A DNA stretch of 64,000 nucleotides from Minisyncoccota bacterium (GTDB lineage Bacteria; Patescibacteriota; Minisyncoccia; Phycocordibacterales; UBA2100): contig JAGOVW010000001.1 of NCBI GenBank assembly GCA_018060545.1, forward strand, positions 61,203 through 125,202, in the 5' to 3' direction. The notes under the pieces are model-generated. The model was not told where the DNA came from. It worked only from the letters and a program-made list of their open reading frames with translations, and ran no database searches. Positions 1 to 64,000 of this stretch are shown here, one piece after another. The position numbers were made by a program, and so were the translations under genes. Positions within the stretch are counted from its first letter, which is position 1, and each line of letters opens with the position of its first letter.

Positions 1-1343
1 TTGCGCACCAGGCGCTGCCCAATCACTACGCGCAGTGTCGATACCAGAAGGAAGGGCTCGATGCCCATATCCATCAAGCGCGGAATAGCGCCAGCTGCTG
101 AGTTGGTGTGCAAGGTTGAAAGCACCAAGTGACCGGTGAGTGCTGCGTTAATGGCGAGGCTCGCCGTTTCTTTGTCTCGAATTTCACCCACCATGATGAT
201 ATCTGGGTCTTGGCGCACCAAGGAGCGCAATCCCGACGCGAAGGTAAAACCAATATCAGGGCGCACTTGTGTTTGGTTCACACGCGGCATCTGATACTCG
301 ATCGGATCTTCGACAGTCGAAATGTTTACTCCCGGAGTATTGAGAATATCGAGCAGTGTATAGAGCGTGGTTGATTTACCTGAACCCGTCGGTCCGGTGG
401 TAAGGATGAGTCCGGTCGTCTTGCGCATAGCCTCGTGGATGCGCTCCAGACCCGTTCCATGGAAACCAAGTGCTTCGAGGGTAAAGCCAGAAACGGTCTC
501 ACGCAAAAGACGCATGACAATCTTTTCCCCATAATACACAGGCAGAATAGATACACGGAATGACACCTTCTCACCAGATGATTCGATGGCAAATCGACCA
601 TCTTGTGGCAAGCGCTTTTCGTCGATGCGTAGGTTGGAGAGCACTTTCACACGCGCAGTGATCGCGGGTGCAGCCTGTTTCGGGAGCACCATCGCGTCGT
701 GCAAAATACCGTCAATGCGATAGCGAATCACCAGCGACTCTTCTTGTGGCTCAATGTGAATATCAGAAGCATTCTGAGCAATAGCGTGGCGCAAAAGCGT
801 ATCTACAATACGCACGGCGGAACCGCTTTCTCCTTGTTTTTGCGCTTCAGCATCTCCCGTGCTCAGTGATTGTGTTTCCTTACGGATAACCTCCCCAAGG
901 TTATCGTTCAGCGTGTGCTGGTACTGTTTTAATGCAGATTTGATTGACGCAACATCGGTAAGGCGCGGCTGAATCTTCAATCGCGTCTTCTTTTTAATGA
1001 AATCCAGTGAAGCCAAATCATCCGTATTAAGCATGGCCACCTCCAGCTCGTCCGCTTTGTGACTATACGCAATAATGTTGTTACGCCGTGCAATCGGTTC
1101 CGGAATCATCGACAGCGTTTGAAAATCAACCTTGGTACCTTTCAAGTTAACAAAAGGAATACCAAGAATGTACGCGTACGTGCGGCGCAGCTCGTCTTCA
1201 CCAATCTCACCCTCTGCAACCAGCACCTCACCGACAGTTTTACCCGTCTTTACACTCTCACGCTCTGCGTTTTCAAAATTGGATTTGCCGACGAGCCCTG
1301 CGTCGAGCAGAAATTTTTTAAGGTGATCGTTGGCTATATACAT
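1..1343 (-). CDS. pilB: Type IV pilus / type II secretion assembly ATPase (PilB/GspE family). The C-terminus runs off the window start, so it is partial
   Basis: Minus-strand translation from ATG (revcomp of 1341-1343) gives MYIANDHLKKFLL...DTLLRHAIAQNASDIHIEP...LTTGPTGSGKSTTLYTLL...MVGEIRDKETASLAINAALTGHLVLSTLHTN. Walker A (GPTGSGKST) and the GspE signature are present. Absent from the ORF track, presumably because it is edge-truncated. Confidence 0.85.
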   Translation of the reverse strand, partial: MYIANDHLKKFLLDAGLVGKSNFENAERESVKTGKTVGEVLVAEGEIGEDELRRTYAYILGIPFVNLKGTKVDFQTLSMIPEPIARRNNIIAYSHKADELEVAMLNTDDLASLDFIKKKTRLKIQPRLTDVASIKSALKQYQHTLNDNLGEVIRKETQSLSTGDAEAQKQGESGSAVRIVDTLLRHAIAQNASDIHIEPQEESLVIRYRIDGILHDAMVLPKQAAPAITARVKVLSNLRIDEKRLPQDGRFAIESSGEKVSFRVSILPVYYGEKIVMRLLRETVSGFTLEALGFHGTGLERIHEAMRKTTGLILTTGPTGSGKSTTLYTLLDILNTPGVNISTVEDPIEYQMPRVNQTQVRPDIGFTFASGLRSLVRQDPDIIMVGEIRDKETASLAINAALTGHLVLSTLHTNSAAGAIPRLMDMGIEPFLLVSTLRVVIGQRLVR

Positions 1344-1422
1344 AGAGGAATGGAAACACGTGAAAGAAACTCCTGCCGAAGACAGGCGTCATGCGCGACG
1401 TAATTATAGCAAGTGTTTCTTG

Positions 1423-2661
1423 TTACAAACGTCCTCGTGCACGTTCCGCGTTGAGAATGCGTTCGATTGATTCATGGTACGCCGCACTGCGCAGGGTACT
1501 TCCTTTTGAAACACTGCGCGCCATCACGCGTGCATATGCATCAAGGATACTCTTCTGTAATTTCTCATTAATGAGTTCTTCGTCCCACGTTTCTCCCGCT
1601 CGATTCTGCAACCACTCGAAGTAACTAACGGTCACACCTCCCCCATTAGCCAAAATATCGGGGATCACTCGCACACCTTTCATCGCCAATATTTCATCGG
1701 CTCCCACTGTGGTGGGTGCATTTGCCATCTCAATAACGAGTTGCGCCTGGACGGTGGATGCATTGTATTTGTGTATTTGGTGTGCCAGTGCGGATGGCAC
1801 CAACACCTGTACCGGTAATGCGAGCAGCTCTTCGTTCGAAACGGGCGACCCTTCAGGCAAGGTTTTTTCAGCGAGAGATGCTTCGAGCGCAGCGAGCGTA
1901 AAACCTTCGGGGGCATACACTCCCCCTTTGCTTCCTGACACCGCAACCACCTTGAAACCAAGTCCGGTCGCCAAACGAGCAAACCATCCACCTACATTCC
2001 CAAATCCCTGAATTCCAATGGTGGTTGCTGCAGGGTTCCATCCTTGTTCCTGCGCGTATCGCTCTAATAGATAGACGCCGCCACGCCCTGTTGCACTGTC
2101 ACGACCTAACGACCCCCCTTGCGCCACAGATTTGCCGGTAACTACCGCACGAGCGGGGTGCCCCACCATCTTTTCGTACTCGTCCACAAACCAATCCATA
2201 GTTTGTGCCCCCGTATTTACATCAGGCGCAGGGATGTCAGTATCGGGCCCTACGGTTGTCCCCAACGCCCGTACAAAAGCTCGCGTGAGGCGCTCGAGCT
2301 CGGCAACGCTCAGTGATTTAGGGTCACATGTTATGCCTCCCTTACCTCCACCGTAGGGGAGCCCTGCCAACGAGTTCTTCAGCATCATGAGAAATGCCAA
2401 TTCCTGCACCTCACCTTCATCAACTTCAGGATGGTACCGCAAGCCCCCTTTTGTTGGTCCGAGCGCATCGTTGTACTGGACACGCAAACCACTGAAGACC
2501 CTCACCGAGCCATCGTCCATCATGATGGGCATCGTGGTCGAAATGGTGCGCTGTGGGTGCTCCAGAATAGCCTTCTCCTTCGGAGACAAGTTGAACCCTT
2601 GTGTGATATCGAGCAACCGGCTCTGGCACGCGACGCACGCAGACGAATTGATTATATGCAT
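1423..2661 (-). CDS. gdhA: Glutamate dehydrogenase (Glu/Leu/Phe/Val dehydrogenase family)
   Basis: Track ORF 1423..2724; the family motifs are K-GG-LRYHP, PYGGGKGG and GFGNVG. The true start is probably an internal Met (MHIINSS..., 2661) rather than 2724. Confidence 0.85.
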   Translation of the reverse strand: MHIINSSACVACQSRLLDITQGFNLSPKEKAILEHPQRTISTTMPIMMDDGSVRVFSGLRVQYNDALGPTKGGLRYHPEVDEGEVQELAFLMMLKNSLAGLPYGGGKGGITCDPKSLSVAELERLTRAFVRALGTTVGPDTDIPAPDVNTGAQTMDWFVDEYEKMVGHPARAVVTGKSVAQGGSLGRDSATGRGGVYLLERYAQEQGWNPAATTIGIQGFGNVGGWFARLATGLGFKVVAVSGSKGGVYAPEGFTLAALEASLAEKTLPEGSPVSNEELLALPVQVLVPSALAHQIHKYNASTVQAQLVIEMANAPTTVGADEILAMKGVRVIPDILANGGGVTVSYFEWLQNRAGETWDEELINEKLQKSILDAYARVMARSVSKGSTLRSAAYHESIERILNAERARGRL

Positions 2662-2751
2662 CAAGAAATCGTAGCACGCGTAGTGCGATATTCGAGGAAC
2701 ACACACAAGCATTTCAAGCGTCATATGGTACTCACCTCATGATGGGTGGGC

Positions 2752-2780
2752 TTGCACATTTCCCACAAACACGCTATAAT
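2752..2780 (+). promoter_or_regulatory. Near-consensus sigma70-type promoter upstream of nusA (TTGCAC - 17 nt - TATAAT)
   Basis: TTGCAC at 2752-2757 and TATAAT at 2775-2780, with a 17-nt spacer. Followed by a leader hairpin agtccggcacgcgccggact (~2811-2830). Confidence 0.5.
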
Positions 2781-2892
2781 GCACCTATCGCTGAATACAG
2801 CAATGTATGTCAGTCCGGCACGCGCCGGACTTTCTCTGTTTATGGCGATCGAGTGGTTTACTTTATATAACTATCAAAATAATTAGTACGTT

Positions 2893-4101
2893 ATGGCCTT
2901 GCTAGACCTAAAAGCACTTAACCTCGCCCTTGATGAACTCCGCGAAGAGCGTGGCGTTTCTCGCGATTCTGTTATTTCTGCTATTGCGACCGCACTCGCA
3001 ACCGCATACCGCCGCGAATACGGCAAGAAAAGCCAAATCATCCGCTGCGCCTTTAACCCTCAGACGGGAGAAATGGAGTTCAAGCAGGCAAAAATTGTTG
3101 TAGACGATTCTCTTGTGTACGACATCGAGAAGGAGCCAGAGCGAGCCGAGGATGACCACCGCTCTCGCTTTAACCCAGAGCAGCACATCATGATTGATGA
3201 TGCGCGTCGCATGAAAAAGGATGTGCAGCTCGATGAGGAAATTACTTTCCCCCTTGAGACGCGTGAAGATTTCGGCCGCATTGCTGCGCAAGCCGCCAAG
3301 CAGGTGATTCTCCAAAAGATTCGTGAGGCAGAGCGAGAGTCCATGATGGCAGAGTACGGTGAGCGCGAAGGTGAAATCGTCACCGGTCACGTACAGCGTT
3401 TCGAGCGAGGAAACCTCTTCATTGATTTGGGCCGCGCTACCGCTATCCTCCCCTACGATGAACAGATTCCTGGAGAGCGCTACCGCCAGGGTGAACGCAT
3501 TCGCGCACTCCTCTTTAAGGTGGACGAGAACGCTCGAGGCTCATTCCTCAAACTGTCTCGTTCACACCCACGCTTCCTCACCAAGCTGTTTGAAACCGAG
3601 GTGCCAGAGCTTGCGCAAGGCACGCTTGAAGTGAAAGCAGTGGTTCGCGAGCCAGGAAGTCGTGCGAAAATCGCTATCTTCTCAAAGGATTCACACATTG
3701 ATCCAGTGGGTGCGCTCGTTGGTCAGCGTGGTGTTCGTGTTGCAGTGGTTACTTCTGAACTCGGCGGCGAGAAAATCGACGTGGTGGAATGGAGCGAGAA
3801 TCCTGCGGAATTCGTACGTGAAGCACTGAAGCCTGCTGAAATCCAAGATGTCACTATTTCTGAGGACGACGGCCGCGCAACTGCTCAGGTTGCTGAAGAC
3901 CAGCAGTCACTTGCAATTGGTCGCGGTGGCCAGAACGTGCGCCTCGCTGCGCGCCTCACGGGTTGGAAAATTGATATCCGCTCAATGGGAGGTTCTTCGC
4001 TTGCTGACGAAAGCGGCCAGGCTCCTGCTCCAGAAGCACCAGCAGTAGATCCTGAAGTAGCTGCTGCAGCAGCTGTAGAGGCAGAAAAGCTTGAAGAATA
4101 A
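2893..4101 (+). CDS. nusA: Transcription termination/antitermination factor NusA
   Basis: N-terminal LDLKALNLALDELREERGVSRDSVISAI, an S1 region, and KH domains (GRGGQNVRLAARLTGWKIDI). No rimP upstream or infB downstream in this window. Confidence 0.9.
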   Translation: MALLDLKALNLALDELREERGVSRDSVISAIATALATAYRREYGKKSQIIRCAFNPQTGEMEFKQAKIVVDDSLVYDIEKEPERAEDDHRSRFNPEQHIMIDDARRMKKDVQLDEEITFPLETREDFGRIAAQAAKQVILQKIREAERESMMAEYGEREGEIVTGHVQRFERGNLFIDLGRATAILPYDEQIPGERYRQGERIRALLFKVDENARGSFLKLSRSHPRFLTKLFETEVPELAQGTLEVKAVVREPGSRAKIAIFSKDSHIDPVGALVGQRGVRVAVVTSELGGEKIDVVEWSENPAEFVREALKPAEIQDVTISEDDGRATAQVAEDQQSLAIGRGGQNVRLAARLTGWKIDIRSMGGSSLADESGQAPAPEAPAVDPEVAAAAAVEAEKLEE

Positions 4102-4116
4102 AACACAGGACGACAC

Positions 4117-4147
4117 GAAAAGCCGCGCACTTTGTGCGCGGCTTTTC
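4117..4147. terminator. Bidirectional intrinsic terminator hairpin between convergent nusA and the 850-aa ORF
   Basis: gaaaagccgcgcacTTTGgtgcgcggcttttc. An 11-bp GC-rich stem is flanked by an A-run and a T-run. A near-identical copy lies at 7581-7611. Confidence 0.65.
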
Positions 4148-4148
4148 G

Positions 4149-6698
4149 TTATACTCCCACTTCAGCAGGCTTCTTTAACACCCGCACCAATATATCTTTT
4201 AAAGTTTCTGGCTCGGCTTTCGTGATAGGTAGGCCAGCAATAATCTGTTCCAATAGTTCGTTAAACCCGCGTTCTTTCATGAGGGGCAGATCAGCTTCCA
4301 TACGCGCACGAACAGCATCTGGTTGTTCGGAAATGAACGTCTCTATTGTTGTATACGCCGCACCCACTCCGCCAGAGACCCACTCGTCACGCGTATCGGC
4401 AAGGTGCCCCAAAATCGACGCCATTCTTCCTGAAGACGGCACAGTGATGTGTGCGAACCCATCCTTCGCACTCTCGGCGCATTCAGGTACAGACCAGCCA
4501 CCGCCGTTAATGACCAGCGTTGCGGTTGGATGACCTTCTGAAATTCGGGCGAAAAGAGCCTGTCTCCCAATTGCATGCGGCAAGTAGCCATTATAATCAC
4601 CGCCCGGCGACCATCCGGCAATGAATCCAGACAAAATCATGTCGATGGGCAACGCTGGAAAGAAATCTTTAAGCATTTCCCTCGGGTACCCCGTATCGCC
4701 AATATCCATACTTAACCCTGGCTCGAACCCGACAATAGTAAAAGCAGGAACTTCCTCTTCCCGTAAGGTCGCCTTGTATTCCCACCATTTGCGAGCAACA
4801 GTTTCCGCAATCTTTCCTGACATCGTGCCTTGCATACATATGTTTGCACCTGTTTCTTTTCCTGCCTGAATGACGGCGCTCGCAATTGCATCAATTTTTC
4901 CTTGGTCTTCAACGTTCTCAAAAGCGGCCCCAGTTACTAACACCAGGGTAGGCGCAGGCTTGAGCCCAAGTGCACGCACTGCTTTCCCTTCGAGGGAGTA
5001 CGGCATACCATGCTCATTTCCCGCTTTGACCACTAGAAAGCGAGGATGTGTAGCTGGCAGCGATGCAAGAAAATCGGCAACCTTTTGCCTCGAATCTTCT
5101 GGCAAGGAGGCGACGTATTGGTCGTCCATCATCACCTCCTCCCGCTTGGGATTACCTAAATATTTCTCGACAATAGCGGGTATCGATTGTCCGGTGAGAC
5201 GGCTGCCATACCACGTCGCAATCTTTTCTTTTAAAAAGTCATTAAATACGGCTACCTCCCTATCTTCAATGGTTTTTTTGGCTATTGCCACTTTGAATGC
5301 TGCCGCTTGAGCAAGAAGTGACTCGTACTCAGTAGGCGGCATTTCATTTACTAACACAGAACACAATCCTTCAATTGCAGAGGTAACTCCTGAGACGAGC
5401 GCGGCGTCAATATCAATATTTTTTTCGTGTACGGTACGAGCGAATTGCGACACCTCTCGCTGTAATGTTTGGAAATGAAAATACGGAAGTAACAGACCTT
5501 CGAATGCTTCAAACGACGCGTTGTCGATCACAGGGATGCTCTCGTAGTTTCTTTGCAAACACTGCGCAGGTGAAGCTTCATTACCTTGTTCCACGACACC
5601 TTGTGGACCCATATACTCTGCGCGAATGTGTTTCTTCGTATCTATGAGCACGCGCACATAACGCTCGCCCGTCCAAAATCCTACGAACTCAACACCATCG
5701 GCGCGCTTACCACGCACCGCTTCGATGCCGAGCGCACTCAAATCTGCATAGCTGAGTTGCTCAAAGAGAACTGAAAGTATCTTTGAAACTTCTGCGTTAA
5801 GTGGGTCGGTGTACAGCCTTTCTCGCCTATTTTTATATACATCTTTGTTGAACCGAGCTGTTTCATGAGAATCATGTACAGAGCGCCAGGTGGCGGGATG
5901 CTGCGCGCGATACAGCTCGTCGCCATCACCTCCCTTGTATCCATGAAAGTTGAGGCGTGACGCAAGATTCAGGAGTGTCATTACTCGCGAAACAGCCTCT
6001 CTTTGCATATCTTCCGGGTTTACGTATTCACCCATATCGGCAGTTAAAAAGGCACGTAGTCGTTCGCTGGGAATATGTTGCCCGCCCGCGCAAGCATCAA
6101 CGAGCAAATCGAGATTGCCACGCATATACATAAGCAGCCGCGCCGCTTTGTCTGTCGAAGGATCCGGTAGTGCATGCTGTTCGTAGATATTCAATTCCTG
6201 GATGCGGTCATGGAGCAGTCCCGCCTGAAACGTGCTCAGTTCTGCAACAGACCCGCTGTCTCCTCGTGCTTCTGCAGTGCGCAGCGCCAATTCCATCTCG
6301 GCAAGATTGACTGACTCTTCGCCACTCACGACTCCTCCTTGTACACCAACACGATGAACCGCATCGAGGAGCGCCTCTGAAACCTCGGTATACGGAACAT
6401 GCGAGTGGACACCATCTTTACCACCAATATCTATGCGCAAACCATTAGCGTCTGGCCACAGCGAGACAGGAACTCCTTCCTGCTTCCATTGCTCAATGAG
6501 ACTTTTCCCCGCACTGCCTCGGTGTACAAAAAGCCCTTCAACAAAACTAGTGCGTTTCTCGATGGGAGCACCACGCAATTCTGCTTTGCGCAGCTGCTCG
6601 ATGATGCTGCCTGCGTCTTTGGGAGATTGGATGTTTGCCAGTACGCTGCCTATTTCCTGTTCCATGTGTTGCTGTGGTTGCCGTGGCGGCCTGTTCAT
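4149..6698 (-). CDS. Large hypothetical protein (~849 aa). The C-terminal ~250 aa resemble a SLOG-superfamily Rossmann domain (DprA/LOG-like); the N-terminal ~600 aa have no recognizable domain
   Basis: Track ORF 4149..6779. I place the start at Met 6698 (MNRPPRQ...) because an intrinsic terminator hairpin (6714-6752) sits inside the longer N-terminal extension. C-terminal motifs: LVLVTGAAF...GKIDAIASAVIQAGKETGANICMQGTMSGKIAETVARKW, FTIVGFEPGLSMDIGDTGYP, ILSGFIAGWSPGGDYNG, LVINGGGWS. Confidence 0.5.
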   Translation of the reverse strand: MNRPPRQPQQHMEQEIGSVLANIQSPKDAGSIIEQLRKAELRGAPIEKRTSFVEGLFVHRGSAGKSLIEQWKQEGVPVSLWPDANGLRIDIGGKDGVHSHVPYTEVSEALLDAVHRVGVQGGVVSGEESVNLAEMELALRTAEARGDSGSVAELSTFQAGLLHDRIQELNIYEQHALPDPSTDKAARLLMYMRGNLDLLVDACAGGQHIPSERLRAFLTADMGEYVNPEDMQREAVSRVMTLLNLASRLNFHGYKGGDGDELYRAQHPATWRSVHDSHETARFNKDVYKNRRERLYTDPLNAEVSKILSVLFEQLSYADLSALGIEAVRGKRADGVEFVGFWTGERYVRVLIDTKKHIRAEYMGPQGVVEQGNEASPAQCLQRNYESIPVIDNASFEAFEGLLLPYFHFQTLQREVSQFARTVHEKNIDIDAALVSGVTSAIEGLCSVLVNEMPPTEYESLLAQAAAFKVAIAKKTIEDREVAVFNDFLKEKIATWYGSRLTGQSIPAIVEKYLGNPKREEVMMDDQYVASLPEDSRQKVADFLASLPATHPRFLVVKAGNEHGMPYSLEGKAVRALGLKPAPTLVLVTGAAFENVEDQGKIDAIASAVIQAGKETGANICMQGTMSGKIAETVARKWWEYKATLREEEVPAFTIVGFEPGLSMDIGDTGYPREMLKDFFPALPIDMILSGFIAGWSPGGDYNGYLPHAIGRQALFARISEGHPTATLVINGGGWSVPECAESAKDGFAHITVPSSGRMASILGHLADTRDEWVSGGVGAAYTTIETFISEQPDAVRARMEADLPLMKERGFNELLEQIIAGLPITKAEPETLKDILVRVLKKPAEVGV

Positions 6699-6713
6699 GC
6701 GCCGATTATCGCA

Positions 6714-6752
6714 CAAAAAAAATGGGACGTGCACGAATGCACGTCCCAAAAA
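6714..6752 (-). terminator. Intrinsic terminator (minus-strand orientation) for the upstream high-GC ORF. It lies just upstream of the 850-aa ORF start
   Basis: Minus-strand read: gggacgtgca-ttcg-tgcacgtccc followed by TTTTTTTT. A GATAAT -10-like hexamer (revcomp of 6705-6710) lies between the hairpin and the ATG at 6698, which suggests a very short or leaderless 5' UTR. Confidence 0.5.
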
Positions 6753-6842
6753 CATCACCTCGCTTTCGGTTCGACCCACACAGTCGCCTGTGTGGGGCTC
6801 TCAGCAATAGAGAGCGTTAGATTCGAACACCGTATTCAAGGT

Positions 6843-7409
6843 TCAGTCACGCGGAGGATCACCCGCGTTCACTCGCCCATCTTCGTAGAGTTTCGGAAAG
6901 GAGGCGTCGTCGACGACCCAGATGCGGTTCCTCGCGATATTCGTCACGAGGTAGTCGCCAGAGCCGACTTCTAGCGGTCCTTTCTTCGACTCAGACGTGA
7001 CGAAGCGGCACGCCTTCTTGAACTTCCCGAGCACAACAACTGGCGCCGTCTTCTGTGCAAGAACGACATGTGTCTCCGAGCCGTACAGCTCGAAGAGGCG
7101 GTCGCCGCGCGGGTCGTCCCCAACGGCAAGTTCGCGGATCACCCGGAAGTCGACCGTGAATTGGTCGTTCGGGTACTCGTTGATCTTGCCCTCCCCATTG
7201 TCCATCGCCGCAACCTGGTGCCAATGACGGCCGCCGATTGCGTCGAGCTGGCCCCACGGCGCCTTGATGGCAACGGTGCCCAGCGCTTCCGGAACCAAGC
7301 ATGCCGCGATGTTGCCTTGCGGATTGGGGCGAGCCCAACCATGCACGGGCATCATGTAGCGGGCTGAGGGGGGAGTTTCCTTCGAGAAGGTCGGTTTCCA
7401 AAAAAACAT
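6843..7409 (-). CDS. Hypothetical protein in a visibly high-GC segment (candidate horizontally acquired gene)
   Basis: 188-aa ORF with a GGAGAG RBS 5 nt upstream of its ATG. The third codon positions are G/C-rich, unlike its neighbours. No family recognized (…PGDYLVTNIARNRIWVVDDASFPKLYEDGRV…). Confidence 0.5.
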   Translation of the reverse strand: MFFWKPTFSKETPPSARYMMPVHGWARPNPQGNIAACLVPEALGTVAIKAPWGQLDAIGGRHWHQVAAMDNGEGKINEYPNDQFTVDFRVIRELAVGDDPRGDRLFELYGSETHVVLAQKTAPVVVLGKFKKACRFVTSESKKGPLEVGSGDYLVTNIARNRIWVVDDASFPKLYEDGRVNAGDPPRD

Positions 7410-7580
7410 CTTTTCTCTCCATCAAAGCCACCCAATGTGGCAAACACAGCGCCCATGGATGCGGGCGCTGGGCATTGCCACCTACATGGTGACTCCAATG
7501 GAGTGTTGCCCTGTTACAGGCACCTCAAGTATTATACACAATTGTGTATAAATGTCAATGCACTGGCGCCTCTCTTTTAC

Positions 7581-7611
7581 GAAAAGCCGCGCACTCTGTG
7601 CGCGGCTTTTC
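7581..7611. terminator. Intrinsic terminator hairpin downstream of ppa; a sequence duplicate of the 4117-4147 hairpin
   Basis: gaaaagccgcgcacTCTGgtgcgcggcttttc. It differs from the 4117 copy by 1 nt in the loop. Confidence 0.6.
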
Positions 7612-7628
7612 TCCTTTGTTTTCAAGCC

Positions 7629-8159
7629 TTATTCTCCCTTAAATCGCTCGATGCACTCCTTGATGACAGCCACTGCGTCTTCTTTGCCACCGTAGCCCAA
7701 TACCTTTGTGGTTCCTCGCTTTTTTAGGTCTTTGTAGGTATTGAAGTGGTACTCGATCTTGTTTTTCCACATTTCCCCCAAATCATCGAGCGTTTTTACG
7801 CGATTACCACTGTCTCGGTCGTCTGCTGGGACGCAGATAATCTTGTGATCTTTTTCTCCGTCATCTTCGAAATTCAGCACCCCGAGAATTGCGGCCTCCA
7901 CGACAACTCCCATCGGTACGGGCTCTGGCGTTATGAGGAGCGTGTCCAGCTCATCACCGTCTTCGTCTTTGGTGCCTGGAATGAAGCCATAGTTTGCTGG
8001 TTTTGCGAAAATTGCAGGTTCTACGCGATCCAACTCAAATGCGCAGGTCTTGCGGTTGTACTCAACCTTAAGAATCGACTTTTCAGGAATCTCTATGACC
8101 GTATTGACGGTAAAAGAGTCCAAGTCCCCAGGGGTATATGCCGTGTTGAAGTTAGTCAT
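7629..8159 (-). CDS. ppa: Inorganic pyrophosphatase (family I)
   Basis: DGDELDTLL (DGDPLD-like) metal-binding motif; 176 aa; the overall pattern is that of soluble PPase. Confidence 0.9.
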   Translation of the reverse strand: MTNFNTAYTPGDLDSFTVNTVIEIPEKSILKVEYNRKTCAFELDRVEPAIFAKPANYGFIPGTKDEDGDELDTLLITPEPVPMGVVVEAAILGVLNFEDDGEKDHKIICVPADDRDSGNRVKTLDDLGEMWKNKIEYHFNTYKDLKKRGTTKVLGYGGKEDAVAVIKECIERFKGE

Positions 8160-8227
8160 AACTATATGTACTTACTGTTAGTAGAGATGCTGCGAGTATA
8201 CCGTGCCCACCATAGAGAGCAAAGAGT

Positions 8228-8252
8228 GAACCCGCGGCTTGCCGCGGGTTCC
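8228..8252. terminator. Terminator hairpin downstream of the 8269..8601 ORF
   Basis: gaacccgcggcttgccgcgggttc, a perfect 10-bp stem. Confidence 0.5.
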
Positions 8253-8268
8253 AAAACCGGTGACAGAG

Positions 8269-8601
8269 TCACCAGAAAAAGATAATGCGCCTGAAACGGT
8301 GCTCGTACGATTCAAAACCAATGTACCCGTGAAATCGTTCCCACGTCCACAGACGAATAATACTTGCCACCTCCCACGGCTCGAAAAGGTCTGTTTTAAG
8401 CGGTACAGCGTCTAGTGCTGTCCTTCCAGAGCCACGCCCTGCTCGGCGTTTTGCCACCAATTGGTCGTGATACCCATCAAGGGTTGCTCGAATGTCTACA
8501 CGTGCAGCGCGGCGCTCAGCGAGTGCGGCGCTCGTCTTTTGAACATACTCGTGTGGATTAACCGAACGAGCATGTGATATCTCGTGTGCATAGCGTGCCA
8601 T
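8269..8601 (-). CDS. Hypothetical small basic protein (110 aa)
   Basis: I place the start at Met 8601 (MARYAHEISHARS...), which has a GGAG RBS 8 nt upstream. The longer track ORF (to 8712) lacks an RBS. Confidence 0.4.
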   Translation of the reverse strand: MARYAHEISHARSVNPHEYVQKTSAALAERRAARVDIRATLDGYHDQLVAKRRAGRGSGRTALDAVPLKTDLFEPWEVASIIRLWTWERFHGYIGFESYEHRFRRIIFFW

Positions 8602-8760
8602 GGCCAGTCTCCTTCTGGCACTTTTGTACCATACATTTAGTAAGCAAACATCATCCACCACGTCTCCCTTTGCGCACTGGAAATGGTGGTATCCTGTAGA
8701 GAACACAGCCACCTCGGGATGTGCAGTTCAAATTATTATTAGTTCGTAGATGTAAATTGT

Positions 8761-9642
8761 ATGCAGACAAAGGTTATGAAACACGAGGCAGTAGCTACAC
8801 TTGCAACTCTCGCTCTCATTGTGGGAGTGTTTGCGGCAAGCGTCACCATCGCCTCAGCACAAGAAGACACAGGAGCAACACCGCCGCCTGTACCCCCCGC
8901 AACACGCCCTGCACCTGCTAAAATGCTCCGTGAAAAAGCACAGCAGGTAAAAGAAAACATCAAGGAGACGCGCGAAGGCATGAAGGAAGACCGAATGGAG
9001 ATCAAAGAAAAGCGCATGGACCTGAAGGAAGAGAACATGGGCGAACGAAAGGAATTCCGCGGTGACGTTAAGGAGGGTCGCAAAGAGATGAACGCCGACA
9101 TTAAGGCGAAGATGGATGCAGCTGCTACTCCTGAGGAGAAGCGAGCCGTCATGGAAGAAGCACGCGGCACGCGCGCAGAGTTCCGCGACGGAGTAAAGGA
9201 AGACCGAAAAGCACTGTTCGAAGAGAACAAGGGGCAGCGCCAAGAACTTCGACAAGAAGCTCGAGGCGTCATGGTAGAACACATGCGCCTTTCGATGAAG
9301 CGCCTCACTAACGCTATCGAGCGATTCACACAGATTATGGAGCGCATCGACTCACGTATCGCAAAACTCTCAGAGCAAGGTGCTGACACTGCAGCTGCTA
9401 CCGCAGCTGCACAAAGTGCTCATAGCGCAGTTGATACTGCATCAGCAGCAGTTGCTGAAGCTCAGGCCGCCATTGACGCCGCCGCTGGCGCAGAGGACCC
9501 AAAGGCTCAGCGAGAAGTGGTCCGCACAGCCATCAAAACAGCAGGTGATTCCGTAAAGGCAGCTCACATCGCTATAAAAGCAGCACTTGAGGCAGTGAAG
9601 GGTATCTCGAAGCCTGCAAGCACAAGTAGTGACACCAACTAA
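8761..9642 (+). CDS. Secreted low-complexity, charged, coiled-coil-like protein (signal peptide, then repetitive K/E/R-rich segments, then an Ala-rich C-terminus)
   Basis: N-terminal hydrophobic signal (VATLATLALIVGVFAASVTIASAQ). Repeated KE-x-R-x-E modules (MKEDRMEIKEKRMDLKEENMGERKEFRGDVKEGRKEM...). Confidence 0.55.
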   Translation: MQTKVMKHEAVATLATLALIVGVFAASVTIASAQEDTGATPPPVPPATRPAPAKMLREKAQQVKENIKETREGMKEDRMEIKEKRMDLKEENMGERKEFRGDVKEGRKEMNADIKAKMDAAATPEEKRAVMEEARGTRAEFRDGVKEDRKALFEENKGQRQELRQEARGVMVEHMRLSMKRLTNAIERFTQIMERIDSRIAKLSEQGADTAAATAAAQSAHSAVDTASAAVAEAQAAIDAAAGAEDPKAQREVVRTAIKTAGDSVKAAHIAIKAALEAVKGISKPASTSSDTN

Positions 9643-9658
9643 TAACTAGCATCGAGCC

Positions 9659-10021
9659 ATGGAACCGAACCAAACACCAAACACAACCCCTGTTGCAGCA
9701 CCGACACCTGCAACTCCGACTATTGCCCCAGAATCAAAGGGCGGCATAGGCCCTATTGTGGGTGCCGTCATCATCATTGCCCTTCTGATCTTTGGAGGAT
9801 TGTACTTCTGGGGTACTCAGATCGAGAAAGAGCAGACACCTGAGACGTTACCGATGATCTTGGGTGACCAGCCACAGGTGCAAGCTGCTCCTGTGCAGGA
9901 CAACACCGCACTATCTCCTTCCGACGAACCAGCTGCTATTGAAAAAGATGCAGATGATGCGTATATGGCGCAGCTTGAGGCAGACATTGATGCTGACCTT
10001 AAAGCAATCGAAGCATACTAG
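9659..10021 (+). CDS. Small single-pass membrane protein with a Pro/Thr/Ala-rich N-terminus; hypothetical
   Basis: One TM helix (IGPIVGAVIIIALLIFGGLYFWG); an acidic C-terminal tail. Confidence 0.45.
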   Translation: MEPNQTPNTTPVAAPTPATPTIAPESKGGIGPIVGAVIIIALLIFGGLYFWGTQIEKEQTPETLPMILGDQPQVQAAPVQDNTALSPSDEPAAIEKDADDAYMAQLEADIDADLKAIEAY

Positions 10022-10037
10022 GTACGACTGGGTGTTT

Positions 10038-10075
10038 AAAAAGAGCGACCGCCACAGTTGGCGGTCGCTCTTTTT
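10038..10075. terminator. Intrinsic terminator hairpin between the small membrane protein gene and tig
   Basis: aaaaagagcgaccgccacagttggcggtcgctcttttt. It overlaps the track's predicted tig start (10058), which argues for a later start. Confidence 0.6.
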
Positions 10076-10096
10076 GCTGCTATGCTCCAGTCCTGT

Positions 10097-11182
10097 ATGA
10101 CCGATCAAGACATAAAACACCACTGCATCAACGTCACGAAGACGGAAGATGTTCCCCATGCAACACTTGAAATCAAGGCTGAGTTGCCTTGGAGCGAGGT
10201 AGAGAAATACCGCGCAAAAGCGTTGCGCCGCTTACAGAAAGAAGCCTCAATGGACGGTTTCCGCAAAGGGCATGTTCCCGAAGCAATTATCCTCAAGAAT
10301 CTGGGAGAAGGTACGGTGCTACAAGAAACGGCCGACGTCGCGATTCAAGAGGAACTGCCACTTCTCTTGGCCGCTGAACGTGTGCCAGGCATATCAACTC
10401 CTCGTGTAAGCGTCACCAAGCTCGCTCCAGGCAACCCACTCGGTTTCACGGTATCAATTGAAGTGCTCCCGAAAATAGAATTGCCCGAGTACAAGAAACT
10501 CGCTGCAGCAGAGAATGCAAAGCGCACTACCGTCGAGGTAGGTGACAAGGAGGTGCAAGACGTGCTCCTCTACCTTCGCAAAGAGCGCGCCAAAATAGAG
10601 TTTATTGAGAAAGGAGAGAAACCAGAAGAAGCCGCTGAGAAAATAAAAGAATTGGAGGAAAAAGATTTGCCACCAATTGATGATGAATTTGTGAAAGGAC
10701 TTGGGTATGACAGTGCGGAAAAGTTCACCGAGAAACTCAAGAGCAACATTCAGACCGATAAGGAGGCGCAAGAAAAAGACAAGGTTCGCATCTCGATTAT
10801 CGACGCCATTCTTGCCAAAACCACGCTTGGCGTTCCCCACTCGCTCATCCATCACGAAATCGACAAGATGGAAGCTCAATTTGCAGACGACCTCGCTCGC
10901 GCAGGAACAAACCTTGAAGACTACCTAAAGAACATAAAGAAAACACACGAGGAGCTTCATCAGGAGTGGCACGAGCCAGCAGAAAAGCGCGCGAAGGTGC
11001 AACTCATCCTCGGTGACATCGCCATGAAGGAGGGCATCAAGGCAAACCCAGAGGAAGTCACAGCGCACATAACCCACACCATGAAGCATCACAAAGATGC
11101 GCAGGAACACAATGTCCGTGCCTACTTTGAGCACATGCTCAGGAACGAAGCGGTACTGAAGTGGCTTGAGGAGCAAAAGTAA
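10097..11182 (+). CDS. tig: Trigger factor (ribosome-binding and substrate-binding domains only; no obvious PPIase domain)
   Basis: GFRKGHVP ribosome-binding signature near the N-terminus. Start moved to MTDQDIK (10097), after the terminator. The ~360-aa length is typical of short CPR-type trigger factors. Confidence 0.8.
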   Translation: MTDQDIKHHCINVTKTEDVPHATLEIKAELPWSEVEKYRAKALRRLQKEASMDGFRKGHVPEAIILKNLGEGTVLQETADVAIQEELPLLLAAERVPGISTPRVSVTKLAPGNPLGFTVSIEVLPKIELPEYKKLAAAENAKRTTVEVGDKEVQDVLLYLRKERAKIEFIEKGEKPEEAAEKIKELEEKDLPPIDDEFVKGLGYDSAEKFTEKLKSNIQTDKEAQEKDKVRISIIDAILAKTTLGVPHSLIHHEIDKMEAQFADDLARAGTNLEDYLKNIKKTHEELHQEWHEPAEKRAKVQLILGDIAMKEGIKANPEEVTAHITHTMKHHKDAQEHNVRAYFEHMLRNEAVLKWLEEQK

Positions 11183-11281
11183 ACCTTCCCAAATTATAAA
11201 GGACCGACCTTTATAATTTGAAACAGCCGGCGCGCATGCGTGCCGGCTGTTTTCATGTCGTAAAAAGCCCATTCAATTTCA

Positions 11282-11926
11282 TTGGCAGCATACCGTGCCC
11301 CGTGTTACGCTCTTCTCATGGAAAACAGCAACATGCACAATCAACCAAGAGCTCAACTGGTCCCCATGGTCATTGAAAAGACGGGGATGGGTGAGCGAGC
11401 ATTCGATATTTACTCGCGCCTCCTTAAGGATCGCATCATATTCTTGGGCGGCCCCATCGACGACCACATTGCAAATCTCGTCATTGCTCAGCTCCTCTTT
11501 CTCGACTCCGAGGACCCAAAGAAGGATATATCTCTCTATATCAACTCCCCAGGTGGCGTGGTAACCGACGGTATGGCCATTATTGACACCATGAACCACA
11601 TTAAGGCCGACGTTTCCACTGTGTGTATCGGTATGGCAGCCTCGATGGGTGCGATGATTCTCTCATGCGGCGCTAAGGGCAAGCGATATGTCCTCCCCCA
11701 CGCAGAAGTGATGATCCACCAGCCACACGGCGGTGCCCAAGGGCAAGCATCAGACATTGAAATCAGTGCGAAACGCATCATCCGCATGCGCGAGGTCTTG
11801 GCTCAAATGCTTGCAAAAAACACTGGCCAGCCGCTCAAAAAGATCCAGACAGATATCGATCGCGACTTCTTCATGGAAGCCGAGGAGGCCGTAAAATACG
11901 GAATTGTCGACAAGGTTTTGAAGTAG
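11282..11926 (+). CDS. clpP: ATP-dependent Clp protease proteolytic subunit
   Basis: Catalytic Ser in [17 protein letters not shown], and the DRD/ERD region. The true start may be Met 11318 (MENSNMHNQ). No clpX follows. Confidence 0.9.
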
Positions 11927-11944
11927 GCCCCTGCCTCACTTTTC

Positions 11945-11984
11945 CCAATTAATCCCCTCGTGCGTCCACGAGGGGATTAATTGG
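11945..11984. terminator. Terminator hairpin after clpP
   Basis: ccaattaatcccctcgtgcgtccacgaggggattaattgg. Confidence 0.55.
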
Positions 11985-12137
11985 CTTTCACGAACCGCTG
12001 CGGTATACTGAAAACACAGTTATCTAAAAATTAAGTAAAATCGCGTGCGCCTAGAATATGACGTTTATACAGCAAATCCTCAGTTTTTCCCGAAAAATCG
12101 CGTGTAAACCGTAGTCTTGTCGTGCGCCTAAAGGCGT

Positions 12138-13667
12138 ATGTCATTAAAAGTTGCCCTCATGCTCGTCGCCCTATCAGGGGTGATTGGTATTGCATTTGGT
12201 TATTTTTTGCGATGGATTATTAGTCTGGGGAAGCGCGGCTCGATGGAGCTTGAAATCAAGCAGATGCGGCTTGAGGCTCAAGAAGAGGCACAGCGCGTGA
12301 CTGAGAAAGCTGAGCACGAAGCAAAGGAGCGCACCGAGAAGTCGGAAGCTGAACGCAGGGAAAAAGAGCGCGACCTCAAAAAGACTGAGGATCGGCTAGT
12401 TGAGCGCGAGAAATTGCTTGATAAGCGCCAGCAAAACCTCGATTCAGAGCAATCAGAACTCAAAAACAAGATTGAAGAAGTGAAGAAACTCAAGGAGCGT
12501 GTTGATGGTATGGCCGCAGAGAGAGCTCAGGCATTGGAAAAGGTGGCACAGCTGGACAAGGAGGAGGCAAAAGTTGAGCTGATGCGAACCATTGAAAAGC
12601 AATACGAGGAGGATCTCCTCTCTCGCATCCACAAAATGGAAATCTCAGGGCGTGAAAAACTCGAGGCGAAAGCGCGCGATATCTTGGTTACTGCCGTGCA
12701 TCGTATCGGCAATTCCATGACCGCCGACATTCTTTCGACGACAGTACAGCTTCCTAACGAAGAAATTAAAGGGAAAATCATTGGAAAGGAAGGGCGAAAC
12801 ATTCGCGCATTTGAGCGTGCAACAGGGGTTGACGTTATCGTTGACGACACACCGGGCACGATTACCCTGTCGTCTTTCGACCCAGCACGGCGCCAGGTGG
12901 CACGCGTAGCGCTTGAGAACTTGATCATGGACGGCCGTATACAACCAGCGCGTATCGAAGAGGTGGTTCAGAAGGCGCACGAGGAAATCAGCCAGATTAT
13001 GAAGAAGAAGGGCGAAGAAGCAGCGTTTGAGGCTCGCGTCACCAACCTTGACCCCAAACTCGTGCAAATACTTGGTCGTCTCTACTTCCGTACCAGTTAT
13101 GGGCAAAATGTTCTTGCACACTCAGTGGAAATGAGCCATGTTGCCGCAATTTTGGCAGAGGAATTGGGAGCCAATGTTGCCATCGCACGTGCGGGGGCAT
13201 TGTTCCACGACATCGGAAAGGCCGTTGACCACGAGGTCCCCGGCACGCACGTCGAAATCGGTCGCCGCATACTCCAGAAGTTCAATGTGGACGAGCGCAT
13301 AATCCTTGCTATGCAGGCACACCATGAGGAATACCCGTACGAGACACCGGAGAGCATGATTGTGCAGGTTGCCGACGCACTTTCAGGCGCCCGCCCAGGT
13401 GCACGCCGTGACTCAGTCGAGCAGTACATCAAGCGCCTTGAAGATCTGGAGGCAATTGCTAAGCGCCAGAAAGGCATCGACAAAGTCTACGCCATCCAGG
13501 CTGGCCGCGAAGTTCGTGTCTTTGTACGCCCGGAAGAGATATCAGACCTCGAAGCACGCGATATGGCTCGCGCAATTGCTCTCGATATCGAGAGCGAGAT
13601 GCAGTATCCAGGTGAAATCAAGGTACACGTCATCCGTGAGAACCGCGTTATTGAATTTGCACGCTAG
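12138..13667 (+). CDS. rny: Ribonuclease Y (N-terminal TM anchor, KH and HD domains)
   Basis: TM segment LSGVIGIAFGYFL; KH domain (GKIIGKEGRNIRAFE); HD domain (HSVEMSHVAAILAEELG...ALFHDIGK). Confidence 0.9.
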   Translation: MSLKVALMLVALSGVIGIAFGYFLRWIISLGKRGSMELEIKQMRLEAQEEAQRVTEKAEHEAKERTEKSEAERREKERDLKKTEDRLVEREKLLDKRQQNLDSEQSELKNKIEEVKKLKERVDGMAAERAQALEKVAQLDKEEAKVELMRTIEKQYEEDLLSRIHKMEISGREKLEAKARDILVTAVHRIGNSMTADILSTTVQLPNEEIKGKIIGKEGRNIRAFERATGVDVIVDDTPGTITLSSFDPARRQVARVALENLIMDGRIQPARIEEVVQKAHEEISQIMKKKGEEAAFEARVTNLDPKLVQILGRLYFRTSYGQNVLAHSVEMSHVAAILAEELGANVAIARAGALFHDIGKAVDHEVPGTHVEIGRRILQKFNVDERIILAMQAHHEEYPYETPESMIVQVADALSGARPGARRDSVEQYIKRLEDLEAIAKRQKGIDKVYAIQAGREVRVFVRPEEISDLEARDMARAIALDIESEMQYPGEIKVHVIRENRVIEFAR

Positions 13668-13684
13668 TGCATCTGATCCGTTTT

Positions 13685-13719
13685 GTGAGAAAACCCCGGC
13701 TAGGCCGGGGTTTTCTCAC
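13685..13719. terminator. Terminator hairpin after rny
   Basis: gtgagaaaaccccggctaggccggggttttctcac. Confidence 0.6.
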
Positions 13720-13739
13720 ACCTGAATCCACATGCACAG

Positions 13740-14078
13740 ATGCGCCATGGTATGCTCGTACTCATGAACCCAACAGACATGAGTGGCGACGACCTGTGCG
13801 AGCAGCCTATCTTGCAACCGGCCGAACTAAGAGCACTTGTGGGGCTCGCAGGCATGGCCCTGGTACTCCTGGTTGGGATTCGAGCAGTAAGTCCACTTTC
13901 AACCACGAATGCGCTACCAGCCGCAGCGGCAGCACCCGTGCAATCCCCCACTCATATTATCGACCCTCACGAAGATGCACCGCTCGAATGGGTTCCCATC
14001 ACAACATCGATAGAAGAGGACGTTGAAGCAACGACAACCACAGAAACAGTTCTCCCCGTAGTTACTGACATTAACTAA
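13740..14078 (+). CDS. Hypothetical small membrane protein
   Basis: One hydrophobic helix (LVGLAGMALVLLVGI); a Thr/Glu-rich tail; the start is uncertain. Confidence 0.3.
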   Translation: MRHGMLVLMNPTDMSGDDLCEQPILQPAELRALVGLAGMALVLLVGIRAVSPLSTTNALPAAAAAPVQSPTHIIDPHEDAPLEWVPITTSIEEDVEATTTTETVLPVVTDIN

Positions 14079-14638
14079 CGGTTTGTTTTTGCCGCAATGA
14101 AAGTGGTGTAATTGAACTTTAGGTCTTGAATACCTTCGTCAAGTACGTCTAATCCATACAAATCAGCCGCACCTTTTGACGCGATGGCCGCAGTAGTTGG
14201 GGGAAGTATGCCGTTCTTTATGTCTTTTGCGGCAAGCGCCGTGTCGGCATACACCTGAATATCGACATGGGGCCACACACGTTTAAGGTACATGCGGCAC
14301 TGTTTTATCGCTTGATCGTGCGAAGTAATAACGGTGATGTCGGCGGCCTTCATCCCTGGAAACACTAGAAGATTGTGTTTTACTTCAATTTCGAACATTT
14401 TCTCAATATCGAAGTTATGCTTCGACATTGCGTGCACCGCCTCTAATACAATACCTCCGTTACTGTTTTCAATCGGAAAAATACCACGATCTATGGCACC
14501 GCTCTCAAGAGCGGAGAGTACGCGTTCGGCATTGACGAGATAGTCAATTTCGCAAGCAAATGAAGGGTTTTCTGAGCAATAGGTTCGCGCCGCCTGTTCG
14601 CTAAAACTTCCCTGCTCTCCCATGATTCCAATTTTCAT
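14075..14638 (-). CDS. pheA: Prephenate dehydratase catalytic domain (no ACT regulatory domain)
   Basis: MKIGIMGEQGSFSEQAA N-terminus, typical of PDT; ~187 aa; the start is taken at the Met 6 codons inside the track ORF. Confidence 0.65.
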   Translation of the reverse strand: MKIGIMGEQGSFSEQAARTYCSENPSFACEIDYLVNAERVLSALESGAIDRGIFPIENSNGGIVLEAVHAMSKHNFDIEKMFEIEVKHNLLVFPGMKAADITVITSHDQAIKQCRMYLKRVWPHVDIQVYADTALAAKDIKNGILPPTTAAIASKGAADLYGLDVLDEGIQDLKFNYTTFIAAKTNR

Positions 14639-14817
14639 ACCGAAAAAGTCTACCACATTAGCTCACGGATAATCTTTAAGAGAGATTAGACAATAGATTT
14701 GCATAAAAATCACTATTCACACCTGATTTTCCGCAGGGTTGACACGTATTTCAGTATGGCAAAGAATGAGGGCATCCTCGGGGTCGAGATTAATGGGAGT
14801 TATATTCAACAAAATCT

Positions 14818-15090
14818 ATGAACAAAGCAGACCTTATCGACAAGATTGCTGAAAAGTGCGGCTGCACAAAAGCAGACGCAGAACGAATGATGGATGTGGT
14901 ACTGGATACCATTACGGGAACCCTAAAGAAAGGCGACGAAGTTGCGATTGCAGGATTGGGCAAGTTTACCGCACGCATGCGTGCTGCCCGTGAAGGCCGC
15001 AACCCGCGCACTGGAGAATCTGTTCAGATTCCATCTATGCGCGTTCCGAAGTTTAGCGCCTCAAAAACGCTAAAAGACGCGGTTAAATAA
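14818..15090 (+). CDS. hup: DNA-binding protein HU
   Basis: MNKADLIDKIAEK...GLGKFTARMRAAREGRNPRTGESVQIP; an HU/IHF-fold signature. Confidence 0.9.
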   Translation: MNKADLIDKIAEKCGCTKADAERMMDVVLDTITGTLKKGDEVAIAGLGKFTARMRAAREGRNPRTGESVQIPSMRVPKFSASKTLKDAVK

Positions 15091-15103
15091 GTATCTCGCG
15101 CGA

Positions 15104-15142
15104 GAAAACACGACAACTGCCTTTGGCAGTTGTCGTGTTTTC
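15104..15142. terminator. Terminator hairpin after hup
   Basis: gaaaacacgacaactgcctttggcagttgtcgtgttttc. Confidence 0.6.
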
Positions 15143-15390
15143 TGTAACACATCGTCAGCACGTACCCACCATGAGAGTGGTGGTATACTAGAACGAGCTT
15201 GCAATGGCAAGCTAGATGTTTATCAGCACCGCAATCTTCTCGGGGGTTGCTGAATAAATCTTTTGACTATGGATGAACAAAATACGTGCGCATGTATGGC
15301 CGTTGAAGGCCACGAGGGGAGCACTTGTGCTTGTGATTGCCACAAGGAAGCCCCAGCTGAGACCCCTGTCGTCTAGACGACAGTAGTAAG

Positions 15391-15425
15391 AAAAGACGAC
15401 AGTTCTGCTGTCGTCTTTTCTTTTT
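15391..15425. terminator. Strong intrinsic terminator that closes a ~250-nt non-coding interval (candidate sRNA 3' end)
   Basis: aaaagacgacag-ttctg-ctgtcgtctttt followed by a ctttttt run. Confidence 0.55.
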
Positions 15426-15428
15426 ACG

Positions 15429-15449
15429 GTGCGAGGTGGGAGAATCGGC
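15429..15449 (-). repeat. ~19-nt duplicate of the 3' end (T-arm and acceptor) of the nearby tRNA-Gly(TCC) gene. Possible integration att-site scar or pseudo-tRNA fragment
   Basis: Plus-strand gtgcgAggtgggagaatcgG here, against gtgcgGggtgggagaatcgA in the tRNA gene at 15624-15643 (1 mismatch in the 19-nt core). Confidence 0.5.
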
Positions 15450-15484
15450 GCAACTCACTAGTCTCTCGCAAGCTTCGCGCTCGA

Positions 15485-15549
15485 GAAAGTGGTTCCTGCC
15501 CTGGCTCGCTCGTTTTCTACCTCGCAACGCTCGGTATTCATTCGAGCTC
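15485..15549. repeat. Conserved ~60-nt element, copy 1 (the second copy is at 22258-22320). It is adjacent to a tRNA locus; function unknown
   Basis: gaaagtggttcctgccctggctcgctcgttttctacctcgcaacgctcggtattcattcgagc. It is ~80% identical by eye to the 22258 copy, in the same orientation. Confidence 0.5.
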
Positions 15550-15623
15550 CACCTTTCGATTCCCAACCTATCGCTACAGAAACAAAGTCGCCCTACATGT
15601 ACATGTAGAGCTTACTGTTTCAG

Positions 15624-15694
15624 TGCGGGGTGGGAGAATCGAACTCCCGACAAAAGTTTGGAAAACTCTCGTTTTACCACTAAACTAACCCCGC
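15624..15694 (-). tRNA. tRNA-Gly (anticodon UCC)
   Basis: Minus-strand GCGGGGTTAGTTTAGTGGTAAAACGAGAGTTTTCCAAACTTTTGTCGGGAGTTCGATTCTCCCACCCCGCA. The cloverleaf can be drawn (acceptor 7 bp, D-stem GTTT/AAAC, anticodon loop TTTCCAA, T-loop TTCGATT). CCA is not encoded. Confidence 0.85.
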
Positions 15695-15728
15695 AATTCG
15701 CACGTGTAGAGAGAATACACTACGGGCC

Positions 15729-15765
15729 GCAAAAACCAAAGGACCCTCGATGGGTCCTTTGGTTT
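15729..15765. terminator. Terminator hairpin for the small acidic ORF on the minus strand
   Basis: aaaaaccaaaggaccctcgatgggtcctttggttttc; a perfect 13-bp stem. Confidence 0.55.
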
Positions 15766-15773
15766 TCATTCCC

Positions 15774-15926
15774 TTATTCATCATCTTCCTCCTCATCAAA
15801 ATCCCCCATCAGAGGATCATCCTCGTCGGAAAGAGGCAAATCCTCGTCGCCCAAGAGGCCAGCAGCACCCTCCGGCATATCGATATCTTCTTCCTTCTCT
15901 TGAAGATCTTTTTCGTCGTCCGCCAT
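15774..15926 (-). CDS. Candidate 50-aa highly acidic small protein (MADDEKDLQEKEEDIDMPEGAAGLLGDEDLPLSDEDDPLMGDFDEEEDDE)
   Basis: ATG...TAA on the minus strand with a dedicated downstream hairpin. Below the track's size cutoff. The overlapping plus-strand ORFs (15436..15903, 15750..16034) look spurious. Confidence 0.3.
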   Translation of the reverse strand: MADDEKDLQEKEEDIDMPEGAAGLLGDEDLPLSDEDDPLMGDFDEEEDDE

Positions 15927-16061
15927 AGCACAAAAGAATTATTTGCTAAGCCTGCGAGCAGGCAGTCGTATTGTATGAATCAAAATGCTGCGGTCAAGCC
16001 CCCATCTCCACAGGTAACCCCACGCTTTGCATAGAGCAGCGCTCTGTGTCAATAATGAAGG

Positions 16062-17147
16062 ATGCATTCGCGCATTTTCCTCCTCTTTCTCGTGACCGTC
16101 GCAACAGCAGCGCTACTGTACCCTAGTGAATTATCTCGTCACACCTCTCTTGAAAGCCCGACGCCTGCGGTTGTGGCTGCAGCGACTATTGCCACAGGAC
16201 CAGCAAGGACCCCCGAACCAGCCGTCGACACCACGAGCGCAGCAGCCCCCGAGCAAAGCACCCGAGTGACTGTTGCTGAGCCTCTCCATCAAACGCCCGC
16301 CCTTGATCTCGCAGTTGTGAACGAGCGGACGCGAGCCGCCGTAGTGAATATTCTCTGCACGGCGACAGGAAATGACTTAAACCCCGTAAGCGGAAGTGGT
16401 GTGATTATAGATGGAAAAGGCACCGTTCTGACCAACGCGCACATAGGGCAATATGTGCTTCTTCAAGACGCATCGCCCATCGACATGGAATGTACGGTAC
16501 GAACCGGCTCCCCTGCCAAAACAATGTGGAAACCTCGCCTGCTCTACATTTCCGAGACATGGATTGCCAAGCATGCACAGGATATACGGACTGTCCGCCC
16601 CACAGGGACCGGCGAAAACGATTTCGCACTACTTGCTCTAGAGGCTATCGATACTCCGCTCTCTCTCCCTCTCCCCTTTGTGACACCGGACGTACGGGAT
16701 GGAGTGATCGTGACGGGAGAACAAGCACTTGCAGCAAGCTACCCCGCTGGTTTCGCTGGTGCTGTCACTATCTATAACCAACTATCACTCACCTCAACGG
16801 TTGCGACCATAAAAAGACTCTACACATTTTCTGAGCAAACAATCGATTTACTTTCTCTTGGTGGCATCATATTAGCGCAACAAGGGTCTTCGGGTGGCGC
16901 GCTTGTAGATTCATGGGGTAACCTCGTCGGCCTTATTGTCACCTCGAGCGATGCCATAACCACTTCTGAAAGAGATCTTAGAGCATTAACTCTTTCGCAC
17001 ATCAACCGTATTCTGACCGAAGAAACGGGCGTCAGTCTTGCCACCCACCTCGCACGTGACCCACGCGCAGGTGCTGTTCGTTATCGAGAAAACAAAGGGC
17101 TCTCTTTGGCAGCCGTACTCACTGCAGCAGTGTTTGCAGCTCCCTAG
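16062..17147 (+). CDS. Secreted trypsin-like serine protease (S1 family, HtrA-like, no PDZ domain)
   Basis: Signal peptide. Catalytic triad contexts TNAHI (His), NDFALLAL (Asp) and GSSGGALV (Ser). Confidence 0.75.
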   Translation: MHSRIFLLFLVTVATAALLYPSELSRHTSLESPTPAVVAAATIATGPARTPEPAVDTTSAAAPEQSTRVTVAEPLHQTPALDLAVVNERTRAAVVNILCTATGNDLNPVSGSGVIIDGKGTVLTNAHIGQYVLLQDASPIDMECTVRTGSPAKTMWKPRLLYISETWIAKHAQDIRTVRPTGTGENDFALLALEAIDTPLSLPLPFVTPDVRDGVIVTGEQALAASYPAGFAGAVTIYNQLSLTSTVATIKRLYTFSEQTIDLLSLGGIILAQQGSSGGALVDSWGNLVGLIVTSSDAITTSERDLRALTLSHINRILTEETGVSLATHLARDPRAGAVRYRENKGLSLAAVLTAAVFAAP

Positions 17148-18064
17148 AGCCATCGGTTACGCACAAAAAGATGCGCGACCGCAGCCATAACACCAAGAGT
17201 GACCACAACAACGAGCGGAAAGGCGTACACACTATCCTGCAGAGGCAAGCGCACATTCATTCCATAAAAGGCACCGATAATTGTAGGGATGGTAAGCAAG
17301 ATAGTGAGCGCAGTGAGCGTTCGCACAACTTTGTTCAGACGGTTGGACACGAGTGCCGCATGAGCCGTGCGGATATTCTGAATAGTTTTCAGGCTGTTTT
17401 TTGCACTTTCGATAAGCTGAGCATTGGACAACTGCACGTCCTCAACCATCTCTAGATCTTCTTCAAAAAATTGCAGATGCTTACCCGAGGTCATTGACTG
17501 CAACGCACTGTTTGTTGGCACCAAAGCACTCACAAACTCATTCAACGCGTATTCCATTTGTACCGACTGCTCGATAGCACTTTCTGATACATCTCGCACA
17601 GTTAGTCGGGCCCTCCTCACTTCCCTTCGTACCCCCGTGAACACCCGTGTGTACTCGCGCTCAATAGCTGCAATGAGCTGCAGAAAGAATTTCGCCTTCT
17701 GCGTCGTGATCACATCACTGCGTTGCACACTTTTATCGAGCCAATCTGGCCGTTCATGCATGACGGTAAGTACGTAATTCTCCCCTACCGCTATCAATAT
17801 CGGTGCAGTCGTGGTTTCTCCTTCAATGTGTGCTGGAAAACGCGTAAAGAAATACGGGGTCCCTTCTTCCAACTCCAGACGGGGCGCTTCAAAAAAGTCT
17901 TGTGCGTCGCGCAAGTGTCCTTCCTCCAGTCCACGCTCCCTCACGAGCAGCTGAATATCTTCTTCCGTAGGAGCAACAACTTCAACCCACACGCCCTCAC
18001 GAAAATCCGGCACCTCTTGCAGTGTAGATTCACCTTTGGCCCGGTATAGATAGCGCACAGACAT
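17144..18064 (-). CDS. corA: Magnesium/cobalt transporter CorA
   Basis: YGMNV (the GMN motif) before the two C-terminal TM helices; 306 aa. Confidence 0.85.
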   Translation of the reverse strand: MSVRYLYRAKGESTLQEVPDFREGVWVEVVAPTEEDIQLLVRERGLEEGHLRDAQDFFEAPRLELEEGTPYFFTRFPAHIEGETTTAPILIAVGENYVLTVMHERPDWLDKSVQRSDVITTQKAKFFLQLIAAIEREYTRVFTGVRREVRRARLTVRDVSESAIEQSVQMEYALNEFVSALVPTNSALQSMTSGKHLQFFEEDLEMVEDVQLSNAQLIESAKNSLKTIQNIRTAHAALVSNRLNKVVRTLTALTILLTIPTIIGAFYGMNVRLPLQDSVYAFPLVVVVTLGVMAAVAHLFVRNRWL

Positions 18065-18087
18065 GCGCAGAGAATAACACGTTATCC

Positions 18088-19875
18088 CTAACTGTGGAGC
18101 CCTATTTGGTACTCATACAATTTCTTGTAGACACCATCGTTTTTCTGAATCAACTCCTGATGTGTGCCCTGCTCTGCAACGGTGCCCTCCTCGAACACCA
18201 CAATGTTCGACGCTTTTCGTACGGTAGACAAGCGGTGTGCAATGATAATCGTGGTGCGGCCCTGCATAAGCTGCTCTAATGATGCGGTGATTTGGGACTC
18301 TGTTTTTGCATCGAGGGCAGATGTCGGCTCGTCCAAAATAAGAATTTTTGGATTACGCAGAATAGCTCGCGCAATAGCGATACGTTGTTTCTGACCAACA
18401 GAAAGCTTCACCCCACGCTCCCCCACGAGCTGTTCATATTTCTCAGGAAATGAGTCGATAAAGTCGTGGGCAAATGCTTGCTGTGCAGCAGCGACCACCT
18501 CTTCGTCGCTCGCTGAGCGTCTGCCGAAACGTATATTGTTCAGCACGGTGTCGTTAAAAAGTACAGGTTCCTGAGGCACCACCGCAATCATCTCTCGTAG
18601 TTGGCGAAGCGAAACGTCGCTCGTTGAAACGTTCCCCACTCGAACATGCCCACTCATTGGAAAATAGTACCCTCCCATCAGCTCGATCGCAGTACTCTTT
18701 CCAACTCCTGATTCCCCAACAAAAGCCACCGTTTCTCCATCGTGGATTGAGAAAGAAACATCTCTTAGAACAGTGCGTTCTGGTGCGTCAGGGTACGCAA
18801 ATGACACATGATCAAACACCACAGCGCCACCCTGAGCCGTGGGCGCACCGGCGCGCTCATAAACTTCCTGGTCTCGGCTAAGTATGCCCTGCACCTCATA
18901 GATATTGGTAAGTCCATTTTGAATCGTATTCCAATTCATGGCGAGACTGGCGAGAGGGCCAAACACCATAGCGCTGTAGCCATTAAGCGCCACCAAAGAA
19001 CCGACTGAGAGGTCTCCGCTCGTTACAAACCACACCGAACCCGCAAACACAGCAAGTTGCGTAAACACGACCGACAGCCTTTGGAAAAAACGAATCTTGA
19101 CCCAAATCATCTCAGAAGTATTCGAGGCCACACTAGCCTTTACGACGAAACCTTCATACATCTTCCGTTCGGCAAAGCCTTCGGCCGTTGCTTGCTTTAC
19201 CGCATGAATACTTCCCAATAGGTCATAGGTGTCACCATATGCTTCGTGCCAGGCTTTGTTGTTAGCCAGCTGTAATTGCGCTAGCGGAAGTGCAGCACGT
19301 ATAGAAACAGTGGCATACACAACCATGCCAAAAATTATGACGCCAGCAAGGATCGGCTGAAGAAACAGCGCGAAGCAGATGCCGATAACCATGCTGAGTA
19401 TTTGGGGCCCTATGTTCAGTAGAATGTTGTCGACCAGCTGCGACGCGTAACCACTTGAGCGACTGATCTTATTCAAGGTTTCGCCGCCTTTTTGTTCCTT
19501 ATGAAAACTGATCGGCAATCCAAGCAAATATGAATACCAACGATGTGCGGATGTGGCGTACACATGATTCCCCAGTTTTGTTGCACGAAGACCCAGCACC
19601 CAATCAATGAGCGCCGAGCAAAGTGTCACCAGAAACCAGAGCGAAAGAGGTACGTACCAGGATACTGGGGTTTCAGATCCAAGCGAAATAAGGCCGTCAA
19701 CAAAACGACCAACCGCATATGGCACTACCGCACCCAAGAGAGCCGAAGTGAGGCCAAGGAGAAGCAACACCCAGGCTTGAGCACGGTTTTCGGTAATAAA
19801 CGTAAGCAGTACTCGAGCAGCTTTAAGGAGATCGGTCCAGGACAGGTCTTTACGTTGATTACTGTGGGCGGACAT
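18088..19875 (-). CDS. ABC transporter, fused permease-ATPase (type I exporter, MsbA/multidrug-like)
   Basis: 6-TM N-terminal half. Walker A (GESGVGKST), the ABC signature (LSVGQKQRIAIARA) and Walker B (ILILDEPTSALD). Start trimmed to Met 19875 to avoid overlap with tRNA-Pro. Confidence 0.85.
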   Translation of the reverse strand: MSAHSNQRKDLSWTDLLKAARVLLTFITENRAQAWVLLLLGLTSALLGAVVPYAVGRFVDGLISLGSETPVSWYVPLSLWFLVTLCSALIDWVLGLRATKLGNHVYATSAHRWYSYLLGLPISFHKEQKGGETLNKISRSSGYASQLVDNILLNIGPQILSMVIGICFALFLQPILAGVIIFGMVVYATVSIRAALPLAQLQLANNKAWHEAYGDTYDLLGSIHAVKQATAEGFAERKMYEGFVVKASVASNTSEMIWVKIRFFQRLSVVFTQLAVFAGSVWFVTSGDLSVGSLVALNGYSAMVFGPLASLAMNWNTIQNGLTNIYEVQGILSRDQEVYERAGAPTAQGGAVVFDHVSFAYPDAPERTVLRDVSFSIHDGETVAFVGESGVGKSTAIELMGGYYFPMSGHVRVGNVSTSDVSLRQLREMIAVVPQEPVLFNDTVLNNIRFGRRSASDEEVVAAAQQAFAHDFIDSFPEKYEQLVGERGVKLSVGQKQRIAIARAILRNPKILILDEPTSALDAKTESQITASLEQLMQGRTTIIIAHRLSTVRKASNIVVFEEGTVAEQGTHQELIQKNDGVYKKLYEYQIGLHS

Positions 19876-19935
19876 AAAAATAGCAATGAAAAATGTAGAC
19901 CGAGGCACGCACCTGGAGCCAAAAACCAATATGTG

Positions 19936-20006
19936 TCGGGGCGCCGAGAATCGAACTCGGTCTATCTGGTCCCAAACCAGACGTACTACCGGTATACTAC
20001 GCCCCG
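19936..20006 (-). tRNA. tRNA-Pro (anticodon UGG)
   Basis: Minus-strand CGGGGCGTAGTATACCGGTAGTACGTCTGGTTTGGGACCAGATAGACCGAGTTCGATTCTCGGCGCCCCGA. Anticodon loop TTTGGGA; T-loop TTCGATT. Confidence 0.8.
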
Positions 20007-20084
20007 TATTCTTGCGCACCGGTCGAGGAAATATACCATGTGTGGTTATTTTGTCTAAAGGACATTGCTATTATGAAATGTCCT

Positions 20085-20489
20085 TTATAGCGATTCAACG
20101 TGCTCTATAAGCCTGCAGAAGGCCCGTAGCGAGCTTTTTTCCATCTCTACGGCTACTACATCAACTTGAGCTCTATGGTCCATTTCACGTGAAACTAGAT
20201 AAAACTCCCCCACTGCCCTTATTTTCCTCACTTTCTCAGTATGAACCAGCTCCTCAGGCCTGTACCCTGTTGATGTTCCGGGCTCAAGGTTCATTTCACG
20301 TGAAACCGCTTTAACTTCAACAAAGTGAATTGTCGAACCCTTCTGGGCAATAATGTCTATTTCGCCACGAGCAATGCTGAAGTTCCGCGCAAGGACCGAG
20401 TAGCCACGAGCTATTAGAAAGGCACAGGCCAGATCCTCCCCAAGGTTCCCCGTTCTGCGTCTTTCGCTAATCATAGATAGATTGTGCAC
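20085..20489 (-). CDS. yraN: YraN-family (UPF0102) predicted endonuclease
   Basis: GEDLACAFLIARGYSVLARNFSIARGEIDIIA...HFVEVKA...; the family pattern. It contains two copies of the GTTTCACGTGAAATG 15-mer, each encoding VSREM. Confidence 0.7.
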   Translation of the reverse strand: MHNLSMISERRRTGNLGEDLACAFLIARGYSVLARNFSIARGEIDIIAQKGSTIHFVEVKAVSREMNLEPGTSTGYRPEELVHTEKVRKIRAVGEFYLVSREMDHRAQVDVVAVEMEKSSLRAFCRLIEHVESL

Positions 20490-20585
20490 TCTGACGGTGT
20501 CATGACATTATACCGCACGACCACAAGTTTGGCCGTTTCACGTGAAATCACTGCAACATGGGTGCCCAGACATTTCACATGAAAC
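20182..20585. repeat. Four copies of a 15-nt near-palindrome CATTTCACGTGAAAC (core TTTCACGTGAAA). Two are inside yraN and two are in its upstream region
   Basis: Copies at 20182-20196, 20292-20306 and 20534-20548 (inverted outer bases), plus 20571-20585 with CACATG instead of CACGTG. Confidence 0.6.
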
Positions 20586-20638
20586 GTTTCTAAGAAACAT
20601 AATACTCTTGCCCGCAATAAAGACACCTTTTGTCCGAT

Positions 20639-20690
20639 TAATCCACATGTCCACAGGGTTTATCCACACGTCCAATACTGCGGTGGATAG
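20639..20690. promoter_or_regulatory. Cluster of DnaA-box-like 9-mers between yraN and the downstream secreted-protein gene
   Basis: TAATCCACA (20639-47; 1 mismatch), TTATCCACA (20660-68; perfect consensus) and CTATCCACC on the opposite strand (20682-90). Confidence 0.4.
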
Positions 20691-20921
20691 CATTAAAGAC
20701 AACTCACGCCCCGATTATGGCTATATTTTAAGCCAAGATATCCATTTGACTGCAAGTGGCACCTCATGATAAAACCACGTAAGCAACATTTCATGTTGAC
20801 CTTTCTCCTTGCACAAAAGATAGGCCTTTTCAGTCCCAAAAGACCATAAAAGACCCTAGCGCCTACCCACACTGGGAGGGGGCGGCCACCGGATTCCATT
20901 ACAAACTCCAGAATTATAGCT

Positions 20922-22043
20922 ATGTATACGACGAAAAACGTACTTACTTTGCTTGCCGGCGTCTCTTTTGCCATGTCACTTGTGCTGGCACCAGTAGACA
21001 CCGCACATGCCCAAGTAAGCAACACGATTCAATGCAACCCGTCTGAAATCTCCGGTTTTGTCCCTTACGTATATGATGGCCAGCTGCACTCATTCGATTA
21101 CTTTCATAATGGTCTTCCAGGGACTATTTTGAGGACAACAGTAGGTGGCATAACGCTTACACCAAACTATACGTCTGTTTGGATCTCAGGTACCACCACT
21201 CAAAAGGTACACGTTGACGTTCCTGGATGGTACTCACTCAGCGGCAACGTTCCTGTTGTTGTTGAAGTACTTTCACGCACAGGGTGTGCGAGCACTCAGA
21301 CATTCGCCGTGATGCTGCCAGTCACTCCAGTGAAACCGACCTATACGGTAGCCATTGCGCCAGTACCGTCATTTGTACCTACTGCTACACCTACTGCTCC
21401 TATCATTGAAGCTTCTCAGCCTGTCGCACCAACCGAAACACCCACAGTCAGCGCCTTGCCGTCGATTGAGCTTTCAGTTTCGTGTAGCCCTGAAAAGGTA
21501 GCTCTCACGTGGGATGCACCGAAGGGCACCGCAAACGAGTTTGCTATCGAACGCGCCAATACCGGTGAATCCTTTATGCGCCTAGAAAGCGTTGCTGGAA
21601 CAGTGCTTACTTTCACGGACGAGAACGTCTCTGCGGGAGAACAGTACGCCTACCGCGTCATTGGCCTTAAGGAGGGGAGGGCCGTGCTTTCATCGCCTAC
21701 AAAGGATTGCGGTGTACCCGCGAATGCTGCAGGCGCGACCGTGCCAACAAAAGCAGCAGGGAAGTGTGGGTGGGCATCTCAATGGTGGACTGTATTCCTC
21801 ATTGCTCAAATCGTCACATCACTCATCATCATAAACCTGCTTTCAGAGCTCCTCAGAGGTAACGGTTGGCGATTTACGCTCGCCCTCTTCCTACCTTTTG
21901 CACTGCTACTTGGGTTATGGTTTGCCTTTGACGTATGCCGGTCAAACCAATGGTTTCCAATTATGGTCACACTGATCACCTTGGCCACCTTGTTTGCCCC
22001 GACCTTCTTCAAAGATGCTCACCAGGGAAACCCATCTCTCTAA
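20922..22043 (+). CDS. Secreted/membrane protein with a fibronectin-III-like middle domain and C-terminal TM helices; hypothetical
   Basis: Signal peptide. LTWDAPKGTANEFAIERANTGESF...YAYRVIG (FN3-like). A Pro/Thr-rich linker. Two or three C-terminal hydrophobic helices. Confidence 0.5.
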   Translation: MYTTKNVLTLLAGVSFAMSLVLAPVDTAHAQVSNTIQCNPSEISGFVPYVYDGQLHSFDYFHNGLPGTILRTTVGGITLTPNYTSVWISGTTTQKVHVDVPGWYSLSGNVPVVVEVLSRTGCASTQTFAVMLPVTPVKPTYTVAIAPVPSFVPTATPTAPIIEASQPVAPTETPTVSALPSIELSVSCSPEKVALTWDAPKGTANEFAIERANTGESFMRLESVAGTVLTFTDENVSAGEQYAYRVIGLKEGRAVLSSPTKDCGVPANAAGATVPTKAAGKCGWASQWWTVFLIAQIVTSLIIINLLSELLRGNGWRFTLALFLPFALLLGLWFAFDVCRSNQWFPIMVTLITLATLFAPTFFKDAHQGNPSL

Positions 22044-22126
22044 ACGTCCTACCTCGCGCGTTTGAGAGGGTTCTGCACTCGAGTACAGTTGAACAGCTCC
22101 GCATAGTGTGAGAATATGCGGGGGCT

Positions 22127-22197
22127 GCGGGCATGGTTAAGTGGTATAACACGTCCTTGCCAAGGATGAGTCGGGAGTTCGATTCTCCCTGCCCGCA
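22127..22197 (+). tRNA. tRNA-Gly (anticodon GCC)
   Basis: GCGGGCATGGTTAAGTGGTATAACACGTCCTTGCCAAGGATGAGTCGGGAGTTCGATTCTCCCTGCCCGCA. Anticodon loop TTGCCAA. Confidence 0.85.
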
Positions 22198-22202
22198 CTG
22201 CC

Positions 22203-22237
22203 AAAACTAAAGCTGCCTTCTAGGCAGCTTTAGTTTT
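22203..22237. terminator. Terminator hairpin after tRNA-Gly(GCC)
   Basis: aaaactaaagctgccttctaggcagctttagtttt. Confidence 0.55.
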
Positions 22238-22257
22238 GTAAGAGTCATTGCAAAGGG

Positions 22258-22320
22258 AAGTGGTTCCTACCCGGGCTGGCTCGTTTGCTACCTCTCCATG
22301 CTCGGTATTCATTCGGGCAT
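22258..22320. repeat. Conserved ~60-nt element, copy 2 (copy 1 is at 15485-15549). It lies between tRNA-Gly(GCC) and tRNA-Arg
   Basis: ggaagtggttcctacccgggctggctcgtttgctacctctccatgctcggtattcattcgggc. Confidence 0.5.
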
Positions 22321-22391
22321 CGCTTTTCGAGCCCTGGTCGCGGCTAGAAAGTCAAAGACGCTGAATGCTGCGCATCCGTGTCTTCGTTTTG

Positions 22392-22463
22392 TGCTCCCGC
22401 CAGGACTCGAACCTGGAATAACTGATCCGAAGTCAGTCGTGATATCCATTTCACCACGGGAGC
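22392..22463 (-). tRNA. tRNA-Arg (anticodon UCG)
   Basis: Minus-strand GCTCCCGTGGTGAAATGGATATCACGACTGACTTCGGATCAGTTATTCCAGGTTCGAGTCCTGGCGGGAGCA. Anticodon loop CTTCGGA. Confidence 0.8.
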
Positions 22464-22521
22464 GTGCCGACATGATACGCTTTATGTCGCCCAAGTACAA
22501 CAAAAGTACTACAATGCTGCC

Positions 22522-23988
22522 ATGCGTAAGCTCAACGTACCAAGAGAAGTACTCCATGTGGCGACCCAGCTCACAGACGCTGGGTTTGAAGCCTACCTCA
22601 TTGGCGGGTGCGTCAGAGACCTCCTCATTGATAAATGCCCAAAAGACTGGGACCTCACCACCAATGCCACGCCAGAAAAAATTCAGGCAATTTTTCCCGA
22701 ATCATTCTACGAGAACACTTTTGGCACCGTTGGGATTAAAACAGACTCTACCGATGCAACACTGGCGATAGTGGAGGTAACCCCCTATAGAGAGGAGGGC
22801 AAGTACAGCGACGCACGCAGACCAGACGAAGTGCGCTTTGCAGACACCATCATCGAAGACCTGCGTCGCAGAGATTTCACGATAAACGCGATTGCATACG
22901 AACCTCTCAAGGAGGAGCTGGTTGACCTCCATCAGGGAATTGAAGACATTGGGCGTAAGATGCTACGCACGGTGGGGGACCCAAGTGGCCGGTTCGCTGA
23001 AGATGCGTTGCGCATGATGCGCGCCGTCCGACTTTCTGCAGAACTCGGATTCACTATAGAAAATGCAACGTTAGAAGGAATCGCCGCAAACTCGGCTCAT
23101 CTTTCCAAGATCTCACGAGAACGCATCCGTGATGAATTTGTAAAAATATTGAATACAGACAGCCCCATGCAGGCGCTGTATATTGCACAGAAGGTCGGGC
23201 TGTTGGCACATATTATTCCAGAACTCGAAGAGGGGATTGGGTGTTCACAAAACCAAGCCCACGCATTTGACGTGTTCGAACACCTTCTCAGGAGCCTCCA
23301 ACACGCCGCAGACAAGAAATGGCCGCTCCCAGTGCGACTGGCAGCTCTATTGCACGACATAGGTAAACCACGAACACGTGCACATGATGCGAAAAAGAAC
23401 GATTGGTCTTTCCATGGTCATGAAGTGGTAGGAGCCAAGATGGCAAAAAAAATACTCCAGAACCTACATTTCTCTAAGGAAATAACAGATGAGGTAGTCA
23501 CCCTGATTCGCTGGCACATGTTTTTCTCAGATCCGGACGAGATTAGCCTCTCTGCGGTTCGGCGTACCATTGCCAACGTTGGGGAAGGACGCATTTGGGA
23601 CCTTTTAAACCTGCGTATATGCGATCGCATAGGTACCGGTAGGCCAAAGGAGCAGCCTTTTAGACTCCGAAAATACATTTCGATGGTAGAAGAAGCGCTG
23701 CGGGATCCAATATCTGTTAGCATGCTTAAAATCGATGGTAACCGCATCATGACCATAGGGGGAGAGAAGCCGAGCAGACGACTCGGTTGGGTTTTACATG
23801 CACTACTCGAAGAAGTCCTCGATGACCCGGCAAAAAATTCCGAAGAGTATCTCGAAGAGAGGGCTTTGCAGCTCCTTGCGTTGCCTGAAAATGAGTTGAG
23901 TGCATTAGGCGAGGCAGGGAAGGAGCGGCGATCTGAAGAGGACGAGAAAGAGGTGGCTGCACTAAGAAAGAAACACCATGTGACATAG
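22522..23988 (+). CDS. cca: tRNA nucleotidyltransferase (CCA-adding enzyme) with a C-terminal HD domain
   Basis: GGCVRD...DWDL pol-beta NTase head, RRDFTINA, and an HD motif (LLHDIGK). Confidence 0.85.
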   Translation: MRKLNVPREVLHVATQLTDAGFEAYLIGGCVRDLLIDKCPKDWDLTTNATPEKIQAIFPESFYENTFGTVGIKTDSTDATLAIVEVTPYREEGKYSDARRPDEVRFADTIIEDLRRRDFTINAIAYEPLKEELVDLHQGIEDIGRKMLRTVGDPSGRFAEDALRMMRAVRLSAELGFTIENATLEGIAANSAHLSKISRERIRDEFVKILNTDSPMQALYIAQKVGLLAHIIPELEEGIGCSQNQAHAFDVFEHLLRSLQHAADKKWPLPVRLAALLHDIGKPRTRAHDAKKNDWSFHGHEVVGAKMAKKILQNLHFSKEITDEVVTLIRWHMFFSDPDEISLSAVRRTIANVGEGRIWDLLNLRICDRIGTGRPKEQPFRLRKYISMVEEALRDPISVSMLKIDGNRIMTIGGEKPSRRLGWVLHALLEEVLDDPAKNSEEYLEERALQLLALPENELSALGEAGKERRSEEDEKEVAALRKKHHVT

Positions 23989-23990
23989 CT

Positions 23991-24014
23991 AAACCCCGCA
24001 CAAGTGCGGGGTTT
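23991..24014. terminator. Bidirectional terminator between cca and the NUDIX gene
   Basis: aaaccccgcacaagtgcggggttt. Confidence 0.55.
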
Positions 24015-24557
24015 CTATAAAACCGATTTGAAGGACGAAACAATGCCTTGATGGTGCAACGAGCTCCAGTTCCGCCGAATGCAAGCCACAAAGAGCTCGT
24101 AGGTAAAGCGGTCTAGGCGGCACCCTTCAGAACCAGTCTCCTTCCCATTAAAGGGCAGACGGTCAATCGGGAAATACCGGACCGCAAACACCTCAGAGGT
24201 CTTGAAATCCTCAATGATGTTCAGCTTCTGGGGTGAAATGCCAAGCACCAAGAGTGCTCGAGTCTTGCTCGCTAGCTGGCCACCATTGTTCTGCAGAAGA
24301 ATATCGGTCTTCGGAACAGAACATCCGGTTTCCTCACCAAATTCACGGCGCATTGCCGCGAAGGGTGTTTCACCATCTTCGATACTTCCTCCAGGGATGC
24401 GCCACCACGGTTCACGTGGCGATTTGTCCGCCTTATCCAGAACGAGCAGTATCTCAGGGGTACCAAGTATGGTGAAATTTTCCTTCTTGATGGTCGGTAT
24501 ACACACATGCGCATACCGTATAGTTCGCCAGAAGCTGGCGTGATAACGCACAGTCAT
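24015..24557 (-). CDS. NUDIX hydrolase
   Basis: Nudix box GGSIEDGETPFAAMRREFGEETG. Confidence 0.8.
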   Translation of the reverse strand: MTVRYHASFWRTIRYAHVCIPTIKKENFTILGTPEILLVLDKADKSPREPWWRIPGGSIEDGETPFAAMRREFGEETGCSVPKTDILLQNNGGQLASKTRALLVLGISPQKLNIIEDFKTSEVFAVRYFPIDRLPFNGKETGSEGCRLDRFTYELFVACIRRNWSSLHHQGIVSSFKSVL

Positions 24558-24955
24558 GCCACCTCCTGGTTAGGATTGTTTTGCGCTCAAAACACCATAC
24601 CATAGAAATACAAAAACAAAAGCCGCTTCGCGGTTTTCTATATACCTGCGAAGCGACCTTTCAGACGCATCCTTTTTCACAATTTTTCAATTAATACCCT
24701 TTATTCCAATCAGAGTTACTTTTTAGAAGTCTCGGCTTCTTATGTTTTCGCTCCTACTATTACGTTTTTTGTTGGAGGTAAATTGTTTATGTATTGTGTC
24801 TGTGTGATCCTCGGCACACAGATTGGATGCTTATGTGTAATGAACAATTTCTTCATGTAGTATCTGTCCTTTACACAAACATGTAAAGGACATTTGCAAC
24901 ACACCTGTGGACAACTCCACACCTCTCCCCGGTACACAGTATTGAGGGGTGTCCT

Positions 24956-25747
24956 TTATCCAATATCAACAGATACAGGGCAGTGATCAGACCCAAGTAT
25001 ATTTGCATGAATGGATGCACTTTTCACCTTTGCAGCCATGCTTGCACTTACAAATACGTAATCTATGCGCCATCCTACATTTCGCTCGCGCGCATTGCGC
25101 CAGGGTGTCCACCATGTGTAATGTCCTTTACCTGCTGTGAACATGCGGAGCGTGTCGACGAAACCTGCAGTGATTATGTTGTCCACACCCTCACGTTCTT
25201 CTTGTGTAAAACCATGTTCGCCTTCGTTCTCTTTAGGGTTGGCTAGGTCATCTGCAGTGTGCGCCACGTTTAAATCACCGCAAAAAACGACTTCTTTCTT
25301 TTTTGCCAGCGTTTCACAGTGCTCCAAAAAGGCAGGGTCCCAGTGCTTGTGCCGCATAGGGAGGCGCGATAGGTCACCTTTTGAATTTGGCGTGTAGCAG
25401 TTCACGACGTAAAACTGCTCGAATTCCAGGGTAATAACCCTACCTTCACTTGTGAGATCGCCGTATCCGTCGATTAGTTCATATTTCTTGGTGAGCGCGG
25501 GGTCAAAGCCAATATGGACAGCCAGTGGTTTCACCTTGCTAAAGATAGCGGTGCCGCTGTACCCCTTCTTTTTGGCTGAATTCCAATACTCTTGGTAGTC
25601 GGGAAGGTCAATGACTGCCTGTCCCTGCTCCGCTTTAGTCTCTTGTAGGCACAAAATATCAGGTTTCAGTGTTTCCAGCATGGGAATAAACAAATTCTTA
25701 TTGTGGACACTCCGAATCCCGTTTACGTTCCATGAAACAATGCGCAT
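24956..25747 (-). CDS. xth: Exodeoxyribonuclease III (AP endonuclease, EEP fold)
   Basis: MRIVSWNVNGIRS...LCLQETK, and the C-terminal SDHCPV. Confidence 0.9.
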   Translation of the reverse strand: MRIVSWNVNGIRSVHNKNLFIPMLETLKPDILCLQETKAEQGQAVIDLPDYQEYWNSAKKKGYSGTAIFSKVKPLAVHIGFDPALTKKYELIDGYGDLTSEGRVITLEFEQFYVVNCYTPNSKGDLSRLPMRHKHWDPAFLEHCETLAKKKEVVFCGDLNVAHTADDLANPKENEGEHGFTQEEREGVDNIITAGFVDTLRMFTAGKGHYTWWTPWRNARERNVGWRIDYVFVSASMAAKVKSASIHANILGSDHCPVSVDIG

Positions 25748-25835
25748 GCACGCATGCTACCACAACGGCCCAACCACGAGGTTGGGCCGTTTCAAGAACT
25801 GTACCTAGGCATAGGGAGGGTGACCGGGCCAGTTT

Positions 25836-26396
25836 CTACGTTTGCACCTCGTACTCAGTGTAGTCCTTTCCCTCCTTCCAATCGGCATCGTAACGTCTGT
25901 ATCGCGCCCACGCGGGTGTAATCTTGTAAAAAACGTACGTACCTTCTCGCATTTGCGATACGGGAGGAACCCAGCGCGAAACATCGATGTTGAAGAGGCC
26001 GTGCGTATCGCGATCCGCTGGAGACATCCACCCCTTACGTTCCTTAGCGAATGTTTCGCGCAAAGATTCTAGCAATTGGCGTACCTGGATAGGGTCCGCG
26101 ACCGCCTCTGCTTCACCGCGGAGCTGTAGCGTTTCTAGCGTTTCTGCATCTGCTAGGGCGACAGAGACCGCCGAGTTTTCTTCAATATCGTGAAACTTCT
26201 GCGTTGTCGTGCGCGTCCCAATATAGAAAGTAAAATCGTCATGTGCGAAGACATACACCCACGATGCAGACGGGTAATTTGCGGACGAACTGGTAGCAAT
26301 AACTCCGAGTGGGTGTTTTAAGGCAAACAGCACCATTGTTGATTTAATATCTTCAGGAGTTCTTGGTTGCATCTCAGTATCGTAGGTCATGCCCAT
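25836..26396 (-). CDS. Pyridoxamine 5'-phosphate oxidase-like FMN-binding split-barrel protein
   Basis: PNPOx-like pattern (…HPLGVIATSS…WVYVFAHDDFTFYIGT…); the start is uncertain (track 26420). Confidence 0.5.
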   Translation of the reverse strand: MGMTYDTEMQPRTPEDIKSTMVLFALKHPLGVIATSSSANYPSASWVYVFAHDDFTFYIGTRTTTQKFHDIEENSAVSVALADAETLETLQLRGEAEAVADPIQVRQLLESLRETFAKERKGWMSPADRDTHGLFNIDVSRWVPPVSQMREGTYVFYKITPAWARYRRYDADWKEGKDYTEYEVQT

Positions 26397-26423
26397 AAAA
26401 ACACAACATCCACTGTTCACATG

Positions 26424-27338
26424 CTATGAACGTCGCTTACCGTGAAACTTCTGGTGTATCTCACGTAGATGCTTGTCTGTTACGTGTGTGTAAATCTGTG
26501 TGGTATTGATACTGGCATGCCCCAAAAGGGCCTGCACACTGCGAATATCCGCGCCGTTTTGCAGCAAGTCGGTGGCAAAACTATGTCGCACTACGTGCGG
26601 GGTAACTTTCTTTGTTATGCCGGCTTTGATGGCGTATTTTTTAACCATGCGCTCTACCGAGCGGCTGGTAATGCGCCTCTCCTTGCTCGCCGTTGCATTT
26701 TTCCCATACTGAATGAACAGTGCCTCGTCGAAATCATCTCGTACTTTGAGGTAGGCTGCTATAGCTTCCTTGGCGGTGGGGGAGAAGAACACTACGCGGA
26801 GCTTTTCCCCTTTTCCGCGCACCGTCAATTCATCCCGCGATAGATCAATGTCTTGATTAAGAGAAGTTAGTTCAGAGACGCGCAGTCCCGTGGAAAAGAG
26901 TGTCTCAAGAATGGCTCTATCCCGCAGTGCGGGAAGCGAACTTCCTTCAGGAGCCTTCAACAGGCGCGCGAGGTCCGACTCACTTATCATGTCGATTTCT
27001 CGATCGGGAAGTTTTGCTAATTCAATTGTTTCAGGCTGAAGGGTCTTAATGTTGTGTTTTCGTAAGTACTTCAAGAAAGCGCGCAAGGCAATGAGATAGT
27101 AGTTTTGAGTGCGTTTCTTCAGATTTCCTGCAGTACCATCTTGGCGGTTTAGCCATATGCGGAACTCGCGCACTGTACTGTGTGCGATATCTTCAGGACG
27201 TCGTACTTTGGCCTGCTCAAAGAAGCGCGTAAGGTAGCGATCATAGTTTTCCACCGTTTTCACCGAACGGCCTCGCTCAATCTCTACATACTCCAAAAAC
27301 TGCTGCTTGTACTCATCAATAGGGGATTTGCCTGCCAT
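26424..27338 (-). CDS. xerC: Tyrosine site-specific recombinase (XerC/XerD family)
   Basis: The C-terminal catalytic region HVVRHSFATDLLQNGADIRSVQALLGHASINTTQIYTHV, carrying the catalytic Tyr (R-H-R-Y); the N-terminal SAM-like domain. Confidence 0.8.
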   Translation of the reverse strand: MAGKSPIDEYKQQFLEYVEIERGRSVKTVENYDRYLTRFFEQAKVRRPEDIAHSTVREFRIWLNRQDGTAGNLKKRTQNYYLIALRAFLKYLRKHNIKTLQPETIELAKLPDREIDMISESDLARLLKAPEGSSLPALRDRAILETLFSTGLRVSELTSLNQDIDLSRDELTVRGKGEKLRVVFFSPTAKEAIAAYLKVRDDFDEALFIQYGKNATASKERRITSRSVERMVKKYAIKAGITKKVTPHVVRHSFATDLLQNGADIRSVQALLGHASINTTQIYTHVTDKHLREIHQKFHGKRRS

Positions 27339-27412
27339 GAAAAAAGGATACCACGCTGCGTCGCACAATATTTCCGCAGCGTGACTGAGCTCCCCACTGT
27401 GCATGCTATATT

Positions 27413-27760
27413 TTGGTAGTGAAAACCCATCACCAAATTCAGTATATTGAATTTTTGGCTAAAGACTTGGCCGTGGTGAAGAAGTTCTATTCTGACAGTT
27501 TTGGCTGGCAGTGGACCGATTTTGGTACACGATATAGTGCATTTGCTGGGGAATGCGTTGAAGGCGGGTTCGAAATAGGCGATCCAGTCCCAGGAACAAC
27601 CTTGCCCATTCTCTACTCAGATAACCTTGAAGCGAGCCTTCAATCGGTTCAAAGGGCGGGCGGGACCATCACCCAGGGTATTTTTAGCTTCCCTGGTGGG
27701 AAGCGCTTCCACTTCAGTGATCCAAGCGGGAACATACTTGCGGTGTGGTCTGACAGGTAA
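27413..27760 (+). CDS. Glyoxalase/bleomycin-resistance (VOC) family protein
   Basis: ~115 aa with the βαβββ VOC pattern (IQYIEFLAKDLAVVKKFYSDSFGW...GGFEIGDP). Confidence 0.6.
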   Translation: MVVKTHHQIQYIEFLAKDLAVVKKFYSDSFGWQWTDFGTRYSAFAGECVEGGFEIGDPVPGTTLPILYSDNLEASLQSVQRAGGTITQGIFSFPGGKRFHFSDPSGNILAVWSDR

Positions 27761-27764
27761 GTAT

Positions 27765-27797
27765 CTATAAAACCTTTTAACAATAAGGGTTTTATAG
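27765..27797. terminator. Terminator hairpin after the VOC gene
   Basis: ctataaaaccttttaacaataagggttttatag. Confidence 0.5.
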
Positions 27798-27869
27798 GAT
27801 TCTAGTGGTACGTACCTGCGGGGCCCAACCGTAGACCCTAGGGCACCCTCCCGGCTCAGGCGTGCGGGC

Positions 27870-27898
27870 TTGCAAATCACAAACAGCTGTGCTATACT
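27870..27898 (+). promoter_or_regulatory. Sigma70-like promoter of rpsO (TTGCAA - 17 nt - TATACT), placed so that the transcript would start at or very near the rpsO ATG
   Basis: TTGCAA 27870-75; TATACT 27893-98; ATG at 27905; no SD between them. Confidence 0.45.
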
Positions 27899-27904
27899 TG
27901 CATC

Positions 27905-28171
27905 ATGCTGACGAAGCAGAAGAAAGTCAACGAAATGAAGAAAACCCGTCGCCACGACGAGGACACTGGTTCACCTGAAGTTCAGGTAGCCGTCCTTTCT
28001 CGCCGCATAGACGAGCTTTCTGACCATTTGAAGAAAAACCACAAGGATAAGCACTCACGTCGCGGTCTTTTGGGCCTCGTTGCTGACCGCCGTCGGCATT
28101 TGAAGTACCTCGAAAAGAACGACAAGCGCTCATACAACGCGCTCGTCAAGAAACTCGGACTCAAGAAATAG
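27905..28171 (+). CDS. rpsO: 30S ribosomal protein S15
   Basis: DTGSPEVQVAVLSRRIDELSDHLKKNHKDKHSRRGLLGLVADRRRHLKYL; canonical S15. Confidence 0.9.
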   Translation: MLTKQKKVNEMKKTRRHDEDTGSPEVQVAVLSRRIDELSDHLKKNHKDKHSRRGLLGLVADRRRHLKYLEKNDKRSYNALVKKLGLKK

Positions 28172-28279
28172 TCGTCGGCCCGCAGCCGTCGCCCTTGGTT
28201 CATTTCTCCACTTTTCTCCTTTTTTTATTTAGATTACCTATACTTGTTAGGGCACTGCGGAGCCCTACTACATTACGTT

Positions 28280-28888
28280 ATGAACGTTATAAAACACCCC
28301 GGCCAGCGTGTGGCCGTATTCATTGATACGCAAAACCTGTACCACAGTGCTCGAAACCTCTACCATGCAAAAGTGAACTTTGGCAGCGTCCTCAAAGATG
28401 CTGTAGCCGGCCGCCAGCTCATCCGAGCACGTGCCTACGTCGTAGACACTGAATCAGGTGACGAAAAGCCTTTTTTTGAAGCATTGCAGAAAGTGGGCAT
28501 CGAGATCCGAACCAAACCGTTGCAGATTTTCTTTGGTGGCGCTAAGAAAGCCGACTGGGACGTGGGCCTGGCCATTGACGCAGTCTCTGCGGCACCAAAA
28601 CTAGATGCGATTATTCTTGCAACAGGTGACGGCGACTTCGTACCGCTCGTTGAGTATCTAAAGATTAACGAAGGCTGCCAAGTTGAAGTCATTTCATTTG
28701 GGCGTTCCTCATCTTCTAAATTGAAAGAGGCCGCGAACGATTTTATTGATATGGACAAGGATCCACGCCGCTATCTGCTTAACTACCGTGCACCACGATT
28801 CTCCCGAAAAGGACGTGAACAGAAGGAGGAAGTGCCTGCAGAAGACTCCTTTGTAGAACCAGCACCTGATTCACCAACTGACTGGTAG
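28280..28888 (+). CDS. NYN-domain (LabA-like) predicted RNase
   Basis: VAVFIDTQNLYHSARNL...AYVVD...DWDVGLAIDAV...ILATGDGDFVPLV; the NYN/LabA pattern. Start set at MNVIKHPGQ. Confidence 0.65.
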   Translation: MNVIKHPGQRVAVFIDTQNLYHSARNLYHAKVNFGSVLKDAVAGRQLIRARAYVVDTESGDEKPFFEALQKVGIEIRTKPLQIFFGGAKKADWDVGLAIDAVSAAPKLDAIILATGDGDFVPLVEYLKINEGCQVEVISFGRSSSSKLKEAANDFIDMDKDPRRYLLNYRAPRFSRKGREQKEEVPAEDSFVEPAPDSPTDW

Positions 28889-28917
28889 AAAAAAGCCGCA
28901 CGTTGTGCGGCTTTTTT
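28889..28917. terminator. Bidirectional terminator
   Basis: aaaaaagccgcacgttgtgcggctttttt; it shares the stem with the 4117/7581 hairpin family. Confidence 0.55.
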
Positions 28918-28922
28918 GCTGC

Positions 28923-29516
28923 TTACCGTTGAATTCGCTCGAGTAATTCTGGAAACTCTGCCTGTGCGAAAAAGTGATTTCTATCAGAAAAACGAACGAA
29001 TTCCGCTGAAGGGAGGGCGGCGGCGAACTGTTCTCCCTGAGAAATCGGCACTATCGCATCATTGCTAGAGTGGTAGATGTGCACTCGCCCTACTTGATTC
29101 TCAATCAATTCCAAGCTTTCAGGCATAGTGAAATCACCTTCACTCCACGCCGGTGCCACCAAGTGAAGCTGCCCCACGCGAATAGGAAGCTTGTTCTCCG
29201 CGAGATACTTGCCGAGAAAGTTACCTCCCAATGAATGTCCGATCAGAACCACGCCATCTTTCATAAAAGGCACATGCTTATCGAACCACCATTTCCACTG
29301 ACCATAGTGAGCGTCCATGTCATTAGGAAAACGCGGTGCAGCACAGAGCACTAGGGGTGCCAATTTTTCACATACATCGTCCTTCCATTTCTTGCGCATG
29401 GGCCCCGCCACAAACGGGTCCGACACTTTCCATACCGCATCCGATTCCCAGTGGCTAAAAAAGTTTTCTCCCGGCTTTAAGGAATCTCCTCCATGTACAA
29501 AAAATAGCTGCATCAT
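28923..29516 (-). CDS. Alpha/beta-hydrolase fold protein (esterase-like)
   Basis: GHSLGG nucleophile elbow; MQLFFVHGG N-terminus. Start set at Met 29516, which avoids overlap with the next ORF. Confidence 0.6.
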   Translation of the reverse strand: MMQLFFVHGGDSLKPGENFFSHWESDAVWKVSDPFVAGPMRKKWKDDVCEKLAPLVLCAAPRFPNDMDAHYGQWKWWFDKHVPFMKDGVVLIGHSLGGNFLGKYLAENKLPIRVGQLHLVAPAWSEGDFTMPESLELIENQVGRVHIYHSSNDAIVPISQGEQFAAALPSAEFVRFSDRNHFFAQAEFPELLERIQR

Positions 29517-29569
29517 GGCCCCAGTATACACAGAGCCGCCGCCTCGAAGAGGCGGCGGCATGCATGCAC

Positions 29570-29827
29570 TTAGTTGCGCACGCAGGAAATATGCTGAGCG
29601 GTCTTCACCACTCGCTCTGTTACAAGAGTAACGCACATCGTCCCATTTCGCCCCCTATACTGATACAGGAATTCCTGTGTGTCACCGATAGGTGTTTTCC
29701 CCACGTAAACCAGCAGGTCCGGATTAGCCTGCGCCTGTACCGGCTTTGGAATCAGTGATGCTATGCCGGCTGCCGTCATGATAATCCCCATGACCGCGAC
29801 AAAGAGAAGTGCTTCTTTCTTCCACAT
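29570..29827 (-). CDS. Small secreted hypothetical protein (85 aa)
   Basis: N-terminal signal peptide (ALLFVAVMGIIMTAAGIASLIP...AQA). Confidence 0.4.
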   Translation of the reverse strand: MWKKEALLFVAVMGIIMTAAGIASLIPKPVQAQANPDLLVYVGKTPIGDTQEFLYQYRGRNGTMCVTLVTERVVKTAQHISCVRN

Positions 29828-29990
29828 GCAGACCTCTTTCAGCAGATTGCACTAGCGTGCACCATACCACCGCCTCTTTTTTTCTGCTACAGTAGCCGTA
29901 TTACTGGCGTGACTGTCAGATACGCAGCATTTGCACCCCTTGAGGGTACGAATACTGAAATCTGGGAGTCACACTTTTTAAACACATACC

Positions 29991-32195
29991 ATGTTGGAAA
30001 AGAAAGTGTACGAATTGGAGGTAGCAGGGAAGACCCTTTCTGCAGAATTTAATAACTGGGCTGACCAGGCACATGGATCCGTTTTGGTGCGATACGGCAA
30101 CTCTGCTGTCCTGGCAACTGCCGTCATGGGTTCAAAAGAATCGCAGCTCGACTATTTTCCACTCTCTGTCGAATACGAAGAGCGCTTCTATGCAACTGGG
30201 GCCATTTTAGGCTCTCGCTTTATGCGCCGGGAAGGCAAACCGTCAGATGAAGCGGTCCTCTCTGGCCGCATTGTTGATAGAACTATCCGCCCACTCTTTC
30301 CAAAAGGCCTCAAGCGCGACGTACAGGTTATTCTCACCGTCCTCTCTCTTGAAGAGTACGATACTGATATCTTGGCTGTGACCGCAGCATCGCTCGCTCT
30401 CTCAACGTCGCACATTCCTTTTAATGGACCGGTGTCTTCGATACGCATTGGCCTCGTCGAGGGGAGTGACCAGTTCATCGTGAACCCAACATACACCGAG
30501 CGAAATGAGGATGGAACACCAAAAGCAACGCTCGACCTCACCGCCTGTGGTAAGGATGGCCTCATTAATATGATTGAGGTGGGTGCCAGTGAAGTAAGTG
30601 AGGATGTCCTCAACAAAGCCCTTGCGCGCGCGTCAGAGGAGATCGAGAAAATTCAGGCATGGCAGCAGAAGATTGTGGCAGAAGGTGGCGTAGAAAAGTT
30701 TTCATTTGTTCCTGCCATGACCGATGACGAACGCCTCGCACCGATTTTTGCCGCACAAGTCATGAAACGCATTGAGGAAAAGAATCACCTTCTTCAGAAG
30801 GAAGACTTCGGAATTCTAAAAGGTGAGTGGATGGCACATGCTGCAGAGCAAGTGCCCGACATTGACCCGAAGAAGCTCGACGGGTACTTCGAACACCACA
30901 TGGACGAATACGTACACACGCTTGCCATTGAGAAAGGGAAGCGCGTCGACGGTCGTCGCTTTGATGAAATTCGCCCCTTGTTTGCTCAAGCAGGTGGCAT
31001 CTCGCCCATGCTGCATGGAACCGGACTTTTCTACCGAGGCGCAACACACGTACTTGGTATCGTGACGCTTGGTGGACCCGATCAGGCACAGCTTATCGAC
31101 ACCATGGAGCAGCAGAACGGCAAAAAGCGCTTTATGCTCCACTACAACTTTCCCCCATTCTCTGTCGGAGAGACGGGGCGTGTGGGAGGAACAAACCGTC
31201 GCATGATTGGACACGGCGCACTGGCAGAAAAGGCATTGCGTGCAGTTATCCCATCTAAGAGCGAGTTCCCATACACTATCCGCATCGTCTCTGAGTGTCT
31301 GGCTAGCAACGGCTCAACATCAATGGGTACGGTGTGCGCGGGCACTGTGGCACTCATGGATGCTGGCGTTCCCATAAAGAAACCAGTTGCAGGGATTGCG
31401 ATGGGCATGATGTCCGACGCCAAAAAGGGTATCTACAAAGTGTTCACCGACATTCAAGGCCCGGAAGATCATCACGGAGATATGGACTTTAAAGTGGCAG
31501 GCACACGCGACGGCGTCACTGGTGTACAAATGGACGTGAAAGTAGAAGGGGTACCCCTTGCTGTCTTGGCAGAAGCGTTTACGCAAGCAAAGAAAGCACG
31601 CCTAGAAATTCTCGAGGTGATCAAAGGGGCAATTGCACTTCCACGCGCAGACATAAATCCACGCGCACCAAAGATAATTACCATGAAAGTTGCGGTAGAC
31701 CAAATCGGCCTCGTTATTGGCCCTGGAGGAAAGATGATCAATGGGATCAAGGACCGTACCGGCGTCGAAGAGATTTCGATTGATGATGATGGCACCATTT
31801 TCATCACCGGCAAGAACGGCACCGCAGAGGCTGCGCACAAAGAGATTTATGACCTCACGCGTGAGTACGAGGTAGGAGAACGGTTTGAAGGGGAAGTCAC
31901 CCGCCTGATGGATTTCGGCGCGTTCGTCAAAATTGGCCCCAACACGGAAGGACTGGTGCACATCTCAGAAATGTCCCCATTCAGATTCGATAAAGTCTCT
32001 GACGCTGTATCACTTGGTGAGAAGGTGCCTGTTATACTAAAAGAGATTGATGAGAAAGGAAGGTATAATCTGTCAATCAAAGCCGCTGATCCAGGTTTTG
32101 CAGAACGAAAAGGATTGAAACCATCAGCGCCGATGAACCATGCCAGAGGAGAACAGCCAAGACGAGAAGGTGGTAATCAAGGCGACAGAGCCTAG
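29991..32195 (+). CDS. pnp: Polynucleotide phosphorylase
   Basis: Two RNase PH domains, a KH domain (GPGGKMINGIKDRTG) and an S1 domain (GERFEGEVTRLMDFGAFVKI). Confidence 0.9.
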   Translation: MLEKKVYELEVAGKTLSAEFNNWADQAHGSVLVRYGNSAVLATAVMGSKESQLDYFPLSVEYEERFYATGAILGSRFMRREGKPSDEAVLSGRIVDRTIRPLFPKGLKRDVQVILTVLSLEEYDTDILAVTAASLALSTSHIPFNGPVSSIRIGLVEGSDQFIVNPTYTERNEDGTPKATLDLTACGKDGLINMIEVGASEVSEDVLNKALARASEEIEKIQAWQQKIVAEGGVEKFSFVPAMTDDERLAPIFAAQVMKRIEEKNHLLQKEDFGILKGEWMAHAAEQVPDIDPKKLDGYFEHHMDEYVHTLAIEKGKRVDGRRFDEIRPLFAQAGGISPMLHGTGLFYRGATHVLGIVTLGGPDQAQLIDTMEQQNGKKRFMLHYNFPPFSVGETGRVGGTNRRMIGHGALAEKALRAVIPSKSEFPYTIRIVSECLASNGSTSMGTVCAGTVALMDAGVPIKKPVAGIAMGMMSDAKKGIYKVFTDIQGPEDHHGDMDFKVAGTRDGVTGVQMDVKVEGVPLAVLAEAFTQAKKARLEILEVIKGAIALPRADINPRAPKIITMKVAVDQIGLVIGPGGKMINGIKDRTGVEEISIDDDGTIFITGKNGTAEAAHKEIYDLTREYEVGERFEGEVTRLMDFGAFVKIGPNTEGLVHISEMSPFRFDKVSDAVSLGEKVPVILKEIDEKGRYNLSIKAADPGFAERKGLKPSAPMNHARGEQPRREGGNQGDRA

Positions 32196-33429
32196 TCCTC
32201 GACCCATACCCCAAGGTGCACCCGCACCCTCTGCAGACGAACTTGCCCGCAATACGGGAAACCTCAACGATGACGTTACTCGCATCCTTGAGGAGATTAA
32301 AATACCTGCTCGCCCAAACGCACCAGAAAAGCCGGTGGTGAAACCGCAGTTCGAGAACGTATTCGCACCTCGAGACACTAAAGAGCAGCTCGAGAAGCAC
32401 GAAGAAACGAAAGTGAAACTTGATGCGGAACCGCACGAGCGCAAACCACGCGCAACACCGCTTGCGGACACTGAGAAGGCTGGCATGGTGAACGTGATGC
32501 CGTCAGCAGAAGAAGTTTCTCTGTTAAATGCTGTCGATGAAAAACCATTCGACATGCGTGCACTGCACACCCTGAAGGACGACCTCCAGGGTCTTGTTGA
32601 TGACAACAAAATGTCCCTCATAAAAGCAACTGCGCTTGAGGAAGAGAAGCGTCAGAAACGCGACCAAGTAGCACCGCCACCTGCCCACAAAAGCGCAGGA
32701 AAGCCCGTTGCCCGTGTAGTACTAATAGCCGCCACGTTTATATTTCTAGGCATCCTTGCTTTTGCCGCCATGTTTTTTGTGGCAGGACAGAGGCAAACCA
32801 ATGTCCCACCACCACTCCCATCAATCATGTTTTCCGAACAGACACTCGCATTTCCCTTGGTACAGGGTCGGTTGGCCAGCGAAGCTCGCCAACAGCTCGC
32901 CTTGGCTCGAAACCAAATAGCCCTCACCCTTGGTGCCATAGCACGTATCGCACCACTTATTTCGGCACCAAATGAAGTGGGTGAAACAATCCAGCGACCA
33001 GCATCCACAGAAGAGTTTTTGCGCTCAATAGGGGCGGAGCCACCAGAGAGCCTGGTGCGAGCATTATCTGAGGAGTTCTTCTTTGGGGTACACGCGCTCG
33101 ATGAAAATGTGCCGGTGTTGGTGGTACCCGTGTTAGTGTACGAACGCGCGTTCGCTGGCATGATTGAGTGGGAAAAGAGTATCAACGACGAGCTCGCGCC
33201 CATCTTTACTGCCATTCCAGCACAAGTAATCAATGCCGAAGGTAAGAGTGTCCCTCGCGCATTTGAAGACGTTATCGTACAAAACTACGACGTGCGCATT
33301 TTGCGTGACGCACGTGGCACTGTGCGTTTCCTATATGCGTTTCCCACCAGAGACATCCTTATATTCGCCGAAAGTCCGAACTCATTTGTTGAAATATTGG
33401 CTCGCCTGCGTGCCGAACGACGCCTCTAG
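32140..33429 (+). CDS. Hypothetical single-pass membrane protein downstream of pnp
   Basis: One TM (VVLIAATFIFLGILAFAAMFFVAG). The ORF overlaps the pnp 3' end by 56 nt, so the true start may be an internal Met. Confidence 0.45.
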   Translation: MPEENSQDEKVVIKATEPSPRPIPQGAPAPSADELARNTGNLNDDVTRILEEIKIPARPNAPEKPVVKPQFENVFAPRDTKEQLEKHEETKVKLDAEPHERKPRATPLADTEKAGMVNVMPSAEEVSLLNAVDEKPFDMRALHTLKDDLQGLVDDNKMSLIKATALEEEKRQKRDQVAPPPAHKSAGKPVARVVLIAATFIFLGILAFAAMFFVAGQRQTNVPPPLPSIMFSEQTLAFPLVQGRLASEARQQLALARNQIALTLGAIARIAPLISAPNEVGETIQRPASTEEFLRSIGAEPPESLVRALSEEFFFGVHALDENVPVLVVPVLVYERAFAGMIEWEKSINDELAPIFTAIPAQVINAEGKSVPRAFEDVIVQNYDVRILRDARGTVRFLYAFPTRDILIFAESPNSFVEILARLRAERRL

Positions 33430-33468
33430 TCAAGTTGCGTGGCTCGCTGTTGTTGGTATCATGGCGGC

Positions 33469-33816
33469 ATGAACACCACACTCATAAAAGAAAAACTTCA
33501 GGCTGAGAAGGCCACCTTGGAAGCCGAGCTCACTGAGCATGGCCGTTTTGATGCAGAAACAGGGAACTGGACGGGGAGTGCAGTCTCGAATGCATCAGAA
33601 GGTGCAGATATAAACGTTACCGCTGACACTATGGAAGAGCTCGGCACCAACAGCGCGATTGTTGAAGAGCTCGAAGCACGATACAAAAATGTACTACACG
33701 CACTCCAGAAAATAGAAGAGGGGACCTTCGGCATGTGTGAAGTAGGCGGCGAGGAAATAGCTGAAGATCGACTCATGGCAAACCCTGCTGCACGCACGTG
33801 TGTTGCGCACGCATAG
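33469..33816 (+). CDS. DksA/TraR-family protein (the zinc-finger cysteines are only partly conserved)
   Basis: Coiled-coil N-terminus, then C-terminal GMCEVGGEEIAEDRLMANPAARTCVAHA, which resembles the DksA C4 region. Confidence 0.55.
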   Translation: MNTTLIKEKLQAEKATLEAELTEHGRFDAETGNWTGSAVSNASEGADINVTADTMEELGTNSAIVEELEARYKNVLHALQKIEEGTFGMCEVGGEEIAEDRLMANPAARTCVAHA

Positions 33817-33825
33817 TAAACCTAG

Positions 33826-33867
33826 AAAAACAAAAAGCACCTCGCAGAGTGAGGTGCTTTTTGTTTT
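33826..33867. terminator. Terminator hairpin
   Basis: aaaaacaaaaagcacctcgcagagtgaggtgctttttgtttt. Confidence 0.6.
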
Positions 33868-33924
33868 CCCCACGTGCCATGCACAAAGCGCGGGGTCGCG
33901 GTATTGAACGGTAGACTAGGGGGC

Positions 33925-35448
33925 ATGAGTTTTGCGCGAATCTTTGGCGCTCAACCAGCACTCCCTGCGGCGCACATTGTGCATGTTGAAGCCGACGTTG
34001 GAAAAGGATTACATCAATTTAATGTGGTTGGACTTCCCGACAAGGCGGTGGAAGAATCGCGTGATCGTGTGGCCTCAGCCATAAAGAATAGTGGCTACAA
34101 ATCTCCAAAGCATAGCAATCTCAAAATTGTGATCTCTCTTGCTCCGGCTGCGCTTAAAAAGGAAGGTGCGGCATTCGATCTACCAATGGCGCTCGCATAC
34201 CTCCGCGCAGCAGAAGAAGTGACCTTCAGCGCTGATCACGTACTGTTTGCCGGCGAACTTGCCCTGGATGGCAGTCTGCGCACCATTTCTGGGGCGCTGT
34301 CGCTCGCCCAAGCTGCAAAGCGCGCAGGCTTCAAAGAGATTGTGTTACCCGAAGGTAATGCTGACGAAGCAGCATTAGTTGAAGGACTCACGGTACGCCC
34401 AGCCGCAACACTACGAGACGTTGTACTGCACCTCACCAAACCTACTGAGTTTCTTCTGTCATCACGCGTTTGTGCACCAACACCAGATTCAAACGAGCAT
34501 CTAGCACTTCTCGACGAGATCCGGGGCCAAGAGGGCGCTAAACGTGCACTTGAAATCGCTGCAGCAGGAGAACACAACATCGCCTTTTATGGGCCACCGG
34601 GAACAGGGAAGACCATGCTCGCCCGCGCACTGGCATCACTCCTGCCACCACTGACGCACGACGACATGCTGGAAGTGACCACCATCCATTCAGTAGCAGG
34701 CATACTCAATGGCACCGTACAACGCCACCCACCTTTTCGATCGCCGCATCACACATCCTCATACGCTGCCATCATTGGTGGTGGTGCCGTCCCTCGGCCA
34801 GGAGAGGTCACCCTCGCTCATCGCGGTGTTCTCTTTCTCGACGAATTCCCTGAATTCCACCGCGATGTCATCAACGCCTTGCGAGAACCGCTGGAAGACC
34901 GCGTCGTGTCAGTGTCGCGCGCCAAAGCGTCACACGTGTTTCCGGCACGCTTCATGTTAGTCGCCGCACTTAATCCGTGTCCTTGCGGTTTTGCTGGTTC
35001 GAATCGTTGCACCTGTATGCCTGTCGCGATTGAAAAGTATCGCAAGAAAATTTCTGGACCGATTGCAGACCGAATCGACATGTGGGTCCATGTCGGAGAA
35101 ATTGCACCTGAGGCTCTGTCAGTACACACCAAAAGAGTAGCTCCACACGAGACGGCCAGTGCACGCGCACGCATCATCCAGGCGCGTAATATGCAACACA
35201 CTCGCTTCTCCACGGTAACTCATGCGGCAACCAACGCATCCATGAAAGCACGTGACATAGAATCTCTCGCTCAACTATCAGCGAACGCCGAACGTGTTCT
35301 CGTCGACGCAACACGGAAACTTCGCCTATCTTCACGCGGCTACCACCGCACCATTAAACTTGCGCGGACGATTGCAGACCTCGCACACGCCGTGACGATT
35401 GAGCCGGAGCACATGCTGGAAGCACTTCAGTATCGACAGCGGGACTAA
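33925..35448 (+). CDS. comM: YifB/ComM-family Mg-chelatase-like AAA+ ATPase
   Basis: Lon-like N-domain; Walker A (GPPGTGKTM); the sensor region; RGYHRTIKLARTIADL; family pattern. Confidence 0.85.
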   Translation: MSFARIFGAQPALPAAHIVHVEADVGKGLHQFNVVGLPDKAVEESRDRVASAIKNSGYKSPKHSNLKIVISLAPAALKKEGAAFDLPMALAYLRAAEEVTFSADHVLFAGELALDGSLRTISGALSLAQAAKRAGFKEIVLPEGNADEAALVEGLTVRPAATLRDVVLHLTKPTEFLLSSRVCAPTPDSNEHLALLDEIRGQEGAKRALEIAAAGEHNIAFYGPPGTGKTMLARALASLLPPLTHDDMLEVTTIHSVAGILNGTVQRHPPFRSPHHTSSYAAIIGGGAVPRPGEVTLAHRGVLFLDEFPEFHRDVINALREPLEDRVVSVSRAKASHVFPARFMLVAALNPCPCGFAGSNRCTCMPVAIEKYRKKISGPIADRIDMWVHVGEIAPEALSVHTKRVAPHETASARARIIQARNMQHTRFSTVTHAATNASMKARDIESLAQLSANAERVLVDATRKLRLSSRGYHRTIKLARTIADLAHAVTIEPEHMLEALQYRQRD

Positions 35449-35454
35449 CTATGA

Positions 35455-35481
35455 GAACCCCGGCACTCAGTGCCGGGGTTC
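35455..35481. repeat. Palindromic element gaaccccggcactcagtgccggggttc (copy 1), 3' of comM and purB
   Basis: Identical to the copy at 36978-37004. No adjacent T-run on either strand. Confidence 0.55.
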
Positions 35482-35492
35482 GTAGGTAGCGT

Positions 35493-36899
35493 TTATCGCA
35501 CCAATTGTTGAGCAATGCCCACGTAATTCTCTGGGGTAATTGCGAGCATGCGCGCCTTCACCTCATCACTCACCAGCGTTGAATCGAGCGAGTGCACGAA
35601 TGCATGCAGATCCTCAAGAGTCATCTTCGCTCCTCGCGAAACACGTTTGAGCACCCCATATGGGTCTGGGTACCCCACACTGCGCAGTATCATCTGGTAC
35701 GCCTCCGTAATTACTTCCGGATGATTACGCAGCACAGTACGCATGAGTTGCTCGTGCGCCATGATCTTGGACAGACCAGTGACGATATTTTCGTACGCAA
35801 CAAGCGCATATCCAAATGCAACGCCAAAATTTCTTTCTACCGTGGAGTCAGATAGATCGCGCTGCAGTCGAGATATAGGAAGCTTCCGCGAGAAGAACTC
35901 GAAGAGTGCATTTGCTAGTCCTAGATTTCCCTCACCGTTTTCGAAATTGATGGGGTTTACTTTGTGCGGCATCGTCGACGAGCCTGTTTCATCTTTCTCC
36001 ATTCGCTGCACAATCCAATCATCACTGATGTAGCGCCACAGGTCCTGACACATATCGATGAGTATCGTGTTTGCACGCATGATTGGCGCGAACAATTCTG
36101 CGTAGGTGTCATGCGGCTCAATCTGCGTGGTAATGAGATTTGTCTCAAATCTCCAGGCTGCCGAGCTGGCAACCTGAGCGCAGAAAGCAAGCGAAACATC
36201 CTGCCAATCAATACCGGGAAAAACCACATAATCCGCTGCGTAGTTTCCACTCGCGCCGTTCATCTTGATGAGAATTGGCTGGGATCTGAGATCAGCCATC
36301 TGCCGGGCAAGCCTTCTTTCGAAAACTAAAAACTCCTTACCCAGCGTCGTAGGCGTGGCTGGCTGCCCGTGGGTGCGCGAAAGCATGGGGAGTGCTGCGT
36401 ACCGTTGTGCATATACCTCAAGTACGCTTCGAATTCTTTCAAGGCTCGGCAGTACAACTTCAGAGAGTGCCCCAGCGAGCATGAGCCCGTATGCCACATT
36501 GTTCACATCCTCCGATGTGCGTCCGAAATGTACCCACTCAACAAGATCTGCCGCGCCGATATCTAGCAAATGCTGGCGGATGTATATTTCACACGCCTTG
36601 ACGTCATGGTTGGTTCGCGGGTGCCCGCGCCATCCGGTAGTCTCGATAGCCTTGATGCTTATGGCACCTTTGCCCATCTTGAACTGGCGAACCAAATCAT
36701 CAAGGCTTTCCATCTCGTGTGCAGTAAGTGAGCGCACGGGGAATCGCTGGTCGTTGGCCAAAAAGCGCAGCCACGCAACCATCACCGTGACACGGTGGTA
36801 CATAAGTGCCTCTTCACTAAAATGTGGCGCCAGCGCTGCGCCATACTTCTGGTACCGCCCATCAAGTGGGGAGAGAGCCTTAAGCGTAGCAGAGTTCAT
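35493..36899 (-). CDS. purB: Adenylosuccinate lyase
   Basis: MNSATLKALSPLDGRYQ...; the fumarase/ASL family signature region SSTMPHKVNP. Confidence 0.9.
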   Translation of the reverse strand: MNSATLKALSPLDGRYQKYGAALAPHFSEEALMYHRVTVMVAWLRFLANDQRFPVRSLTAHEMESLDDLVRQFKMGKGAISIKAIETTGWRGHPRTNHDVKACEIYIRQHLLDIGAADLVEWVHFGRTSEDVNNVAYGLMLAGALSEVVLPSLERIRSVLEVYAQRYAALPMLSRTHGQPATPTTLGKEFLVFERRLARQMADLRSQPILIKMNGASGNYAADYVVFPGIDWQDVSLAFCAQVASSAAWRFETNLITTQIEPHDTYAELFAPIMRANTILIDMCQDLWRYISDDWIVQRMEKDETGSSTMPHKVNPINFENGEGNLGLANALFEFFSRKLPISRLQRDLSDSTVERNFGVAFGYALVAYENIVTGLSKIMAHEQLMRTVLRNHPEVITEAYQMILRSVGYPDPYGVLKRVSRGAKMTLEDLHAFVHSLDSTLVSDEVKARMLAITPENYVGIAQQLVR

Positions 36900-36977
36900 T
36901 AGTCATTCCTTTCGAGATAACGAGCTAAACTTGGTGCACTATAGCAACACGGGTTTCGTGCGCAACGGGATGTGAGA

Positions 36978-37004
36978 GAACCCCGGCACTCAGTGCCGGG
37001 GTTC
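36978..37004. repeat. Palindromic element gaaccccggcactcagtgccggggttc (copy 2), upstream of purB
   Basis: Identical to the 35455 copy. Here it is followed by cattttttgg on the plus strand. Confidence 0.55.
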
Positions 37005-37018
37005 CATTTTTTGGCTCA

Positions 37019-37420
37019 TTACAAGCGTTTCACAAGTCTCAGATACTGCTCGATGATGGAGTAGTGGTCGAGCACGAAACGCGCTTGTTCTTGTTTCACG
37101 CAACGCACAGGAAGCAAGACAACGCGTGTCTTATATGTCTCTTCGTAAACCACACCATACGCACTGCCGTAGTACACATCCGTCACGTAGGGGCCACGGG
37201 GGTCGCGACCTTCGGCATCAAACGTTCCTACGATTCCTTCGATGCATGCCGTGAGTCCTGTCTCCTCTTTGAGTTCACGACATATGGTCTCTGTGGTCGT
37301 TTCTCCTGGTTCGCATTTCCCACCGGGAAGCGCGAGTCCGCATGGGGCGGAGAGACGCTCGATTAATACGAGTGTTTCACCAAGGCACACCACCATGTCA
37401 GCACAACGAATTGATGACAT
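37019..37420 (-). CDS. NUDIX hydrolase (small)
   Basis: Nudix box GGKCEPGETTTETICRELKEETG. Start at Met 37420, 4 nt after the apt stop. Confidence 0.7.
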   Translation of the reverse strand: MSSIRCADMVVCLGETLVLIERLSAPCGLALPGGKCEPGETTTETICRELKEETGLTACIEGIVGTFDAEGRDPRGPYVTDVYYGSAYGVVYEETYKTRVVLLPVRCVKQEQARFVLDHYSIIEQYLRLVKRL

Positions 37421-37424
37421 CAGG

Positions 37425-37946
37425 TTACTCCTTGTCGCTAAAGACAGTAAGTGACTGGATGTCGTGTGGAGCAAGTTTGGAGCGTCCATTAAGACCATCC
37501 AGCTCCACCACAAACGCGCACCCAGCAACCCGACCACCTGACGCTTCAATAAGTGCACACGCCGCAGCAGCAGTTCCACCTGTTGCCAAGAGATCATCAA
37601 TCACGAGCACGCGCGCACCTTGTGGCACCAGAGATGGTTTCATTTCAATCGTGTCCGTACCGTACTCAAGTGCGTACGTGTGTGCGAGAGTCTTCCCAGG
37701 CAACTTGCCTTTCTTGCGAATCATGACGAACGGGAGCCGCAGTGCACACGAGACCGGCGTACCAAACAGAAAACCCCGCGCATCAAGTGCCGCCACTACA
37801 TCAACAGACCCTTTCCACCGCGCCGCAATGGTATCTACCACATGAGCAAGTACGTCCGGTTGTGAAAGGAGTGGTGATACGTCGCGAAACACGATGCCAG
37901 GTTTCGGGAAGTCTTCAGCACGTTCAATGTACGTTTTTAAGTTCAT
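37425..37946 (-). CDS. apt: Adenine phosphoribosyltransferase
   Basis: PRPP-binding VLVIDDLLATGGT; an Apt-like N-terminus. Confidence 0.9.
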   Translation of the reverse strand: MNLKTYIERAEDFPKPGIVFRDVSPLLSQPDVLAHVVDTIAARWKGSVDVVAALDARGFLFGTPVSCALRLPFVMIRKKGKLPGKTLAHTYALEYGTDTIEMKPSLVPQGARVLVIDDLLATGGTAAAACALIEASGGRVAGCAFVVELDGLNGRSKLAPHDIQSLTVFSDKE

Positions 37947-37962
37947 CTGCAGTCTCCACTTT

Positions 37963-38958
37963 CTAGAAGAGTTGGCTCACACTGCCACCAACGAGCGATG
38001 CTTGATAGACAGCCTCTGCGAGAAGCGTGTCCATCGAAACCACACTAAGCCACTTGGCATGCTCAGCAAGGAAGTCTTCGTCACGTGGAATAGAGTCAGT
38101 GCACACAACGCGATGCCCACTTTTTGCAAAACGCTGCGTAGCATTGCCACTCAGTATGCCGTGCGTTGCCCACACTTCAACACTCACCGCACCGCGCCTC
38201 ATAAGAGCGGTCGCAGTCGCGTCTATCGTGCCGCCCGTGTCGATGATGTCATCGCACACAATCACCCTTTTCCCAGCGACTGACTCGCCAATTAGGAAAT
38301 CGACATTTGCAACACCTTCTTCGTCGCGACGTTTCTCAAAAATCGCAACGGGAACCTTGAGCCGTTTCGCCACGGAACGCGCGCGAACCGCACCACCGAA
38401 ATCGGGGGACACAACCACCACATCAGAAAAATGGGGACCGAGTCGCTGTTGTCCATCTTCGGCGAGCAGTTTCAAGCAGGTCAGATTATCAACGGGTATG
38501 TTGAAAAATCCTTGCGCTTGGTCGGCATGCATGTCGGCTGTGATGATGCGCTCTACTTTCGCATTCGTTTCAATCAGGTCTGCAATCAGGCGCCCTGATA
38601 TCGGCATGCGCGGCTTGTGCTTCCGATCCTGTCGTAAGTACGATATGAATGGAAGCACCGGTGCAATACTTTCTACAGACGCCCGCGCCAGCGCATCATT
38701 CAATACCAACATCCGCACGAGTGCATCGTTTGGTGTTGGATGTTGCATGGCATGGAACAGGAACACGCGCTGCCGTCGCAGTGTTTCAGGAATCAACGGC
38801 AACACCTCCCCATTCGAGAACACCTTGTACGGTATCCGGTGGTGGGGGAATAGTTCGCCATGATTCCTTTCGATGAGCGCGCAGCACCGTGCAGCCATAT
38901 CGTGCATGTGCGGCGTCGAAACCACCACAAATGGACTTGCTTTCTGTCGGTCTTTCAT
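37963..38958 (-). CDS. prs: Ribose-phosphate pyrophosphokinase
   Basis: Two PRT-type domains; VIVCDDIIDTGGT. Start at Met 38958. Confidence 0.85.
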   Translation of the reverse strand: MKDRQKASPFVVVSTPHMHDMAARCCALIERNHGELFPHHRIPYKVFSNGEVLPLIPETLRRQRVFLFHAMQHPTPNDALVRMLVLNDALARASVESIAPVLPFISYLRQDRKHKPRMPISGRLIADLIETNAKVERIITADMHADQAQGFFNIPVDNLTCLKLLAEDGQQRLGPHFSDVVVVSPDFGGAVRARSVAKRLKVPVAIFEKRRDEEGVANVDFLIGESVAGKRVIVCDDIIDTGGTIDATATALMRRGAVSVEVWATHGILSGNATQRFAKSGHRVVCTDSIPRDEDFLAEHAKWLSVVSMDTLLAEAVYQASLVGGSVSQLF

Positions 38959-39021
38959 GAGACACCTTTCTGTCAAAGATCACTGCCGGCATCCTAGCGC
39001 GATCCGGGGAAGCACGCACGT

Positions 39022-39789
39022 ATGAGCCATAATTTGTACCATTTGGTGTACAATTGTGGCATGACGCGTCCAATACCTCTTTCCGTTATATGCAGTCGTC
39101 TCGGCTTACCAAAAGGAAGTGCCGAGGTGATCCGCGCCCTCGAATCAGGTGATGCCTTGAGTATGAGTTCTGTAGTGCGTACCGCACACATCCATCGACC
39201 AGCAGCGTACCGCGCAGTCCGCGCATTGCATGCGCGCGGTATCTTGGAATCTCACAAGAATGGAAAGCGTACAACCTTCCGCAGCAAAGGTACAGAAACA
39301 CTGGTATCGCTGTTTGCTGAAACGACGTCCACCGTAGCGCAGACCGCACGCTCTGCGCAGAAAGCCGATCCAACGTTTGCTCACGTACGGTATCTGACAG
39401 GAACAAAGGGTATTACGGAGATTTTTGCAGACGTACTGCAGCATACAAAAAAAGGCGATACGTTCTTCCGATACACCTCTGAGCGAAATCTTGATGAAGT
39501 AAACAGCTACTTACCAAAAGACTATCGTACAATGCGCGATCGCAAAAAAATTGAACGACAAGTAATTAGCAACGTTCATTCAGGAAGTCGGAAGCGTCCT
39601 CGCCTTGAGCGCTTTGTTAAGTTCCTAGGAGGAGACAAGGAGCATTTCACGCAAAATGCCATCCAGCTCATCTATGGCACACGGATTGCATTTATTGATA
39701 TCACCAGGAAGGAATGTTTTGTTATCGAGAATGAAACACTGGCAGAGTTCCAGAAGGTCATTTTTAAAGCCTTGTACCGGCGTCTTTGA
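39022..39789 (+). CDS. Predicted transcriptional regulator with an N-terminal winged-helix (TrmB/MarR-like); the C-terminal domain is unknown
   Basis: wHTH-like segment (GSAEVIRALESGDALSMSSVVRTAHIHRPAAYRAVRALHARGIL); the rest is unassigned. Confidence 0.4.
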   Translation: MSHNLYHLVYNCGMTRPIPLSVICSRLGLPKGSAEVIRALESGDALSMSSVVRTAHIHRPAAYRAVRALHARGILESHKNGKRTTFRSKGTETLVSLFAETTSTVAQTARSAQKADPTFAHVRYLTGTKGITEIFADVLQHTKKGDTFFRYTSERNLDEVNSYLPKDYRTMRDRKKIERQVISNVHSGSRKRPRLERFVKFLGGDKEHFTQNAIQLIYGTRIAFIDITRKECFVIENETLAEFQKVIFKALYRRL

Positions 39790-39853
39790 AAGACCCTTCC
39801 CATATTCCCACCGTTTGCTAAGGTCTACCCAGAAACCAGTACTGGAGGATGGC

Positions 39854-40288
39854 ATGGCACCCTACAAGGTTGGCTTTACTTGTGGCGCATTTGACCTGTG
39901 CCACGCAGGGCATGTACTTATGTTCGAGGAATGCAAACAGGTCTGTGAGTACCTCATTGTGGGCTTGCAATCAGATCCAAGCCTAGATCGCAGTACTAAA
40001 AACAAGCCCATTATGTCCCTGGAAGAACGCTTCACTATTTTGCGAGGGATTCGCTACGTGGACGAGGTGGTGGTCTATCACACCGAGGCAGCTCTGTATG
40101 AGCTTCTAAAAAACTATAGTGCCGTGATACAGGTGCGCATTATTGGTGCCGATTGGAGAGGTCAACCTTACACGGGGCACGACCTGTCAATTCCCATTCA
40201 CTTCAACACTCGTGACCATGGCTACTCGACCAGTGAACTGCGCAGGCGAGTCTTCCACGCCGAGAGAGCTCGCATTCAAGATTTATAG
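39854..40288 (+). CDS. Cytidylyltransferase-fold small enzyme (TagD / glycerol-3-phosphate cytidylyltransferase-like)
   Basis: GFTCGAFDLCHAGHVLMFEECKQ ((H/T)xGH motif); RYVDEVVVY; GADWRG. A GGAGG RBS 6 nt upstream of ATG 39854. Confidence 0.65.
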   Translation: MAPYKVGFTCGAFDLCHAGHVLMFEECKQVCEYLIVGLQSDPSLDRSTKNKPIMSLEERFTILRGIRYVDEVVVYHTEAALYELLKNYSAVIQVRIIGADWRGQPYTGHDLSIPIHFNTRDHGYSTSELRRRVFHAERARIQDL

Positions 40289-40308
40289 GAGCCCCAGAGC
40301 CGCTCGCA

Positions 40309-41556
40309 TTGCGAGCGGCTTCACATTATTACGCATGCTACACTGCCGGCATGAGCAGCATGGATGCGTTCGACAAGGTGCGGAAAGGGGCTGACCGAAG
40401 AATCCTCCACGCAAAAGCGTTAGGCATGGACGAAGCATATGCGCGTATGCTGACCGACCGCCGCAAAAACATGGACGAAATTATTCGCGACCCTGAGGAA
40501 AATGCCTTGTTTGCGCATTTTTTGGAGAAAAACTACCCTGTGGCTGGCGAAATGGTGATGGCAAACATGCTCGATAGTAGCGCCCCTGCCACTCCAGCAG
40601 CTATAGAATCCCAAGCCACACTTGTGCAGCAGTTTAACGAGCGCATGTCGCTTGCCGAGGGCATCACGAACAAACTAGGCGACGCAGACATAGAAAAGAT
40701 AATGTCCGCCATGGAGGAGAATCACGCAGCAACAGGCACGGCGTCGAGCATGAGTATGTTCCTTGCCGCCATGGACTCTGCCCCACGGGCAGAAGCAGGA
40801 GCCCTGCTACGCCTCACTATCAAGCGCATCGCGTGCGAAGAGCCTCACCAACTGAGTCAACTGCAGAATATGCTGTACCAACTCACCTGGATGGAGCAAA
40901 GAAAGGAGAGTAGTCTCTACAAGAAAACTGAGGCTCGACTCGCAAAGGTGTGCAAAAAATATGATGTAAGTGCATCCACACTTGCCCCGCTATTTGACCC
41001 AACAGATCCAGAAGCAGACACCAAACGCCGCGCATACATCTCCAAACAAGTTGGCCTCTTGCGCACATTTACTGGGAGTGCTCGGCGCAACATTGCGAAA
41101 GCGGTAACCGGGGTGCACGAGTTACAGGAATTGATGGACGAAGACAGAGAAAGCCTCGGCACATTCCTCTCTAACACACTTGCACACCGCCAAGAGTTTC
41201 TTCACTCCATCCAAAACGTGGCAGCTGGAATAAAACCGGAAGTAGGGCAGACAGACCCGCTATTTCAAGAGCAAGCCCCTGCGGTGGGAGTACTAGAACT
41301 GGGTGCAGAAAGTGATGACGCCCTTGTCGCACGATGGACTGCCGAGAAGAACGCGGTGGCAAAAAGCCTGGGATACGCCGATTTTGCTGGCGCAGCTGCA
41401 CCAACTGCACCAACTGGCGCAGCTGATGCAGTTCGCAATGCGTGGTTTGCGAAAGAAGAGGTTCGCAGGAAAAGGGGTGGGGACGGATTCTGGGGCCGTA
41501 TCTTTAACGGTTTTTTTGGTCCTCGCAAAACAGCTATTCATTCTCGCCTTACGTAA
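40309..41556 (+). CDS. Hypothetical soluble protein (415 aa); no recognizable domain
   Basis: A long ORF with consistent coding character and no TM segments; the overlapping ORFs in other frames are spurious. Confidence 0.45.
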   Translation: MRAASHYYACYTAGMSSMDAFDKVRKGADRRILHAKALGMDEAYARMLTDRRKNMDEIIRDPEENALFAHFLEKNYPVAGEMVMANMLDSSAPATPAAIESQATLVQQFNERMSLAEGITNKLGDADIEKIMSAMEENHAATGTASSMSMFLAAMDSAPRAEAGALLRLTIKRIACEEPHQLSQLQNMLYQLTWMEQRKESSLYKKTEARLAKVCKKYDVSASTLAPLFDPTDPEADTKRRAYISKQVGLLRTFTGSARRNIAKAVTGVHELQELMDEDRESLGTFLSNTLAHRQEFLHSIQNVAAGIKPEVGQTDPLFQEQAPAVGVLELGAESDDALVARWTAEKNAVAKSLGYADFAGAAAPTAPTGAADAVRNAWFAKEEVRRKRGGDGFWGRIFNGFFGPRKTAIHSRLT

Positions 41557-41557
41557 T

Positions 41558-41806
41558 ATGGATACCGTACTACAACTCGAACAGACGCTACGTGAGTGCC
41601 TTGCACGGGGGGACGAGGCTGCGGGGCGCCAAGCTCTATTAGATGCGCTTCCCAATCTCCCGGAAGAGGTGCGTGGCCGTCTCATGGTTACCTTTCTTGA
41701 GTACGGCCTCGCGGAACTGGACGCTACAAACACGCTTCACAATATGCAGGAAGCTGCCTTGAAAATTCTTGCAGAGCTGGGGGATCAAGACGCTGCGGCA
41801 GAGTAG
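41558..41806 (+). CDS. Hypothetical small protein (82 aa)
   Basis: Starts 1 nt after the stop of the upstream gene. The track ORF 41303..41806 is trimmed to Met 41558. Confidence 0.35.
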   Translation: MDTVLQLEQTLRECLARGDEAAGRQALLDALPNLPEEVRGRLMVTFLEYGLAELDATNTLHNMQEAALKILAELGDQDAAAE

Positions 41807-41816
41807 ATTTTCTCTG

Positions 41817-41850
41817 TAGAAAAATACCACCCTTTGGGGTGGTATTTTTC
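41817..41850. terminator. Bidirectional terminator hairpin
   Basis: aaaataccaccctttggggtggtatttt. Confidence 0.6.
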
Positions 41851-41863
41851 ATTTCTGCTCCAG

Positions 41864-42913
41864 CTAGAACGGGTTCACCGCGCCGCGAATTTCGAAGTGC
41901 AGGTGCGGGCCCGTTGAACGCCCCGAGTTTCCAACAGCACCTATCTCTTCACCTTGGGAGACGATTTGTCCGGCGTACGCATCTACCCGAGACATGTGTG
42001 CGTAGAGTGTTTGTGTGCCGTTATCGTGACGGATTACCACATAAGAACCATACCCACCATTGTATCCACCTGAACGGGCAATAATCACCTCGCCGCCAGC
42101 TGATGCCCAGATAGGGGTTCCTACAGGAGCTCCAATATCTACACCGTTATACCCGTGAATGCCTTGAGTCTTGACGCCGTTTACCGGGCGCTGGTAGAAG
42201 CCACTATACGAAGGCACCTTGCCCGACGTACGAACAGCAATCTTCACCCCAGAAGAACTCTTCTTTGTTTCAGGCTTAGGCACAATGAGTTCAGCATCTG
42301 GAACGATGACAACAGTACCCGCCGCCAGGATTTCGTCCGGCTCAATACCATTGTAAAGCGCAGCCTCCTCAAGGTCGCCTCCGTGTTTTTTAACAATGTC
42401 ACGCAAAGACCCGCCACTTTTGACGGTATAACGAATACCGGTAACCGGTAGAATAACGAGCGAATCGCCTGGGCGTATGTCTTTCGTGCTCTTGATGTCG
42501 TTCGCCCACATGATGGTGTTTACCGTCACATCAAACATCGACGCAATAGTAGAAAGGGTATCGCCCTGTCGTACGGTGTACACGCTTATTTGTGAGCTTT
42601 TTATGCTTTCCTGCACCTCGATGGCGGTTCCAAGGGGCCCGTCCTGGGAGACGAGAGCGGAATCGTCAACAATCTCAATGTCGCCACCCCCACGCCCCAC
42701 AGGATTAATGTTCATTACGGGGGTAGGAAGACTCATTACTTGGACGTTGTCTTTCTTGGCGCCACCGATCCCCTGGGCCGTGTTGAGGATTACCGTAGAG
42801 AGGAGTCCCGCAAACACGCTCGCTCGGGCGATTGTAGGAATAAAAGCCCCGGTCAAAAGAACGAGAGAAATCGTTGAAAGCATTGCGGATTTCGCCGCAC
42901 GGTATGTCGTCAT
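41864..42913 (-). CDS. Secreted LysM-domain M23 metallopeptidase (peptidoglycan hydrolase)
   Basis: Signal/TM N-terminus. Two LysM motifs (YTVRQGDTLSTIA; YTVKSGGSLRDIV). M23 motifs (HGYNGVDIGAP..., YAHMS, GNSGRSTGPHLHFEIR). Confidence 0.8.
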   Translation of the reverse strand: MTTYRAAKSAMLSTISLVLLTGAFIPTIARASVFAGLLSTVILNTAQGIGGAKKDNVQVMSLPTPVMNINPVGRGGGDIEIVDDSALVSQDGPLGTAIEVQESIKSSQISVYTVRQGDTLSTIASMFDVTVNTIMWANDIKSTKDIRPGDSLVILPVTGIRYTVKSGGSLRDIVKKHGGDLEEAALYNGIEPDEILAAGTVVIVPDAELIVPKPETKKSSSGVKIAVRTSGKVPSYSGFYQRPVNGVKTQGIHGYNGVDIGAPVGTPIWASAGGEVIIARSGGYNGGYGSYVVIRHDNGTQTLYAHMSRVDAYAGQIVSQGEEIGAVGNSGRSTGPHLHFEIRGAVNPF

Positions 42914-43427
42914 CTGTGAAAGGAATCCTTTTACAGATGAGTCACGTTGGTTTTTTTCTATAAGCGGTTACAGGCAAGTTCTTTGAAAGCTTCCGCCTCT
43001 TTGTCACGAAGAGGCACGGGATTGAACGGCGTCTTGCCTGTGAGGTTGCCAGATGGGGTTCCTATGAACTAACCCCGATCCGACTCAAAAGAGGGTACCA
43101 AAGCAGGTAGAGCGGGTCAACCCTTTTATGACTTCATCTTGATATGCAAAACCCTTTGTTTAAGCCATTTTTTCTCCATAGACCCTTGAAAAGCGTTGAA
43201 AAACAAGGCCAAATGAGAACGTGTGTATAGCCCAAAAAATGGCTTAAAATATAGGGTTGAAAAACTTGCTTTTTGTACCATAAAAAAGCCCGCCACCCTC
43301 GAGCACCATTCCTTGCAGCAGTTTGCGGCGGGGTAGGGCCAGCCTGTAAGGTAGAGAAAAGAGGTCAGCAGTCGTTAATTTTATGTTTTGCGCGACTCTG
43401 CTTCGGGGCATGGCACCCCCATAAAGA

Positions 43428-43452
43428 AAGACGGGGGCCGTTGGCCCCCGTC
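43428..43452. terminator. Terminator hairpin downstream of the high-GC membrane protein gene
   Basis: agacgggggccgttggcccccgtct. Confidence 0.5.
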
Positions 43453-43483
43453 TCAGCATGTCGCAGGAACTGCCGCCTATGGA

Positions 43484-44026
43484 TCAGAAGTTCGATCCCG
43501 AGGCGATGGTGCGCTGCAGCGTGCGCGCGTTGATGACGTTGGCGACACCGGCCTGGACGCAGTTGATGAGCGTCAAGGTCAGAAACTCGGTGTTCGAGAA
43601 GATCTTGGCCAGCGCGTAGCCCTTGATCGTGACGTCAGCCGCACCAAGGACCAACAAGATCACCTGGACCCCGGCCATGAGAATCATGCCGTTGACCTCG
43701 AAGGTGTTGTTGATGCCAGGATGCGAGATCCGCAGCTGCTCGGCGATCGCCATCATGGCAGCCGCCGTGATGAGGAACCAGACCCACGAGAAGCTGTACG
43801 AGCCGACCGAGAAGGCGATGGCGTGCGGGTCCGTCTTCATGTAGTGCCCGTAGACATAGCCGCCGATGTAGAGCAGCAAGATGTAGAAGAACCCCGGCGA
43901 AGCCTTGAAGGTCCTCATCAGGAGCCCCGGTGCGGCACTGCGCTTTGCCGAATCGCGGCCAACAACCGCGGCCCGACGCTGATCGTCATCGTCATGATCA
44001 ACAGCACCAACGTTATGGTCTGCCAT
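43484..44026 (-). CDS. Hypothetical polytopic membrane protein encoded in a visibly high-GC segment (candidate horizontal acquisition)
   Basis: ~4 hydrophobic helices. The N-terminus carries an acidic DHDDDDQRR stretch. Third codon positions are strongly G/C-biased relative to neighbours (by eye). Confidence 0.5.
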   Translation of the reverse strand: MADHNVGAVDHDDDDQRRAAVVGRDSAKRSAAPGLLMRTFKASPGFFYILLLYIGGYVYGHYMKTDPHAIAFSVGSYSFSWVWFLITAAAMMAIAEQLRISHPGINNTFEVNGMILMAGVQVILLVLGAADVTIKGYALAKIFSNTEFLTLTLINCVQAGVANVINARTLQRTIASGSNF

Positions 44027-44091
44027 AGTGCAGTCTCCTTTGTTGCTCTACCCCTCCACAGGAGTAGCCGTAGTGGACTCTACTACATAAA

Positions 44092-46047
44092 ATGAATGTG
44101 TCAACTGCCTGCGAAAGTGCATGCTACACTCCTTTCGTGAAGTACCTTGAAGGCCTGAATAGCGAGCAAAAGAAGGCAGCCATGCACACCAATGGGCCGC
44201 TCCTTATACTCGCAGGAGCAGGTGCTGGCAAAACCAAAACCATCACACACCGCATTGCGCACCTCATTGCATCAGGTGTCCCTGGGGATGCCATTCTCGC
44301 CGTTACCTTCACCAACAAAGCAGCGGGGGAGATGAAAGAGCGCGTTGCCCATCTATTAAAAGAGCTTCCTCCAGCACAGGGATACCCCACCGTTGCCACT
44401 TTTCACGCGCTGTGCGTGCGAATTCTGCGCGAGCACGCAGCTCACTTGCAGTTGCCTCGCTCATTTACGATTTGGGACCGTGATGACCAAATGAAAGCGG
44501 TAAAGGAAGCTTTGAAAGCGCTCGACATAGGGGACCAATACGAGCCACGTACCATACTCAGTCGCATTTCGCGCTCAAAGGGTGACAGCTACACACAGGA
44601 AGAGTTTGCACGCACGGCAAATAACCCATTTACCGATATCGTAGCCAAAGTGTGGCTACGCTACGAAGAAGCACTGCGCCGTGACCATGCTGTTGACTTT
44701 GATGACCTTTTATTGAAAACCATGCTCTTGTTGCAGGGCAACACGCAGGTACGTGAACGCCTGCAAGCACGCTGGACACACATTATTATCGACGAGTACC
44801 AGGACACCAACAAAGTACAGTTCGAAATTGCTCGCCTATTGGTAGGTGAGCGACACAATATATGCGTCGTGGGTGATGTGGACCAAAATATCTACAGCTG
44901 GCGCGGGGCAGACATCCAGCACCTCCTCTCATTTGAAAAGGTGTTCCCTGGGGCCACGGTGATTATGCTTGAACAGAACTACCGCTCTACACAAACCATT
45001 CTTGCTGCCGCTAATGATGTGATTAAGAAGAACCGAAATCGTTATGAGAAAAATCTCTTTACAGAAAATGGGGAGGGGGAGAGTATCGCACTCTACAGCG
45101 GATGGAGTGAGCAAGAGGAAGCTCGCCACATAGCCCAGACGGCATCAGCACTGATCATAGACGGCACCCCCGCAAGCGAAATAGCAGTGCTCTATAGAGC
45201 AAACTTCCAGTCACGCGCATTAGAACAGGCATTTCTCGAGCAAGGTGTGCCTCACCGCGTCCTCGGCACGCGCTTTTTTGAACGAAAAGAAGTAAAGGAC
45301 CTTCTCAGCTATCTGCGTGCAGGTCTTAATCCAGAGAGTCGTGTTGATATCTCGAGAATCATCGCCTCACCGCCGCGCGGTATTGGCAAGGGAACACTTA
45401 CCTACATGCTTGAAGGCACACTCGATGAACTCCCTTCCGGAGCGCGCAAAAAAGTAGAAGCTTTTTACCAGCTGCTGCGCGACATCAATAAAACCGCACA
45501 AGAGCGGCCTGTATCGGAAGTAGTTAAATTTATTATTGAGAAGAGTGGACTCGGTGCTCACCACAGCAAGGGGACCGAGGAGGATTTGGAGCGGTTGGGC
45601 AACATGAAAGAGTTGGCATCACTCGCGACCAAGTACGACACACTAGCTGCACCACAAGGAGCAGAGCAACTTTTGGAGGACGCAGCACTCTTGGGCGAAC
45701 AGGACAATGTGAACAAGAATATCGACGCTGTCTCACTTATGACAGTTCACGCATCCAAAGGGCTCGAGTTTGATATGGTGTTCATTTCCGGACTCGAGGA
45801 GGGACTTTTCCCCATGGAGCGAAAAGGGGAATCTGACGATTCGGAAGAGGAGCGCCGTCTTTTCTATGTGGCCCTCACACGTGCTCGCAAAAAAGTACTT
45901 CTTTCTTATGCAGGCACACGCATGGTGTACGGTTCCCGTGACATCTCTACACCATCTCAATTTTTGGGAGACATCAGCCCAGAGCACATTGCGCATGTGG
46001 CACCGAGTCTTTTGGAGCGCTGGGGCGGAGAGGATGTTATCCGATAG
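44092..46047 (+). CDS. pcrA: UvrD/PcrA-family ATP-dependent DNA helicase
   Basis: Walker A (AGAGAGKTKT), DEYQDTN, and helicase motifs IV-VI (VHASKGLEFD, RRLFYVALTRAR). Confidence 0.85.
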   Translation: MNVSTACESACYTPFVKYLEGLNSEQKKAAMHTNGPLLILAGAGAGKTKTITHRIAHLIASGVPGDAILAVTFTNKAAGEMKERVAHLLKELPPAQGYPTVATFHALCVRILREHAAHLQLPRSFTIWDRDDQMKAVKEALKALDIGDQYEPRTILSRISRSKGDSYTQEEFARTANNPFTDIVAKVWLRYEEALRRDHAVDFDDLLLKTMLLLQGNTQVRERLQARWTHIIIDEYQDTNKVQFEIARLLVGERHNICVVGDVDQNIYSWRGADIQHLLSFEKVFPGATVIMLEQNYRSTQTILAAANDVIKKNRNRYEKNLFTENGEGESIALYSGWSEQEEARHIAQTASALIIDGTPASEIAVLYRANFQSRALEQAFLEQGVPHRVLGTRFFERKEVKDLLSYLRAGLNPESRVDISRIIASPPRGIGKGTLTYMLEGTLDELPSGARKKVEAFYQLLRDINKTAQERPVSEVVKFIIEKSGLGAHHSKGTEEDLERLGNMKELASLATKYDTLAAPQGAEQLLEDAALLGEQDNVNKNIDAVSLMTVHASKGLEFDMVFISGLEEGLFPMERKGESDDSEEERRLFYVALTRARKKVLLSYAGTRMVYGSRDISTPSQFLGDISPEHIAHVAPSLLERWGGEDVIR

Positions 46048-46077
46048 CGCTAGGCAGCGTGGCATCGGCGCGCTAGG

Positions 46078-46902
46078 ATGGCGTCCATGGGTACACGAAG
46101 TGGCGCCAAACGACCACGAGCTAACACACCGAAGAAAAAGCGCGGAGCCCGATTGGGTCAGCACTTTCTTACTGCTCCGTGGGCTGCTTCGGCACTCGTC
46201 GCTGCGGTTCGCATAGAAGCAGATGTCCCCGTCTTGGAAATAGGCCCGGGGACCGGCAACCTAACCAAGGAACTCCTGCGCACCGGCGCCCACGTCTTGG
46301 CCGTCGAGAAAGATCCACTCCTTATAGATACACTCCATGCACGTTTCTCGTCTGAGATTGCGAGTAAGCAGCTCACGATTCTCAATGAAGATATTCGAAA
46401 CTTCTCCCCGGAAAGTGCTGGCTTACGAGCAGGGGAGTACGTCCTTGCGGCAAACATCCCGTACTACATTACAGGGGACATCATACGCACCTTCCTTACC
46501 TCGAAAAACCACCCAGCCCGCATGGCGTTGTTGGTTCAAAAAGAAGTAGCGGTCCGTATTGCTCGAGACAAAAAAGAAAGCATCCTCTCACTGTCGGTAA
46601 AAGTGTATGGGACGCCGAAGTATGTAAAAACAGTTGGAAAAGGGTGCTTTTCACCTCCACCATCAGTAGATTCAGCAATTCTTCTGGTAGACGACATATC
46701 GCGCAGCCAATTTACACAGGTTTCAGAAGAAAGATTTTTTTCTGTTGTAAAAACAGCGTTTGCTTCGAAGCGAAAAATGCTTGGTGGGAATCTAAAAAAC
46801 ATCGTTCACCTCGACCGCTTCCATGCGTGCAACATATCGCCACAAGCGCGCGCGGAAAGCCTTCCGCTAGAAAAGTGGCTTTGCCTTTCTAAAGAAGCGT
46901 GA
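46078..46902 (+). CDS. rsmA: 16S rRNA (adenine1518/1519-N6)-dimethyltransferase
   Basis: LGQHFL; the SAM motif VLEIGPGTGNLT; NIPYYIT. Confidence 0.85.
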   Translation: MASMGTRSGAKRPRANTPKKKRGARLGQHFLTAPWAASALVAAVRIEADVPVLEIGPGTGNLTKELLRTGAHVLAVEKDPLLIDTLHARFSSEIASKQLTILNEDIRNFSPESAGLRAGEYVLAANIPYYITGDIIRTFLTSKNHPARMALLVQKEVAVRIARDKKESILSLSVKVYGTPKYVKTVGKGCFSPPPSVDSAILLVDDISRSQFTQVSEERFFSVVKTAFASKRKMLGGNLKNIVHLDRFHACNISPQARAESLPLEKWLCLSKEA

Positions 46903-46920
46903 GTCTGCGAGACAGACTGT

Positions 46921-47271
46921 CTACTGTGAAGAGCCCATCATCATAATGTGGGTTCCACTTTCTACCGTGAGTGGTTGGTAGGTGATGATGCAATACCACG
47001 GTGTTTGGGCGAGCCCGAGAAGCCATTGCCCAGAGTGACGAGGCGGACCGAACTGATATGTTCGTGTTGCCGGTGACCACAAATACTTACCTCCAATAGG
47101 GGGACCCAGATCTGCAAGTATCGCCTGGTTATAGCAAGGAATAACACGGCCAGCTTGGCCACCAAAAGGAAACGCGTGTGCAAAGAAAGGCAACGTGAGC
47201 GTTACACATACGAACATGAGAAGAAGCAGTGCGACACTTTTTTGCGAAAGGAGAGTGAGAGAAGCAAACAT
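46921..47271 (-). CDS. Small secreted hypothetical protein
   Basis: Signal-peptide-like N-terminus (LLLLMFVCVTLTLPFFAHA); low confidence. Confidence 0.3.
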   Translation of the reverse strand: MFASLTLLSQKSVALLLLMFVCVTLTLPFFAHAFPFGGQAGRVIPCYNQAILADLGPPIGGKYLWSPATRTYQFGPPRHSGQWLLGLAQTPWYCIITYQPLTVESGTHIMMMGSSQ

Positions 47272-47323
47272 ACACACAGTATACCTTGATTGTATCTAGC
47301 TCTCAGCGTGTGCATGCTACAGT

Positions 47324-48274
47324 GTGGATTATATGGAGTGGCTTCGCAGACATAGCACGCTCTTCTACGCGCTCGGTGTTGGTTTGATTATTCTCACGGG
47401 AGCTGTCTTTATTTCTGATAAATTTGCTACGCAGGCAGATCCTTCTGCGAATGTAAGCTGGGGCACGAATGAAGACCGATTTCTTCCAGATGCGGGCATT
47501 ATCTCACCGCGCACCGGTGGTGGCGTTGCACCAGCCTTCGATGAGGAAAATTTCTTTTCGCATCTGGCCAACACGAGAGACAAGGGCGCATCATACGTCT
47601 CTCTCCAAGACCTCGGCGACCCACTTAAAGACAAGGCACCAACCGTTTCTGGGGACGGTAGCATGGCATTTGCTGACGAATCGCTCATTGCGCTACTTGG
47701 CTCCATAGAATCAGGTGGTTTGATTCGAGTCACCGAGGAAGGTAGCAAGGAACTTGGACTCGCTGATATCTACTCGCTGATTCCATCAAATAACTCAACA
47801 CCCACAACAACGAAAGGACGACGCAGTGGGTTACAGCTCGACCTCTTTGATTATGGTAACGCAACAGGGGTCCATATTTTGGGACAAATGGAAACGTGGG
47901 GAACGCGCCAAAATAGCATTTTGAAACGATTTATTGAGGATCCTACCGATGGTTTTAAAATACGTGAAGTTGAGGATCTTGCCGATTCATTTGTACAGTT
48001 GGGCAAGGACATAGAAGAAACAGAGCCGGTCCCAGAACCTATAAAGAGCGCTCACGCAAAAGTTGCTGCTGGATACAAAGCTATAGGGGAACACACGCGA
48101 GCAGTATCTCAGGCTCGATCAGAGGCAGAACTCATTAACGCAATGCTCGCATCGAACGCTGCATCAGACCAGTTTGTAAAAGACTACACATCGCTCGCAG
48201 ACATCTTCACCGCCTACAATGTGTCATTTAGTTCGACCGACTCCGGTCGTGTATTTGTTTTCAAGGCATTCTAG
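47324..48274 (+). CDS. Membrane-anchored hypothetical protein (first gene of the T4SS-like block)
   Basis: N-terminal TM (LFYALGVGLIILTGAVFI); no recognizable domains. Confidence 0.45.
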   Translation: MDYMEWLRRHSTLFYALGVGLIILTGAVFISDKFATQADPSANVSWGTNEDRFLPDAGIISPRTGGGVAPAFDEENFFSHLANTRDKGASYVSLQDLGDPLKDKAPTVSGDGSMAFADESLIALLGSIESGGLIRVTEEGSKELGLADIYSLIPSNNSTPTTTKGRRSGLQLDLFDYGNATGVHILGQMETWGTRQNSILKRFIEDPTDGFKIREVEDLADSFVQLGKDIEETEPVPEPIKSAHAKVAAGYKAIGEHTRAVSQARSEAELINAMLASNAASDQFVKDYTSLADIFTAYNVSFSSTDSGRVFVFKAF

Positions 48275-48331
48275 GGGGCTATACCCACGGTCTATAACAG
48301 GTATTAGGGTACGCCTAGGTATACTCTACGT

Positions 48332-49183
48332 ATGGTAGACACTCGTGGTATGTACACCCTGGCTGGCCTTTCTGTGGCTGGATTGCTGATTGCGGGAGGA
48401 ATCAGGTTAGGAATCCTGCATCAACCTTCAATCGTGTACCAAGTACCTAAAAACGCACTGCCGACACCAAGCCCCTTTCTTAAAGAAACCGACTCCGACG
48501 GAGACAGCCTTCCCGATTGGCAAGAAGAACTCGCAGGAACAGACCCTTTAAATAAAGACTCTGACGGTGACGGGACCAACGATGCACTTCCGGCAGAAGT
48601 AACAGAGGGACTTGAGGAAACAGCAACCGAGGCTATCACCGAGCGACTCATTAGTCGGTATGTCGCGCTCAAACAGCAGGATGCGTATAGCGAGGAAAAA
48701 GGCGTTGCATTGGCTGAAGATTTAACGAACAGCCTCAACATAGATATTCCTTTTGTGCCATACACCAGAGGGGAGCTCACCGTCACAGCGGCAACACCAT
48801 CAGAGAGAAAACAACACGAAGCTCAGGTGCGAGCCATGCTCGCACCCTTAAAAGCATTTGCGGAGCCCGACATAGCTATTTATGCTCGCTACGTACAGAA
48901 CAAAGACATTGCCGCGCTTGCAGAAGTGCGTGAGCATGGACTTGCATACATCAAAGCAGGGGAGGGCATGATGCACATCAACCCACCATCCGACATTGTC
49001 GACGACCACCTTGAAGCGGCGAATGCGTTGGTATACTTTGGCGCAACACTTCAAAAAATGGCAGAGCGTGCCGAAGATCCGATAGCCGCACTCTCGCTGT
49101 TGCGTACCTATAACCAGGCTGAGCAGTACCTAGGGTTTACGATAGGGGTCCTCGACCGCTACTATAAGGAGGCATCGCTATGA
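48332..49183 (+). CDS. Membrane-anchored hypothetical protein with thrombospondin-type-3-like Ca-binding repeats
   Basis: N-terminal TM; [32 protein letters not shown] (DxDxDG repeats). Confidence 0.45.
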
Positions 49184-51183
49184 AGATTCCTCACTTTTTT
49201 TTAGTGCACGTCGTGACCCTTACACTTACGTTGCCTTTTTTTACCTTCGCACAAAGCAGTGGTACCGGATTGTTGCGCGACGGTGTCTTTGGATGTGCAG
49301 CAGGTACGTATGGCATGCAAGTAGGAACACTCACCGCGATTGGGGGAGTGTACGTGCCGGTCAACGACGCAGCAGTAACCCAGAACACCGGGTACCTGGT
49401 GTACAAAGAGTGTGTACTTGATGGCGTCACTAAACGCATGGGTGAAGCAGCGAGCGCTTCTATTGTGAGCAGTGTGCTGCGCTGGCAAAACACCGCACGT
49501 GGTGGGAACCCACAGTTCGTCACGAACCAAGATGCGGAACGATTGCAGGTTGCAGACAAGGCTCGCGCCGAATACCTCAAGAAATACAACCTACAAAATC
49601 TATGCACACCCTTCCAGGCAACCGTGCGAAAGAATGCGGCCGTGGCGTACATGAAAACCACGCGAGATCCCAACAGTGTCTACTCATGCACACTAAGCAC
49701 GGCTGACACGGGGAAAATACAAAACTTCCTCGCAGGCAACTTCTCAGCGGGTGGTTTTGCTATGTTTATGGAAACAGCGCTCAACCCACAAAACCAGCTC
49801 TACTTTGCCTATGAGATGTACGAAGAAACCTCTCGTCTCGCGGAACAGAGAGCGTTAGGAAACCTCACCGAAGAGCTTGATTGGGGCCGCGGTAATCTTT
49901 CGGTAAAGAGGGAAGTTCGCACTCCAACCGGGACGGGTGAAGATCGCATTACACAGGAGATCATTACGCCGGGCTATCTCATTGCAGAGCTGGTAACTCA
50001 GGCAGCTGGTTCTGGTTTTAGACAACTCGAAACAGCAAATGAGATTGACCAAATTGTGAGCGCGCTATTCTCAGGTATCACCAACCAGATTCTTACGAAC
50101 GCTGGCGGTCTTCAAGGCATCAGTGCTAGCCAGCTTGGTGCTGCACCGTACCTTGATCGCCTTACCGCGGAGAGTAATGCAGGGGTTCGCAATGCTGCCT
50201 CTGGTGCAGGATTGGCCGTGTTGAGCTCATCACTTGCAGTAGAAGAAGCATTTAACAAAACAAAGAAGGATAGCAAATCTCTTTTGGAAACTGCCGCATC
50301 ACAGCTTCGCCGAGCAGAGGAGCGTTGTTGGGATATTCTAATTCCGAAAGTACGTGAGTACGCACAGACAGTCGCGTGCACCACGTCAGGCGATCCCCCT
50401 GTGCAGTCTTGCTCCACGCCGGCCCAGCTGCGGATCTCAACCTCCACACAGATGATTAACCGGGGTACCCTTGCAGTGTCTATTTCATCTGGATCAACGG
50501 TTGCCAATGGTGCACTCTACACCCTCGAAGCGCCGCCCACAGCAATCGTTCGCAGTGGATCAGCACAACTGCGCGCCGCGGAAACACAGAACTTTTCTTC
50601 AACCACAGCGCTCGGTATCCCTATTGAATCTGGGCCTGCACCATCCCCAGGTGGGGCACTGAGCCTCGTTATATCAAGCACATCGCCATTCTCGGGTGGT
50701 GCACTATCGCTTGCACTACAAAGTGCCCAAGTACTCCCTGTTGGCGAAGTGCGCTTCCCACTAACTCCCATTTCTCCCTTTAATCAAGCAGTCGTTTCGC
50801 TCATTGTGGGCGTTGTACAGCAATTCTCTGAAGTCATCATCGAAGGAAAGATCACCCCGCTTCTAGACGGTGTTCTTAATGATATCGAAACATCCAATGA
50901 AGCACTTACCCAACTGGCAACCCTTGCAGCTGATTTGCAAAATTCAACCTCAGTAACAGCACAGCGTATCGCACTTGAGCGTTTGGACGCACTCGTTGCA
51001 CAACGCCTCCTACACACGGCATACGACGTAAAAGATGCTTCTGCTCAGAAAGACGCCTTGCAAGGAAGCATGACCCTCTTGGTGGAGGATACAGTCAAAG
51101 AGTGGAGTACGGGGAGTGGTTGGTGCAACGCAGAGAACCCCGACGTAGTGCGTCAATGGTATGAGCGGTGGAGAGTGCAGTAG
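49180..51183 (+). CDS. Large secreted hypothetical protein (667 aa) of the T4SS-like cluster
   Basis: Signal peptide ([16 protein letters not shown]); no TM; no recognized domain. Confidence 0.5.
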
Positions 51184-51213
51184 CGCAGCGGTACACCTTG
51201 ATATACTGCATGT

Positions 51214-53367
51214 ATGAAAGGCCGCCTTGCCGGGACGCTTTTATGCATGGCACTCATGGGCGTCTTTTTCTCAGTGCCTGCAGATTTTGCATTTGCGCAA
51301 ACGCCACCCCCGGCAACAACCAACACCTCCGCAACACCTCAAGTAGAAACATGTGCTGCCGTTTTGGGTGGGTGGGTGCCTGGGTGGATGACCAGCTTTT
51401 CTTGTGTCATGCGCGCCATGGTGAGCAGTCTGGGCGGCATGATAATCGCACTTGCTGGGTGGACACTTGGGGTAGCCGGTCTCCTGTTTAACTACCTGAT
51501 AGACACTACGATAGTGGGTTTTGGAACACTCTATAACAACTCCCTCATCACCGGCGTTGAAACAGGGTGGGCAGCGTTCCGTGATGTGGCGAATATTGCC
51601 ATCATAGGGGCGTTCGTATTTGTGGCGATATCCACCATATTGGGAAGTAATTCTTATGGTGTGCGGCAATTCCTTGCACGAATTTTAATTGCGGCAATTC
51701 TGATCAATTTCAGTATCTTTTTCGCAAAATTCTCAATAGACGTGTCACACATAGTTGCAGCTCAGTTCGACAAGGCAATCGACATGGGCCGCCCTACAGC
51801 CACCATAAGCACCACCGAGATCAACTCGCCACCTGGCATTGCTGGTTCATTCTTCAGCGCCATGAAGATAACCTCTGCATGGAAATCTGACGAGATAGTA
51901 GCGAAGGTGGCGCAAAATAATGGCCTTGCCTCGGCATTTATATACATTTTGTTTGTAGCAACAATATTTTTTGCCGCCGCTCTGATATTGCTGTATGGAG
52001 CTTTTCTGTTAGTCGTGCGTATCGTTATGCTCATATTCCTTCTTTTGGTATCTGCACTTGCCTTTGGCTCGATGGCCATACCGGGGTTTACTGAATGGTG
52101 GGAAAAGTGGCTGCAAGAGTTTTTGAAAAACGTGCTATTTGGACCACTGCTTATTATGTTTTTGTGGGCAACGCTGACTATCGCAAACACCCTCAGTAAC
52201 ACCAGCGGCTCACTTACTGACCTGGTGAGCAAGCCAGGCTCACCGATTGGTATTGCTCTTCTCCTCAATTACTTAATCGTTCTTGGTCTGTTGTACGGAT
52301 CTATTAAAATTGCCCAGAGCTTGTCGGTTACTGGCGCCAACAAATTGCCAAGTTGGCAGAAGTCCCTGCGAATGGGTACTCTCACCCCCGCGAAACTCGC
52401 TGCAAGCACACTGGGGTTTGCTGCACGCCAAAGTATTGGCCGCGGCGCAGACAAACTCAAAGGAAGATACGGAGAATCACTTACCGAAGCATCGAAGAAA
52501 AGTGGCGCTGCTGGAATCGAACGCTTTGGTGCTCGTATGGCGCTCAAAAGCCTGGATGGTGCCCGCACCGCTTCATTCAATGCCAATCGTATGCCTGGCG
52601 TCATGAAGGATCTCGGATCGAACATTGCGAAACAGTTTAAGGGTGACGGTAAAGGTGGTTTTGCTGCAGGCCAAGAGTACAACGACAAGATGAAGAAGGA
52701 GCGCGAACAGAAAGCTATTGCAGAAGCCGCAAAATCAGCCGCACCAACAACCAAGGAAAAGAAGGACAATTTCCAGCGCGAAGCGTATGCCTCCGAAGAG
52801 CGTAAGAAGTACGACGAGGAGAAACGCCGTGCTGATGGTCTTGAGAAGAGCAAGGACCGAGACCAATGGGTTGCAGAGGTTAAGAGATTCAAGGAGAGTC
52901 AGGCCCGCGGCGAGACACTGTCGAAAGATGAGCAGGAAAGTTTCGACAAGGTATCTGCAAGACTCAATACTCGAGATGAAGTTATCAAATCAGCTAAGGC
53001 TGCAGCACAAGCTGCGCGCAAGAACTACGAGGACAAGAAGGAAGCATTCAAGCCTGGCGATTCTTCACACACTGAGGCTGTCAGCAAAGTACTGAAAGAT
53101 GCAGAAAAAGCCGCAGACGCATTCAAAGCGGCAGGGGAAGCAGCTAAGAAGACTTCTGATACACGGCTGGCCGAAAAACTTACCAAAATCGCCCAGAGCA
53201 AACCTTCATTTGTTGAACGCCTACGCGGTATTGAACCTAAGCAAGACGAATACAGGAAGCAGGAACTACTGAGTCAGTACAAGCTCGGCGAAAAGAAAAA
53301 GGAGAAAGCCGCAGAATTCGAGAGCTTAGGAGCGAAGCTTGATAAACTAGGGGACGCGAAGAAGTAA
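51214..53367 (+). CDS. VirB6/TrbL-like polytopic inner-membrane protein with a long charged, coiled-coil C-terminal tail
   Basis: Signal peptide, then ≥6 hydrophobic helices, then a K/E/A-rich tail. The architecture is typical of VirB6-like T4SS channel proteins in Gram-positive/CPR systems. Confidence 0.5.
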   Translation: MKGRLAGTLLCMALMGVFFSVPADFAFAQTPPPATTNTSATPQVETCAAVLGGWVPGWMTSFSCVMRAMVSSLGGMIIALAGWTLGVAGLLFNYLIDTTIVGFGTLYNNSLITGVETGWAAFRDVANIAIIGAFVFVAISTILGSNSYGVRQFLARILIAAILINFSIFFAKFSIDVSHIVAAQFDKAIDMGRPTATISTTEINSPPGIAGSFFSAMKITSAWKSDEIVAKVAQNNGLASAFIYILFVATIFFAAALILLYGAFLLVVRIVMLIFLLLVSALAFGSMAIPGFTEWWEKWLQEFLKNVLFGPLLIMFLWATLTIANTLSNTSGSLTDLVSKPGSPIGIALLLNYLIVLGLLYGSIKIAQSLSVTGANKLPSWQKSLRMGTLTPAKLAASTLGFAARQSIGRGADKLKGRYGESLTEASKKSGAAGIERFGARMALKSLDGARTASFNANRMPGVMKDLGSNIAKQFKGDGKGGFAAGQEYNDKMKKEREQKAIAEAAKSAAPTTKEKKDNFQREAYASEERKKYDEEKRRADGLEKSKDRDQWVAEVKRFKESQARGETLSKDEQESFDKVSARLNTRDEVIKSAKAAAQAARKNYEDKKEAFKPGDSSHTEAVSKVLKDAEKAADAFKAAGEAAKKTSDTRLAEKLTKIAQSKPSFVERLRGIEPKQDEYRKQELLSQYKLGEKKKEKAAEFESLGAKLDKLGDAKK

Positions 53368-53369
53368 GT

Positions 53370-53912
53370 ATGACTGCTATCGACCCAACTAAAGAACTTG
53401 CGGGGCAATTTGAAAAGTTGCCGCCTGTCGTGCAACACGCAATCACCGGTGCACACACCGAGGAGCATCTTCGAAAACTCTCTGAGAAACATCAACTCCA
53501 TCTAGATCAATGGCAAGTACTGGAAAACGAAGTAATGCTGACCCTCTTTGGTCTGCAACCGATTAGCGAGCTATCTGCACATATTGAAAAAGAGGTTGGA
53601 GTAACACACGCTGTCGCGCAGGAACTCACACTGGCCATTTCAGAAGAAATATTCGAGCCCATCCGCCAAGAGCTCGAGCGCGAACTAGAGCACCCAGAAG
53701 CTCAGGAGAAAGAGGTGAGCGCGGTGGATGCTATGGCAACAAATGCACTGGCTGGAGCAAACCCAGATGCGCCCGTCGCCGACCCACTTGCACCAGAGAC
53801 AGTCGTCGTGCAAAAAGTAGAGCGCCCTACACCGTCACAAACCTATCGCCCAGGGCAGCTCTCACACGAAAGAAAAGACGTACACAGCGATCCGTACCGC
53901 GAAACGCCGTAA
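53370..53912 (+). CDS. Hypothetical acidic soluble protein in the T4SS-like cluster
   Basis: Starts 3 nt after the upstream stop; no TM. Confidence 0.4.
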   Translation: MTAIDPTKELAGQFEKLPPVVQHAITGAHTEEHLRKLSEKHQLHLDQWQVLENEVMLTLFGLQPISELSAHIEKEVGVTHAVAQELTLAISEEIFEPIRQELERELEHPEAQEKEVSAVDAMATNALAGANPDAPVADPLAPETVVVQKVERPTPSQTYRPGQLSHERKDVHSDPYRETP

Positions 53913-53968
53913 ACAAGTAACTGGGTATACACCTACGCGCAGTGATGCGCGGCCAGTATACTATCCAC

Positions 53969-54478
53969 ATGCAGTTTCAGGTTCCTCAATTCATCGAGGT
54001 GGAAGATAAAATTTTTGGACCACTCACGTTCAAACAATTTCTCTATTTTCTCGGTGGTGCCGGTCTCTCTTTCATGCTCTGGAGATTTCTCCCTCTCTAT
54101 CTTTCACTCCCTCTCATAGGAGGAGCGATGGGCATATCCACCGCTCTCGCGATGGGGCAGTGGAACGGACGCCCGTTTATTACCGGCTTGGAATTCGGAT
54201 TTTACTACCTCCTGAGCACAAAATTGTACCTGTGGAGCCATGAGCGCAAGATGAAAAAGAAAAAAACCGAGGTCGAAAAGCAGCTCACTCATCCAGAAGT
54301 GTACGTCCCCAAACTTTCAGAGAGCCGTCTACACCAACTCTCGTGGTCACTGGATATTCAGGAAAAAATTGATCAATCAATGCGCGATCTCCCAGACACT
54401 GCTCGCGCTAAGATTGTTTCACCTCAAGAGAGTGCCGTGAGCGCACTCAAAACAGCGCGTGACGCTCTGGTAAGATAA
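53969..54478 (+). CDS. VirB3-like/PrgI-family small membrane protein
   Basis: MQFQVPQFIEVEDKIFGPLTFKQFLYFLGGAGLSF is the characteristic PrgI/VirB3 N-terminus; two TM helices. Start set at the internal Met. Confidence 0.5.
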   Translation: MQFQVPQFIEVEDKIFGPLTFKQFLYFLGGAGLSFMLWRFLPLYLSLPLIGGAMGISTALAMGQWNGRPFITGLEFGFYYLLSTKLYLWSHERKMKKKKTEVEKQLTHPEVYVPKLSESRLHQLSWSLDIQEKIDQSMRDLPDTARAKIVSPQESAVSALKTARDALVR

Positions 54479-54485
54479 CAGCACC

Positions 54486-55139
54486 ATGCCTACTGCAAAT
54501 AAAAAAGCATCACAGGACTTTGTGCCCGTCTCTGAAGTGCGTGACGGGGTGGTCATCCTTAAAGATGGAGGCATGCGCGCGATTCTCATGGCGTCTTCTA
54601 TTAACTTCGCTCTTAAATCCGACGATGAGCAGACAGCGTTCATCCTTCAGTTTCAAAACTTCCTAAACTCCCTAGACTTTTCCTGCCAGATCTTTGTGCA
54701 ATCACGCCAGCTTGATATTCGGCCGTACATAGCCACCCTCGAAGTCGCCTACAAAGGACAGCTCGACGATTTGATGCGTGTGCAAATCCGCGAATACATT
54801 GAGTTCGTGAAGAGCTTCACCGAAGCGGCGAACATCATGACCAAGAACTTTTTCTTGGTTGTACCGTACACGCCCCCCATGCTTTCAGTAGGGAGCAAGG
54901 GAGGAATGCCTTGGAATAGAAAGAAAAAAGACCAGGCCGAGGCTAATAAGTCATTTGAGGAGCAACTCTCTCAGTTGGAACAGCGCATAGCAATTGTGCA
55001 GCAGGGACTCGTTCGCTCTGGCGTGCGCACCGCACAGCTTGGCACTGAAGAAGTCATTGAGCTTCTGTACAAGCTCTTCAACCCAGGAGAGCGAAGTAAA
55101 CCCATCTCTGTTTCCGACGAAACCGCTGCGGGGAGGTAG
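54486..55139 (+). CDS. VirB4/TrbE-family ATPase, N-terminal domain fragment (separate ORF)
   Basis: DFVPVSEVRDGVVILKDGGMRAILMASSINFALKSDDEQ; the VirB4 N-domain pattern. Stop at 55137-55139, 9 nt before the next ATG. Confidence 0.6.
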   Translation: MPTANKKASQDFVPVSEVRDGVVILKDGGMRAILMASSINFALKSDDEQTAFILQFQNFLNSLDFSCQIFVQSRQLDIRPYIATLEVAYKGQLDDLMRVQIREYIEFVKSFTEAANIMTKNFFLVVPYTPPMLSVGSKGGMPWNRKKKDQAEANKSFEEQLSQLEQRIAIVQQGLVRSGVRTAQLGTEEVIELLYKLFNPGERSKPISVSDETAAGR

Positions 55140-55148
55140 AATAGTAGT

Positions 55149-63185: not shown

Positions 63186-64000
63186 ATGCACATCTCTTGC
63201 CCCCTCAAGAATCTTTCAAAAGCAGTGTCGATAGCAGAAAGACTCTCAGGAAAGAAGGAGTCGCTCCCTGTCCTCTCCTGTTTCCTACTCGAGGCAAGAA
63301 AGAATGATTGTGTGGTGCGTGCCACTAACCTCGAAGCCGGTGTTGAGGTTGTTGTCCCTTGTAAAGTTGAAAAACCTGGCATCATTGCAATACCCGTTAA
63401 TCTTTTCACGCAGGTAATTAAGAGCGCTCGCGGTGAAGCGGTGGAAATGGAACTGATAGAAGGGACGCTTTCTATAAAAACGAAGGGAGGTAAGGCAAAT
63501 GTGAAGACGGTTGCCCACGAGGAGTTCCCTACAATCCCTACGTCACAGAAGGAGGGGCAGGTGACGATGAGTAAAAAAACGATTGTTGAAGGTATCACAT
63601 CAGTCGTATATGCAGCTGCACAATCAACAATCCGTCCCGAATTTGCCAGTGTGTACATTCACCAGGAAGGTCAATCAATCTACTTTACGGCCACAGATTC
63701 GTTTAGGTTGGCTGAAAAGAAGATTCTGCTACCTCAGTCTGTGGAGATCCCTGAAACACTCCTACCCACAAAAAATGCCTTGGAGATGCTGCACGTGCTC
63801 GACCTGTTGGAAGTTGATGAGGTGCAGATATCTATAGAGGATGGTCAAGTGAGTGTTGAAGGTGACGCTGTTCGCCTGGTTAGTCGTGTTATCGATGCTA
63901 CGTTTCCTAACTACCAAGCGATTATCCCTAAGAATTTTGTCACTGAATCGATCGTGCTGAAGCAGGATTTGGTTTCCGCTTTGAGGAAGGCGCGCTTTTT
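63186..64000 (+). CDS. dnaN: DNA polymerase III β sliding clamp (N-terminal part; runs off the window end)
   Basis: MHISCPLKNLSKAVSIAERLSG...LEAGVEVVVPC...; the β-clamp domain I/II pattern. Not in the ORF track because it is edge-truncated. Confidence 0.85.
   Translation, partial: MHISCPLKNLSKAVSIAERLSGKKESLPVLSCFLLEARKNDCVVRATNLEAGVEVVVPCKVEKPGIIAIPVNLFTQVIKSARGEAVEMELIEGTLSIKTKGGKANVKTVAHEEFPTIPTSQKEGQVTMSKKTIVEGITSVVYAAAQSTIRPEFASVYIHQEGQSIYFTATDSFRLAEKKILLPQSVEIPETLLPTKNALEMLHVLDLLEVDEVQISIEDGQVSVEGDAVRLVSRVIDATFPNYQAIIPKNFVTESIVLKQDLVSALRKARF

Follow-up and report, generated by a model that had tools for sequence, protein, structure and literature searches.

A TRPM/LSDAT-type SLOG domain, an N-terminal module without detectable relatives and an upstream structured RNA at a locus of a Patescibacteria genome

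The gene and its boundaries

The DNA analysed here, referred to as the window, is a stretch of 64,000 nucleotides from the genome of a Minisyncoccota bacterium (contig JAGOVW010000001.1). It carries the gene of a protein that NCBI lists simply as a hypothetical protein of a Candidatus Paceibacterota MAG; this gene and its associated features are collected in Table 1. The original prediction, made from the letters of the sequence, had reported an open reading frame of this extent, which is indeed present on the minus strand with 849 codons for amino acids, and the four motif strings that it quoted are all found in the translation. The longest open reading frame over the gene is larger (4149–6779) and begins with a GTG codon. 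Four observations support the ATG at position 6698 as the true start: the NCBI annotation gives the same length, the homologue P0002 begins at the same methionine, the GTG extension (6779 to 6698) contains a terminator hairpin, and the window and a related locus (L001) are separated in this extension by frame-shifting indels although their DNA is about 86–91% identical. These indels exclude the longer form.

The gene had been described as a terminator-bounded unit with a possible leaderless start. The hairpins on its two sides confirm the former, and the latter is plausible, as the extended -10-like box lies 6 nt before the ATG. A TATAAT-like box is found 6–8 nt before the start codon, with no SD, in 8/8 loci carrying the form of about 850 residues. 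It is important to note that the leaderless start is, as judged from sequence, a habit of this genome and not special to the gene, since a -10 box ending at position -6 precedes 5 of 31 genes and an SD-like motif is present in only seven of them. As for the neighbours, the gene had been placed alone between nusA and ppa. This is correct on the downstream side, where nusA is convergent, but on the other side a 188-residue open reading frame (6843–7409) stands between the gene and ppa.

Table 1. Features of the locus, with positions in the window.
Feature	Position	Strand	Remarks
Complete coding sequence, 849 aa and stop	4149..6698	-	NCBI MBP9668738.1, hypothetical protein KBE09_00405
N-terminal module, residues 1-520	5139..6698	-	Helices, two small three-stranded sheets (78-102, 326-353), four-helix bundle (393-501)
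Motif WPDANGLRIDIGGKDGVHSHVPY, residues 81-103	6390..6458	-	Query-like subfamily: D83 invariant; G86, L87, H100 and P102 in at least 90%; H98 in 19/22
Motif VLIDTKKHIRAE, residues 350-361	5616..5651	-	K356 and H357 conserved; end of second beta-meander
Motif FEAFEGLLLPYFHF, residues 396-409	5472..5513	-	E397 and E400 conserved
C-terminal module, residues 545-849	4152..5066	-	Common to all 80 family representatives, always at the extreme C-terminus
SLOG (LSDAT/TRPM MHR1/2-type) Rossmannoid core, residues 583-770	4389..4952	-	From fold, profile and Pfam searches
GTMSG loop, residues 624-628	4815..4829	-	T625 aligns with drTRPM2 T186 (adenine contact); T in 73/80
Y705	4584..4586	-	Aligned counterpart of drTRPM2 Y271, which stacks on adenine; Y in 68/80
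R712	4563..4565	-	Aligned counterpart of drTRPM2 R278, which contacts the terminal ribose; R in just 19/80, M in 40/80
NGGGWSVPE, residues 731-739	4482..4508	-	S736 is the aligned counterpart of drTRPM2 T312, which contacts the beta-phosphate; S/T in 72/80
G757-R758	4425..4430	-	R758 is the aligned counterpart of drTRPM2 R334, which contacts the alpha-phosphate; R in 78/80
Extended -10-like box TGcGATAAT	6705..6713	-	6 nt before ATG; candidate leaderless promoter
Intrinsic terminator, 11-bp stem with 7 G-C pairs, then U8	6715..6748	-	Between structured RNA and promoter
Conserved three-helix RNA	6770..6827	-	P1 (UUCGA/UCGAA), CUAR box, P2 with invariant loop UAUUGCU, P3 with tetraloop
13-bp hairpin flanked by A4/T4	4118..4146	.	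2 nt past stop codon; bidirectional terminator shared with convergent nusA

The C-terminal SLOG domain and its predicted pocket

It had been proposed that the C-terminal third of the protein is a SLOG domain resembling those of DprA and LOG. The SLOG assignment stands, while a placement with DprA and LOG, which are members of the same superfamily, does not: fold prediction and profile comparison confirm that the C-terminal ~305 residues belong to the TRPM/LSDAT clade of SLOG domains. This assignment is made because of the Foldseek matches in the PDB, a family profile that reaches TRPM2 and distant family members that pass the LSDAT_prok threshold. The best 50 Foldseek matches are all TRPM channels (TRPM2/3/4/5/7/8), with E-values down to 1e-4 over 310–350 columns. 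Against PDB sequences, the family profile (A2) finds the crystal structure of the TRPM2 MHR1/2 region (7aov_A, E = 6.8e-8) as well as 6drj_A (E = 4e-6), across chain residues 142–344; TRPM channels (TRPM2, TRPM7, TRPM8) account for 30 of the 32 listed profile matches with E < 0.01. Neither LOG nor DprA structures occur among the PDB matches listed, by fold or by sequence, and no family member matches PF03641 (LOG) or PF02481 (DNA_processg_A) at E ≤ 1. The best-matching Pfam family is LSDAT_prok (PF18171; Burroughs et al., 2015), which is matched by 17 of the 23 members tested (E ≤ 1). The window protein matches only the middle of this model (positions ~105–185 of 195) and falls short of its gathering threshold of 25.4 bits (17.3 bits for the whole protein, 21.3 bits as a C-terminal fragment), whereas six distant members (P0019, P0021, P0022, P0023, P0030 and P0046) reach 30.7–40.5 bits; the membership of the window protein would thus rest on transitive homology.

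The AF2 model is moderately confident at full length (pLDDT 63.8). In the C-terminal region it has the alternating beta-alpha-beta core of the SLOG superfamily (β584–589, α599–616, β619–623, α629–642, β655–658, α706–718, β725–731, α736–745 and β749–752), and the Rossmann fold expected there is equally indicated by the Foldseek matches to TRPM SLOG domains. Residues 659–714 are disordered and correspond to a poorly modelled insert that is specific to the family as compared with TRPM. The Gly-rich loops after strands 1 and 2 and the GGxG(T/S) loop after the central strand, characteristic of SLOG domains, are all present, with G590 conserved in 72 of 80 members, G624-T625-x-S627-G628 in 71–73 and N731-G732-G733 in 74–78. 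Among 27 SLOG positions conserved in the family, 13 are identical in drTRPM2.

The TRPM MHR1/2 region (LSDAT_euk, PF18139; zebrafish TRPM2 structures 6DRJ and 7AOV) shares its Rossmannoid fold with the window protein, in a way that is detectable by both fold and sequence profile. The loops GGAKNF, GGTHAG, DGGPGT and GSGRLAD of TRPM2 correspond to TGAAFEN, QGTMSG, NGGGWS and SSGRMAS. However, the domain is N-terminal in TRPM and C-terminal in the window protein, and the latter, encoded by a bacterium, lacks the MHR3/4 ankyrin-like regions, the ion-channel domain and NUDT9H.

In drTRPM2, ADP-ribose is contacted by the side chains of T150, T186, Y271, R278, T312 and R334 (PMC7201885). The equivalents T625, Y705, S736 and R758, and in this subfamily also R712, were mapped from drTRPM2 at a posterior probability of at least 0.95. 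In the alignment, four of the six contacts are conserved family-wide and the window protein matches a fifth, which makes an ADP-ribose-like or NAD-derived molecule the best inference for the putative ligand. The ADP-recognising half of the predicted pocket is conserved, while the distal-ribose half varies among subfamilies. The ligand may be something other than ADP-ribose itself, because conservation fails at both contacts to the terminal ribose: T150 stands opposite V588, at a position with V or I in the family, and R278 is replaced by Met in half of the family. An additional feature is E739, kept in 76 of 80 members, where TRPM2 has Thr. This residue occupies the position of the glutamate in the LOG-type GGxGTxxE motif, which leaves room for an enzymatic SLOG domain; in comparison with the PGGxGTxxE motif of LOG, the family motif NGGGW(S/T)xxE keeps the Glu but has lost the Pro and the second GT.

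The N-terminal module, the family and its gene neighbourhoods

The N-terminal 520 residues are modelled confidently (pLDDT 83.9, pTM 0.84). This part had been said to match nothing recognizable, and residues 1–520 have neither a structural nor a sequence relative in the fold and sequence searches, nor any counterpart in Pfam. Conserved charged residues are abundant in it (R49, D83, H98, H100, E136, R140, R291, K306, R329, R349, K356, H357, E397, E400 and E452). By eye, these residues do not fit the HEPN motif (Rx4-6H), nor those of 2H phosphoesterases (HxT/S) or PLD enzymes (HxK). The module is acidic overall (pI 5.5), which is atypical for RNA-binding proteins.

The protein had also been called an orphan. 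In the sense of a singleton this does not hold, as an exhaustive profile search recovered 81 cluster representatives among 1.84 billion; in the sense of a rare protein it does, as a word-index search found only five relatives among 5.8 billion clusters and a second one, with a 23-sequence alignment, returned the same five. Judged from these searches, the family is rare but not a singleton, with a patchy distribution in which almost every cluster has a single member. The SLOG module lies at the C-terminus in every case, and the N-termini vary among members. As far as the named sources show, the carriers appear to be Patescibacteria (CPR). Collection scans of GTDB genomes, JGI metagenomes and viral contigs found no relatives.

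No conserved protein partner was detected among about ten independent loci. The contexts are of a housekeeping kind (nusA, ppa, dnaK/dnaJ, ribosomal L25), and relatives at 70% identity preserve their synteny. Several loci contain genes of nucleotide metabolism: NAPRTase, NAD synthase and a NadD-like gene at L084, a PRTase at L085, adenylosuccinate synthase at L089, and Lyase_1, an amidohydrolase, thyA and DHFR at L096. A specific linkage with NAD salvage was considered and dropped, being seen at L084 and absent at the related L096. In eight loci, a co-oriented open reading frame of 148–193 codons precedes the gene. These reading frames were rejected as a conserved operon partner, as they are mostly non-homologous and the family of the 188-residue neighbour (W188), which accompanies the gene in the window, L001 and L090 (54% identity), occurs without it in L092, L093 and L095. 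Furthermore, in several loci the upstream "ORF" runs into the conserved RNA box, where CTAG supplies its stop codon.

The upstream RNA and the possible function of the protein

A conserved non-coding block (about 6715–6842) precedes the gene and contains a structured RNA. Five independent lineages have this RNA, followed by a terminator, immediately before the gene, and in the 345 kb searched the covariance model of the RNA matches only upstream of these genes; the same model found none at the long-form loci, L089 and L090. Covariation is extensive, with 98.3% of the alignment cells paired and double changes in 18 of the 23 pairs, while none of 500 shuffles scored as high and slid controls reached 32–48%. 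RNAalifold recovers the same three helices. In Rfam, a scan of the window at gathering thresholds returned only four tRNAs, and a permissive scan of 6650–6900 only a similarity of the terminator hairpin to sbrA and SorY, well below thresholds. On viral contigs, six pattern matches to the RNA box were all negative with the covariance model. The invariant loop UAUUGCU was considered as an antisense element to the mRNA of the gene itself and rejected, as there is no conserved AGCAAUA site.

The order of structured RNA and co-oriented protein gene recalls ToxIN type III toxin-antitoxin systems and retrons, a resemblance of gene order alone that in ToxIN extends to a terminator separating the two. 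Nevertheless, ToxIN has tandem RNA repeats and the ToxN nuclease, whereas here the RNA is single-copy and no ToxN-like nuclease is present; retrons have a reverse transcriptase, which this locus lacks. The RNA might instead be a leader that acts in cis, either as a riboswitch or as an attenuator, with its terminator controlling read-through into the SLOG gene. A three-way junction followed by an intrinsic terminator and a gene is the classic order of riboswitches, the combination of invariant loop and junction nucleotides (UAUUGCU, CUAR) with covarying stems resembles ligand-binding aptamers, and element and gene share one strand in all loci carrying the RNA. Yet the -10-like box lies downstream of the terminator in all eight loci mentioned above and, together with the absence of an SD, implies a separate leaderless transcript that would not include the element; in addition, no promoter can be seen ahead of the element and no Rfam family matches it. 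We consider a leader function doubtful. Because the RNA stands upstream of both terminator and promoter, it may belong simply to the upstream transcript.

According to the explanation that we favour, if by a modest measure, the gene product would be a cytoplasmic protein of two modules, in which a nucleotide-sensing SLOG domain of the TRPM type controls an N-terminal output module, with the upstream RNA associated. The most likely ligand of the SLOG domain is a small adenine-diphosphate nucleotide (ADP-ribose, NAD or a derivative), bound in the pocket that serves TRPM2 for ADP-ribose. Ligand binding would then regulate the N-terminal 520 residues; these form a new fold with an invariant Asp/His/Glu/Arg/Lys cluster and would serve as the output, either as an enzyme or as a nucleic-acid-binding unit. 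The logic of sensor plus effector would be that of ThsA (SIR2–SLOG) or TRPM2 (SLOG–channel). The gene would be transcribed from its own promoter, probably into a leaderless mRNA, and the RNA of about 60 nt with its terminator would act as a functional partner or regulator.

Both sensing and nucleotide processing are on record for SLOG domains (PMC6459960), and the domain could itself be an enzyme. It would act in the salvage of nucleotides or NAD as a LOG-like nucleotide-processing hydrolase (of the phosphoribohydrolase or N-glycosidase type), and the N-terminal module would be its scaffold or recruit the substrate. The conserved E739 mirrors the catalytic motif of LOG, H708, R718 and N731 are further conserved polar residues specific to the family, and nucleotide-metabolism genes lie near several members, including ppa in the window. 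CPR bacteria depend on nucleotide or NAD salvage. However, no member matches the LOG Pfam family, the nearest relatives by sequence and fold are non-catalytic TRPM domains, the nucleotide theme is not repeated gene for gene (and housekeeping genes are everywhere in small CPR genomes), and a large, highly conserved module with a charged cluster is hard to reconcile with a scaffold. An enzymatic SLOG domain is unlikely. Far less probable still is DprA/Smf-like processing of DNA in natural transformation. The protein shares the superfamily fold and the Gly-rich loops with DprA, and genes for competence-type functions and type IV pili are present in CPR genomes (T2SSE and T2SSF lie near L001), but the Pfam and PDB results given above speak against it, the pocket residues match a mononucleotide or ADP-ribose site, and this reading is effectively excluded.

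A sensor–effector of anti-phage or conflict systems, activated by a nucleotide signal that a TIR, SMODS or cyclase partner from another locus makes, would fit the architecture of a sensor with an effector of unfamiliar type, as well as the rare and patchy distribution. Sensors of the SLOG type, prokaryotic LSDAT among them, recur in nucleotide-centred conflict systems (Burroughs et al., 2015, as cited in PMC6459960). Like ThsA of Thoeris, whose SLOG domain binds an NAD-derived nucleotide, the window protein is a standalone cytoplasmic protein with the SLOG domain at its C-terminus. In contrast to ThsA, its N-terminal module is not SIR2, its SLOG domain is of a different clade and no thsB/TIR partner accompanies the gene. 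Compared with LSDAT_prok proteins, it is fused to a module absent from Pfam, and its family has no conflict-system neighbours: among the independent loci, no TIR, SMODS, CD-NTase, SIR2, nuclease or SLATT gene was found, nor any enzyme nearby that generates a signal molecule. PADLOC and PHROG gave no matches, and the housekeeping contexts, the stable synteny and the lack of relatives on viral contigs point in the same direction. Such a role is very unlikely.

Within the favoured explanation of a nucleotide-sensing SLOG domain and an output module, RNA and protein might even form a nucleotide-gated ribonucleoprotein, in which the N-terminal domain, with its new fold and invariant Arg/Lys/His/Asp cluster, binds or processes the RNA and is controlled by an ADP-ribose-like or NAD-derived nucleotide that the SLOG domain senses. 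This proposal is speculative and quite unlikely to hold. RNA and SLOG protein would then be a new kind of two-component module, seen only in CPR bacteria within the data examined. If true, bacteria would have a counterpart of the ligand pocket of TRPM2 whose output is entirely different.

To our knowledge, almost nothing has been characterised experimentally in the CPR lineage. The genomes of these bacteria are tiny, and the retention of an 850-residue protein in one of them suggests that the protein matters. The 520-residue module, with its confident model, strong conservation and lack of known structural relatives, is newly exposed by this family, and the covarying RNA, absent from Rfam, would represent a new class of RNA tied to nucleotide sensing, whether as partner or as leader. 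A bacterial family that keeps the ADP-binding half of the TRPM2 pocket would provide a simple soluble system for the function of this pocket, and may offer a view of its evolution before fusion to an ion channel.

Gene, host and family

The minus-strand open reading frame of the original prediction, ending at 4149, is present and all four of its motif strings are found in the translation. The longest form of this ORF opens at a GTG at 6779, but the true start of the SLOG gene is the ATG at 6698, which gives an 849-aa product. The GTG start was rejected on several grounds: the NCBI entry ("hypothetical protein KBE09_00405", on a 186-kb contig of a Candidatus Paceibacterota/Pacebacteria MAG) is identical to the 849-aa form, the homologue P0002 starts at the same Met, the extension crosses an intrinsic terminator (stem 6748-6723 followed by U8), and in that stretch the DNA of the window and of L001, the locus of its relative at 70% identity, is ~86-91% identical, yet carries frame-shifting indels of +2 and +1. 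The window PNPase shares 70-75% identity with its counterpart in Candidatus Kaiserbacteria/Paceibacterota MAGs, and dnaA, rny, pnp, uvrD, purB and a VirB4-like gene are also found there; the window therefore comes from a CPR bacterial chromosome (Patescibacteria, Parcubacteria group).

The protein had been called an orphan, which is not strictly true, since 81 cluster representatives proved related to it (67 with E <= 1e-10) when 1.84 billion were searched exhaustively with an HMMER profile. Rarity does hold: of 5.8 billion clusters searched by word index, only five were related, at 100, 86, 85, 70 and 32% identity, and motif-seeded scans of 185,579 GTDB species representatives, JGI metagenome contigs and IMG/VR returned none. 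Nearly all clusters of the family are singletons, their source names read "hypothetical protein" throughout, and the names supply one further host, Candidatus Gracilibacteria. The window protein thus belongs to a rare family, restricted to CPR bacteria as far as names go.

Some other window features deserve mention (see the table). Two mechanically listed long ORFs are overlapped by predicted tRNA genes and need checking as to their starts or their reality. Two adjacent large ORFs just upstream of a VirB4/TraG-like ATPase gene match no Pfam family at E <= 1e-5 and may encode CPR-specific type IV secretion components.

Positions of the features discussed, by contig or locus
Feature	Contig or locus	Position	Strand	Basis
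SLOG gene, MBP9668738.1	window	4149-6698	minus	
RNA element block and intrinsic terminator	window	6715-6842	minus	covariation, covariance model
188-aa hypothetical protein MBP9668739.1	window	6843-7409	minus	
RNA element copy	L001	9953-10010		
RNA element copy	L002	792-854		
RNA element copy	L083	7846-7910		
RNA element copy	L086	7868-7935		
RNA element copy	L088	2685-2742		
SLOG gene, 181-aa ORF and RNA element	L088	63-6599		
NAD salvage cluster with long-form member P0019	L084	1799-6873		
LOG/DprA-type SLOG gene	L095	3552-4253		
Long ORF, mechanically listed	window	15436-15903		
tRNA-Gly(UCC)	window	15623-15694	minus	predicted
Long ORF, mechanically listed	window	18088-20019		
tRNA-Pro(UGG)	window	19935-20006	minus	predicted
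ORFs of 667 and 717 aa	window	49180-53367	plus	
VirB4/TraG-like ATPase	window	55149-56981		

A SLOG domain of the TRPM/LSDAT clade and its pocket

The C-terminal third of the protein had been likened to DprA and LOG; the SLOG superfamily was right, but the clade is that of TRPM/LSDAT. The single Pfam match of the window protein is LSDAT_prok ("SLOG in TRPM, prokaryote"), at 17.3 bits over the full length and 21.3 bits with the C-terminal 283 residues alone, both under the cut-off of 25.4, while distant family members exceed the curated threshold (30.7-40.5 bits); LSDAT_euk weakly matches this domain in its N-terminal part. Among 23 members, LSDAT_prok is matched by 17, LSDAT_euk by seven and any other family by at most one each, and the DprA and LOG families by none. 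The AlphaFold model (mean pLDDT 63.8) shows a Rossmann-like strand-helix alternation at residues 584-752, and the best 50 Foldseek matches in the PDB are all TRPM2/3/4/5/7/8 channels, in alignments of 310-350 columns. When the 23-member profile was run against PDB sequences, the 30 matches with E < 0.01 were all TRPM2, TRPM7 or TRPM8, including the TRPM2 MHR1/2 crystal structure 7aov (E = 6.8e-8) and zebrafish TRPM2 6drj (4e-6, residues 142-344). MHR1/2 belongs to the LSDAT family of SLOG domains, which has bacterial relatives (PMC13143021; PMC6459960). Since the distant members, the predicted fold and the profile all lead to TRPM/LSDAT, the assignment to this clade is firm.

In zebrafish TRPM2 MHR1/2, six side chains contact ADP-ribose: T186 and Y271 the adenine, R334 the alpha- and T312 the beta-phosphate, and T150 and R278 the terminal ribose (PMC7201885). 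When 80 SLOG segments of the family and that of TRPM2 were aligned to the family HMM, all six positions had a posterior probability of at least 0.95. T186 falls on T625 (T in 73/80), Y271 on Y705 (Y in 68/80), T312 on S736 (S or T in 72/80) and R334 on R758 (R in 78/80); R278 falls on R712, which is Arg in 19/80, the window's subfamily included, and Met in 40/80, and T150 on V588, mainly Ile or Val in the family. Judging from residue conservation at these contacts, the half of the pocket for adenine and diphosphate is predicted to be kept and that for the distal ribose not. Of the 27 positions at which at least 80% of the family agree, zebrafish TRPM2 has the same residue at 13. Compared with TRPM2, an ADP-ribose-type pocket appears largely preserved. 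The best inference for the ligand would be an ADP-containing compound, such as ADP-ribose, NAD or a derivative, whose distal group possibly differs between subfamilies.

A nucleotide-processing enzyme, instead of a sensor, is a less likely reading of this domain. It draws support from the family-specific conserved residues N619, W696, H708, R718 and N731, and especially E739, which matches in position the Glu of PGGxGTxxE in LOG enzymes and is Thr in TRPM2.

A structured RNA upstream of the gene

A new structured RNA accompanies the SLOG gene. The intergenic stretch separating the 188-aa ORF from the SLOG gene is 86-91% identical between the window and L001, against 80% and 68% at the nucleotide level for the flanking genes, and has a folding z-score of -7.4. 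The same architecture is found upstream of the SLOG gene in L002, L083, L086/L087 and L088, where the upstream ORFs are unrelated. In all, five independent lineages carry the element immediately upstream of this gene. It comprises, in order, a P1 closing helix (UUCGA/UCGAA, with variants UCGGA/UCCGA and UUCGG/CCGAA), a CUAR box, a P2 hairpin with a nearly invariant 7-nt loop (UAUUGCU), a P3 hairpin with a tetraloop-type loop, a linker and an intrinsic terminator. In a structure-guided alignment of only five independent sequences, fitted by hand, 98.3% of the cells are paired, against 32-48% with slid partners, and 18 of the 23 pairs show double compensatory changes, values reached by none of 500 shuffles. 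RNAalifold on its own recovered the same three helices (17/20 pairs compensatory). G-U pairs and terminator U-tracts place the RNA on the SLOG gene's strand.

A covariance model was searched against 345 kb (the window and 34 loci, both strands). Loci with the element gave a single match each, and every match sits immediately upstream of the ~850-aa gene (E 1e-17 to 1e-7); the rest of the window, unrelated CPR loci, L089, L090 and the long-form loci gave none. No Rfam family matches the element, scans of the collections yielded no further copies, and no conserved complement to the P2 loop was found in or near the SLOG gene.

In each of the eight loci with the ~850-aa form, the terminator is followed by a TATAAT-like box placed 6-8 nt ahead of the start codon; the window's version reads TGcGATAAT, with 6 nt between it and the ATG. 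Among the 31 window genes whose starts were examined, 5 have a -10-like hexamer at exactly this distance of 6 nt from the ATG, and only 7 have an SD-like motif, a pattern suggestive of frequent leaderless mRNAs in this Paceibacterota genome. From the position of the box between terminator and ATG, together with these frequencies, the SLOG gene is probably expressed as a leaderless mRNA without the RNA element. The element would then be a small RNA in its own right (or the 3' end of the transcript upstream) that is kept beside the gene, or else a leader controlling read-through into it.

Neighbouring genes and overall reading

No conserved protein-coding neighbour and no TIR, SMODS, cyclase, SIR2, nuclease or SLATT gene was found near the SLOG gene in ten independent loci. 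Its surroundings are housekeeping genes (nusA and ppa, dnaK and dnaJ, ribosomal protein L25, def/fmt). Several members also have genes of nucleotide metabolism nearby (a NAPRTase/NadE/NadD-like cluster; a PRTase; purA; Lyase_1 with an amidohydrolase, thyA and DHFR), with no gene-for-gene repetition between loci. The long-form P0019 lies just downstream of the NAPRTase, NAD synthase and NadD-like (Preiss-Handler NAD salvage) cluster, a linkage absent at the related P0024 locus (L096).

A co-oriented ORF of 148-193 aa precedes the SLOG gene in eight loci, these ORFs being mostly unrelated. In L088, the SLOG gene, its upstream 181-aa ORF with a weak match to a nucleoside 2-deoxyribosyltransferase-like family (PF15891, E = 0.03) and the RNA element are inserted between dnaK and dnaJ in one lineage. 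The 188-aa window protein has no match in Pfam, NCBIfam, PADLOC, PHROG or PDB, and around "GSGDYLVTN" it bears a weak, unproven likeness to PGDYG (PF14083). Its family has 11 clusters; one member, 54% identical, precedes the distant SLOG homologue P0013 (L090), and others occur without the SLOG gene. On another CPR contig (L095), a canonical LOG/DprA-type SLOG gene (Lysine_decarbox, LDcluster4; weakly DNA_processg_A) follows a gene homologous to that of the 188-aa protein, ~1.1 kb further downstream, a closeness that is probably coincidental.

The window protein is best explained as a C-terminal nucleotide-sensing domain coupled to an N-terminal output module of new fold, in which nucleotide binding by the SLOG domain would control the N-terminal module. 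Ligand, output activity and RNA role are what we infer; what is new here is that a known domain family (SLOG/LSDAT) occurs in a new architecture and has a new RNA as its companion.

Follow-up and report, generated by a model that had tools for sequence, protein, structure and literature searches.

A family of short gene-less insertions with a conserved fold in the T-loops of Paceibacteria tRNA genes

Two similar segments lying close to tRNA genes in a 64,000-nucleotide stretch of DNA from a Minisyncoccota bacterium (the window) belong to a family of gene-less insertions in the tRNA T-loop, which restore the gene they enter and share a conserved, covarying and strand-specific fold. We interpret the segments as core copies of a non-autonomous, gene-less, site-specific T-loop insertion element that has a single-stranded folded form and is found in a Paceibacteria (Patescibacteria/CPR) lineage, and we put the probability of this reading at about one half.

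A blastn comparison of each segment with the window aligned positions 15487-15559 with 22258-22330 in the same orientation, at 83.6% identity over 73 nt (E = 1e-17). This agrees with the initial annotation, in which two co-oriented segments of ~63 nt had been judged ~80% identical by eye. Both copies contain the 16-mer CGAATGAATACCGAGC without a mismatch. A third match in the window, at 47446-47481 (of which 47466-47481 corresponds to the 16-mer with 3/16 mismatches), lies inside an ORF at 47324-48274 and was rejected as a chance match. The window is chromosomal, with dnaA at 61611-62957. Its organism is a member of the Patescibacteria (CPR) of the Paceibacteria/Kaiserbacteria kind, and the adjacent CCA-adding enzyme is 100% identical to a protein assigned by NCBI to a 'Candidatus Pacebacteria' metagenome-assembled genome. 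ARAGORN and RF00005 call only the four true tRNA genes in it:

15623-15694, minus strand, tRNA-Gly(TCC), found by ARAGORN, Rfam 70.1 bits, intact gene
19935-20006, minus strand, tRNA-Pro(TGG), found by ARAGORN and Rfam
22127-22198, plus strand, tRNA-Gly(GCC), found by ARAGORN and Rfam
22391-22463, minus strand, tRNA-Arg(TCG), found by ARAGORN, Rfam 66 bits, intact gene

The segments are located 74 nt (copy 1) and 71 nt (copy 2) from the 3' ends of the two minus-strand tRNA genes that they adjoin, tRNA-Gly(TCC) and tRNA-Arg(TCG), within the 70-80 nt range given originally. Gly-tRNA sequence had also been noted next to both copies. The Gly fragment beside copy 1, at 15430-15447 on the minus strand, is real, but the tRNA-Gly(GCC) gene beside copy 2 is not equivalent to it and is merely a convergent neighbour. 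The expected counterpart at copy 2 is a tRNA-Arg fragment, which is present in the relative L002 and has been lost in the window. What the initial annotation missed was the meaning of the Gly fragment: it is the displaced 3' end of the tRNA and thus a direct repeat that marks an insertion in the T-loop.

In copy 1, the distance between the two direct repeats (DR1 and DR2) shows that 194 bp have been inserted after the GTT of the tRNA-Gly(TCC) T-loop. The insertion and its flank have the following parts:

15624-15641, minus strand, DR1, CGATTCTCCCACCCCGCA, the element-borne 3' part of the tRNA from T-loop C56 on
15577..15623, minus strand, spacer hairpin P0, the trailer of the restored tRNA, terminator-like
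15557..15576, minus strand, IR, TAGCGATAGGTTGGGAATCG, an inverted copy of the tRNA-Gly 3' end
15448..15556, minus strand, Y-shaped core with the junction GAAA, P2 with the internal loop GGA/GA, and P3; it includes 15485-15549
15430..15447, minus strand, DR2, CGATTCTCCCACCTCGCA, the displaced original 3' end, 17/18 identical to the 3' end of tRNA-Gly(TCC)
15385..15425, no strand assigned, native bidirectional terminator in the old chromosomal flank, outside the element, with a CsrC-terminator-like match

In the folds, the IR of copy 1 has two possible partners. It can pair with DR1 to form a palindrome spanning 15557-15641, or with DR2 to form the closing helix P1. The minimum free energy fold of the core has a z-score of -3.1, and the covariance model described below matches 15438-15566 with 146 bits. 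A terminator scan matches 15611-15590, which is within P0. Beyond DR2 lies the native terminator, which also borders the empty site of the relative L004 and is common to a Cys-rich small ORF and, prior to the insertion, to the tRNA.

Copy 2 is a truncated, decaying copy, in which the following parts are present:

22392-22409, minus strand, DR1, the 3' part of tRNA-Arg(TCG)
22328..22391, minus strand, spacer hairpin and IR, the inverted tRNA-Arg 3' end, ...TAGCCGCGACCAGGGCTCG
22258..22327, minus strand, core, P2 and the 5' half of P3 only; it includes 22258-22320

DR1, the spacer and the IR of this copy fold into an 82-nt palindrome (22328-22409, -38 kcal/mol). This copy lacks DR2 as well as the 3' half of P3, and the alignment to three full copies ends at ...CCACTT. 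The covariance model matches 22238-22337 with 39 bits, with three A·C and three other mismatches. In L002, which has counterparts of both window copies, the tRNA-Arg copy is complete: TTGTGCTCCCGCCAGGACTCG is present twice, 192 bp apart, with its second occurrence at the far side of the element. The 63-mer of the initial annotation consists of P2 and the 5' half of P3, and the extent of ~60 nt ascribed to it was too small. It is only the middle third of a unit that occupies ~15430-15641 in copy 1 and ~22258-22409 in the truncated copy 2.

Across the family, the insertion point is found after the GTT of the T-loop, between positions 55 and 56, and the order of the unit in the sense of the tRNA is DR1, P0, IR, the junction GAAA, P2 and P3, followed by DR2 and the old chromosomal flank. 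DR1 runs from C56 to the tRNA's 3' end and includes ~5 nt of its trailer. Hence, the unit brings its own tRNA 3' part and the tRNA gene stays whole. The regenerated tRNAs beside the inserts score 61-75 bits with Rfam. P0, whose hairpin shape is homologous across the members, has the form (C)AAAAy..GGAG..GACGC-GAA-GCGTC..GAyGAC..TTTTG. The IR is the reverse complement of DR1, with a degenerate acceptor part and an extra base opposite the discriminator, and it changes with the target tRNA (GGGAATCG for Gly, CAGGACTCG for Arg). DR1, the spacer and the IR fold into a palindrome of 82-85 nt with an energy of -38 to -52 kcal/mol in all of the tRNA-proximal units (9/9). When the IR pairs with DR2 instead, the resulting helix P1 closes the Y. 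P2 contains 3-5 bp, an internal loop with GGA or GCA opposite GA, and then a helix with a variable tip. P3 is a long variable hairpin that starts 0-2 nt after P2 and is directly abutted by DR2.

In the window, L002, L005, L064 and L094, the insert lies between direct repeats of the tRNA 3' end. In complete copies with an intact direct repeat, the identity starts at the same T-loop base, between ...C and CGA. The inserts are 146-240 bp long and have no credible ORF, as the only ORFs over them, on either strand, are those that overlap the tRNA genes.

Syntenic loci of the relatives were fetched via homologues of the adjacent CCA-adding enzyme (84% identity in L002, 83% in L004). Copies were then sought as repeats of tRNA 3' ends in every fetched locus and, in addition, by a consensus-pattern scan of a viral collection. 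Members of the family occur in seven Paceibacteria assemblies, as 11 complete copies and 6 partial ones, and their targets are tRNA-Gly(TCC), tRNA-Gly(GCC), tRNA-Arg(TCG), tRNA-Glu(CTC) and one further tRNA (in L118):

window: tRNA-Gly(TCC); tRNA-Arg(TCG), truncated
L002: tRNA-Gly(TCC); tRNA-Arg(TCG); tRNA-Gly(GCC), with a degenerate repeat
L005: tRNA-Gly(TCC), a 146-bp insert
L064: two in tandem at tRNA-Gly(GCC); one at tRNA-Arg(TCG)
L093: tRNA-Arg(TCG), the contig ends inside the copy
L094: tRNA-Glu(CTC) and three remnants
L118 (IMG/VR contig): an array of at least three, core CAAATCCC

The presence of copies at several tRNAs of the relatives disposes of the possibility, raised in the initial annotation, that only the two window copies exist and that relatives lack them. 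About 11 of the 35 syntenic tRNA loci in 10 assemblies are occupied, and the element is absent from the loci examined in L004, L065, L066 and L067. Since tRNA-Gly(TCC) of L004 directly abuts the terminator of its neighbour, this locus is an empty site. Another empty site is found in L005 and L066, where tRNA-Gly(GCC) and tRNA-Arg are separated by only 8-10 nt, which shows that the DNA intervening between these two genes in the window, L002, L004 and L064 has been inserted.

This distribution is a lower bound, as the collections were scanned by exact patterns and ~280 kb of related DNA was examined. When the genome, metagenome and viral collections were scanned with exact patterns, just one other species, that of L002, proved to carry the sequence family. 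The pattern CTACC N{6,10} CTCGGTATTCATTCG matched the L002 species and four chance sequences, and nothing else, in the genome contig collection, and gave three chance matches in the metagenome contig collection. Three patterns used on viral contigs produced chance matches or none, the matches failing nhmmer or the architecture check, and one of the 23 matches to CGAGNCGGGGTCGC N{20,50} GTGACC in the viral collection was true. An nhmmer profile of two and then of four copies did not detect the L005, L064 and L094 members, which were revealed by the repeats of the tRNA 3' end. A gapless inverted-repeat scan returned perfect copies and background only.

When folded without constraints, 10 of the 11 complete copies form the same Y, and the copies that were tested against shuffles have z-scores of -3.1 to -5.6. 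A covariance model was built on three copies (winGly, which is copy 1 of the window, L002Arg and L064E1) with a short calibration, so that its E-values are rough. It recovers six copies that it had not seen: L002Gly (2e-16), L064E2 (7e-12), L094Glu (2e-7), L005Gly (2e-7), winArg, which is copy 2 of the window (3e-7), and L118A (3e-7). All matches of the model are in the tRNA sense and beside tRNAs, in keeping with the tRNA linkage recognized at the outset, and there is no other significant match in 277 kb. Covariation across relatives, which had been suggested as a check, was analyzed in an alignment fitted to the model, and its figures therefore lean towards the structure: standard pairs account for 92.5% of pair cells (70.8 ± 1.6% in shuffles), and 31 of the 41 pairs change on both sides (18.6 ± 2.4 in shuffles, none of 500 shuffles reaching this value). 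In a control in which the partners were slid, pairing falls to 35-47%. An alignment of all subfamilies by MAFFT did not agree with the structure and was discarded.

The pair cells contain 21 G·U and 6 A·C pairs, and in 8/8 copies the tRNA-sense strand exceeds its complement in stability by 3.6-11.7 kcal/mol. Hence, the structured molecule is the tRNA-sense strand, either as RNA or as single-stranded DNA. The entire unit, from the tRNA to DR2, folds like a giant tRNA in which the element is a T-loop insertion. The conserved purine-rich loops (GAAA, GGA/GA) and the G·U pairs look more RNA-like than DNA-like.

Comparison of the copies also changes the assignment of the short hairpin proposed in the initial annotation, GCTCG(9)CGAGC. 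It is perfect in copy 1, but copy 2 has GCCCG...CGAGC with one C·A mismatch, and this hairpin is probably not the pairing kept by the family. The family-consistent partner of the 5' GCTCG is a second, more distal CGAGC, which precedes the conserved GA of the internal loop and forms helix P2b. In L005, the equivalent of this helix is GCCCG-AGC-CGGGC.

Rfam 15 was searched at the gathering threshold and at permissive E-values (<= 5-10) with both window copies, L064 and L005, and only true tRNAs and noise were returned. No Rfam family matches either window copy on either strand up to E = 10, so that the assignment to a known RNA family, which had been considered as an alternative, did not materialize; the best sub-threshold match is Clostridiales-1 with 19 bits, against a threshold of 48. 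Neither ARAGORN nor Rfam calls the element tRNA-like, and DR2 is merely an 18-nt fragment. Intrinsic terminators are absent from the core, the scan matching only the spacer hairpin of copy 1 and the native flanking terminators, and no promoter-like site was found by a scan of the element. The initial statement that the segments are not tRNAs, terminators or genes is borne out by the ARAGORN and Rfam results, the terminator scan and the lack of a credible ORF.

winGly, L002Gly and L002Arg share 90-92% identity in the core, irrespective of the genome or tRNA, and the core of the truncated winArg is 83-86% identical to these three. The coding DNA of the window genome and L002 is 72-78% identical. 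It follows from the likeness of the cores across genomes and tRNAs that the core is exchanged as a module between tRNA-specific "adaptors" (DR, P0 and IR). The core and the adaptors are separated at exact break points, one between ...TCG and AAAG and the other between ...C and CGA. L002Gly has an extra hairpin of ~50 nt and a shortened DR2, whereas winArg, L002GlyGCC and several copies and remnants of L094 are degenerate or decaying. Near-identical copies alongside decaying ones, patchy occupancy and arrays are what a selfish element shows.

Tandem arrays are found at 7476-7750 of L064 and at 2835-3440 of L118. The units internal to an array retain just a 9-10 nt core, CGATTCTCC or CAAATCCC, within palindromes of 44-54 nt, and the full tRNA 3' end is present only in the unit that adjoins the tRNA. 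Hence, the "short" units sit at the displaced repeat of the tRNA-restoring unit. The 9-10 nt segment, which is composed of T-loop positions 56-60 and the 3' strand of the T-stem, appears to behave as a crossover site. On one side, the L118 array has cellular genes, and on the other the end of a prophage, which carries tail genes, an endolysin and a DGR-type reverse transcriptase and is devoid of the element. This prophage integrated later, into the acceptor part of the array-bearing tRNA, and its crossover position differs from that of the element.

The main rival to an insertion element is a mobile small-RNA gene. According to this explanation, a small structured RNA is co-transcribed with the tRNA, the IR and the downstream tRNA 3' fragment form a minihelix resembling the acceptor/T-stem, RNase P, RNase Z and the CCA-adding enzyme could release a Y-shaped RNA of 90-170 nt, and the insertion of DNA only spreads the gene, selection acting to preserve the RNA. 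Such a gene would account well for a structure that is specific to the tRNA-sense strand and has G·U well above A·C, for the conserved purine-rich GAAA and GGA/GA, which are typical of RNA tertiary motifs, for the giant-tRNA-like fold of the whole unit, for a native tRNA terminator after DR2 in most copies, and for a core that is better conserved than the flanking genes. The CCA that follows the L005 fragment also fits, but just one of the fragments is followed by it. Furthermore, the hairpin that separates the tRNA from the rest of copy 1 is terminator-like and the element contains no promoter-like site, while a co-transcribed IR would sequester the 3' half of the tRNA in a hairpin of -38 to -52 kcal/mol. 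The patchy distribution, the truncated and degenerate copies and the arrays are a better fit to a selfish element. On balance, we regard the RNA gene as possible but doubtful. Nevertheless, a cellular function, and not recent mobility, could be the reason why the core is so highly conserved.

Inert scars, a miniature HUH transposon and a chance duplication rank lower. The tRNA 3' end is a classical place for integration and a partial tRNA copy a classical form of scar; the units would, as scars, be leftover attL/attR arms of larger phages or islands that have since been deleted. A prophage did integrate into the tRNA that bears the L118 array, and L065 has a different kind of tRNA-Pro 3'-end repeat. 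However, deletions that occurred independently would not produce an identical architecture, the 82-85 nt palindrome and identical boundaries at five tRNA species, and neither compensatory changes in 31/41 pairs nor 90-92% identity where the genes are ~75% identical is expected of scars. As the L118 prophage lacks the core and crossed over at a different position of the tRNA, and as the viral scans yielded no full-length relative, we find this explanation quite improbable. A derivative of a miniature HUH-type single-strand transposon (IS91- or IS200/IS605-like), inserting 3' of GTTC and bearing subterminal hairpins, is improbable as well. It would have retained the tRNA 3' copy only because the loss of this copy kills an essential single-copy tRNA gene. 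Compatible with it are hairpins that are strand-specific and close to either end (P3 stops 0-1 nt from the right boundary), the insertion point within or beside the GTTC that is present in every T-loop, and the lack of long terminal inverted repeats except for the target-derived ones, and a single-stranded circle intermediate would suit an element of 150-200 nt. On the other hand, a HUH transposase is seen in none of the loci, transposons of these families do not duplicate their target, their known ends do not include direct and inverted copies of 18-25 nt that match the target, and GTTC is far too common for exclusive targeting of tRNAs. A chance or purely local duplication could be entertained if only the two copies in the 64-kb window and the one species added by the exact-pattern scans were considered. 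With E = 1e-17 between the copies, orthologues and paralogues of them in assemblies that come independently from different studies, and distant members recovered by the covariance model, it is extremely improbable.

Several other identities were rejected. A group I intron or a BHB intron in the T-loop is at odds with the lack of an Rfam match and with the complete upstream tRNA. The guide of a TnpB/IscB guide RNA would target the restored tRNA itself, and the repeats are far longer than the 2-nt core of an IS110 bridge RNA. A retron or another retro-element was dismissed because there is no element-linked reverse transcriptase, and a split or permuted tRNA was set aside. Two of the roles suggested in the initial annotation, a recombination site and a miniature repeat family, both point in the right direction, although the larger T-loop insertion had been overlooked.

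The insertion element that we favor resembles, in different respects, several known systems. Williams is said to have described, in 2002, the T-loop sublocation of tyrosine integrases and elements that target the 3' part of tRNAs. Tandem or serial occupation, variable occupancy, a start in the T-loop, a replacement 3' end and a displaced direct repeat are all shared with the integrative elements, prophages and islands that target tRNAs. In contrast to them, the units described here are 146-240 bp long, contain no gene and hence no integrase, have an extra inverted att copy and a covarying Y, and use one core for several tRNA species. CIMEs and other integrase-less, att-flanked relatives of ICEs and IMEs likewise have att-type repeats and no recombination genes of their own and are presumed to be mobilized in trans, but they measure kilobases and derive by deletion from a known parent, whereas the present units are ~0.2 kb long, with a folded interior and no known parent.

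The likeness to integron attC sites and the CTX phage attP, which we draw by analogy, would consist of an imperfect palindrome of near-constant length with unpaired bases, a crossover at the hairpin base, tandem arrays grown at a single primary site, a strand bias and a recombinase that may be encoded elsewhere. Unlike in attC, the palindrome ends are target-derived (CGATTC...GAATCG and CGAGTC...GACTCG) and there are no RYYYAAC/GTTRRRY boxes. Neither intI nor attI is present beside the arrays in the loci examined, and the primary site is a tRNA T-loop. Integron cassettes normally carry an ORF, whereas the cargo of the element is a non-coding Y fold. MITEs and REPINs are similarly small, non-coding, multi-copy and hairpin-forming, depend on an enzyme in trans and have decaying copies. 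The element differs from MITEs in its specificity for the tRNA T-loop, in the lack of family-wide terminal inverted repeats (they are target-derived and differ by tRNA), and in a duplication of 18-25 bp as opposed to 2-10 bp. The closing helix might mimic the acceptor/T-stem in the way that mascRNA/MALAT1, plant-virus TLS and the tRNA-like domain of tmRNA do, closing a larger RNA, and RNase P, RNase Z and the CCA-adding enzyme could be drawn to it. Unlike these tRNA-like structures, the element has no T-arm hairpin, D arm or anticodon arm.

In the mechanism that we propose, the mobile form would be a small circle, which would recombine site-specifically at the 9-10 bp core CGATTCTCC by means of a recombinase supplied in trans. 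The recombining or transferred form may be single-stranded. The IR would then pair with the tRNA copy and rebuild a duplex target, by analogy with the integron attC and the CTX phage attP hairpin, and the Y core would be the part recognized for replication, transfer or recombination. Against this mechanism, the crossover is at the very base of the hairpin, and the rebuilt part amounts to just half of a classical two-arm recombinase site. In the loci examined, no recombinase, transposase or Rep protein is encoded in or beside any copy. The sole find in Pfam and PHROGs searches with 40 window ORFs and the inter-tRNA ORFs of the relatives was a Xer-like tyrosine recombinase at 26424-27404, ~4 kb away, and this gene is syntenic and is present in the element-free relatives too. 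An autonomous master copy, a circular form or an excision junction was not seen in the assemblies examined.

A bolder version of this reading, which we consider unlikely, is that these are the smallest known integrative mobile elements. Each would be a protein-free single-stranded circle of ~150-200 nt (DNA, conceivably RNA) with a rod and Y fold, which uses a hairpin mimic of the T-arm/acceptor duplex as its attachment site, inserts serially into T-loops with repair of the gene, and exploits a host or phage enzyme. If true, the lifestyle of these elements in CPR bacteria would resemble that of an integron cassette or a viroid.

We found no description of such elements in full-text literature searches, and, to our knowledge, few mobile elements have been described for CPR/Patescibacteria, whose genomes are tiny. 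The element accounts for partial tRNA copies near tRNA genes in such metagenome-assembled genomes and perhaps also for contig breaks, such as the one inside the T-loop of the L062 tRNA-Arg. The covariance model can be used to annotate the elements, and the co-occurrence of recombinases offers a handle on the enzyme. Should the element indeed recombine as a folded hairpin, site-specific recombination of single strands would be a process that is not confined to integrons and Xer-exploiting phages. For the streamlined genomes of these bacteria, the element would represent a new route by which selfish DNA, or a mobile RNA gene, can persist.

Two copies of the element or of its core depart from the common form:

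L002, 2364-2410, minus strand: extra insertion of ~50 nt in the tRNA-Gly(TCC) copy, between helices P2 and P3 of the core
L094, 3975-4054, plus strand: core-like copy with a perfect P2 and a P3

The extra insert of the L002 copy folds as a fourth hairpin and thereby turns the Y-shaped core into a four-way junction; DR2, the displaced original tRNA 3' end, is shortened to 10 nt in this copy. The P2 of the L094 copy reads GCC-GGA-GGCGC...GCGCC-GA-GGC. The neighbouring tRNA-Gly(GCC) lies in the opposite orientation to this copy, which lacks clear tRNA-derived repeats and reaches only 9.8 bits with the covariance model built from three element copies.

A single recombinase gene was found near the elements:

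Window, 26424-27404, minus strand: Xer-like tyrosine recombinase with Phage_integrase and SAM_1 domains

Its position beside rpsO is kept in nearly all relatives, including those that are free of the element, and the gene probably encodes the housekeeping dif recombinase.

In three independent assemblies (L062, L063 and L093), the contig breaks at position 1, inside or just past the tRNA-Arg upstream of the gene for the CCA-adding enzyme. L062 starts exactly with TCGAACC, in the T-loop of this tRNA, and the contig end of L093 falls within an element. Such breaks fit an assembler confused by a repeat or by a filled/empty polymorphism.

The L118 contig, which carries an array of elements at a tRNA, also contains a prophage:

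L118 (IMGVR_UViG_3300033463_005745), 3440-12794: prophage with endolysin and tail-fibre genes and a DGR-type reverse transcriptase

A tail protein gene adjoins the reverse transcriptase. The integration site of the prophage lies in the acceptor part of the array-bearing tRNA, and the junction, between GGGTTACGGCC and TCCCTCTCCG, places the crossover at a position different from that of the mini-elements.

On the minus strand of L065 (~7270-7400), tRNA-Pro(TGG) is followed by three tandem 43-nt units, each composed of a 22-nt hairpin segment (CCACCGTAAGGTGG) and a duplicate of the final 21 nt of the tRNA, which begin in the T-loop. These units are a tRNA 3'-end repeat of another, simpler type, and L065 is devoid of the Y-shaped element. 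In the window, a perfect bidirectional terminator hairpin (22203-22237; AAAACTAAAGCTGCC-TTCT-AGGCAGCTTTAGTTTT) lies 3' of tRNA-Gly(GCC) and is also the present boundary of the truncated element at the convergent tRNA-Arg(TCG).

Comparison of three genomes delineated a small Cys-rich ORF with its leader:

Window, 15218-15377, plus strand: Cys-rich ORF and leader
L002, 2085-2245: the same
L004, 1820-1975: the same

In the window, the ORF (15271-15378) encodes 35 amino acids, MDEQNTCACMAVEGHEGSTCACDCHKEAPAETPVV. The ~47-nt leader 5' of it, TTATCAGCAsCGCAAyCTTCTCGGrGGTTGCTGAATAmATCTT, can form a hairpin (CAGCA...TGCTG) and is far more conserved across the three genomes than the ORF itself. Neither Rfam nor Pfam gave a match to the ORF and leader. 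The leader may act as a cis-regulatory RNA for a metal-binding peptide.

Follow-up and report, generated by a model that had tools for sequence, protein, structure and literature searches.

Among described systems, the genomic islets ('regions of genome plasticity') that sit between conserved core genes, at hot spots of integration or recombination, come closest to the locus analyzed here. Islets and this locus share an atypical composition and a slot that is present, absent or differently filled in relatives, and in both the history of the alleles conflicts with that of the flanks, with exchange apparently proceeding via conserved flanking sequence. The gene cassettes of integrons resemble the locus in another way: in both, the unit that is swapped is a single ORF, promoterless in appearance, which follows a resident promoter and has a hairpin at its end. 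Phage morons and other small phage membrane proteins also offer a comparison, through a viral contig that carries a member of the same protein family.

The locus is the gap between uvrD and a LysM–M23 peptidase gene in a 64,000-nucleotide stretch (the window) of a genome from the Paceibacteria (Parcubacteria, CPR), bacteria of ultra-small size. The gap holds a functional cassette that was probably acquired horizontally, belongs to a protein family of alphaproteobacterial type and lies in a slot prone to swapping. One foreign hypothetical gene would by itself be an ordinary finding. To our knowledge, the hosts of Parcubacteria and Paceibacteria and the gene flow among them are largely unknown, and the locus provides a clean, small case in which a reduced CPR genome took in a gene from another phylum and CPR lineages then exchanged it. 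The slot can also be surveyed over thousands of MAGs.

A GC3-rich gene in a variable slot

The gene occupies positions 43484..44026 on the minus strand; the ORF was confirmed, with an ATG start and 180 codons for amino acids, and its product is deposited as MBP9668779.1 from a Candidatus Pacebacteria/Paceibacterota MAG. Its overall GC content is 0.600, distributed over the three codon positions as 0.55, 0.42 and 0.83. The 46 other long ORFs of the window, counted with a second GC-rich gene (island 1, 6843-7409) left out, have a GC3 of 0.514 +/- 0.041, which places the gene at z = 7.8, or z = 6.1 when island 1 is included. Individual ORFs range from 0.44 to 0.63, with island 1 (0.74) as the sole exception. 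Across all 543-bp segments of the 64 kb (mean GC 0.506, sd 0.030), 0.5% are as GC-rich as the target, and segments with a GC of at least 0.585 occur in two places, starting at 6716-7072 and 43267-43548. Read in blocks of 15 codons, the gene begins at a GC3 of 0.33 and 0.60 over its first 30 codons and then holds 0.80-1.00. The original prediction of a high-GC gene between neighbors of about 50% composition thus agrees with the calculation, the gene being a GC3 outlier by 6-8 standard deviations and the neighbors having a GC of 0.528 (M23; GC3 0.54) and 0.513 (uvrD; GC3 0.53).

Island 1 encodes a soluble protein and the gene described here a protein with four transmembrane helices; the pair looks unrelated. 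An antisense ORF of 235 aa on the plus strand (43388..44095) was set aside as a by-product of the GC3-rich gene, its own GC1 being 0.78. Public gene calls in two related loci, L067 and L068, were misled by the same kind of artifact, and in L067 the call lies on the wrong strand.

Loci in relatives (numbered L001 and so on) were retrieved via the M23 peptidase, whose relatives are from Kaiserbacteria and Parcubacteria; a scan of JGI metagenomes with the N terminus of the M23 protein gave no match. The contents of the slot are given below with the identity of the M23 protein to that of the window. Identities of family members were counted over aligned residues; in BLASTP local alignments they are 56% for L005 and 35% for L069.

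L072 (JGI contig, a distant relative; M23 assigned by NCBI to Candidatus Kaiserbacteria and 57% identical): slot empty, uvrD and M23 217 bp apart
L066 (M23 95%): 172-aa gene with four transmembrane helices, GC3 0.77, unrelated to the target
L071 (M23 65%): three genes, GC3 0.81, 0.63 and 0.73, none a family member
L005 (M23 95%): family member, 60% identical, GC3 0.75
L069 (M23 80%): family member, 36% identical, GC3 0.80
L067 (M23 75%): family member, 43% identical, GC3 0.84

Every cargo gene in the slot is GC3-rich (0.63-0.84). The cargo of L066 has no homologue among 5.8 billion clusters, which hold only the protein itself. The idea that the cargo of L066 and L071 might be diverged family members was dropped, since HMM and hhalign comparisons gave probabilities below 1%. 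The gap between uvrD and M23 is therefore a variable slot of which the window gene is one allele, and the gene is no private, one-off insertion.

Signals around the cassette and the non-coding stretch

The features of the locus, in order from the uvrD side to the M23 side, are as follows.

44077..44104, minus strand: sigma-70-like promoter of the cassette gene (TTGACA, 16 nt, TAGAGT; promoter scan, 10 of 12 matches)
43285..44058, no strand: replaceable cassette, delimited by blastn against L066, a close relative that carries an unrelated gene there
43462..44052, no strand: recently exchanged block, made up of 5' UTR, coding sequence and about 20 nt beyond the stop codon
44027..44076, minus strand: 5' UTR of the cassette gene, with a stem-loop and ribosome-binding site read from the sequence
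43484..44026, minus strand: coding sequence of the 180-aa four-helix membrane protein of an unnamed family, GC3 0.83
43428..43454, minus strand: intrinsic terminator of the cassette gene (terminator scan and inverted repeat I4)
43288..43427, minus strand: unconstrained spacer, found only in the lineages of the window, L001 and L005
43126..43287, no strand: AT-rich non-coding block of about 160 bp (GC 0.34), not part of the cassette
42896..43120, minus strand: promoter-like site and structured 5' leader of the M23 gene, adjoining the cassette but outside it

All occupied slots are built alike, with a conserved promoter and a hairpin in the 5' UTR, then the cargo, then a GC-rich terminator hairpin that varies by lineage. 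The promoter aligns in L005, L066, L067 and L071 ahead of differing cargo genes. It lies outside the exchanged block, and the homology between the window and L066 reaches only to about 44058; by blastn these two loci are homologous only at 44058-44160 and 42913-43285 of the window. In the 5' UTR, the stem-loop at about 44047-44070 has the sequence CGGCTACTCC TGT GGAGGGGTAG, and the ribosome-binding site AAGGAG stands 8 nt ahead of the ATG. Equivalent hairpins with other stem sequences are present in L005, L067, L069, L071 and L066. The terminator consists of a 12-bp GC-rich stem, a 3-nt loop and a T-rich tail; the hairpin is identical in L005, and in L066, L067, L069 and L071 the cargo is followed by a hairpin of like structure and other sequence.

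Given the gene's minus-strand orientation, the 570 bp of non-coding DNA at 42914-43483 lie downstream of it and upstream of M23; an unusually long non-coding stretch had been noticed before, but it was taken to precede the gene and in fact follows its 3' end. From the cassette toward M23, the terminator is succeeded by about 120 nt of unconstrained spacer closed by a second terminator-like hairpin (43288-43304), then by the AT-rich block, a TTGACC element and a leader of about 190 nt. The AT-rich block is 85-95% identical among the window, L001, L005 and L066, even though synonymous sites in the neighboring genes are saturated, and within it lies a perfect inverted repeat of 15 nt (43159-43173 and 43234-43248). 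A small conserved ORF on the minus strand (43126..43296) was considered and rejected: differences between lineages do not fall at synonymous positions, so what is conserved there is the nucleotide sequence.

The long non-coding stretch is mostly the promoter and leader of the M23 gene. The promoter-like TTGACC lies at 43115-43120 and is followed by the structured leader of the LysM–M23 peptidase gene, which folds into four helices; the last of these (42910-42940) is predicted to mask the ribosome-binding site and start codon. RNAalifold across seven lineages gives 40 base pairs, 26 of them with compensatory changes. Pairing holds in 86% of cells, compared with 38-46% when the partners are slid, and none of 500 shuffles attained the observed values. 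Rfam recognizes only four tRNAs in the window, with no match better than E 0.7 across 42850-44150. The locus thus also brings to light a leader supported by covariation, without an Rfam match and ahead of a gene for a cell-wall hydrolase.

A rare four-helix protein family

The product is a polytopic membrane protein, as had been predicted from the sequence; hydropathy and an AlphaFold model both give four helices. The model (pLDDT 75.7, pTM 0.60) places them at residues 45-63, 81-100, 108-129 and 146-179, with a short beta-hairpin between helices 1 and 2. Searches of Pfam, NCBIfam, PHROG and PADLOC returned no curated family for the protein, the best Pfam scores being below threshold (DUF3093, 14 bits with a cut-off of 23; ECF-ribofla_trS, 13.5 bits with a cut-off of 26.7), and the PDB contains no relative by either sequence or fold. 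No description of this locus or this family was found in the literature.

A word-based search collected 147 matches, none with a Pfam domain, and an exhaustive HMM search of 1.84 billion representatives found only 192 clusters at 50% identity; the family is rare. Its members are proteins of about 150 aa with four transmembrane helices, annotated just as 'hypothetical protein' (e.g., ABUS57_01020 and KGJ78_09735), and they align with the window protein over its full length at E-values of 1e-23 to 1e-49. In an alignment of 42 sampled sequences 22 positions are invariant, E96, Q97, G104, N107, T108, E110, N166, T169 and R172 among them, and the window protein keeps all 22. The motifs are AEQxxVSHPG(I/V)(D/N)NTxE, FxNTEF and INARTL(R/Q)RTI; across the family they take the looser form AEQ...PG(I/V)(D/N)NTxE, NTEF and NA(R/A)TL(R/M)RTI. 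Compared with the alphaproteobacterial proteins, the window protein aligns end to end and has the conserved motifs; it differs from them in a longer acidic N-terminal tail, insertions of 4 and 5 aa, and its CPR host.

The family has a clear center of distribution. When each species was represented by a single genome, 55 family loci came to light, nearly all from Alphaproteobacteria (Bradyrhizobium, Brevundimonas, Hyphomonas, Rhizomicrobium and Hyphomicrobiaceae) and a few from Planctomycetota, Hydrogenedentota and Terriglobia. This collection also gave two weak matches in Patescibacteria other than the host lineage. The alphaproteobacterial loci lie in DNA of 58-69% GC and the genes have a GC3 of 0.62-0.95, as expected of native genes. 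In CPR bacteria the family was seen in this slot and otherwise just twice: a Saccharibacteria MAG has it elsewhere, in a GC-rich block of several genes, and another Patescibacteria MAG gave a single weak match. The best identity outside the CPR is about 50-57% for the window protein and 64% for the L005 allele. The original prediction had read the codon usage as actinobacterial in style; the style is simply that of high-GC DNA, and the family points instead to donors of alphaproteobacterial type. It had also proposed a BLASTP search and a tree; homologues extend beyond the host lineage and are mostly alphaproteobacterial, and the neighbor-joining tree is weakly resolved.

The very low ratio of nonsynonymous to synonymous change described below (dN/dS 0.02) and the intact expression signals mark this as a working gene. 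Conserved polar residues cluster at helix ends: AEQ follows helix 2, while PG(I/V)(D/N)NTxE and NTEF precede helices 3 and 4, respectively. About 12-13 residues past each of the NT-E motifs at the starts of helices 3 and 4 lies a conserved Q, within the helix; the C terminus is a basic, amphipathic tail (NARTLRRTI). The two NT-E...Q motifs suggest that the protein contains an internal repeat and has a polar site within the membrane. From such sequence features the protein might be an oligomeric component that handles ions or solutes, or one associated with the envelope, although we regard this role as doubtful, and no family, fold or conserved operon partner backs a function for the window protein. 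Gene context was tried as a guide to function and abandoned, the neighborhoods of 56 loci not being conserved; synteny between related genomes best accounts for a LAB_N/GT2/PMT_2 cluster at about nine loci and an SbmA/BacA-like ABC gene at 11 loci. The family is now defined, and its cultured carriers in Bradyrhizobium, Brevundimonas and Rhizomicrobium make genetics possible; isolates with a member include Bradyrhizobium sp. RDT10, Brevundimonas basaltis DSM 25335 and Rhizomicrobium electricum DSM 21034.

Allele exchange, rival explanations and comparison with known systems

In the window, L001, L005 and L066 the genes on either side of the slot encode proteins that are 93-98% identical, and their synonymous sites are near random, with a proportion of synonymous differences (pS) of 0.65-0.76. 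The closest pair by the flanks is L001 and L005 (pS 0.50), and the alleles of these two are just 60% identical. The window allele and that of L001 differ at 30 of 543 nucleotides (about 95% DNA identity), with pS 0.22, dS 0.25, dN 0.005 and dN/dS 0.02, compared with pS 0.69-0.76 at 94-96% amino-acid identity for uvrD and M23 of the same two lineages. Sliding identity between these two loci is 0.88-0.98 within a block at about 43461-44060; outside it, the flanking genes are at 0.68-0.90 (mostly 0.75-0.85) and the segment 43286-43400 is at 0.52-0.57. The alleles therefore form the tree ((window, L001), L005) and the flanks the tree ((L001, L005), window), and this conflict means that the cassette was exchanged between the lineages, or came to them from one source, long after they split. 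Constraint on synonymous sites is an unlikely cause of the low divergence between window and L001, because L001 and L005 have a pS of 0.52 in the same gene.

Assembly data lend independent support. Four SPAdes contigs of 579-591 bp from separate ENA assemblies (L075-L078) match the window at 100% identity and cover no more than 43462/43464 to 44041/44052, and further contigs also begin or end at cassette edges, which is expected if an identical segment is present in more than one background within a sample. Contigs that run through both junctions come from ENA (L001), NCBI (L073) and Logan (L074), in addition to the 186-kb contig of the window, so that the same context is seen in NCBI, ENA and Logan assemblies of different samples. 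Taken together, the sequence comparisons support a recent movement of the cassette between lineages of Paceibacteria.

In the neighbor-joining tree, which is resolved too weakly to separate one import from several, the window and L005 proteins group with 98-99% support, and they have a 5-aa insertion absent from all other family members, which argues for a single entry of this pair. Only 7 of 100 bootstrap replicates unite the four slot alleles as a clade; L067 and L069 sit on long branches, and the L067 allele is closer to members outside the CPR (up to 56%) than to the window. The window and L005 proteins are about 40% diverged with synonymous sites near random, yet both genes keep a GC3 of 0.75-0.83. 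The excess of shared codons over chance is 0.07 (0.55 observed, 0.48 expected), alongside 0.09-0.12 in the flanking genes. This GC3 is above what neutral amelioration in a genome of 50% GC would leave, and no explanation covers it fully. The alleles may have diverged outside these genomes, they may have been re-imported, or G and C may be kept in place by some local process, for instance GC-biased conversion where the locus recombines.

The usual marks of an integrating element were sought around the cassette. The four tRNA genes of the window are all more than 20 kb away, leaving none near it. The annotated neighbors in relatives are KsgA, UvrD, M23, PRPP synthetase and several ORFs without a Pfam match, and no integrase or transposase was found among the Pfam-annotated neighbors in relatives or, in the window flanks, among the three neighboring ORFs scanned. 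The search for direct repeats or integrase remnants that the original prediction had proposed thus came back empty, as no direct or inverted repeats conserved across lineages were found to flank the cassette either. A 12-nt inverted repeat around the window cassette (43375-43386 and 44085-44096) is probably due to chance and is conserved neither in L001 nor elsewhere. No plasmid or phage record matched the window protein by tblastn (the phage set comprised 50,697 records). Phage carriage occurs at least once in the family: in the IMG/VR viral contig L079, a lone member on the opposite strand lies between a large terminase gene (phrog_38, E 7e-94) and phrog_8035. Homologous recombination after DNA uptake would be the simplest route of exchange, since the non-coding DNA that flanks the cassette is unusually conserved, both in the promoter region and, at the opposite end, in the terminator and the 160-bp AT-rich block.

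Horizontal acquisition, the central claim of the original prediction, is sustained by the GC3 outlier, by homologues beyond the host lineage and by a slot that is empty or differently filled in relatives. In the account we consider probable, a gene with a GC3 of 0.83 would have been imported from donors of 60-65% GC into a Paceibacteria host of about 50% GC. The slot that received it is bounded by a resident promoter and, at its far end, by non-coding DNA that is strongly conserved, and lineages of the clade have differing GC3-rich cargo there, or none. The cassette also passes between lineages, most likely by DNA uptake and then homologous recombination via the conserved flanks, and its product is a small four-helix inner-membrane protein under strong purifying selection.

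A different origin for the composition is conceivable, in which the slot is a recombination hot spot where GC-biased gene conversion, or selection for GC-ending codons in any gene expressed there, made the GC-richness locally, and the gene itself may be an old resident. All cargo in the slot is GC3-rich, down to the L066 orphan without a detectable homologue and the three unrelated genes of L071, recombination at the locus is demonstrated, and the window and L005 keep their high GC3 despite large divergence, all of which a local force would explain. Against it, the non-coding parts of the cassette and its nearest surroundings are not GC-enriched (spacer 0.53, conserved block 0.34, promoter region 0.43). 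The family is moreover native to and widespread in high-GC Alphaproteobacteria and scarce in the CPR, the Saccharibacteria copy is found in its multi-gene GC-rich block away from this slot, and cross-phylum identity of 50-64% in a membrane protein of 150 aa needs transfer anyway. We consider a local origin unlikely. Still less probable is one ancient acquisition in the ancestor of the clade followed by strictly vertical descent and very fast protein evolution, with a cassette that is not mobile. It would account for the same family, orientation and promoter in four of six occupied slots, for the window and L005 as sisters with a unique insertion, and for an excess of identical codons over random that is similar in target and flanks of this pair. 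It is contradicted by the conflict between allele and flank trees, with a target dS of 0.25 for window and L001 between saturated flanks, by the entirely different gene that L066 has between intact flanks, and by the 7% bootstrap value for monophyly of the slot alleles; a dN/dS of 0.02 in the recent pair is also at odds with uniformly fast protein evolution. For the window and L001, vertical descent is in effect already refuted.

The foreign composition and the contigs that break at cassette edges might also have come from alphaproteobacterial reads joined chimerically into a CPR contig during assembly or binning. This can hardly be credited, as contigs from independent assemblies and samples pass through both junctions, the first 30 codons, 5' UTR and terminator are continuous with host-like sequence, and diverged alleles sit at the same junctions in L005, L067 and L069. 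Beyond horizontal acquisition and exchange as such lies a more ambitious reading, quite unlikely at present, of a dedicated, integrase-free 'expression slot', framed by the resident promoter with its 5' hairpin and, opposite, by a conserved non-coding anchor. With it, episymbionts would repeatedly capture and swap genes for small membrane or secreted proteins, their sources being partner cells of high GC (alphaproteobacterial). In that event the cargo would report the identity of the host and take part in the interaction with it.

Set beside the known systems, the cassette departs from each in particular ways. Phage morons have phage genes for company; none lie in the vicinity of the window gene or at the family's 55 genomic loci. 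Integrons have an IntI integrase, which is not among the Pfam-annotated neighbors in the relatives' loci (three window ORFs were scanned directly), and arrays, where this slot holds one cassette (three genes in L071). The terminal hairpin is a perfect GC stem of 11-12 bp with a 3-nt loop and T tail, which looks like that of ordinary terminators more than like attC, and reading by eye noticed no GTTRRRY/RYYYAAC core sites in the terminal hairpins. Relative to genomic islets, the cassette is a single gene of about 590-775 bp without integrase, tRNA or repeats, it stands directly behind a resident conserved promoter, and its host is a CPR bacterium with a reduced genome; the alternative cargo of its slot is all GC3-rich and mostly encodes small membrane proteins. 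The locus is thus of a kind already known, a foreign islet at a hot spot, with an uncharacterized protein family and a slot whose behavior is moderately interesting.

Conserved non-coding sequence beside the cassette gene

The interval between uvrD and the LysM-M23 peptidase gene, referred to here as the slot, carries the four-helix membrane protein gene in the window together with two conserved non-coding features:

Window 42896-43120, minus strand: structured 5' leader, ~190 nt, of the LysM-M23 peptidase gene, conserved in seven lineages
Window 43126-43287: AT-rich non-coding block, GC 0.34, 85-95% identical among four lineages

The leader is predicted to fold into four helices, and across the seven lineages compensatory changes are found at 26 of the 40 pairs. 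The last predicted helix (42910-42940) would sequester the ribosome-binding site and start codon of the peptidase gene. The leader had no match in Rfam and is a candidate for a new cis-regulatory RNA of a cell-wall hydrolase gene.

In the four lineages that share the AT-rich block, synonymous sites are saturated. The block includes a 15-nt perfect inverted repeat (43159-43173 and 43234-43248), and TTGAAAAAC repeats are also present. A 56-aa ORF within it was ruled out as the constrained feature because the substitutions show no codon pattern.

On the other side of the slot, the uvrD ORF as called mechanically begins with ATG 44092, a start that would make it overlap the promoter of the cassette gene, which is on the opposite strand. 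UvrD of the relatives starts (VKYL...) at the position equivalent to GTG 44137 in the window. GTG 44137 is the more likely start of uvrD within region 44092-44139.

The cassette protein and slot contents in relatives

The protein encoded at window 43484-44026 has an NT-E motif opening both helix 3 and helix 4 (residues 104-125 and 144-166), followed in each helix by a conserved Q ~12-13 residues further on. This paired pattern points to a possible duplication inside the protein.

In two related loci, L067 and L068, the slot genes annotated in public records (4059-4649 and 1501-2007, respectively) are on the wrong strand, with GC1 of 0.79-0.83. The real gene in both lies on the opposite strand and encodes a 157-aa member of the same four-helix family, with GC3 of 0.84. 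In the more distant relative L071, the slot (2517-4590) carries three GC3-rich genes of unknown function:

L071: 166-aa protein with a signal-peptide-like N terminus
L071: 262-aa protein
L071: 175-aa protein with four transmembrane helices

GC-rich genes and family members outside the slot

Window 6843-7409, minus strand: island 1, encoding a 188-aa soluble protein, GC 0.607, GC3 0.74
L079 2393-2860, strand opposite to its neighbors: family member on an 8.7-kb IMG/VR viral contig

The island 1 protein had no match in Pfam, NCBIfam, PHROG, or PADLOC, its cluster at 90% identity has two members only, and no kinship with the cassette protein is evident.

A Saccharibacteria MAG (L057, 5400-8200) carries a distant member of the family, with 28% identity and GC3 of 0.81, inside a ~2.7-kb block at 54-59% GC in surrounding DNA of ~39-46% GC. 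Three other ORFs of the block had no Pfam match. The block is a separate import of GC-rich DNA into another CPR lineage. The viral-contig member is flanked by a large terminase (phrog_38) and phrog_8035, and it is 67-68% identical to copies from Xanthobacteraceae and Bradyrhizobium.
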